Source: Acidobacteriota bacterium
Lineage (GTDB): Bacteria > Acidobacteriota > UBA4820 > DSQY01
DNA: 35,752 nucleotides
Assembly (NCBI GenBank): GCA_049967655.1
Contig: JBMFSH010000028.1
Location: 1-35,752, forward strand
Direction of reading: 5' to 3'
In this document: positions 1 to 35,752 of the stretch, in pieces
Layout of the letters: each line of letters starts with the position of its first letter
Position numbering within the stretch: position 1 is the stretch's first letter
Notes under the pieces: generated by a model
What the model was told of the DNA's origin: nothing
Databases searched by the model: none
What the model saw: the letters and a program-made list of their open reading frames with translations, nothing else
Position numbers and translations under genes: made by a program

Positions 1-47
1 AGGCCCATCGGCGCCGGGACGCCGCTTTTCGCTTCCAGCGAAAAGCG
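1..47 (+). repeat. 3' part of the structured GTAC-hairpin repeat family, truncated by the window edge
   Basis: aggcccatcggcgccgggacgccgcttttcgc closely matches 30898-30944 (aggcccaccggcgtcgggacgccgctttccgc); both end in a GC hairpin. Confidence 0.75.
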
Positions 48-171
48 AAGCCAACTGCTCAACCGTAAGCTGAAATTGTTTTGGGCAGCCAGGGGCTACC
101 CTAAAGGGGGTGACTGGAATCCCAACGAAGCCCGAGGTAAAGCGCGCGAAGTGCGCCGCTCGAAAGCCTGC

Positions 172-1146
172 TTACTCTTCCGCGTACCGCTTGGCCATGG
201 CGCCGGTCTCGGCCGCCACGGCCTTGCGCAGTGCATCGGGCGCGAGAACCTCGGCGTGGGCGCCGTACTGGAGCACCCACCGGAGGACGCCGCCGAGGCC
301 GGAGGTGCGCATCCGCAGGGTGAGGCCGCCGTCCTTGTGTTCGGTGATCTTCTGGCTTGCGTGCCACTGGCGTCCCCGGATGTAAGGGGCCTGGCGGGCG
401 TCGAAGCGGATGGCCACGTTCACGGGCTTCTCGCCCATGGAGACCTGGAAGGCCTGGGCCAAGAAGGCGCCGAGGTCGAAACCGCGCCGGGGGGCGAAGC
501 CCTTGTCGAGGACCCTGACCCGCTCCATGCGCCCCACGTGGAAGTAGCGGAAGTCCCGGCGCTCGGGCGAATAGGCCACGAGGTACCAGTCGCCCTCGTG
601 GTTGTAGAGGTGGTAGGGCTCCAGGGTCCGCTCCCCCTTCGCGTTGCGGTAGGCCGTGTAGTAGGTCATGGTGACGAGCCGGTGCTCGCGGATGGCCCGG
701 CTGAGATCGAGAAGCGTCTGCTCGCGGGCGGGGGCGGCGTGGGGCGCGTCGAAGGTGTAGTGGGAGGCCAGCACCTGCAAGTTCACCGAGACGGGCCCCT
801 TCAGCCCCTGACTGATCTTGGCCACGGCCGAGCGCAGGGGCGTCTCGAAGGCCGTGCCGAGGTAGCGGTGGGCCAGCTCCACGGTGAGAAAGAAGGCCAG
901 CAGCTCGCCCTCGGTGACATAGACCGAGGGTAGCATCCACGTGGGGTCGGTGTAGAACCAGCCGCCGCGGCTCCGGTCCAGGGCGATGGGCGCCCCCAGG
1001 CGGTCCATCATGAAGGCCCGGTCGTTGAAGATCACCCGCCGGCCCACCTCCAGCTTCTCCGCCAGCTTGTCGGCGTTCGGATAGCGCCCCGCCCGGATCT
1101 GCCGGTCGATCTCCAGGATCCGCTCCAACTGCTGCCGCTGCGACAT
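172..1146 (-). CDS. HTH-WYL-WCX transcriptional regulator (PafB/PafC/DriD-like)
   Basis: N-terminal winged HTH (LAEKLEVGRRVIFNDRAFM), WYL core (ERTLEPYHLY...WYLVAY...RYFHVGRM), C-terminal WVLQYGAHAEVLAP; ATG at 1146 follows a G/A-rich RBS. Confidence 0.95.
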   Translation of the reverse strand: MSQRQQLERILEIDRQIRAGRYPNADKLAEKLEVGRRVIFNDRAFMMDRLGAPIALDRSRGGWFYTDPTWMLPSVYVTEGELLAFFLTVELAHRYLGTAFETPLRSAVAKISQGLKGPVSVNLQVLASHYTFDAPHAAPAREQTLLDLSRAIREHRLVTMTYYTAYRNAKGERTLEPYHLYNHEGDWYLVAYSPERRDFRYFHVGRMERVRVLDKGFAPRRGFDLGAFLAQAFQVSMGEKPVNVAIRFDARQAPYIRGRQWHASQKITEHKDGGLTLRMRTSGLGGVLRWVLQYGAHAEVLAPDALRKAVAAETGAMAKRYAEE

Positions 1147-1173
1147 GGGAGGCCCCCCTTTCCGCGAGTTCGC

Positions 1174-1220
1174 AGTATATACCCGGAGTGCACACTGTCT
1201 GCACAAGGTCGCCCTATGCT
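1174..1220. promoter_or_regulatory. Candidate divergent promoter with palindromic operator GTGCA-N7-TGCAC
   Basis: Inverted repeat at 1188-1204 lies between a minus-strand TATACT (1174-1179) and a plus-strand TATGCT (1215-1220). Confidence 0.5.
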
Positions 1221-1293
1221 GAATGGCACAGGGGGAGGCGGAGGCCGGCCGGCGGCGGTGGGACGCGGGCCACCCTTCTCTTCCGAAGGGCCC

Positions 1294-1720
1294 TTACCCC
1301 TCCGCCTCCTCCTTCACCCGCGCCGCGGGCAGAGCCCTCCCGCGAAGCCCGAGGCCACCCGGTGAAACCTGGCGGTGAGCTTGAGGGGGGGCAGGCGGTG
1401 AGGTCGAATCGCGGGGGGGGCAATCGGTCGAGAAGCTCCCGCAGGGCCGCGGCCAGCTCCCTGGTCGGCGCGGGGCCGCTCTGGTCGGCGCGCAAGTTTC
1501 CAGGCCGTGCATGAAAGCCACCAGGCTGCACGTCTGCCGGAGGGGGTAGCCTCCGAGGTGGCCCCAGGAGCCCTCCCCGCATTGTTCTCCGCACCCGAGG
1601 TCGGTCTGGGCGCGGTCGAAGTCCAGCCACTTCACGTGGTCCCTGAGATCGGCCAGGCAGCTCTCCCTGCCGTTTTTGCGCGCCGCCTTCAGATAGCCTC
1701 TCGCCCTTGGCAAGAGGGCG
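1294..1720 (-). pseudogene. Probable degraded hypothetical gene, 5' end replaced by a MITE
   Basis: Protein-like segments occur in different frames (LADLRDHVKWLDFDRA...SLVAFMHGL; RELAAALRELLDRLP); the upstream part of the ORF is the TIR at 1721. Confidence 0.35.
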
Positions 1721-2035
1721 CCCCAATCCCACGATGGAGGAGGGGAATAGCCATGGAAGGCGCGACCGGTCACGCACAGTGGGAAAGGGTGTCATACCCA
1801 AAGAGGGATTGGGGGGCCATCGGGCCGAAGGCGAAGAGGGCGTCGAGGGAGAGGTGGGGCCCCATCGGGCTTTGCCCGTGGGGCGGGGCCCCGCAGGGCA
1901 ATCTCCCGAACCGTCGGGCTTGGCTCGCGGTTCGGGGGGCAAGGGAATAGCCCGCCCCGTCCAGGAGATAACGCCTTTCTCCCGTGAACCCGTGCGGTAA
2001 CCGGAGGCACCCGCGTTTCCATCGCGGAACTTGGG
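1721..2035. mobile_element. MITE-like element with 18-bp imperfect TIRs (CCCMAWTCCRCGATGGA family)
   Basis: ccccaatcccacgatgga (1721-1738) and tccatcgcggaacttggg (2018-2035); internal 36 bp (1853-1888) is identical, inverted, to 8642-8677; no TSD seen. Confidence 0.7.
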
Positions 2036-2133
2036 GTGGGTGGAGGGATGAGCAGGCGCGCCCTCGGCCGGCAGGGTGGTCAGCCCGTCGCGTCGCGGTG
2101 CGGCGACGGGACGAAGTCACGACAGCAATCGGG

Positions 2134-2985
2134 TCAGTGCCGCTCGCCCCCTTTCAGGATGACCTGGGAGGCCAGCACGCTTCCGTCCGCCTGGGTGGTG
2201 CCCCAGACCTTGACGTGGCGGCCGGCCGTGAGGGCGGCAGTGCCGGCGCTGGACCCCGGGCCGGAGATCTGGGTCGAGCTCCCGAGGACAATGGTGGCCA
2301 CCGAGCCGCGGCTGCTCATGGTGAATCCCGTCAGGTTGCCGGAGGCGTCAAAGGAGGGGGTGAGGATGAAGCCGTTCTCCGCAGCCTCGGTGCCGCCGTT
2401 GCCGCCTCCCGACTCCACGCGGCCGTAGACGGCCGTGAAGACGCCGTTCTGGGCGATGCCCAGCAGGACGACCTGGCTTCCCACCTGCATGGTGCCGCCG
2501 CTCTGGTCTTCTCTAGCGCTGTGGCGGACGACGCTGTCGCCGGGGCTCACGAAGATCGTCTGGCCGACCTCCACGGTGTAGATCCCGTCGATCACGGCCT
2601 CCGATCCTCCCGAGGTGTTGGTCTGGAGGGCCGTCACCGTGCCCGAGAAGCGGAAGGCGTCGCCCGCGAAGACGAGGTCGGCCACGGGGAGGCCGTTCTC
2701 GTCGTGGCCGTAGACGGTCACCGGGCTTGCGGCCACCAGGGTGGCGGGATCGACGTCGATGATGGAGCCGGTGGAGTCCAGCCCCTTGATGACCGTATTT
2801 GATGTGATGGAGAGGGTCACGCCCTGGAGCGTCAGGCTCGTGCTCGTGGACGCCGTGAGCGGTCCGGCGAAGACCACGTCGTCGGAGCCGTCCGTGGGCA
2901 TGTTCGCCCGGAGCCCCGTGGTGCAAAGCGCGAGCGCCAAAACAAGACCTGCGCCGATCAAGCTAGCTTTCTTGAGGCTGAGCAT
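2134..2985 (-). CDS. Secreted DUF5666-repeat-like protein
   Basis: Signal peptide; repeated short beta modules such as LTAGRHVKVWGTTQADGSVLASQV. Confidence 0.75.
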   Translation of the reverse strand: MLSLKKASLIGAGLVLALALCTTGLRANMPTDGSDDVVFAGPLTASTSTSLTLQGVTLSITSNTVIKGLDSTGSIIDVDPATLVAASPVTVYGHDENGLPVADLVFAGDAFRFSGTVTALQTNTSGGSEAVIDGIYTVEVGQTIFVSPGDSVVRHSAREDQSGGTMQVGSQVVLLGIAQNGVFTAVYGRVESGGGNGGTEAAENGFILTPSFDASGNLTGFTMSSRGSVATIVLGSSTQISGPGSSAGTAALTAGRHVKVWGTTQADGSVLASQVILKGGERH

Positions 2986-3241
2986 GGCGAGTCGTCCTCC
3001 TTTCAGGGTTCACCCGTCGAGGGGTGAGGCGCACCAAGATACGCAAGGCTGGTGCCAGGGAGGGGCGAACCGGTGACTGGGCGTCGCGCGTGGATTCCCG
3101 CGGACCGATGGCATTCGGGAGAGGGTGCCGGCCGTTGTGGCCCGGGGAAACCCTCCCAGGCCGCGCCATCGTGGCGGGGAAAATCTCCGCGCCAACCCGG
3201 AGGGGCAAGCAGTCCTGCGCGCTCCGTCCGGGGCGCCGCCC

Positions 3242-3430
3242 CTGCCTCGTTTCAGCCACGAATGCCCCGCGCTTTTCGCCTGCAACGGCGGCTGTGCCAA
3301 GGACCGATTTGTGAGGGCCCCCGACGGCGAGCCGGGCTTCAACTATCTGTTCGAAAGCCTCCGGGCCTTCTACACGCGCATTGACGGGCCCATGAGGACT
3401 AGGGCCCGCCTCCTTCGCCAGCGCCCTTCG
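3242..3430 (+). pseudogene. C-terminal remnant of an anaerobic sulfatase maturase (radical SAM/SPASM)
   Basis: LPRFSHECPALFACNGGCAKDRFVRAPDGEPGFNYLFESLRAFYTRIDGPMR resembles the anSME SPASM tail with some Cys lost; no radical SAM core upstream. Confidence 0.8.
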
Positions 3431-3992
3431 CCTCCTGGGCCTCTCGCCACGCGGAGCGCAGGGCCAGGTTGAGCAGGCGGCTGCACTCCTCGGTCGTGGC
3501 GGTGGGCGCCTCGCGGAAGAGGGGGCTACGGCCGTTGAGCAGGAGGGCGAAGACGATGCGGCCCCTGGAGTCCACGGCCACGCACTGGATGGCGCGGGCC
3601 CTGCTCTCCCCCATGAGGAATTGGGGGAAGAGGGCGTAGTCGGTGGAGATGGGGTTGGCCCTCACGTAGGCCACGAGGTCGCTCGCGCACTCCCGAAGCA
3701 GGCTGGTGTCGTTCATCTGCCAGGCCGTCTGCACGGGGACCTCCTTGCCCGAGGGCTGGGCTATGCCGAGGCCTTCGGTGGTCATGAGCTCCGCCAGGAG
3801 GGGGGCGGAGCCCACGCTGTAGGTGTGGCCTTCCGTGTTCAGGACGAAGGCCGGAAAGACCGTGACCGTCTCGTGGCCGATGCTCTCGCGCAGAGCCTTG
3901 GCCGCATTGGCGTCCACCAGGTCGCCGCAGGAGATGGGCAGGGCCAGAATCAGTAGAAGAGCCGGAAATCCGAGCGTGTGTTTTGATCGCAT
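3399..3992 (-). CDS. Hypothetical lipoprotein
   Basis: GGAGG RBS; MRSKH, hydrophobic stretch, then lipobox-like LPIS-C. Confidence 0.75.
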   Translation of the reverse strand: MRSKHTLGFPALLLILALPISCGDLVDANAAKALRESIGHETVTVFPAFVLNTEGHTYSVGSAPLLAELMTTEGLGIAQPSGKEVPVQTAWQMNDTSLLRECASDLVAYVRANPISTDYALFPQFLMGESRARAIQCVAVDSRGRIVFALLLNGRSPLFREAPTATTEECSRLLNLALRSAWREAQEAKGAGEGGGP

Positions 3993-4081
3993 GTCTGTCG
4001 CCACCTCCGGGATCGGGCGCGCCTCGAAAGCTCTACGGTTTCAATGTACCATACGTTACGGATGTCCAGGATAATGTCGGT

Positions 4082-4240
4082 CCCCAACTCCGCGATGGAG
4101 GCTTGGCGCCCGTGCAGGTGCGACGCCTCGCCGCGACGGCGGGTGGGTCCGAGACCATGGATCGTGGGAAGACGGCCCGTAAGGGCCTGTTGCGCCGGGG
4201 GCGAGGCTCTTAGGCGCAAAATTCCATCGCGGAATTTGGG
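4082..4240. mobile_element. Short MITE-like element, same TIR family
   Basis: ccccaactccgcgatgga (4082-4099) and tccatcgcggaatttggg (4223-4240); no TSD seen. Confidence 0.7.
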
Positions 4241-4253
4241 GGCATTGGCACTG

Positions 4254-4282
4254 TTGAGCGGGGCGGGGGGGTCGGGTATAGT
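4254..4282 (+). promoter_or_regulatory. Sigma70-type promoter for the Zn-finger gene-hemB unit
   Basis: TTGAGC-N17-TATAGT, followed by a GGAGGG RBS at 4291. Confidence 0.6.
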
Positions 4283-4301
4283 GGCCCCCTGGAGGGTGGT
4301 C

Positions 4302-4532
4302 ATGGTCGGCTGGGTCGAAGAGGATGAGGAACAGCACCGGGGAGAAAAGGGCGAGTACTGCGAGGTGTGCGGGGTTGCCGGCTTCCACCAGCACCTCGGC
4401 AAGTGTCCCATGTGCCACCGCTATTTCTGCGACGAGTGCCGGTACGTTTACGGCGGCAAGGAGTTCTGCGGCCGGAACTGTGCCAACGAGTTCTTCTGGG
4501 GAGGCGAAGATGGCGACATCAGCGAAGAGTAA
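4302..4532 (+). CDS. Small Cys-rich zinc-finger-like protein (76 aa)
   Basis: RBS GGAGGG; CxxC, CxxC, CxxC and CxxxC motifs; overlaps the hemB start. Confidence 0.75.
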
Positions 4533-5520
4533 GCCGGTCGACCTCGGCTTGGTGCACCGGCCCCGTCGGCTGCGCCAAAACCCTATCCTCCGGAGCATGG
4601 TGGAGGAGACCCGCCTCTCGCCCAAGGACTTCATCTATCCCATGTTCCTCTGCGAGGGGCGGCGCGTTCGCGAGGAGATCCCCTCCATGCCCGACATCTA
4701 CCGGCAGTCGGTGGACCAGGCGCTGAAGGAGATGGAGGAGGCGCTCGCTCTGGGGGTCCGGTCCGTGATCCTCTTTGGCATCCCCGGGCACAAGGACGCC
4801 CTGGGCTCGGAGGCCTACTCCGAGGAGGGGATCATCCAGAAGGGTGTGCGGGCCGCCAAGAAGGCCTTTGGCGCCGACCTGCTGGTGGTCACCGACGTGT
4901 GCCTCTGCGAGTACACCGACCACGGCCACTGCGCCCCGGTGAAGGGTGGGGTGGTGCTCAACGACGAGGGGGTGCTCATTCACTGCCGGACGGCCCTCTC
5001 GCACGCCAGAGCCGGCGCCGACGTGGTGGCCCCCTCGGACATGATGGACGGCCGGGTGGGAGCCATCCGGGCCACGCTCGACGAGGAGGGGTTTCAGTCC
5101 GTGCCCATCATGGCCTATTCGGCCAAGTACGCCTCGGCCTACTACGGCCCCTTCCGCGACGCGGCCAACTCGGCGCCGCAGTTTGGGGACCGGCGCTCCT
5201 ACCAGATGGACCCTCCCAACGCCGAGGAGGCCATCCGCGAGGTGGAGTTGGACCTGGAGGAGGGGGCCGACATCGTTATGGTGAAGCCTGCCTTGCCCTA
5301 TCTGGACATCATCCGAAGGGTGAGGGAGACCTTCCCGGTTCCTCTGGCGGCCTACAACGTGAGCGGCGAATACGCCATGGTCAAGGCGGCGGCCCGCCTG
5401 GGCTGGATCGACAACGACCGCGTGGTGATGGAGACCCTGACCTCCATCCGCCGCGCCGGCGCCTCCATCATCCTGACCTACCACGCCAAGGAGGCCGCGC
5501 GCCTCCTGGCGAAGGGCTGA
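4510..5520 (+). CDS. hemB: Porphobilinogen synthase (delta-aminolevulinate dehydratase)
   Basis: [19 protein letters not shown]n site, [39 protein letters not shown]. Confidence 0.98.
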
Positions 5521-5651
5521 CCCGCCCCGCGGCGGGGAGGCCGGAAGTCCGGCCTCGGCTTAGGACCCGCGCACCAATAGTTTAACGGAATTCGTATCAT
5601 GGTCATGCGAAGATGGGAGGCGAATACGTTAAGTTATTTCTGCGCGGGTTC

Positions 5652-5918
5652 TTAGTGGCCGTAGCCGTTCTCAACGGCCCCGTCCCGGCCCGTGAAGGCC
5701 ATCTGCTCGGCGGTGTGGTCGCAGGTGGGCAGGGTTCCGCAGACCTCCGATCGAACCACGTTTTCGTGGAACACCCGCCGGAGGGCCACGTAGAGTCCCA
5801 CCTCGATATCTTCCCGCTGGTTCTCGGGCACCATCCCCTCGACCACCAGAAAGACCGACTGTACCGCCCTCTCCAGGAGCGTCTCGGCGGTTTCTCCGGT
5901 CTTGAGCAGGTAACGCAT
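5652..5918 (-). CDS. Hypothetical protein (88 aa)
   Basis: ATG after a purine-rich stretch; protein-like composition; no family recognised. Confidence 0.55.
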   Translation of the reverse strand: MRYLLKTGETAETLLERAVQSVFLVVEGMVPENQREDIEVGLYVALRRVFHENVVRSEVCGTLPTCDHTAEQMAFTGRDGAVENGYGH

Positions 5919-6164
5919 CTTTTTCCCCCAGGAGAAGCGCGAGCAACCATGATCCGCTTGCGGCGGGAGGCGCAAAGGTCTCTGGCCCGGCTACCGATAT
6001 TTTGGTCCATGGGCAGCCGCTCGGGGAGGGGTGGGCGAGGCTCTGGTGGAGGCTGAGGGTGGGAAGCCGCTCAGCAGGCCCGAAATCGGGGTAAATGCCC
6101 CAGGGCTGCGGTGAGGATTGCTCCGCCGCGAACCGGCGAAATCGTATCGTCCCGAGTACCCTTC

Positions 6165-6173
6165 TGCTACACT
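6165..6173 (+). promoter_or_regulatory. Extended -10 element upstream of tmk
   Basis: TGcTACACT just upstream of the GGAGG RBS. Confidence 0.45.
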
Positions 6174-6190
6174 CTCAGGCGGAGGAGTCT

Positions 6191-6817
6191 GTGTTCGTTA
6201 CTTTCGAAGGTGTCGAGGGCTGCGGAAAAACAACCCAGGCGCGGATGCTGGCCGAGCTCCTCCGAGGGCGGGGCAGGGAGGTCGTGGAGACCCGGGAGCC
6301 CGGCGGTTCCCCCATCGGGCCCGCCCTCCGGGCCCTTCTGCTGTCGGACGGGTCGGAGCTCCTGCCTTCCACCGAGCTCCTGCTCTATGCCGCCGAGCGC
6401 TCGGAGCACGTCGGACGGGTCATTCGCCCCGCCTTGGAGCGCGGGGCCTGGGTAGTCTGCGACCGCTACGGGGACGCCACGAGGGCTTATCAAGCCTTCG
6501 GACGGAGGCTTCCCCGCGAGGCGGTGGAGCAGGTGCACGCCCTGGCGACGGGCGGGCTGGAACCGGGGCTCACCCTCTTTCTCCGTCTGCCGGTGGAGGA
6601 GGCGCTCGCCCGGGCCCGCTCCCGTAACAACACCTCGAGTTCAGCGGAGGGCCGATTCGAGGCCGAGGAGGAGGCCTTTCACCGCCGGGTGGCTGAAGGC
6701 TACGAAGCGCTGGCCCAGGAGTTCCCGCGGCGCATCCGGCCCGTGGATGGCGGTGGATCCCGGGAGGCCGTCTTCGAGAGGATCCGCGGGATCGTGGAGC
6801 CCCTTCTCCATGTCTGA
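6191..6817 (+). CDS. tmk: Thymidylate kinase
   Basis: FVTFEGVEGCGKTTQ P-loop, TREPGG, ELLLYAAER, VVCDRY; GTG start after GGAGG. Confidence 0.97.
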   Translation: MFVTFEGVEGCGKTTQARMLAELLRGRGREVVETREPGGSPIGPALRALLLSDGSELLPSTELLLYAAERSEHVGRVIRPALERGAWVVCDRYGDATRAYQAFGRRLPREAVEQVHALATGGLEPGLTLFLRLPVEEALARARSRNNTSSSAEGRFEAEEEAFHRRVAEGYEALAQEFPRRIRPVDGGGSREAVFERIRGIVEPLLHV

Positions 6818-7781
6818 GCGAGTGCGGTGGGCCGTCGAGTACGCGGTGGTGCGGGCGGTGGCCGCGGTGGTCGGGCACTCGCCCCGCTGGATCGGAAGCC
6901 GCGCCGGACGCCTCCTGGGAGATTTGGCCTTCCTCGTGGACCGGCGCCACCGGGAGGTGGCCCTGGCCAACCTGGAGGCGGCCTATCCCGACGCCGATGA
7001 GAGGTGGCGCCGGGGGGTGGCGCGGGGCAGCTTCCGCCACTTGGGGCGCCTCCTTACCGAAATCGTTAGCCAGGGGCCCGACGTGCGGCGGCTCCTTCCG
7101 ACCGTCACCTTCGAGGGATGGGAGCGGCTGCAACAGATCGAGCAGGCGGGCAAGGGCTATTTCCTTCTGTCGGGGCACTTCGGCAACTGGGAGCGGGTGG
7201 CCCACCTCCAGGCAGCCCTGGGCCATCCCCTCTGGATGGTGACGCGGCCCCTGGACAATCCCTATCTGGAGAGGTACCTGGCGCGGCTGCGGGAGAGCAC
7301 GGGCAACCGCGTTGTGCACAAGCGCAACGCGGTTCGGGAGGTGGTCAAGGGGCTCAAGCAGGGCAAGGGCATCGCCTTCGTGATCGACCAGAACTTCGGG
7401 GAGCCGGGAAGGCACTTCGTCCCCTTTTTCGGCCGTCCCGCGGCCACGACCCCCGCCCTCGGGAGCCTCGCCTCCAGGCTCCAGATCCCCATCCTGCCGG
7501 TCTTTGCCTTTCCCGAGCCGGAAGGGCGATACCGGATCGTGTACGGCCCTCCCATCTTTCCGCCCGATTCCGGGGACCGGGAGGCAGACGCGCTCGCGAT
7601 CTCGGAGCTGGCGACCGCGCGCATTGAGGAGGCCATCCGGGCCCAACCCGAGGCTTGGTTTTGGATGCATCAGCGCTGGCGGACGCAACCGGATGTGGAG
7701 ATGGAGACAGGGAAACAGGGAAAAAGGGAGACAGGGAAGAAAGGAGACAACGACCCCCCTCCCACGCTGATCGCAGAATAG
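6810..7781 (+). CDS. Lipid A biosynthesis acyltransferase (LpxL/HtrB family)
   Basis: GHFGNWE catalytic motif, IDQN, VPFFG, WFWMHQRWRT; tail extended by an 8-mer repeat. Confidence 0.92.
   Translation: MSERVRWAVEYAVVRAVAAVVGHSPRWIGSRAGRLLGDLAFLVDRRHREVALANLEAAYPDADERWRRGVARGSFRHLGRLLTEIVSQGPDVRRLLPTVTFEGWERLQQIEQAGKGYFLLSGHFGNWERVAHLQAALGHPLWMVTRPLDNPYLERYLARLRESTGNRVVHKRNAVREVVKGLKQGKGIAFVIDQNFGEPGRHFVPFFGRPAATTPALGSLASRLQIPILPVFAFPEPEGRYRIVYGPPIFPPDSGDREADALAISELATARIEEAIRAQPEAWFWMHQRWRTQPDVEMETGKQGKRETGKKGDNDPPPTLIAE
7703..7750 (+). repeat. Six degenerate 8-bp tandem units (GGARACAG) in the acyltransferase 3' end
   Basis: ggagacag ggaaacag ggaaaaag ggagacag ggaagaaa ggagacaa. Confidence 0.8.
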
Positions 7782-7885
7782 CTTAGTCGCGTAATACCCT
7801 AATCGCTTAGTAGCTTAATCGCTTATAGCTTGACAGCTTATAGCTTAATAGCTTATAGCTTAATAGCTTTAATCGCTTAATAGCC
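7778..7885. repeat. AT-rich 7/8-bp tandem repeat tract (TAGCTTA / TCGCTTAA)
   Basis: About a dozen degenerate units read directly from the sequence. Confidence 0.9.
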
Positions 7886-7901
7886 ACCGGAGCTCGAACA
7901 G

Positions 7902-8495
7902 ATGACGCAATCGGCGAAATGGGGCGTTTTCCTCGACCGCGACGGCACGGTGACGGAGGAGGTGGGCTATGTGAACCACCCGGCCCGCCTGAGGCTGATC
8001 CCCGGCGCGGCGGAGGGCATCCGTCTCCTCAACCGGGCCTGTGTCCCGGTGCTGCTCGCCACCAACCAGGCGGGCGTGGCCCGGGGCTACTTCACGGAAG
8101 AGCTAGTCCGGGAGAACCTGGAGGGCCTGCAGGAGATGCTGGGGCGCCTGGGAGCCAGGCTGGACGCCCTCTACTACTGCCCGCACCACCCCTCCGTGGG
8201 GGCTCCGCCCTACCGGCAGGCGTGCGACTGCCGCAAGCCCAAGCCCGGCATGCTGCTGCGGGGAGCCAGCGAGTTCTCTCTGGACCTGACCCGGTGCTAC
8301 GTCGTGGGGGACAAGATCGGCGACGTCGCCTTCGCCCATTCGGTAGGGGCCAGGGGTGTGCTCGTCCTCACGGGCTACGGGCGGGGGGAGCTCACCTACC
8401 AGCGGCAGGAGTGGACCGAGCGGCCGGACTTCGTAGCACAGGACCTGGTCTCCGCTGCGGAGTGGATCCTGAAGGATGCGGAGGGCCGCGTCTAG
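7902..8495 (+). CDS. gmhB: D-glycero-D-manno-heptose 1,7-bisphosphate phosphatase
   Basis: HAD motif FLDRDGT, TNQAGVARG, YYCPHHP...CDCRKPKPGM, VGD. Confidence 0.93.
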   Translation: MTQSAKWGVFLDRDGTVTEEVGYVNHPARLRLIPGAAEGIRLLNRACVPVLLATNQAGVARGYFTEELVRENLEGLQEMLGRLGARLDALYYCPHHPSVGAPPYRQACDCRKPKPGMLLRGASEFSLDLTRCYVVGDKIGDVAFAHSVGARGVLVLTGYGRGELTYQRQEWTERPDFVAQDLVSAAEWILKDAEGRV

Positions 8496-8547
8496 GGGCC
8501 TTTCGGGGGCGGGCGCCTGAAGCGCGCCCCAGGGGAGCACTTCATGA

Positions 8548-8819
8548 CCCAAATTCGGCGATTGAAATGCGCGTGGCTTCGACCGGGTTCCGGGTACACG
8601 AGGGAAAGGCATTCTCTCTTGAACGGGGAGGGCCATTCCCTCCCCGCCCCACGGGCAAAGCCCGATGGGGCCCCACCCCGCCCTTGGGGCTTCCTCCCCC
8701 GGATCAAGTCCGGGGTCGGAGGCGACCCAATTCCCTTGGCGGGCGAAGGCCGTCTTTCTCGGAAACTACCATCCATGAGCCTTTCGGAGCCACTCCGATG
8801 TCTAATCGCGGGATTTGGG
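8548..8819. mobile_element. MITE with TIRs and a 6-bp target site duplication (TCATGA)
   Basis: cccaaattcggcgattga ... ctaatcgcgggatttggg; TCATGA at 8542-8547 and 8820-8825; contains the shared 36-bp core and a ccccggatcaagtccgggg palindrome. Confidence 0.8.
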
Positions 8820-8821
8820 TC

Positions 8822-9829
8822 ATGAGGGAGCACTGGAAAAAACTCTCGGAGATCGTCGGCCGCTTCGCGGGCGTCCGCGTGGTCGTGGCGGGTGACCTGG
8901 TACTGGACCGATTCTGGTACGGGACCGTACAGCGGATCTCGCGCGAGGCGCCCGTGCCCATCGTGCGGTTGACGAGGACGCGGCTCGTACCGGGCTGCGC
9001 CGCCAATACGGCGTGGAACCTGGCGGCGCTGGGCGCCACGCCCGTGCCCGTCGGCGTGGCGGGTCAGGACCGGGAGGGAGATGCCCTCCTGAGCCTCTTC
9101 GCGGAGAAGGGCATACCCCTGGATGCGATCGCCAGGCCCGAAGTCTGGGAGACTCCCACCAAGACGCGCATCCTGGCGGGGCCCCTCCATGGTCCCAAGC
9201 AGCAGCTGGCCAGGGTGGACTCGGGCGAGGCCAACGTCTTCACGCCCGATCTGGTCTCCGAGCTGAGAAGCGCCCTGCTCCGGGCGTTGGAGGGCGCGGG
9301 GGCCCTGATCCTGTCGGACTACGGCCTGGGGCTGGTACCGGCCGTCGGAGTGGCGGAGTACGCGGGAGCGGTTCCCGTGTCGGCCCTGGATTCGCGTTTT
9401 GCCCTCGCGCAGTTTCATGGGTTGACCACGGCCACCCCCAACGAGGAGGAGTTCGAGGAGGCGTGCGAAGTCAGCCTCGGCGACGACGAGGCCCTGCTGG
9501 AGAGCGTGGGCGAGAGCCTTCGGGCCCGCATGGGGCTTAAGGCGCTGCTGGTGACTCGGGGCGCCAAGGGGATGAGCCTCTTCGAGCCCGGGCAGAGGCC
9601 CCTGCACCTGCCCGTCGTGGGTTCAGACCAGGTGGTGGACGTGACCGGGGCCGGAGACACGGTCATCGCGGCCTACGTGCTCGCCCTCTGCGCGGGCGCC
9701 ACCTTCCCGGAGGCCGCCGCCATTGCCAACGCCGCCGGCGGCATCGTGGTCCAGAAGCACGGCACCGCCACCACCGATGTCGAGGAGTTGAAGGCCACCC
9801 TTCAGGCCTGGGGAGAGGGGAAAGTGTGA
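8822..9829 (+). CDS. Heptose-7-phosphate kinase (RfaE/HldE domain I, PfkB family)
   Basis: GDLVLDRF...RISREAPVP, TPTKTRI, LSDYG, TPNEEE, VTRGAKGM, DVTGAGDTV. Confidence 0.93.
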   Translation: MREHWKKLSEIVGRFAGVRVVVAGDLVLDRFWYGTVQRISREAPVPIVRLTRTRLVPGCAANTAWNLAALGATPVPVGVAGQDREGDALLSLFAEKGIPLDAIARPEVWETPTKTRILAGPLHGPKQQLARVDSGEANVFTPDLVSELRSALLRALEGAGALILSDYGLGLVPAVGVAEYAGAVPVSALDSRFALAQFHGLTTATPNEEEFEEACEVSLGDDEALLESVGESLRARMGLKALLVTRGAKGMSLFEPGQRPLHLPVVGSDQVVDVTGAGDTVIAAYVLALCAGATFPEAAAIANAAGGIVVQKHGTATTDVEELKATLQAWGEGKV

Positions 9830-9924
9830 GGAAGGCGGAAGGCGGTAAGGGATTCACCACCCAGGCACGAAGGCACGAGAGGTTCTCGTATGGTTCAGGT
9901 GTGTACGAGAGCGAGAAAGTGCTC

Positions 9925-9994
9925 GTAGGAGCGCTCTCCAGAGCGCGATCCCTGAAGCCGGCACGGCGAATCGGCCTCTGGAGAGGCCTCCTAC
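9925..9994. repeat. Inverted pair of GTAG-type REP sequences (REPIN-like)
   Basis: GTAGGAGCGCTCTCCAGAGCGCGAT (9925-9949) and, on the minus strand, GTAGGAGGCCTCTCCAGAGGCCGAT (9970-9994). Confidence 0.85.
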
Positions 9995-10031
9995 GAATTG
10001 GCCACACTCCCCACTCCTAAGAAGGGTTTTC

Positions 10032-10529
10032 ATGCCCAGTCCATTTGAGAAACGCATCGCTTCCAAGATTCTGAGCCGCCGAGAGGCGGCAGAACGGCTC
10101 GCCCGCGGCGCCCGGAGAGGGGAGACGCTGGCGCTGGCCAACGGCTGCTTCGACCTCCTCCACGTGGGCCACGTGCGCTACCTCCAGGGGGCGAAGCGAG
10201 AGGCTGACCTCCTCCTCGTGGCGCTCAACGCCGATGCCTCGGTGCGCGCCCTCAAGGGAGAGGGAAGGCCCATCCAACCCGAGCAGGATCGCCTCGAAAT
10301 CATCGCCAGTCTGGCCTGCGTGGATTACGTGACGCTCTTTGAAGAGCTGACCGTGGCGCCGCTCATCCAACTGCTGGAGCCCGACGTCCACTGCAAGGGG
10401 ACGGACTACACTCCCGAGACGGTGCCCGAGCGCGAGGCGGTCCTGCGGTACAAAGGACGCATCGCCATCGTGGGCGACCCGAAGGACCACGACAGCAGCG
10501 CCATCATCCGGAGGCTCACTCCACGGTGA
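10032..10529 (+). CDS. Heptose-1-phosphate adenylyltransferase (RfaE/HldE domain II)
   Basis: ANGCFDLLHVGHVRYL, ALNADASVRALKG, KGTDY. Confidence 0.94.
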   Translation: MPSPFEKRIASKILSRREAAERLARGARRGETLALANGCFDLLHVGHVRYLQGAKREADLLLVALNADASVRALKGEGRPIQPEQDRLEIIASLACVDYVTLFEELTVAPLIQLLEPDVHCKGTDYTPETVPEREAVLRYKGRIAIVGDPKDHDSSAIIRRLTPR

Positions 10530-10695
10530 CGGCGCCGGTGGGGCAGTGCTCGACGCAGAGCCAACAGCCCGTGCAGCTCTCGGGACGCACCACGACCACC
10601 TGGGAGACCTTGAGCTCGAAGACCTCCTCGGGGCAGAGCTCGAAGCAGTATCCGCTGTTTTCGCAGACTTCGTAATCGATGGTCACGGTATACAA
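10516..10695 (-). CDS. Dicluster ferredoxin (59 aa)
   Basis: GAGGAG RBS and TTG start; CENSGYCFELCP and CTGCWLCVEHCP. Confidence 0.88.
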   Translation of the reverse strand: MYTVTIDYEVCENSGYCFELCPEEVFELKVSQVVVVRPESCTGCWLCVEHCPTGAVTVE

Positions 10696-10763
10696 GGCCG
10701 GCTCCTCATTTTCCGTGAATGTAGCGTGAGATGGGGTGCGGGGCAAGCGGAGGGCCTCTCCAC

Positions 10764-10920
10764 GGGTGCGCCGGCGGCGACGGACCTCCTGCTGCGTCAC
10801 GCTTCGGCGTCCGCATCCTCAGCGTACAGGAAGTACGCTTGCGGTGCGACCGAGCCCCTCCTTGGGGAGCGCCCCCGCGCGACGCGCCGGGCCGCGCCTT
10901 CCTCCGCTTCGCTCCGGAAG
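10764..10920 (+). repeat. Structured intergenic repeat with GCGTAC-N5-GTACGC hairpin
   Basis: 10764-10846 aligns ungapped with 30791-30873 at 70/83 identity. Confidence 0.85.
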
Positions 10921-10996
10921 GCAGAGCACTCTATAGTGAACTGGAATTGTTTTGGACAGCCGTGCTCTGGGGTAGAATGGCGCGGGAGGTCGGGTT

Positions 10997-12094
10997 ATGG
11001 CACTTTCGTGTGGCATCGTGGGGCTTCCGAGGGTGGGGAAGACGACCCTCTTCAACGCGCTGACGGCCGCCAACGCCCAGGTGGGCGCCTTCACGAGCGC
11101 CTCCGCGGACCCCAACATCGCCGTGGTGGGCGTTCCCGATCCCAGGCTCGACGAGCTGGGCAAGGTGAACCGCTCGAAGAAGATCACCCCCACGACGCTT
11201 CGCTTCGTGGACGTGGCGGGGCTCGTGCGCGGCTCGGCCCAGGGCGGGGGCTCGGGCAACCAGTTCCTGGCGCACATCCGCGAGGTGGACGCCATCGTCC
11301 ACGTGGTCCGCTGCTTCGAGGACGAGCAGGTGATCCACGAGGACGGCTCCGTCAACCCGGCGCGGGACGTGGAGACCATCCACCTGGAGCTGGCCCTGTC
11401 GGACCTCGCCACCGTGGAGAGGCGCCGCGAGCGGGTCATCAAGCTGGCGCGCACGGGCGACGCCCCGGCCAAGCGGCTGCTGGCGGCGCTGGAGGCCGTG
11501 AAGGCCCAGCTCGACGAGGGGCGCCCGGCGCGGGAGGCCCGCCTGCCCAAGGAGGAGTGGGCCCTGCTCAGCGACCTCAACCTGCTCACGATCAAGCCCA
11601 TTCTCTACGTGGCCAACATCGACGAGACGGGGCTCGCGCCGGACCACCCCCACGCCTCGGCGCTGGAGGCGGTGGCGGCGGCCGAGCAAGCGCCCTGCGT
11701 CCGCGTCTGCGGGAAGATCGAGGCGGAGATGGCCGGGCTCCCGCCGGAGGAGCGGGCGGAGTTCATGGAGGCCTACGGGCTCAAGGAGTCGGCCCTCAGC
11801 CAGATCATCCACGCCGGCTTCGACCTCCTGGGCCTCATGACCTTTCTGACCGCCGGCGAGGACGAGACGCGGGCCTGGACCATCACCAAGGGCACGCGGG
11901 CCCCCCAGGCGGCGGGCAAGATTCACAGCGACCTCGAGCGGGGTTTCATCCGGCTGGAGGTTTACTCCTACGAGGACTGGCTGGCCTGCGGACGGGACGA
12001 GAAGAAGATCAAGGAGAAGGGCCTCTGGCGCTCGGAGGGCAAGGAGTACGTCATGCGCGAGGGCGACGTCTGCCTCTTCCGGTTCAACGTGTGA
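10997..12094 (+). CDS. ychF: YchF/Ola1-family ATPase with divergent G1/G2 motifs
   Basis: GIVGLPRVGKTTLFNALT, FVDVAGLV, GNQFLAHIREVDAIVHVVRCF, APQAAGKIHSDLERGFIR, EGKEYVMREGDV...FRFNV. Confidence 0.93.
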   Translation: MALSCGIVGLPRVGKTTLFNALTAANAQVGAFTSASADPNIAVVGVPDPRLDELGKVNRSKKITPTTLRFVDVAGLVRGSAQGGGSGNQFLAHIREVDAIVHVVRCFEDEQVIHEDGSVNPARDVETIHLELALSDLATVERRRERVIKLARTGDAPAKRLLAALEAVKAQLDEGRPAREARLPKEEWALLSDLNLLTIKPILYVANIDETGLAPDHPHASALEAVAAAEQAPCVRVCGKIEAEMAGLPPEERAEFMEAYGLKESALSQIIHAGFDLLGLMTFLTAGEDETRAWTITKGTRAPQAAGKIHSDLERGFIRLEVYSYEDWLACGRDEKKIKEKGLWRSEGKEYVMREGDVCLFRFNV

Positions 12095-12162
12095 GGCCTC
12101 GCGCCTTCCGGGAAGCTCCACCGAAGCCTCCCGCCTGAAGGAGCTCGCCGATGGGAGGAACC

Positions 12163-12567
12163 ATGGATCTGGACCTTTCGAGAGGGGTGGCCTCGTCCAC
12201 CCACCTGATCATGCCCGACGACACCAACCCCCTGGGATCGCTCTTCGGCGGCAGGGCGGTGGAGTGGATGGACATCGCCGCCGGGCTGGCGGCCATCCGC
12301 CTCTGCGCCCACCACTGCGTCACGGCCTCCATCGAGCGGCTGGACTTCCGGGTCCCCGTCCGCTGGGGCCAGGTGGCGGTGGTGGAGGCCCAGGTCATCG
12401 GGGTGGGGCGCACCTCCATGCAGGTGCAGGTCAACATGTACCGCGAGGATCCCAAGACCGGCCAGCGCGAGCTCTGCACCCGGGGCCTCTTCCACATGGT
12501 GGCCCTGGACGAGAAGGGGAAGCCCACGCCGGTCTTTTCCGCCCCGTCCGGGGGTGAGCGGGTGTGA
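12163..12567 (+). CDS. Acyl-CoA thioesterase (hotdog fold, YciA-like)
   Basis: IMPDDTNPLGSLFGG...WMD, GRTSM, MVALDEKGKP; GGAGG RBS. Confidence 0.92.
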   Translation: MDLDLSRGVASSTHLIMPDDTNPLGSLFGGRAVEWMDIAAGLAAIRLCAHHCVTASIERLDFRVPVRWGQVAVVEAQVIGVGRTSMQVQVNMYREDPKTGQRELCTRGLFHMVALDEKGKPTPVFSAPSGGERV

Positions 12568-13442
12568 CAGGCAGACGGGGGCTGCCCACGAGGGCCCCGT
12601 GGGGCGCCGCGGCCCTGCTCTTCGCCGGCCTCCTGCTCCCGTCCCTCTCCCCGGCCCCCGCGCAGACGACACCTCCGGCTGTCGTCGGCGAGCTGCACGG
12701 CGTCCTGGAGAGCTCCGCGCGGGACCTCTGCCGGCTCTATGACGTTCCTCCCGCCCTCTGCTCCCAGCCCGTTCACGTCTGCGTGGTTCAGAACGCCTCC
12801 GCGCTGCCCGCCGAGTGGCGGGGTTTCCCGGCCTACGCGGCGGGCGCCGCGGAGCCGGCCTCCGGGCGCATCCTGATCGACCTCTCCCGGTGCGGCCCCT
12901 ACCCCTTCGGCGACGCGGCCCAGACCCTTCGCCACGAGGTCTCCCACGTCATGCTCTACCGGGCCCTGGGCTACGAGCCGCCGCGCTGGCTGGACGAGGG
13001 GCTGGCCATGCGCGCCTCGGGCGACTGGAGCTTCTCGGACTCGGTCTACGCAACCCTGGCCCTGCCGTACGTGGCCAGGGGGAGCTGGAGCCTTCAGCGC
13101 GTGGAGGCCGACTTCGCGGGGGGCGAGGGCTCGGTGCGCCGCTCCTACGCGCTGGTCAAGGGCTTTGTGAGGGACCTCTTCCCCGATGATGCCAGCGTGA
13201 CGGCCTTCGTCGTGGAGGCCCGCCGCGACGGCTCCGTGGGAGAAGCCTTCCGCAGGCGCTTCGGCGTGAGCCCCGAGGCGGCCTTTCGCGCCTGGGCCAA
13301 AGACATGCCCTGGTGGGGGAGGTGGCTCGAGGAGGCCACCTCGCCCGCCGTGCTCTGGCTCGCCGTCACCCTCCTCTTTCTCCTCGCGGCAGCCGCCGCC
13401 TGGCGCCGCCGTCGCCGGAAGTACGAGGCCCTGCCCGACTAG
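12564..13442 (+). CDS. Membrane-anchored clan MA (gluzincin-like) metallopeptidase
   Basis: Signal peptide, HEVSH then PRWLDEGLA, C-terminal TM helix and RRRRRK. Confidence 0.85.
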   Translation: MTGRRGLPTRAPWGAAALLFAGLLLPSLSPAPAQTTPPAVVGELHGVLESSARDLCRLYDVPPALCSQPVHVCVVQNASALPAEWRGFPAYAAGAAEPASGRILIDLSRCGPYPFGDAAQTLRHEVSHVMLYRALGYEPPRWLDEGLAMRASGDWSFSDSVYATLALPYVARGSWSLQRVEADFAGGEGSVRRSYALVKGFVRDLFPDDASVTAFVVEARRDGSVGEAFRRRFGVSPEAAFRAWAKDMPWWGRWLEEATSPAVLWLAVTLLFLLAAAAAWRRRRRKYEALPD

Positions 13443-13546
13443 CCCGCCGCATCGGGGGTGTGAGAAGACCGATCTCTGGCCACAACCCGGAGGGTCCGAG
13501 CGCCCCTCGAAGTGGCACTCGACCGCCTCCTGGACCTTCTCCTCGC

Positions 13547-13564
13547 TCCATCGCGGAATTGGGG
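13547..13564. repeat. Solo TIR of the MITE family
   Basis: tccatcgcggaattgggg; no partner end recognised. Confidence 0.6.
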
Positions 13565-13716
13565 AGCGCCGCTCCAGAATGCATGGTCCACAGCCACCGT
13601 TGATGTGAATCGCCATGATGATGGGTGAAAGATAATCTACCCTCCACCCTCCACCGCCACAGCGCCCCCGGCGCCCAATTCGGGTATACTATTTCCTCTT
13701 CCGAGGGGAGGCGCCC

Positions 13717-14868
13717 GTGAACTTTGAGCTGACCGAAGAACAGCAGGTCCTGAAGGAGACGGTGAGGTCTTTCGCTGAGGAGCAGATCCGCCCGCACGTC
13801 CGCGAATGGGAGGCGAAGTGCGAGCTGCCCCGCAGCCTCTACGACAAGCTCGGCGAGATGGGGTTCATGGGGGTCATCTTCCCCGAGGAGCTGGGTGGGG
13901 CGGGGATGAGCTACATGGACTACGTGATCGTCGTGGAGGAGCTCTCCCGCGTGGACCCCTCCGTCGGCATCAGCGTAGCCGCCCACAACTCGCTCTGCAG
14001 CAACCACATCTACCTGTGGGGCACGGACGAGCAGAGGCGGCGCTTCCTCCCCCGGCTCGCCTCGGGCGAGGTCGTGGGCGCGTGGGCGCTGACCGAACCC
14101 GGCTCCGGCTCCGACGCGGCGGGGCTGAGGACCACCGCCGTGCGCAAGGGCGACGGGTGGATCCTCAACGGCAACAAGACCTTCTGCACCCACGCCACCA
14201 TCGGTGGCATCGCCGTGGTCATGGTGCTCACGGACAAGAGCGATCCCCACCACGGGGTGACGGCCTTCGTCATCGAGAAGGGGACCCCCGGCTTCCGCTC
14301 CGGAAAGCGCGAGAAGAAGCTCGGGCTGAGGGCCTCGGACACGAGCGAGCTCATCCTGGAGGACTGCTACGTTCCCGACGAGAACCGGCTCGGGGAGGTG
14401 AACCAGGGCTTTCAGAACGCGCTGGCGGTCCTAGACGGCGGGCGGATCTCCATTGCCTCGCTCTCCCTCGGCGGCGCGCAGGGGGCCTTCGATACGGCGC
14501 TGGCCTACTCGCAGCAGCGGGAGGCCTTCGGACAGAAGATCTGCGAGTTCCAGGCCATCCAGTGGGCCCTTGCCGACATGGCCACGCGCATCGAGGCGGC
14601 CCGGCTGCTCACCATGCAGGCGGCGGCCAAGAAGGACAAGGGCCAGCGGGTGACCAAGCTCTCGGCCATGGCCAAGCTCTACGCCGCCGAGGTTTCGGTG
14701 TGGGCCGGCGAAAGGGCCGTGCAGATCCTGGGAGGCTACGGCTTCACGGAGGATTTCCTGGCGGAGAAGTTCTACCGCGACTCGAAGCTGAACACCATCG
14801 GCGAAGGGACGAGCGAGGTCCAGCGGCTGGTCATCGCGCGCCAGCTCTTGAAGGAGTGGGGGGCCTGA
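13717..14868 (+). CDS. Acyl-CoA dehydrogenase (short/branched-chain type)
   Basis: [51 protein letters not shown]. Confidence 0.96.
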
Positions 14869-14995
14869 GGAGCCGCGCCGCGCGGGCGGCCGGTGCCCGC
14901 CCGCCCGCGCGGAGACGGGCTCCACCGGGTTGACCCGGAGACAGGCGCCCCCGGGAAAAGGCCAAAGAACCGCATTCGATCAGGGAGGAGTGCCC

Positions 14996-15949
14996 GTGCA
15001 TCCCTTGTCAGAAAAGGTCGTCGCCGGGGACAGGCGGGCCCTCGCGCGCTGCCTGAGCGTGGTGGAGGATCGCAGGGAGGGCTACCTCGACATCCTGGGC
15101 GACCTGTACCGGCGCGGGGGCCGGGGCCGCATCATCGGCATCACGGGTCCTCCCGGGGCCGGCAAGTCCACGCTGGTGGACAAGCTCATCGGGGCCTACC
15201 GCGAACAGAACCTGACGGTCGCCGTGGCCGCGGTGGACCCCTCCTCGGCCTTCTCCGGCGGGGCCATCCTGGGAGACCGCATCCGGATGCAGGGGCGGGC
15301 CCTGGACGAGGGCGTCTTCATCCGCTCCATGGCCACCCGCGGGCACATGGGCGGGCTCTCCGGCGCCACGGGCGACGCCCTCACCGTCCTGGACGCCGCC
15401 GGCTTTGACGTGATCCTCGTGGAGACGGTGGGCGTGGGCCAGGACGAGGTGGACATCGTGCGCGAGGCGGACACGGTGCTCGTGCTGCTCGTGCCCGGCA
15501 TGGGGGACGACATCCAGGTGATCAAGGCCGGCATCATGGAGATCGCCGACGTCTTCGTCATCAACAAGGCCGACCGCGACGGCGTGGACCGGGTGGAGCG
15601 GGAGCTGCACAGCGCGCTCACGCTGGCGGGGGAGGAGCTGGCCTGGACGCCTCCCATCCTCAAGACCGTGGCCTACCGGGGCGAGGGCGTCCCCGAACTG
15701 GTGGCGGCGGTGGAGAGGCATCGGGAACACCTCGCCGCGAGCGAGGAGGGCCGGGGCCGCCTCCTGCTCAAGTTCACGCAGAAGTTCAGCGACCTGCTGG
15801 CGGAAGGCTTCCTGGCGAGGCTGCGGGAGCGCTGGCTCCCGCCCGAGGAGGAGCGGCGCCTGCTGGAGGCCTTCGTGCGCAGGGAGGCGGACCCCTACAC
15901 AGCCTCCGACGAAATCCTGCGCCGCATCTGCTGGGAGGTGCGGCCTTGA
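14996..15949 (+). CDS. meaB: Methylmalonyl-CoA mutase-associated GTPase
   Basis: GITGPPGAGKST, AVDPSSAFSGGAILGDRIRM, ETVGVGQDE, KAGIMEIAD, INKAD. Confidence 0.96.
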   Translation: MHPLSEKVVAGDRRALARCLSVVEDRREGYLDILGDLYRRGGRGRIIGITGPPGAGKSTLVDKLIGAYREQNLTVAVAAVDPSSAFSGGAILGDRIRMQGRALDEGVFIRSMATRGHMGGLSGATGDALTVLDAAGFDVILVETVGVGQDEVDIVREADTVLVLLVPGMGDDIQVIKAGIMEIADVFVINKADRDGVDRVERELHSALTLAGEELAWTPPILKTVAYRGEGVPELVAAVERHREHLAASEEGRGRLLLKFTQKFSDLLAEGFLARLRERWLPPEEERRLLEAFVRREADPYTASDEILRRICWEVRP

Positions 15950-16344
15950 AACTTGACCACGTGGGCATCGCCGTGGAGGATCTGGAGGCCGCCGGCCGCC
16001 TCTACGAGGCCCTGGGCCTCGCCTGCTCCGGCCGCGAGGAGGTGGAGGAGCAGAAGGTGGAGGTGGCCTTCTACCCCCTCGGCGAGACCCGCCTCGAACT
16101 GCTCCAGTCCACGGACCCCGAGGGGCCCATCGGGAAATTCATCGCCAGGAAGGGAGCGGGGCTTCACCACCTCTGCGTGGAGGTTCCGGACGTGGCGGTG
16201 GCGCTGGAGCGCCTGGCCGTAGAGGGGTTCGAGCTCATCGACCGGGTTCCCCGCAAGGGCGCCGGCGGCTGCAAGGTGGCCTTCGTCCACCCGAAATCCA
16301 CGGGAGGAGTCCTTCTTGAGCTCTCCGAAAAGCCCCGAAAGTAG
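15946..16344 (+). CDS. mce: Methylmalonyl-CoA epimerase
   Basis: LDHVGIAV, GLHHLCVEV, VAFVHPKSTGGVLLEL; coupled to meaB. Confidence 0.95.
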   Translation: MKLDHVGIAVEDLEAAGRLYEALGLACSGREEVEEQKVEVAFYPLGETRLELLQSTDPEGPIGKFIARKGAGLHHLCVEVPDVAVALERLAVEGFELIDRVPRKGAGGCKVAFVHPKSTGGVLLELSEKPRK

Positions 16345-16414
16345 GAAGCAGACTCACTCCCGCCGCCGGAGCCCGACGGAGCGCCACTCGGCGGCGGCCG
16401 GTCCTGGAAGCTGC

Positions 16415-16705
16415 GTGATTCTCCACCTGCGCGACCCGCGGGAGAAGAGCTGGGGCCTGCTCCTCAGGATGGACCCCACGGGTGTCTGGATGCGGGGGAT
16501 GGACCTGGGCTCCGTGGAGGACTGGGCCCGCCAAGTGGCCGCTGGCGCCAGCGGGACCATGGGGCTGGCCACCTTCTTCGTCCCCTACGCGAGATTGGAG
16601 AAGATCGTGCTGGATGAGCCGCTGGGCCCCGTTCCGTCGCTGGCCCAGCGCTTCGCAGAGATCACCGGCGTGGCCCTCCTGGCACACCTTGATGGCGAGG
16701 ATTAA
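16415..16705 (+). CDS. Hypothetical protein, start uncertain
   Basis: Globular-looking beta-rich sequence (LHLRDPREKSWGLL...RGMDL...RLEKIVLDE) with GC3-biased codons. Confidence 0.7.
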   Translation: MILHLRDPREKSWGLLLRMDPTGVWMRGMDLGSVEDWARQVAAGASGTMGLATFFVPYARLEKIVLDEPLGPVPSLAQRFAEITGVALLAHLDGED

Positions 16706-16732
16706 CCCGCCGGAGCACCCGAGGAGTCGCCC

Positions 16733-17005
16733 ATGTACGATCCCGCCGACGAGAAGGTGGACGCGCTCTTTGGCGCCCTCGCCACGCTGTTGCAGGGGCT
16801 CCAGCCGGCCCTCGTGAAGAAGCTGCTCTCTCGGCTCTTCGAGGAGATGGCCCTGCACGAGATCCTCGCCGAGCAGGCAGCGGGACACCCGCTGCCCGAG
16901 GAGGCCGTGGAGGAGGGACTGGCGGAGCACTGGGAGCGTGTGGAGGAGCTGCGTAACGACAAGGCCGCCGCCTTCCTCCACGCCATCCAGATGGAGGAGT
17001 TCTGA
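16733..17005 (+). CDS. Hypothetical acidic helical protein (90 aa)
   Basis: GAGGAG RBS; strong codon bias. Confidence 0.75.
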   Translation: MYDPADEKVDALFGALATLLQGLQPALVKKLLSRLFEEMALHEILAEQAAGHPLPEEAVEEGLAEHWERVEELRNDKAAAFLHAIQMEEF

Positions 17006-17183
17006 GGGGCGGTGGAGGGTGGAGGGTGGAGGCGCTGACGGTGCCTTGCCTTTCTCCACCCTACACGCTCTACCGGACCCAAATCGGAGTATAATCACCG
17101 TCTGTCCAGTGGTGCCGGAAGACGGAGGGAGCCCGGAATCCTCGGGCCTTTCCTTGTCCGCGACATGAACGTGGAGGTCTTTG

Positions 17184-19430
17184 ATGGCTATTCGTGATCA
17201 GGAAGCGCTTGATTACCATTCAATCGGCCGGCCGGGCAAGACGGAGGTGGTCCCCACCAAGCCGTGCCTGACGGCCCGCGATCTCTCCTTGGCCTATACA
17301 CCGGGAGTGGCTGTGCCCTGCCTGGCCATCGAGAAGAACCCCGAGGACGCTTACAAGTACACCAACAAGGGCAATCTCGTGGCGGTGCTCTCGAACGGCA
17401 CGGCGGTCCTGGGCCTGGGCGACATCGGGGCCGTGTCGGGCAAGCCCGTCATGGAGGGCAAGGGCGTGCTCTTCAAGCGGTTCGCCCACGTGGACGTGTT
17501 CGACATCGAGGTGAACACCCACGACCCCGACGAGATCATCAAGGTGGCCCAGCTCCTGGAGCCCACCTTCGGGGGCATCAACCTGGAGGACATCAAGGCT
17601 CCCGAGTGCTTCTACATCGAGGAGACCCTCAAGAAGACCATGAAGATCCCGGTCTTCCACGACGACCAGCACGGCACGGCCATCATCTCCGGCGCGGCGC
17701 TGCTCAACGCGCTGGAGCTGGCGGGCAAGACCTTCAAGGACATCCGCGTCGTGGTCTCGGGCGCCGGGGCCGCCGCCATCGCCTGCGCCAAATTCTACGA
17801 GCAGCTGGGCGTGCCGAACGAGAACTTCCTCCTGGTAGACACCAAGGGGGTGGTCTACAAGGGCCGCAAGGAGGGGATGAATCCCTACAAGGAGCACTTC
17901 GCCCAGGAGACCAAGCTCCGCACCCTCGCCGAGGCCATGAAGGGGGCCGACGTCTTCCTCGGCTGCTCGGTCAAGGGCCTGCTCACCCAGGACATGGTCC
18001 GCTCCATGGCCAAGAACCCCATCGTCTTCGCCATGGCCAACCCCGACCCGGAGATCACCTACCCCGACGCCAAGGCGGCCCGCGGCGACGTCATCATGGC
18101 CACCGGCCGGTCGGACTATCCCAACCAGGTGAACAACGTGCTCGGTTTCCCCTTCATCTTTCGAGGTGCTCTGGACGTCCGCGCCACGGCTATTAACGAG
18201 GAGATGAAGATGGCCGCGAGCCGCGCCCTGGCCGCTCTGGCCAAGGAGCCCGTGCCCGAAAGCGTCTGCGCGGCCTACGGCGGCGAGCGCTTTCAGTTCG
18301 GCCCCGACTACATCATCCCCAAGCCCTTCGACCCCCGCGTCCTCGTGTGGGAGGCCTCGGCCGTCGCCAGGGCCGCGTGCGAGACGGGCGTGGCCAAGCA
18401 GCCCATCACCGATTGGGACGCCTACCGGGCTCGCCTCGAAGGAATGACCAGCAAGAGCCAGCAGGTCATGCGAACCATCGTCACCAAGGCGCGCCAGGCT
18501 CCCAGGCGCGTGGTCTTCCCCGAGGGCGAGAACCCCAAGGTCGTGGAGGCGGCTCGCCAGCTCGTGGAAGAGGGTCTCGCCCGGCCCATCCTATTGGGCG
18601 ACCCCGGGGTGATCGGCGCCAAGGCCAAGCAGATCGGCCTCGACCTGACCAAGCTCACGGTCATCGACCCCGCTCATTCCCCGCACGTGGAGGAGTTCGC
18701 TAAGGAGCTCTACGCCCTTCGTTGCCGCAAGGGCTACACGCCGAAGCGGGTGGAGTACTACGCCCGCCGGCCCATCCACCAGGCCATGATGATGATGCGC
18801 ATGGGCATGGCCGACGGCATGGTGGCAGGCATCGAGCGTTCCTACATAGAGACGATCCAGTTCGTGCTGCCCCTGGCCGAGCTCAAGCCCGGCATCAGCC
18901 GCGCCGTGGGCATGCACCTCCTGCTCGTCGAGGGCAAGGTTTTCCTCTTCGCCGACACCACCCTCAACATCGAGCCGGACGCGGCCCAGCTCGTGGAGAT
19001 CGCGGTGCAGGCCGCCGAGGTGGCCCGCCACTTCAACATGGAGCCGCGCATCGCCATGCTCTCCTTCTCCAACTTCGGGGACAACGACCATCCCAAGGCC
19101 CGCAAGGTCCGCCAGGCGGTGGAGATGCTGCACAAGGACCACCCCGAGCTGGTGGTGGACGGCGAGATGCACGGCGACGTGGCCCTGCTTCCCGACTACG
19201 CCGCGGCCAACTACCCGACCTCCCTCATCAAGGGGGACGCCAACGTCCTCATCTTCCCCGACCTGCAGAGCGGCAACATCGCCTACAAGCTCGTCACCCA
19301 CATCAGCAAGGGCGAGGTCATCGGGCCGCTCATCATCGGCCTGAAGTCCCCCGTCAACATCGTCTCCTTCCACTCGGACGTCAGGGACATCGTCACCATG
19401 GCCGCCATCTCGGCCTCCCAGGCGGAGTGA
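17184..19430 (+). CDS. maeB: NADP-dependent malic enzyme fused to a phosphotransacetylase-like domain
   Basis: [43 protein letters not shown]-terminal PTA-like domain (VVFPEGE, DGEMHGD). Confidence 0.97.
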
Positions 19431-19433
19431 GGG

Positions 19434-19475
19434 GATAGAGACAGAGAAACAGAAAGACAGAGAAACAGGGAGAAG
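19434..19475 (+). repeat. 8-bp tandem repeats (CAGAGAAA-like) after maeB
   Basis: Same purine-rich 8-mer style as 7703-7750. Confidence 0.7.
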
Positions 19476-19504
19476 AGAGGGGCCGCTTTCGGGCGGCCCT
19501 TCTC
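19476..19504 (+). terminator. Probable intrinsic terminator of maeB
   Basis: gaggggccgc-tttcgg-gcggcccttc hairpin with a pyrimidine-rich tail. Confidence 0.6.
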
Positions 19505-19506
19505 GC

Positions 19507-19973
19507 TGTATGGGCGGCCCTCCGAGCGGGGAAGCCTCCCCGTTTCCCCGTGCCCTTTCGACTGGCGCCGCCGGCGCGGCTGAGGCGCAGCCGTGGTGGG
19601 AGCCGGCAGGGCGGCCTGTTTTGGACGGACGCGTGGGCAGGTATAATCGTGGGAGAATCATGGTGCCGCCGGGCGAGGTGATGGAGGAATCCCTTCGGGC
19701 TTCGCCCGGTCGTAGACACCGCCCTCTGCATGGCATGCAGCGTGTTCGCGCTGGACCGCTCGGCGGGCGCCATGAGGCTCGACAAGCGCGGGCAACGCGT
19801 GATCCATCCCGAGACGACCTTCGAGCGGGTCGTGTTGCAGAGCCTCGTCCTTCACCTCAATCAGCGAATACCTCTTGTGGTAATCTAAACCCGCGTACAG
19901 CACGGGGGTCTCCTCCTCTTGGTTATCGGCCGCCGACACCGATATCCTACCGGAGTTGACCCCCGCCTTTACA
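19507..19973 (-). mobile_element. Internally deleted IS110-family element
   Basis: RBS AGAGGAGGAG then VLYAGLDYHKRYSLIEVKDE (19844-19903), the IS110 DEDD N-terminus; imperfect inverted repeats tgtatgggcgg (19507-19517) and ccgcctttaca (19963-19973). Confidence 0.7.
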
Positions 19974-20635
19974 TGCTACCTGACTACATCTTCCCTTGAA
20001 TCTCCGAGGCTGACAACCTATATTCGAGGGGGGTATGCAATACATGGGTGGCCTTCGATGGCTGGTTATGGCCACGCATAGGTCGTTTCCCACCAGCGGT
20101 GAGAGGAGATTATCCTTTCACCTGGGTGCCAGGAAGGTACGCTCGCTTTCTGGCAAGGCCTTATTCCAGGTTTGTTTCGCGCTCGCCTTCCTCTTCTGTA
20201 CGGGTACGGCCTGGAATTCTATACGCGTGCGCCCAACTGCTCCTTGTACCCTTGCGCCGGACCTCCCTTCGATGCCCTCCGTCGCACGCACCTTTTCAGC
20301 TCACATTTCTGCTTCCGCCCCACACTTTCTTCTGGGCACACCCCCTCACTCCCCCTGTTCCAGGCCGCATAGGCTTGGGGCAAAAGCTCGCCCCATCGCT
20401 GATGCCGCCAAGACCGCCGTGAACCAATCGGCGGATCGCATAGCCGCTGCCCCCGACTTAATGTTCCCTCCCCTCAGAACAAACCCCCTCCTGGCTTGGA
20501 ATCCGGGCACCAGCCAGCGTCTTTTGGATTCGCCCTAGTCAACGTCATCCCAGGGCAGCGGGCGGACTTGTCCCTTGCAAGCCTTATCCGTAACCACCTG
20601 CTAAAAGGGGTGCTTTTTCTCCTATCGCTGGTTAT

Positions 20636-20857
20636 CACTGCTGTCCGGTAATAAGTCGACTGGTAGCAATTGGTTACGGAGACCGTCATCGATGAACAAG
20701 CAGTGCTGATTCGTCAGTAGCTCATTTGTCCACAGGGGACCGGGGAATGGGCAAACAACGCAAGCGAGTTGAAATCGCAAGCGGTCATGATGCGGACTAT
20801 CTCTTGAACAAAGAAGCACTGACACGCAATTGCTCAACAAACAACCGGACAGTAGTG
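20636..20857 (-). mobile_element. Miniature IS4-like element (MITE or internal deletion derivative)
   Basis: TIRs CACTGCTGTCCGGT / ACCGGACAGTAGTG; minus-strand NELLTN...RNQLLPVDL runs into the TIR, as I recall for ISPepr1-group transposase C-termini; no convincing TSD. Confidence 0.65.
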
Positions 20858-20949
20858 ATCTTTCACTTCACCGTGAAGAAAGGGTAGAAAAATTGGACGA
20901 GCCGGTGGATGTGTGATGAGTGCGCGAGCGATCAGAGGGAGGATACCTC

Positions 20950-21897
20950 ATGTTCTGTGATAACTGCGGAAGCCCCATCGAAGACAACAGCCAGTTCTGC
21001 CCAGAGTGCGGTGCTACCTGCGCGCCGGCCCCGGCCCAGGCCCCTGCAGGCGGGCAACCACCTCTGGGGCCGCCCCAGGCACCATCCATGCAGATGCCTG
21101 TCGGCTCCGGCATCCGGTTCGGCGCGGGGGTCCCCGGCGTAGGGCAATCCGCGCCTCGGCCGGCTCCGCAGGCGACCCAGGCCGCTGCGCAGCTTGGGTC
21201 CCAGGTGAAGTTGTCTTCAGCGGATGCCCTGGGTGCACTCGGCCGCTTGCTCCTGGATCCGGTTGACGGTCTCTTCGCCTCGTTCGAGGGGCTCGGGCCG
21301 GACCGGGGTTTCGCCGCCGGATTCATGTTGTGCATCGGATTTGGGCTATTCATTGCTATCGCCGTCGCTGTCACGGTGCATGGGGTTCAAGATTTCGCCA
21401 GCAACCTTCAAGGTATGAACTTGTCTGATTTGGGAAGCATGATGGACAGTTCGGGCATCAAAGGTCCTCTTGCCATGCCCATGACCCTATTGACTCCCCT
21501 CATCAGCGGTCCCAAGGGTGTCACCTTCTTAGGATTCATGAAGGTCTGGTTCTTCTCTTTAATAGCCCCCTTCACGATGTTTCTGGCATCACTCCTTCTT
21601 GGGAAAGTCCTTTCTGCCGCCGGTTCCATAGGGACTTACTTCTACACCGTGGGGGCCAGTCTTTCTCCCTTAGGGTTGGCCCTCGTGGTTTGCAGTTTTC
21701 TCGGCATCGGCAACGCGGAAATTATGATCCTTCTGCTCCTCGTCGCCCAGTGCTATTTGATCCTGATCTTGTATAGCGGACTTACGCGCTTGTGCGGGCT
21801 GAGCGCGAAAGCAGGCGCTCCCGCCGTGCCATTCGTTCTTGTTCTCTCCGTTTGGCTGTCCAAGGTCGTTATCGTGGCCATCGTGTCGCACATGTGA
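20950..21897 (+). CDS. Zinc-ribbon plus multi-TM (Yip1-like) membrane protein
   Basis: MFCDNCG...FCPECG, Pro/Ala linker, about 5 hydrophobic helices; GGAGG RBS. Confidence 0.85.
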   Translation: MFCDNCGSPIEDNSQFCPECGATCAPAPAQAPAGGQPPLGPPQAPSMQMPVGSGIRFGAGVPGVGQSAPRPAPQATQAAAQLGSQVKLSSADALGALGRLLLDPVDGLFASFEGLGPDRGFAAGFMLCIGFGLFIAIAVAVTVHGVQDFASNLQGMNLSDLGSMMDSSGIKGPLAMPMTLLTPLISGPKGVTFLGFMKVWFFSLIAPFTMFLASLLLGKVLSAAGSIGTYFYTVGASLSPLGLALVVCSFLGIGNAEIMILLLLVAQCYLILILYSGLTRLCGLSAKAGAPAVPFVLVLSVWLSKVVIVAIVSHM

Positions 21898-21940
21898 TCG
21901 TTGCTGGCCGGGTACTGACTCTTTAGGATCGGGGGTTATC

Positions 21941-23728
21941 ATGCAATGTCCACGATGTGGATCTCCTGTAAAAGAGGGTGCAAAGTTTTGTCCAGTGTGC
22001 GGCCAGACCATGTTGGCCAGCCCGGCGCCGGTGTCGGGGACCTCGACCAGCCAGAGCACTACGCAATGCCCAGTTTGCGGAGCACCCCTAAAACCGGGGG
22101 CCAAATTTTGCGGTGTCTGCGGGGCGACCGTTACGGTGGGAGTGAGCCAGGCGGCTCAGACCACACCCCGGTGTCCCCAGTGCGGTCAGCCCATTGACCC
22201 CCGTAAGGCGTTCTGCCGGGCATGCGGGGCCCCCATCGCAGCGTCTCCAAGTCAGGTCCCCTCGCCCGTCTCTGCTCAACCTACTCCAGTAGAGCCTCCT
22301 GTGGGGATTCGACCCCAGGCCTCCACTTCAGCGCCAGCTCCTGCGCAGCAGAAGCCTGTGAGCGCTACCCCCCTATCGCCAGCCGTGCAGAAGCAGCCCA
22401 CCCCTCTGGACATGTCTCCCGCTCCACCACCTATTCAGCCACCGCCACCTTCCCCAGTGCCACAGCCGAGGCCGCCAGCCGCGCCTGTGGCCCCGGCTCC
22501 AACGCAGGGACGAACCCCCCCTCCTGCACCGCCTGCTCCACCGGCACACTATCCCAGTCCCCAAGAACGCCCACCGGCACAGAACGTCCCTCCTCCGCGA
22601 ATGGTTCAGCCGGTCGCCAGTGCTAAGAGCGGCAATAGCAAAATGGGGATCATCATTGCCGCGGTCGTGGTCGTGGTTCTGCTTGCGGTCGTGGCCGCAG
22701 CGGGCGGGGCGTATTTCCTGTTCTTCCGTCACCAGGGAGCGTCCAATACCACCTCCGCTAATCCAACCTCCCAGGCCACCGCGACGTCGGCAACCAGCTC
22801 CACGCCTTCGTCGGCAGAGGCCCCAGCCGCAACGAGCAGTGCGCCCAGCGAGACCGCCGCAGCTTCTTCCACAGCCAGTGTTCCCAACCCCGCGCCCGCG
22901 CCCGGTCCCCCTCCAACCACCACTGAACAAAGCCCGGCCAACGAACTATCCAATCAAAGCACCACCGAGGAACCGGCTCCCGCAGCAAACCCGTCGCCAG
23001 CACCCATCCATCAGCGACAGCCGCCGCGACGCGCTCAGACGTCCGATGAAGGTTATAGCAGGCCCCGGCATGAAACACAGGTCCAGCCGGCGACTGCATC
23101 TCCTACCAACGAAATCGCCGACATCACCGCCCTCGACCAGAAGCCCGTTCAGTTGGACCAGCTCCAATTCAATTACACACCCGATGCCATCGCGCAGCAC
23201 CTGACGGGCACCATTGTCCTCGACCTCATCATCGACCCCACCGGCCGCGTCTCGAAGGTCAGCTTTGTTCAGGGACCAACCCCTGACTATGGCATGGATA
23301 CCATTTGCGAAGGCTCCGCAATGGCCTTGCGTTTCTCCCCACCGATGCTTCATGGGGCGCCCGTCAGCACTAGGATGCTCCTGCCGGTGGTTCTCAATCC
23401 CCCGCCGCCGCCCAAGACCAAGCCCAAGACCGCCGGTATCGGCGTCGTCCTTCAGGCCAAGACGGACGTGCAGCGATTCGAAGTCCAGGTGGATGGCCAG
23501 CCTATCTGGGACACCACACTCATCAGGACTGGCGGAGGTGTTGATAAGACCTCTAAGGAGCTTCGCGTTCCTGTGGGGAATCACCAGCTGCTTTTCTTGG
23601 CTTGGACCAAGGGTGCTTCCGAGCCTACAAGGGCCGAATGGAGCTACACCTACTCGGCCGGTGAACATCATGTCTTTCTGGCCTACGTGAACTTTTTCGG
23701 GAACCTGAAATTGAGCTCGATCCAGTAA
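21941..23728 (+). CDS. Triple zinc-ribbon, Pro-rich, single-TM protein with TonB C-terminal domain
   Basis: Three CxxC-x10-CxxC units; TM IIIAAVVVVVLL; YTPDAIAQHLTGTIVLDLIIDPTGRV...RFSPPMLHGAPV; extra C-terminal beta domain. Confidence 0.85.
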   Translation: MQCPRCGSPVKEGAKFCPVCGQTMLASPAPVSGTSTSQSTTQCPVCGAPLKPGAKFCGVCGATVTVGVSQAAQTTPRCPQCGQPIDPRKAFCRACGAPIAASPSQVPSPVSAQPTPVEPPVGIRPQASTSAPAPAQQKPVSATPLSPAVQKQPTPLDMSPAPPPIQPPPPSPVPQPRPPAAPVAPAPTQGRTPPPAPPAPPAHYPSPQERPPAQNVPPPRMVQPVASAKSGNSKMGIIIAAVVVVVLLAVVAAAGGAYFLFFRHQGASNTTSANPTSQATATSATSSTPSSAEAPAATSSAPSETAAASSTASVPNPAPAPGPPPTTTEQSPANELSNQSTTEEPAPAANPSPAPIHQRQPPRRAQTSDEGYSRPRHETQVQPATASPTNEIADITALDQKPVQLDQLQFNYTPDAIAQHLTGTIVLDLIIDPTGRVSKVSFVQGPTPDYGMDTICEGSAMALRFSPPMLHGAPVSTRMLLPVVLNPPPPPKTKPKTAGIGVVLQAKTDVQRFEVQVDGQPIWDTTLIRTGGGVDKTSKELRVPVGNHQLLFLAWTKGASEPTRAEWSYTYSAGEHHVFLAYVNFFGNLKLSSIQ

Positions 23729-23801
23729 CACCCGACGGAGGTCTATGGCGAGCCAAGAAGAGCCCTTGAATTAACACTCCTGCCAGAGGGGGGAGGGTGC
23801 C

Positions 23802-26084
23802 ATGTACTGTCCCGACTGCGGAACCCCGTGCCGTGAAGGGGCCAAGTTCTGTCCGAACTGCGGAAGCGTTTTGGAAGAGGCGTCCACGCCAGCGGGTGCT
23901 TTTTACCCCACGCCTTCCGAAACGATTCAGGCGATGGCCCCTTCAACCAAAGGCGGTAAAAATCGGGCTGTATTAGTGATCTTGGGGCTGGCCGTCGCAG
24001 CATTCCTCGCTTGGAAACTCTCCGCCTATTTCGCCAGCCATCCCGACGTTAGAGGTAGCTGGTCGGGCTCCATGAAAGTGTCCGCCATGGGAATGACTAC
24101 AGCCATGCCGATCAACCTGAACATTCAGGAGGAGTCGAAGGAAGGGGACCTCAAGGGCACCCTAAACTTTGAAGGTCAAGAAATTCCCGCCTGGGGACAG
24201 GCCTCGGGCAAAGAGGTCAGCATTCAGGCCAATCTTCAAAACGCGGCCATCGGCGCTTTCGGAGGAAACTCCTCTTTCCCACTCACGCTCAAGGGTGAGC
24301 TGCAAGGCGATCGCATCCAAGGGAACGGACACCTGGAGTTCCCCGTCAAGGGTGCCTTTGATCTCGGCTCCTTTGAGCTGCTTCGACCGGAAGGAGCGAA
24401 GCAGGCGCGAGAGACACCTCAGAAACCTCCTACAGCCCCGGGTTCCTCTAATGCCGGAGAGAGCTCAGCCCATAGTAATCCTCGTCCTATTCCGGACCAT
24501 CTGCGCTCGATTAAGGTTAATTCCTCAAATGAAGACGTGGTCATCCACGGAGAGCAGAAACTCTCCCAGGACCTGATATGCAGAAACTTGATCGTCGCTG
24601 CCGGGGCAACCTTGGTCACCCTAGGGCACAGCATCATCTGCTCGGGTGATTTCCTTAATTCTGGGAGGATCGTTACCGGATGGGTCACCGATGGAGGAAG
24701 CGGTGAAAGTGCGCAGGGAGGGTCTCAGCCCAACTCTTACGGTGGTTCTGGCGGAGGCGGTGAGGGCGGAGGCGGGCTCTGGGGCGCCAGCGGCGGGAGA
24801 ACCCGTGCACCAGGGGGGATGGGCGGTCCGAACGATGGGAACGGTGAGGATGGGAGGCAGCCCACCAAGCCATTCTTGGACGCTGGATTGCTGCGACAGT
24901 GGTCAAAGAACGATTTCTCCTCCTTTCTCAGCGGTGCCGGTGGCGGGGTGAATGGAGGAGGTGTGTGGGAGCGAGGAGGAAACGGCGCTTATGGGCTTTA
25001 CATTCAGGCGGAGAAGTTGGTGGCGGGAGACATCGAGGCGAGAGGCGAGGATGGCCAGGGTCAGGGTCCTGGGTTGCCCGGCAACGGTGCTGGTAGCGGC
25101 GGTGGCGGGGGGGGAGCGATCGTCCTAGCTTATGGCTTCGGAGGTTACGTGCCAGGCCGTTACGACGTTTCGGGCGGTAAGGGCGGGAGAGGTTGGGGTT
25201 CCGGTGGAGGTGCCAGAGGGGGCCGTGGCGGCAATGGCCAAATACTGACCTTTGCTTATGGTTTCAATGCGCCCGTTTCTTTGGTTTCAGAGACACTTAG
25301 TCCAGAGGCTCCATACTCTCCCGCTGACCTCACACCGAAGATCAGCCGAGTTACCTTTAAAGGTTGGGGGCGCACTCTAGGAGTTGAGGTTGTGGGAAAG
25401 GGCTTCGGAAAAGAGCCTCGTTCGATGCCCTTTACGGGCAATTTGCCCTGTTTTGCCTTTAACGACGAGGGGCGTTTCGAAGCTGGCAGTTCGAAAGCTG
25501 GGGATGCTGTCGGACTGCATTACGTTTCTTGGAACGACACAAAGATCGTTATCCAAGGCTTCTCAGGGGCATACGGTGGAGGGCTTTGGTCGCTGGCCCC
25601 CAATGATCCAATTGTTATCACTGTTATGAACCCCACCAGCAAGAAAGAAGCCCAATGGACGGGGAAGTTGCCCTGCGACATAGCCTCACAGTTAGCTTCG
25701 GATATGGCCGAACAAGCCGAAGCGTCTGAAGCCAACACACCAGCGATAGATAACGTCGTTTTCCAGGGAGGAGGACGGGATCTTGTGATTCTGGTCCGAG
25801 GTAGAGGCTTCGGCGCGCCACCGCGCCTCCTCCCCTATGACGGGGATCTCCCATGCTTTGCCTTTGGTGACGAACGGCGCGGCTGGCAGGCCGGGTACAG
25901 CCCCGGCGGTAACGCCGTGGGATTGAAGTACCGATTATGGATGCCCTCTGCCATTATCATAAAAGGCTTTAGCGGTGCTTACGGAAGCAACTCCTGGGTA
26001 GCCCATTCTGGCGATCGAGTGTCCATCACCGTTTGGAATCCTTCCAGCCACCAGAAGGCCGAATGGCGAGGGACTCTCCCATAG
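23802..26084 (+). CDS. Zinc-ribbon, single-TM protein with Gly-rich region and two tandem Ig/IPT-like domains
   Basis: MYCPDCG...FCPNCG; TM helix; Gly-rich block; internal duplication 25332-25673 vs 25737-26081. Confidence 0.85.
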   Translation: MYCPDCGTPCREGAKFCPNCGSVLEEASTPAGAFYPTPSETIQAMAPSTKGGKNRAVLVILGLAVAAFLAWKLSAYFASHPDVRGSWSGSMKVSAMGMTTAMPINLNIQEESKEGDLKGTLNFEGQEIPAWGQASGKEVSIQANLQNAAIGAFGGNSSFPLTLKGELQGDRIQGNGHLEFPVKGAFDLGSFELLRPEGAKQARETPQKPPTAPGSSNAGESSAHSNPRPIPDHLRSIKVNSSNEDVVIHGEQKLSQDLICRNLIVAAGATLVTLGHSIICSGDFLNSGRIVTGWVTDGGSGESAQGGSQPNSYGGSGGGGEGGGGLWGASGGRTRAPGGMGGPNDGNGEDGRQPTKPFLDAGLLRQWSKNDFSSFLSGAGGGVNGGGVWERGGNGAYGLYIQAEKLVAGDIEARGEDGQGQGPGLPGNGAGSGGGGGGAIVLAYGFGGYVPGRYDVSGGKGGRGWGSGGGARGGRGGNGQILTFAYGFNAPVSLVSETLSPEAPYSPADLTPKISRVTFKGWGRTLGVEVVGKGFGKEPRSMPFTGNLPCFAFNDEGRFEAGSSKAGDAVGLHYVSWNDTKIVIQGFSGAYGGGLWSLAPNDPIVITVMNPTSKKEAQWTGKLPCDIASQLASDMAEQAEASEANTPAIDNVVFQGGGRDLVILVRGRGFGAPPRLLPYDGDLPCFAFGDERRGWQAGYSPGGNAVGLKYRLWMPSAIIIKGFSGAYGSNSWVAHSGDRVSITVWNPSSHQKAEWRGTLP

Positions 26085-26188
26085 TGTAAACGGGAGGTCA
26101 TCATGGTTCCCCCCAGGGAAATAGCCGCGTATTTCCGCGAACACTACAGCGTGCAGAGGGCCCGTAAGGCAGGTCAAGGAGGCCAGAC

Positions 26189-28825
26189 ATGGTAACTCTA
26201 AAGCTTAGGGGGTGCAGTGCACTATTTAGGTGGCTGATGGCGCCGGCGCTTCTATGGGGAACGATTGCGGCTCACGGTGCCTCTTGCCGGAACCTCTACC
26301 CTTCGGCCGCAGGCGAGGCCTCCAGCCACTGGGCCATGGAGTTGGCCCAGCCGGCTTCGAATTTAACTCTCTTCGACCGCCAGGATAGCACAGGGAACCT
26401 CTATTTTTCAGGTTTCGCGAATCCGGGCGCCATCGGCGGCTACGATGTGCTGCTCTACGCGCTCTCACCGGGAGGGACACTGGAGTGGAGCAAGGCATAC
26501 GGTACCACCGCCGATGACGTGGGGAGCGTGGGACTCCTTACGAACGATGGCGGTTTCCTGCTGGTCGGGAATACCTATGTTTCGTTCAACACGTCGCCGG
26601 CTCCCCAGGACTCCTGGGTCTGCAAACTCGATGGGAACGGAAACATCCAGTGGCAGGATGCGTTCTTTAATACGGCTTCCGAACCGCTGACGATCCAAAC
26701 GGCCTATGCCATTCCCGGTGGCTATCTCCTGGTGGCCGCCTATTACCAGTCGCCTTCGGCGGGTGGCTTCGACTTCATCGCGGTGTCCGACACGGGCAAT
26801 GTCTTGTGGCAGCAGGGCTACGGTAGCCCCACGCTCAGCTACGCCCCTCCCAACGTGAGGGTGCTTTCGGACGGCAGCTTCGTGGCCGCTGGCTCAGCTT
26901 CCGGCTCGAATGGCACCAGCGCCATTTACGCCGTTATGTTCTCTCCCACGGGCTCGATCGAATGGCAAGAGACGGTATCAGGGGCTACGGGCGGGTCGGT
27001 GTGGGGGCCACTGAGCGACGGAAGTATCCTGCTGGAAGGTTCCACCTCCCTCTATGGTGGCGGTCAAGGGCCTCACCCTTGGGTGTTGGACCTTGATCCG
27101 ACGAATGGAGCCATCCTATGGCAAAAGGTCTACGCCGGCTCAGGGCAGGATTACGGAGCGCTTGTGCCCGACCCATCGGACAGCGGGTTGCTCCTGAACG
27201 GATGGACTACCTCAGCCGGTACCGGCAACCAGGAGCTATGGGTTGCCCAAACGGATCTCGCGGGTAACATCTTCTCCCAAGAAGTAATCGGAGGAGCGAA
27301 CAATACTACTGGAACCGTATATCCAGACCCGGCCGGAGGCTATTTGGCTCAGGGGGTTTCGATAGAGCCTAATAACCAATCTGAATCGTCATGGATCGTC
27401 AAGCTCAGCGAGACGCTCTCCATTCTCTGGCAAGATACCTTGGGACAGAGCCTGACCGCTGGGAACCTCTTTTCTTTCGCCGTTCCGAACCGACTCACCA
27501 ATGGCGATCTGCTGGCGGACGGCTTTCTCCTGTCGTATGGGCAACTTCCCACCCCACCGGCGTATCAATCGTTGGCCTGGGAAATGGATTCCTCCGGCAG
27601 TGTGGGTTACTCCTGTTCGAGTGTGGGTCAAGGCAGCTTGGTGGCACAGCAAGCTTCTCTCAAGGCAACCACCACGATGGCGAGTGTCTCGCCTGGGGAT
27701 CTAGCCACCGCATCACAACCGTTTACGGTGGAACCCGGCTCCTTGGCCGAACAACCGCAGTCGCTCACCTTCCAGGACCTCTGCTCGGGGGGGCCAGGCT
27801 CCCTGACCGCCAGCGCCTCGGCGAATGTGACATCAGGGCCCCCTCCACTGACGGTCCAATTCTCGGCCAACGTGACAGGCGGCACTCCGCCTTATGCCTA
27901 TGCATGGAGCTTCGGCGACCAGAGCGCCCCTAGCTCCGAGCAGAATCCCACCCACGTCTACACTCAGCCAGGTACCTACCCCGTCACCTTGGAAGTGACC
28001 GACAGTACGGGCGCCACTAGCACCGACAGTCACCTCAGCATCCAGGTCACGCCGAGTTCAACCTACAGCATTTCCGGGACCGTGACTTTAGGGACTTTGG
28101 GTTTGCAAGGGGTGACGGTCAGCACGGGCAGTACCAGCACGATCACCGACGGCAGTGGAAACTACACCCTGACCGGACTGGTGAACGGCAGCTACACGGT
28201 AACGCCGACGCTCACGGGGTACGCTTTTTCTCCTTCTAGCCAAAGCATCGCTATCAACGGGGCCAACGTGACGGGGGTGAATTTTGTGGCAGTTACCTCT
28301 GCTTGCAGTCTCTCTTGTAGCGCCAGCGGGCCGGCCACTGCTCTCGTGAACACCCCCGTCTCGTTTCAAGCGACGGCGACGCCTTCGGTGGCGTGCAGCG
28401 GCCTAACACCCTCCTACTCGTGGAGCTTCGGGGACGGAGGCACGTCGAGCCAGCAGAATCCCACGCATACCTACGCAGCGGCAGGCACCTACAGCTGGAC
28501 CATGACGGCGAGCGCGCCAGGCAGCACGCCGTGCTCCCAATCGGGAAGCATCACCGTCACCGACGCGCCTCCTCCGGTCGTGACGGCAGTTACCAAAATG
28601 GGCCCTCCCTTCCGGTTAGTCGTCAAGGGTAGCGACCTGCAGAACGGCATCCATGTATTCATCAATGGGACGCAGTGGACCAACACGGCCTGGAAGTCCA
28701 CCAACAAGATCGTGATCAAGGGAGGCGCTTCGCTCAAGGCGCTCGTGCCCAAGAACACCCCCGTCACCCTCACCTTCGTGAATCCGGATGGGGGAACGGC
28801 TACAGTGAACGGTTGGACTTGGTAG
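26189..28825 (+). CDS. Secreted protein: beta-propeller-like repeats, two PKD domains, carboxypeptidase-regulatory-like domain and conserved C-terminal domain
   Basis: Signal peptide; repeated G.i.WQ..YG blades; WSFGD...QNPTHxY twice; TDGSGNYTLTGL. Confidence 0.9.
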   Translation: MVTLKLRGCSALFRWLMAPALLWGTIAAHGASCRNLYPSAAGEASSHWAMELAQPASNLTLFDRQDSTGNLYFSGFANPGAIGGYDVLLYALSPGGTLEWSKAYGTTADDVGSVGLLTNDGGFLLVGNTYVSFNTSPAPQDSWVCKLDGNGNIQWQDAFFNTASEPLTIQTAYAIPGGYLLVAAYYQSPSAGGFDFIAVSDTGNVLWQQGYGSPTLSYAPPNVRVLSDGSFVAAGSASGSNGTSAIYAVMFSPTGSIEWQETVSGATGGSVWGPLSDGSILLEGSTSLYGGGQGPHPWVLDLDPTNGAILWQKVYAGSGQDYGALVPDPSDSGLLLNGWTTSAGTGNQELWVAQTDLAGNIFSQEVIGGANNTTGTVYPDPAGGYLAQGVSIEPNNQSESSWIVKLSETLSILWQDTLGQSLTAGNLFSFAVPNRLTNGDLLADGFLLSYGQLPTPPAYQSLAWEMDSSGSVGYSCSSVGQGSLVAQQASLKATTTMASVSPGDLATASQPFTVEPGSLAEQPQSLTFQDLCSGGPGSLTASASANVTSGPPPLTVQFSANVTGGTPPYAYAWSFGDQSAPSSEQNPTHVYTQPGTYPVTLEVTDSTGATSTDSHLSIQVTPSSTYSISGTVTLGTLGLQGVTVSTGSTSTITDGSGNYTLTGLVNGSYTVTPTLTGYAFSPSSQSIAINGANVTGVNFVAVTSACSLSCSASGPATALVNTPVSFQATATPSVACSGLTPSYSWSFGDGGTSSQQNPTHTYAAAGTYSWTMTASAPGSTPCSQSGSITVTDAPPPVVTAVTKMGPPFRLVVKGSDLQNGIHVFINGTQWTNTAWKSTNKIVIKGGASLKALVPKNTPVTLTFVNPDGGTATVNGWTW

Positions 28826-29171
28826 CCTTGTATGTCTGAGTGCGAACCCATGGGCCAGAAGCAGGGAGGCATTGTTGCTGCCTTCTCCTTGCTGTATCGG
28901 AAGGCTGTCGGCCAGTGGCTTCAGTCGAAAAAGGCGCGCCGCTGATGACGCCGCGCCGGCGGTTGCGGTATGGTAGGGTCGGGGTTTCGCCCGAAGGGGG
29001 TCGCGCCATGGACTCGGCACTCAAGCAGCACTCAGCGCCCATTCCCGAGGCTGAGACGCCTCTCGCAGGATGGGGTCCCGCGAACTCCTCTCTCCTCTTC
29101 AATCCCTCATCCTTCATCATCAGTATCTTCCATCATCGATCATCGCCTTTTCTTCCACTGGGAGCCGGCCG

Positions 29172-30464
29172 ATGAACTGGAAAGCTTTCTCTGCTTTCAT
29201 TGCCCTCGTGGTGCTCTTCGTGGCCGGCATCGGCCTGCTCATGTTCGTGCGGCGCCCGTCGGCCATGACGTTCTTCTTCACGGCCGACACTCAGGGCTAC
29301 CTGGTGCCCTGCGGGTGCAAGGTGATCCCCGCCGGCGGGTTGGCGCGGCGCGCGACCGTGCTGGATGGTCTCAGGAAGAGCGACGGCGGGGAGCGGGTCG
29401 TCCCCATCGAGGTGACCCACGGCTTCGCCGACCGTGGACCGGGCCGTGCCCTTCTCAACGAGGAGATGGGGCGATTCTTTGCGAGGGAGGGCTACCTCGT
29501 GGGCCTGGGGAGCTACGACCTCCTCCTGGGCATCCCGGCCCTGCGCGAGGCCGCGCCCGGCGTGCCGCTCTACCTGGCGGGGGAGAAGGGGCTGCCCGGC
29601 TCGAAGGAGTTCCGCCTGGGCGGCTGGGGATGGGGCCCCATCGGCGATCGCGGGGTCGGGCTGCGCGTCATCTTCCTGGCAGAGACCGCTCCGGGTGGAG
29701 TGTCCATCGGCGACCCGCTGAAGGCCTACCGCCGGGAGGTTGCCGAGCATCCCTCGGAGAGGACCGTCGTGGTAGGCCAGCTCAGTCCCCAGACGCTGAC
29801 GGGGCTGTTCAAGATGCAGCCTCCCCCTCTCCTGGCGGTGGCCCAGTGGCAGACCGACGTGACCAGCATGCCCCAGGCCGTCGGGCCGTCCTGGGTGCTC
29901 TTCATGGGTGATCGGGGCCGAAGGTCGGCCACGGCGAGGATCCAGTGGACGGGGAAGGAGTTCAACGTCCTGCCCACCATCCGTTACCTGGGCCCCGAAG
30001 TGGCCTCGGTGCCCGCCGTCGAGCGGGAGGTCGCGAAGGTGCTCGACCAGGTGGCGGCGGTCAACAAGGCCGCCCTGGCCAAGCTCTCCCGCCCGGCCGC
30101 CCCGGGCCGCGCCTACGTGGGCTCCGCCGGCTGCAAGACGTGCCACGCCGAGGCGCACAAGACGTGGTCCCTCTCCAGCCACGCCAGGGCCACGGCGGAC
30201 CTCGCCATCGACCACCAGCAGCAGAACCCCGCCTGCCTCCAGTGCCACGCCACCGCGCTGGGCGAGCCGGGGGGCTATCCCCAGGCCTCGGTGGACTTGG
30301 CCGGCGTGGGGTGCGAGGCCTGCCACGGCCCCGGCGAGGGCCACCCCGGGCGGGCCATGGAGATGCAGCCCGCGGGCCCCCAGGCCTGCGGAGCCTGCCA
30401 CACCCCCCGCGACTCTCCCCTGTTCGACGCGGCGGGCTACTGGAAGCTCATTCAGCACAAGTAG
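29172..30464 (+). CDS. Tetraheme cytochrome c fused to an UshA/5'-nucleotidase-like N-terminal domain
   Basis: N-terminal anchor; FTADTQGYLVPCGC...GGLARR; CKTCH, CLQCH, CEACH, CGACH. Confidence 0.88.
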   Translation: MNWKAFSAFIALVVLFVAGIGLLMFVRRPSAMTFFFTADTQGYLVPCGCKVIPAGGLARRATVLDGLRKSDGGERVVPIEVTHGFADRGPGRALLNEEMGRFFAREGYLVGLGSYDLLLGIPALREAAPGVPLYLAGEKGLPGSKEFRLGGWGWGPIGDRGVGLRVIFLAETAPGGVSIGDPLKAYRREVAEHPSERTVVVGQLSPQTLTGLFKMQPPPLLAVAQWQTDVTSMPQAVGPSWVLFMGDRGRRSATARIQWTGKEFNVLPTIRYLGPEVASVPAVEREVAKVLDQVAAVNKAALAKLSRPAAPGRAYVGSAGCKTCHAEAHKTWSLSSHARATADLAIDHQQQNPACLQCHATALGEPGGYPQASVDLAGVGCEACHGPGEGHPGRAMEMQPAGPQACGACHTPRDSPLFDAAGYWKLIQHK

Positions 30465-30512
30465 GAAGGTGCCCGGCTCGGCGGGGGGATCGGGACGCGG
30501 CGCCCCGTCGTC

Positions 30513-30537
30513 GCAGGAGCGATCTCCAGAGCGCGAA
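30513..30537 (+). repeat. Degenerate single REP of the 9925 family
   Basis: gcaggagcgatctccagagcgcgaa vs gtaggagcgctctccagagcgcgat. Confidence 0.7.
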
Positions 30538-30641
30538 TTGTCCAAGGCGCTACCCCCTCACTGCGGCGAGCCGGCCGGGCGCCTCCGGCGCCTCGGCCAG
30601 GACGCGGCATCAGCGGGGCGAAAGGCGCTCTGTCATTGAGC

Positions 30642-30690
30642 GTCACCCCGTGGCCTCCTCCAGCGGTCTTCTGACACGGGGTCCCGGCGT
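30642..30690 (+). repeat. 49-bp hairpin direct repeat, copy 1
   Basis: Near-identical to 31042-31090; accccgtg...cacggggt stem. Confidence 0.85.
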
Positions 30691-30790
30691 CCCCGCCCCC
30701 GCGCCCTCCTCCCCGCCGCCGCGCGCGCCCTGGCACGCCCTTCGGGCGGCCGGCTCTCGTGGCTTCGAAGGACCGCCCTCCCCCCCCTCT

Positions 30791-30945
30791 GGGTGCGCCG
30801 ACGGCGGCGGACCTTCTGCGTCGTCAGGTATCGGCGCCCACATCCTCAGCGTACGCAAAGTACGCTTGCGGTGTGGTCGCCTCACCTTCCTAGCATAAGG
30901 CCCACCGGCGTCGGGACGCCGCTTTCCGCCTTGGGCGGAAGGCGG
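30791..30945 (+). repeat. Structured GTAC-hairpin repeat, second copy
   Basis: 5' part matches 10764-10846; 3' part matches 1-47. Confidence 0.85.
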
Positions 30946-31041
30946 GTGGCACGACGCCAGGGGAAGGGGAGCGGGGGAACGGGGAGGTTCCCCCGCCCAA
31001 GAGGGCATCCCACGTGAGAGCAGAGATGGGCCTCGACCCCT

Positions 31042-31090
31042 GTCACCCCGTGGCCTCCTCCAGAGGGCTTCTGACACGGGGTCCCGCCGT
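31042..31090 (+). repeat. 49-bp hairpin direct repeat, copy 2
   Basis: Near-identical to 30642-30690, exactly 400 bp downstream. Confidence 0.85.
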
Positions 31091-31245
31091 TGCGGGGACG
31101 CGCCTTCCTCCCTCCGATGGGAGGGCATTGCCCAGCTCCGGCGCTCACACGTACCCAGGAGCGGCCTTTTCATGTCCGGAGGTTTCTCTCGGTGCCTCTG
31201 TGTCTCTGTGGTGACTGGACGTGGGTCTGGGTCCTTTTCGGCGGC

Positions 31246-34200
31246 CTATCGGCTGAAGGGCAGGACGGCGGATCGCCCGCCGTCCGGATTGACGATGCGC
31301 ACCCAGACCGCGCAGCCCTCCGGCAGCATGGCCTTGAGATCGGTCCCCCCTTTGGCGACCAGCGCGGAGGCTTTTCTGAACTGGGTCTGAGGCGCGGGGG
31401 TTCCCGACAGGAGCACCTGACTGCCCGTCTGGAAGCCCGAGCCCGAGACCAGGAGCCGGAACGGCGATCCCAGCTTCCGGACCGCAGTGAGGGCGGGGTT
31501 GTCCAGGGTGACTCCAAGGGGATCGGAGGTCGTGTTCTGCCCGGCCGTGTCCGTGGCGCGGGCGGTGAGGGTGTGCGGCCCGGCCATCCCGGCGCTGTCC
31601 CAGTCGATCTGCCAGGGCTGGGCCTGCGCGCTGCCCACCGGTGTGCCGTCCACGAGGAAGGTGACCTCGGATACGCCCCGGTCGTCGGTCGCCGCGGCGG
31701 AGAGACGGACCGTCCCGTGGACGCTGGCTCCGGCCTGCGGCGTTGACACCGTTACCTGGGGGGGTTCGTCCGCAGCGCCCTCGCACGGATCGGGAACGCC
31801 CGCGCTGGTGATCTGGAGGTCGTCCAGCTCGAAGCCGTCGAACTCCGCTCCCGGATCGGTGGTCAGCCGCCAGCGGATGCGGACCCGCCGGCCCGCGTAC
31901 GGGGAGAGGTCTTGGGTGTATGCGGTCCACGGCGTGAGGCAGGCGTTCCCGGCGGGGCCGGTGAAACATCCCTGCGAGGCGGGGTAGGTGCAGGCGTTGA
32001 TGGGCGGGTCGCCCGTGAGGGAGAGGGTCCCAGGGTAGCCGCCCGCGGGCACGAGGGTCTGCCACGTGGAACCGGCGTCGGCCGAAATCTGCACCACCAC
32101 GCCGTCGTAGTCCACCTCCAGGTTGTACCTGGCCCAGTAGGTCAACTGGGGCGTCCCCTCCTGCAGCAGGACGTCGGGCGTGATCAGGGAGGCGCAGACG
32201 TTGGCCGGGTAGGTGCGGCCGTCCTGCGCGCTCCGGTAGCAGAGGCCTCCCCCCGCGGTGTGGTTGTCCTGGCGGCTCACGGTCCAGGGTGCCTCGGTGT
32301 GCAGAAGCGCCGCGGTATCGCCGCCGTCATCCGTCCAGGTGCCCGGCGAGAAGGTCCCCGCCGTGGGGGTCACGCTCAGCCAGCGCGCGTTGGCCTCCTC
32401 GTTGCCCCCGTTGGCGGGGCCGCCGTTCAGGGCCGTCCCATCCTCCGCCCGCACCACGTAGTAATAGGTGATGCCGGAGAGCACGGCGGAGTCCGTGAAG
32501 GTGGTGCCGGCCAGGCCGCTGGCGACCCGGCTGACCGCCGAGGGCGTGAAGTAGGGGTCGCTCCCGCGGTAGATGTTGTAACCGACGCCCGGCGCGAGGG
32601 GGCAACTGGAGGCTCCGGGCCGCCAGGACAACACCACGGAGCAGGTGGGACCGGAGGGGCTGCTCTCGGCCGTCTGCACGCCCTCGAAGCTGGGCGCGAG
32701 GGTGCAGTTGCCCGCGAAAGCTGCGAAACCGCAGGGCGAGGCGGCTCCCTCCCCGCAGTCGCCTTCGGCGCGCACCCGGTAGGCATAGCCGAATCCGCCC
32801 TGCACCAGGGCGTCGCGGAAGCTCGAGCCGTCGGTCTCGGCGAGGAAGTGGAAGGAGCCGGCCTCGGCCGAGCAGTCTCCGGCGGCCCGTTCGATCCGGT
32901 AGCGCGGCGCGCCCGTGGTTGGCCAGGTGAGGCCGATGCCTCCCTCCCCGGCATCCGTGGCCGCCAGGGAGACGGGGGGCTCGGGCGCATCCTGGCAGTC
33001 GGAGTAGGTCGCCACGAGCGCGTAGCCCTGGCGGTCCGAACCGGCTTCGGAGGGAGTGCCGGGCACACAGGCCCCGCGCACGGCGACGGTCCAGACTCCG
33101 GCCGCGGGCGCCGGAACCAGCACCTCTTCCACCGTGTTGAGATCGTCGGGTGTTCCGCCCGGGACGGAGGCGCCCTCCGAGAAGACGTTGCCCAGGTAGC
33201 GCACGCCGTCGGGGCCGGTGACCTCCAGGTCCAGGTCGTTGACCAGCGCTAGCCCCGAGACCGGCGAGGCCTCGGGGTCGGTCCAGGCGAGCGTCACCTT
33301 CAGGGGCCTGTTCGGGGAGAGCCCCACTTCGAATCGGTCCACCTCCTCCGTGGCGAGGCCGGCCCCGTTCCTCTTGTCCCAGACCCTGAGCCTCTGCGGG
33401 CTGCGGTGGGGGGAGGCGAAGGCGCAGACGTCGTCCAGCCGCACCCGGCCCCAGCCTTCGCTCTCGTTGGGAATATCCGGCGCCGCCACGTCCATGGCGC
33501 CGTTGATGAGGGCGGCCTTGATCAGGGCCCCGCTGGGAGTGAGGGAGTCCGCCGGGTTGCGGACGCCCGAAGGGTAGAAGCCGTCGGTGAAATACTGGCG
33601 CAGGAGGAGAGCAGCGCCGGCGGCCGTGGGCGTTGCCATGGAGGTGCCGCTCATGATCGTCGTGACGCAGTTCATGGACGAGTGGGAGTTGTCCCCGAGC
33701 GCCGAGTTGATGACCTGGCCGGGCGTGCAGAGGTCGGGCTTCATGCGGCCGTCGAGGGTGGGGCCGCGGGAGGAGAAGCCGGTCACCGCGTCGGCGCCGT
33801 AGGAGCCGTTGGTCACGGCTCCCACGGTGATGCAGTCCTTGGCGGCCGCGGGAGAGCCCACGGTCCCGGCCTCCGGGCCGGCGTTCCCGCCGGCGAAGAA
33901 GAGCTGGAACTCCTCGTGGCGGTAGAGGAACCGGTCCACGGATAGGCAATCGTCGGTGTAGATCCCGGCGGTGTCGGAGCCCCACGAGTCGGAATGGATC
34001 CGCGCCCCTGCGTTGAAGGCCTGCTGGTAGACGATCTGGTTGTCCGTGGCCAGCCCGGCGAGGGTTCCCGAACCCTCGTTGCCTACGTCCTGGAAGAAGA
34101 TCTTGGCATTCGGCGCCATGCCGTCGCCGAAGTCGTGGCCGCCCGAGGTCGGGGTGGAGGGCGTGGCGTAGTTGTCCCCGGCCACGCTGCCGGTCGTGTG

Positions 34201-35220
34201 GGTCCCGTGGTTGAAGAAGGCGAATCCGTCGTAGGGCGTCGCCCCGGGCAGGACGTCATAGGCCACCACCTTGCGCGCGAGATCCAGAGGGCCAGCCGCC
34301 GGGGGCACGGGCGACTGGGCGTCGGTGATCCCGTCCGGGCCGTAGCTGAAGAAGCACATGTCACTGTCCAGGCCCGAGTCGGCCACGGCGGCGATCTGCC
34401 CCGTGCCGGTGATGCCTTGGTTCCAGAGGGTGGCCGAGAGCGCGTAGTTGGTGCGGTCCGCCGTGTCGTAGCTCTGCACGACCCAGATGGAGTTGTCGTT
34501 CCTGAGATGGGGCGGAAGCCACGGGTCCACGCTCCATACGGCCGCGTCCGCGGCGGCCGCCGCCACCACGGCCGGAAGCACGGCGGACGGAGGAAGGATC
34601 CGCAGCAAAGCCCCGTCCTCAGCGGAGCCCAACACCTGCGCGCCGGACAGATCGGGGAAGACGGAGCGCAGCCGCCCCAGCAGTTGCCAAGGGTTCTCGC
34701 CCGGGAACAGGCGGAGGGAGAGATACGGCGCCCGATCCCACGAGACCGTCAGCGCGGGCGATATCTTCTCCTCGGGGAGGTAGGGGCCGATCCAGCGAAG
34801 CTCGGGCATGGCCTCCAGCGCCGAGAGGCCGGAGGCGTCCGCGCGGGCCAGGCAGGCGTTCGAGGGGATGCGGTCCAGGAACCGGAGGCCGGGGCGCTCG
34901 ATGGCCTTCAGCTCGGAGAGGCGGAGCTGCCGACGGAACTGCACGAGGTAGACGGTCGTCCTTCCGGGCGGCGGCGATTCGGGGCGAACCCTCGCGCGGG
35001 GTGCCGTTGAGCCGAGCGGATCGAAGGCGCCGGATCGCAGGAGGATGGTGCTCCCATCCACCCGAACGGCCGAGGTCCGAAGGGCTTCCGAACGGCCCGC
35101 CGCCGCGGCGGCGGGCGGAAGCTCTTGCGCCGCTGATGCCAGTGGCAGACCGGCGTTGAGGTGCTGTGTCGCCGGCCATCCAACCAGGCACAGGAACATC
35201 AAGGTCCCCAAACCGCGCAT
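31246..35220 (-). CDS. Large secreted S8 subtilisin-like protease (Kp43-like) with Fn3-like, jelly-roll, Ig and conserved C-terminal domains
   Basis: Signal peptide; AVADSG, HGTHTTGS, FAGGN, SGTSMATP catalytic motifs; LVNDLDL; PPQVTVSTP...HTLTARATD Ig domain. Confidence 0.93.
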   Translation of the reverse strand: MRGLGTLMFLCLVGWPATQHLNAGLPLASAAQELPPAAAAAGRSEALRTSAVRVDGSTILLRSGAFDPLGSTAPRARVRPESPPPGRTTVYLVQFRRQLRLSELKAIERPGLRFLDRIPSNACLARADASGLSALEAMPELRWIGPYLPEEKISPALTVSWDRAPYLSLRLFPGENPWQLLGRLRSVFPDLSGAQVLGSAEDGALLRILPPSAVLPAVVAAAAADAAVWSVDPWLPPHLRNDNSIWVVQSYDTADRTNYALSATLWNQGITGTGQIAAVADSGLDSDMCFFSYGPDGITDAQSPVPPAAGPLDLARKVVAYDVLPGATPYDGFAFFNHGTHTTGSVAGDNYATPSTPTSGGHDFGDGMAPNAKIFFQDVGNEGSGTLAGLATDNQIVYQQAFNAGARIHSDSWGSDTAGIYTDDCLSVDRFLYRHEEFQLFFAGGNAGPEAGTVGSPAAAKDCITVGAVTNGSYGADAVTGFSSRGPTLDGRMKPDLCTPGQVINSALGDNSHSSMNCVTTIMSGTSMATPTAAGAALLLRQYFTDGFYPSGVRNPADSLTPSGALIKAALINGAMDVAAPDIPNESEGWGRVRLDDVCAFASPHRSPQRLRVWDKRNGAGLATEEVDRFEVGLSPNRPLKVTLAWTDPEASPVSGLALVNDLDLEVTGPDGVRYLGNVFSEGASVPGGTPDDLNTVEEVLVPAPAAGVWTVAVRGACVPGTPSEAGSDRQGYALVATYSDCQDAPEPPVSLAATDAGEGGIGLTWPTTGAPRYRIERAAGDCSAEAGSFHFLAETDGSSFRDALVQGGFGYAYRVRAEGDCGEGAASPCGFAAFAGNCTLAPSFEGVQTAESSPSGPTCSVVLSWRPGASSCPLAPGVGYNIYRGSDPYFTPSAVSRVASGLAGTTFTDSAVLSGITYYYVVRAEDGTALNGGPANGGNEEANARWLSVTPTAGTFSPGTWTDDGGDTAALLHTEAPWTVSRQDNHTAGGGLCYRSAQDGRTYPANVCASLITPDVLLQEGTPQLTYWARYNLEVDYDGVVVQISADAGSTWQTLVPAGGYPGTLSLTGDPPINACTYPASQGCFTGPAGNACLTPWTAYTQDLSPYAGRRVRIRWRLTTDPGAEFDGFELDDLQITSAGVPDPCEGAADEPPQVTVSTPQAGASVHGTVRLSAAATDDRGVSEVTFLVDGTPVGSAQAQPWQIDWDSAGMAGPHTLTARATDTAGQNTTSDPLGVTLDNPALTAVRKLGSPFRLLVSGSGFQTGSQVLLSGTPAPQTQFRKASALVAKGGTDLKAMLPEGCAVWVRIVNPDGGRSAVLPFSR

Positions 35221-35448
35221 CGTCTGTCTCCCGAAGGTACGTCCATGTTACCGCCATGCGAGCCGTTCCTCAAGGCCCCCGCAAGCCGGCCCGCCTCGGT
35301 CGCGCCCAACCGGCTGGACAACGGGAGGGGAAGGACCTGCTATGGACCGCTATGGTGCGTCGAGCCTCTCTGCTGAGGATATCGCTCCTGATCGCCCGGG
35401 GCTTCCCCACATCGGCAGGCAACCGCGGCCTGCCGGTGATCGCTCTCG

Positions 35449-35477
35449 TTGACACGGGTCCTCCCTTGCAGTACTCT
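35449..35477 (+). promoter_or_regulatory. Sigma70 promoter
   Basis: TTGACA-N17-TACTCT, 41 bp upstream of ATG 35519. Confidence 0.75.
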
Positions 35478-35518
35478 CACTTCGATCCGATGTCATCGTT
35501 CAGCCAGGAGGGGGAGTC

Positions 35519-35752
35519 ATGAGAAGAGGGCGTTATCCGAATTTGGGATTTCTCGGCTTCGTCGTGGTTCTGCTGGTGCCAAGCTTGGGGCCGCGTGCCC
35601 AATCGCCCCCCCCCCCGCACCAACGTTGAGCCAGGTCTCTCCTGACCGCGCCGCGGTAGGGGACCTGCTCACCCTCACCGGCCAGGCCTTCACCGCCGGG
35701 GAGGCGCAGGTCACCGTGAACTTCGGCTCCATCCCCATCGCCGTAACCCCCG
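35519..35752 (+). CDS. Secreted IPT/TIG-domain protein, 5' part, frameshifted at a C11 tract and running off the window
   Basis: RBS and signal peptide (MRRGRYPNLGFLGFVVVLLV) stop at TGA 35627-35629; another frame from 35617 reads APTLSQVSPDRAAVGDLLTLTGQAF...VNFG. Confidence 0.75.

Follow-up and report, generated by a model that had tools for sequence, protein, structure and literature searches.

Non-covalent attachment of proteins to the bacterial surface is known from the SLH, dockerin, GW and choline-binding modules, which are terminal modules on unrelated enzymes, lineage-restricted and interchangeable. Choice-of-anchor domains stand before a sorting signal, and substrate-binding modules are usually internal and in tandem. 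In the Bacteroidota, the type A C-terminal domain (CTD) of the type 9 secretion system (T9SS; TIGR04183/PF18962) is an Ig-like domain that ends diverse Sec-exported cargo. The accessible part of PMC12618676 reports that T9SS CTDs are sufficient for secretion and that several CTD types coexist in one genome, each with its own shuttles. The accessible part of PMC10828601 describes DR_1364 of D. radiodurans (PDB 8co1) as an IPT/TIG belt subunit of the type 2 secretion system (T2SS). In this study, we describe a basic domain of predicted IPT/TIG fold, called tag A below, that ends unrelated secreted-type proteins in an order of Acidobacteriota.

The window, which is the whole stretch of 35,752 nucleotides analysed, is contig C28 of a genome of 3.14 Mb with 66.7% GC, and it carries two copies of tag A. 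The first ends a secreted-type PKD protein of 878 aa (26189..28825, + strand) with a signal-like N-terminus, a probable propeller and a PKD/CarboxypepD_reg/PKD stalk; the first of its two PKD spacers (aa 552-618; 27842..28042, + strand) matched Pfam PKD_4 at E 1.7e-30 in two stretches. The second ends a secreted subtilase of 1324 aa (31246..35220, - strand), in which a signal peptide, the Peptidase_S8 catalytic domain (aa 272-591; 33448..34407, - strand; Pfam E 4.5e-39), InhA-MAM and a Big_7 Ig spacer directly before the tag (aa 1154-1220; 31561..31761, - strand; Pfam E 1.2e-17) were recognized. Each copy consists of 83 aa and the stop codon (28574..28825 on the + strand and 31246..31497 on the - strand). 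The preliminary description had noted that these two ends align without gaps at 35/83 identity and both finish at the stop while the rest of the proteins is unrelated, and this was confirmed. The local alignment score of the two copies was 182, against 24.5 +/- 4.7 (maximum 55) in 1000 shuffles, and Pfam assigned two PKD domains and CarboxypepD_reg to one remainder and Peptidase_S8, InhA-MAM and Big_7 to the other. Signal peptides had also been assigned to both proteins; the subtilase passed our crude heuristic, and the PKD protein, signal-like by eye, narrowly missed it.

Between the two tagged genes lies an untagged fusion of a UshA-like protein with a c554-type multiheme domain (29172-30464). 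It matched NF041198 at 130 bits, below the cut-off of 275, and has a cysteine where the name of this family indicates selenocysteine. An imperfect direct repeat of ~45 bp (30642-30686 and 31042-31086, 400 bp apart), which has an internal palindrome and is REP-like by eye, was noted downstream of the converging genes. The segment 20920-26084 holds a tandem of three genes whose products have an N-terminal zinc ribbon; the two final repeats of the 760-aa protein among them are TIG-like by eye and gave no match to the tag model.

The source genome was searched with an iterated profile against 32,272 stop-to-stop frames, and the first match below the family stood at E 0.65. It holds 19 copies of tag A (15 near full length and 4 partial), one per protein, with pairwise identities of 33-66%. 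In 17 of them the tag lies within one residue of the stop, and the other two have tails of 16 and 26 residues. The cargo in this genome comprises an S8, two S53, two C1 and one trypsin-like protease, together with SBBP/DUF7948, kelch and PKD proteins. All 15 near-full copies have an Ig-type spacer (PKD, He_PIG, Big_7 or TIG) directly before the tag, and the linkers between them are a few residues long, with no common cleavage motif recognized by eye. The crude signal-peptide heuristic accepted ten of these 15 proteins; four others are truncated N-terminally, and the fifteenth is the PKD protein of the window. A second hydrophobic segment was seen in none of the 15. The layout is thus a signal peptide, an enzyme or binding head, Ig/PKD spacers and tag A, and the presence of the tag is all-or-none across genera. 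Complete untagged proteins of the same classes were also present in this genome, namely an S53 protease (C7:104707), a C1 peptidase (C40:4918) and a PKD protein (C7:102643).

Orphan 3' halves of the tag were observed in the source genome (G000) at C22:5020-5223, C39:1883-2050 and C32:2493-2654. The C22 remnant corresponds to a deletion of ~4.4 kb relative to L042, with L049 as a further reference, and a headless gene on C20 to one of ~1.2 kb relative to L032; C11 shows a similar rearrangement relative to L029. These three rearrangements may be real events or assembly joins. The genes beside the C22 remnant resemble what we take to be dsrC/dsrL/dsrMKJOP.

A search of 1.84 billion library proteins gave 2,642 matches, and the analysis was made on the best 150 of these. 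Among these 150, 110 domains of at least 50 bits were found in 109 proteins, 101 of them no more than 3 aa and 107 no more than 40 aa from the protein end, and none of the 37 domains of 20-40 bits lay within 40 aa of it. The tag was single in 108 of the 109 proteins, the exception being P0010 with two tandem tags. Extensions past the tag measured 6-31 aa. Since no domain among the best 150 scored between 32 and 55 bits, tag A is distinct from internal TIG repeats; the remaining proteins of this set rank through many weak repeats of that kind. Within the same set, the mean net charge of tag A was +6.7, whereas 83 aa of cargo carry -3.4 and the internal TIG repeats -0.4. Residues K8, P12, F13, R14, G19, K41, G51, L54, K55, P59, N70, D72 and G73 are 90-100% conserved, and the last residues are mostly aromatic-x-Arg/Trp.

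The wider cargo includes proteases of four clans, multiheme cytochromes, an EF-hand protein and propellers. By the crude heuristic, 55 of 67 long Met-starting matches bear a signal, against 263 of 810 controls; among these 67 tagged proteins, a lipobox was found in two and a further hydrophobic segment in one. A tripartite sorting signal of the LPXTG, PEP-CTERM or GlyGly-CTERM kind was rejected because this extra segment occurs in 1/67 proteins and the tag is predicted to be a folded beta domain. The profile search proposed in the preliminary description returned many copies, strictly terminal, on proteins of signal-peptide type by this heuristic and in one lineage.

The earlier guess of an IPT/Ig-like module was supported by structure prediction. 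In the AlphaFold model of copy 1, which has a pLDDT of 96, a beta-sandwich is predicted with confidence, and residues 51-57 form a short helix. The best structural matches were IPT/TIG domains (Z 8-9, rmsd 2.2-2.9 A, 69-78 aligned), none of which stands out, and the ESM Atlas neighbours agreed. The gathering cut-off of Pfam TIG (PF01833) was passed by 3 of 15 copies, and neither copy of the window matched this family at E up to 1. Compared with IPT/TIG domains, to which it is linked by predicted fold, weak sequence match and Atlas neighbours, tag A has in addition a Lys-Gly-Gly loop and a helix (residues 49-59); its charge is about +7 rather than about 0, and it is single and terminal instead of internal and in tandem. 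The nearest NCBIfam family was NF058597 (CoaZ_rpt_PGGG, choice-of-anchor Z), whose 30-bit cut-off was passed by 8 of 15 copies, including copy 2 of the window (32.6 bits). However, an ordinary internal TIG also passes (L002, 36 bits), so NF058597 does not define the tag A subfamily; in addition, it is described as repeating, and tag A is itself the last element. DR_1364 shares the IPT/TIG fold (Z 8.3, 22% identity), but it is a stand-alone lipoprotein subunit of a machine and not a cargo tag, and the match is no better than those to other IPT domains. The possibility raised beforehand, that the domain is an ordinary TIG member with no terminal bias, was touched in part by the family matches, but the terminal bias is strong and the 32-55-bit range is empty among the best 150. 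In the literature searched, no description of tag A was found; supplements could hold such a domain. The fold is known, and the basic terminal subfamily is catalogued separately nowhere in the Pfam and NCBIfam libraries scanned. Tag A is a real, uncatalogued terminal tag subfamily.

The preliminary description had compared the domain with the T9SS CTD, and the likeness held by analogy: both appear to be Ig-like terminal domains of similar size on diverse Sec-exported cargo, and tag A shares the extreme C-terminal position on proteins with signal peptides. A sequence match was not obtained, as none of the 15 copies matched TIGR04183, TIGR04131 or PF18962 (NCBIfam at E up to 1, Pfam at 0.05-1). 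Among the 50 VIA matches and the Foldseek rows listed, no T9SS CTD was present; those listed were IPT/TIG and other Ig folds. PorV_fam stayed below its cut-off in 5/5 genomes, with the positive control detected, and searches for SprA_N and TIGR04183 were silent in 3/3 genomes, the controls being equally silent. Tag A also differs from the T9SS CTD in that its best structural matches are IPT/TIG domains and no shuttle gene adjoins the cargo. From the SLH, dockerin, GW and choline-binding modules it differs in fold, in its single copy and in its diderm host. By analogy, tag A may work like a T9SS CTD or like an anchor of the dockerin/SLH type.

Tag A is largely confined to one order. Of 29 genomes of this order, 23 hold 7-34 copies (22 of 28 besides the source genome), and the other six, which form the genera g2 and g5 and are 64-97% complete, are poor in it, five with no copy and one with a single diverged copy. 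Outside the order, 6 of 375 genomes of the phylum had one match each, with 13 candidates scored per genome. A scan of a genome collection with a 4-row alignment gave 31 related loci, all assigned to Acidobacteria/Acidobacteriota or, for two loci, Thermoanaerobaculia. Because family f2 has tag A, its absence from g2 and g5 is most simply explained as a loss. Of the lineage-specific address tag suggested earlier, the lineage restriction was upheld, and of its two possible roles, export and anchoring, we favour the anchor. Tandem arrays of up to ~nine cargo genes on the same strand with near-identical tags, several of them frameshifted, were observed in L192-L194 (G022:C24), L195-L196 (G017:C2) and L197-L198 (G020:C34); they are possible recombination hot spots. 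In L051 a copy is divided over two reading frames by a frameshift or a sequencing error.

The genomes that are poor in tag A carry other end domains. In the tag-less G007, 3/3 PKD proteins found end in a cysteine-containing domain of ~125 aa, named tag B (L053, L056, L058, L111-L140). A third terminal domain, tag C, was found on two G008 proteins; its loci are L062, L067, L141-L160, G000:C6:37403-38755 and C81:1532-2944. Neither tag B nor tag C belongs to a Pfam or NCBIfam family. Copies of tag B number 4-12 per genome where tag A is scarce (six genomes) and 0-8, with a median of 3, where it is abundant (23 genomes); tag C occurs in 18/23 A-rich and 0/6 A-poor genomes of the order. In the loci and matches examined, the distance to the protein end is at most 15 residues for 167/178 A, 45/45 B and 25/25 C domains, and the different tags never occur together in one protein. 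A homologue ending in tag A was found at E 1e-20 or better for 27 of 51 B cargoes; many of these matches are short common modules and several are long. The examples with tag B include a multiheme cytochrome (L163), 61% identical to L071 over 578 aa, the cargo L166, 57% identical to L028 over 780 aa, and L161 and L178, 53% identical to L055 over about 525 aa, the counterparts all bearing tag A. Either tag A or tag B, depending on the genome and with other families included, ends a multiheme cytochrome on an Ig/PKD stalk (L058, L104, L106, L107, L071), which is a candidate for electron transfer at the cell surface. One gene with tag C lies in an operon of mostly Pfam-less secreted proteins (G000:C6:29207-39807, L184) that resembles a chaperone-usher pilus operon by eye, with a 902-aa protein, three pilin-like paralogues and a beta-helix protein.

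No recurring transporter, barrel or peptidase was found beside the tagged genes at 17 sites of the source genome, 31 related loci and 7 array stretches. The source genome has a T2SS-like operon (T2SSF/E/secretin). Two secretins were present in all five genomes tested, tag-rich and tag-poor alike, and were rejected as partners since their presence is independent of tag A. The usher-like protein of 902 aa (C6:29207) was found in 0/5 relatives tested, a search in which no genome was positive; the BBP2 capsule barrel was present in the tag-poor G007 and G011 and not found in the tag-rich G008; and a FadL/PorV-like protein gave weak matches in 5/5 genomes that do not track tag A. Partial matches to a PQQ-propeller protein (C16:38023) in 5/5 genomes likewise did not follow the tag. 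The best candidate was a 979-aa Omp85-like protein (G000:C17:12668-15607; L181:4669-7608) with a paralogue at C9:2-1147. It has no Pfam family over the cut-off, and its model (pLDDT 91) predicts a GH39/PslG-like TIM barrel, a LolA/RseB-like domain and an Omp85-like membrane barrel. In fold the model resembles PslG, BamA, TamA and CdiB, at E of about 1e-8 to 1e-7. A shorter form, matching only from about profile position 385, was noted in family f32. Complex prediction of tag A with residues 362-957 of this protein scored 0.00 and gave no verdict.

Some addressing role of tag A, as an anchor or as an export signal, is highly probable. A docking role is likely because unrelated exported proteins end in tag A and related genera swap the end domain on homologous cargo. 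We give about an even chance to the reading that tag A is an uncleaved docking tag, which holds exported proteins on an order-specific envelope partner at the surface; this is read from charge, architecture and swapping. The proteins would cross the inner membrane by Sec export and pass the outer membrane likely through the T2SS-like machine, which is present with or without the tag. We presume from TIG topology that a free tip would bring together the conserved Lys and Arg residues, the Pro-Phe-Arg loop, the extra helix and the terminal aromatic-x-Arg/Trp. Judging from the charge, this basic tip may bind a putative acidic partner such as an LPS/capsule sugar or an acidic surface protein, and the Ig/PKD stalk would keep the head away from the cell. 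The genera g2 and g5 likely lost the partner and use tag B instead. The near-total absence of the tag from these two genera argues against binding to a generic polyanion, and the one capsule-export gene tested does not track tag A, which speaks against the anchor. We infer a surface location for the cargo, which could also be periplasmic.

The docking tag was preferred to an export signal because extensions of 6-31 aa are tolerated, P0010 has tandem tags, lone copies occur in distant genomes, untagged paralogues of the cargo exist, and no shuttle or other recurring machinery gene adjoins the tagged genes. A terminal, single and swappable Ig-like tag is nevertheless also the pattern of the T9SS CTDs, as far as the accessible part of PMC12618676 describes them, and the conserved terminal aromatic-x-Arg/Trp would be in keeping with recognition of the chain end by a receptor. 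It is possible, if rather doubtful, that tag A is an outer-membrane export signal, a T9SS CTD analogue for a translocon or shuttle, with the Omp85-like protein serving tags A, B and C as the best candidate; the strict terminal position, the single tag per protein and the swapping would fit this, as would the modelled likeness to PslG, BamA, TamA and CdiB. In tallies that take in the unpublished genome G052, on which no claim depends by itself, the candidate occurs in 154 of 401 genomes of the phylum, with 26/26 in the order and 128/375 outside it; there, 43 of the 46 genomes with tag B have it, and 85 of the 329 lacking tag B. As for DGFESG-type tails, it is present in 5/5 genomes that have at least six of them and in 1/12 that have 1-5. 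On the other hand, of the 128 carriers outside the order, 80 are without tag B and have fewer than six DGFESG tails. Closer inspection still gave no full match in three B-rich genomes (G095 and G161, with 9-10 B copies, and G328), and 4 of the 6 genomes with a lone tag A lack the candidate. In 17 loci its only neighbours are housekeeping genes, and its glycoside-hydrolase-like head equally suits a polysaccharide role. Because the candidate follows whole families, its overlap with the tags may reflect kinship alone, and it is a lead only; because it is retained in g2 and g5, it cannot account for the loss of tag A. A barrel of the kind that the preliminary description proposed to look for occurs in most tag-rich genomes.

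Apart from docking and export, tag A could be a basic TIG that binds carbohydrate or polyanion and targets released enzymes to food or biofilm. Its structural neighbours include the glycan-binding IPT domains of SGBP-B (Z 9.0, rmsd 2.6 A, 76 aligned), its surface is basic, and the lone copies in distant genomes would require no host machinery; but Z 8-9 is common to many unrelated IPT domains, the cargo listed above is chemically unrelated, and one copy per protein is the rule among the best 150 matches, which makes substrate binding improbable. We regard as still more improbable that tag A caps Ig stalks as an ordinary TIG domain without an addressing role and spread through one lineage by recombination. 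The Pfam TIG and CoaZ matches, the tandem arrays and the deletion remnants are consistent with such a cap, whereas the tags keep more than 12 near-invariant positions, several of them basic, at 33-66% identity, are practically never internal and are replaced one for one by unrelated terminal domains.

Surface display of large proteases, adhesins and multiheme cytochromes in uncultured Acidobacteriota has no description in the literature searched. If tag A is an export signal, its secretion route would lie outside the numbered systems. That about a third of the Acidobacteriota have an undescribed route of export and display, built on an orphan barrel of Omp85 type that is joined to LolA-like and PslG-like domains, seems unlikely to us; if true, interchangeable tags (A, B, C and the DGFESG tails) would mark its cargo, as a convergent analogue of T9SS. 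The 979-aa Omp85-like family is worth study in its own right. The genera g2 and g5, with tag B on homologous cargo, are a natural experiment that reduces the search for a receptor to a presence/absence problem, and the tag, on 7-34 proteins per genome, would serve as a direct readout of the surface proteome of this order.
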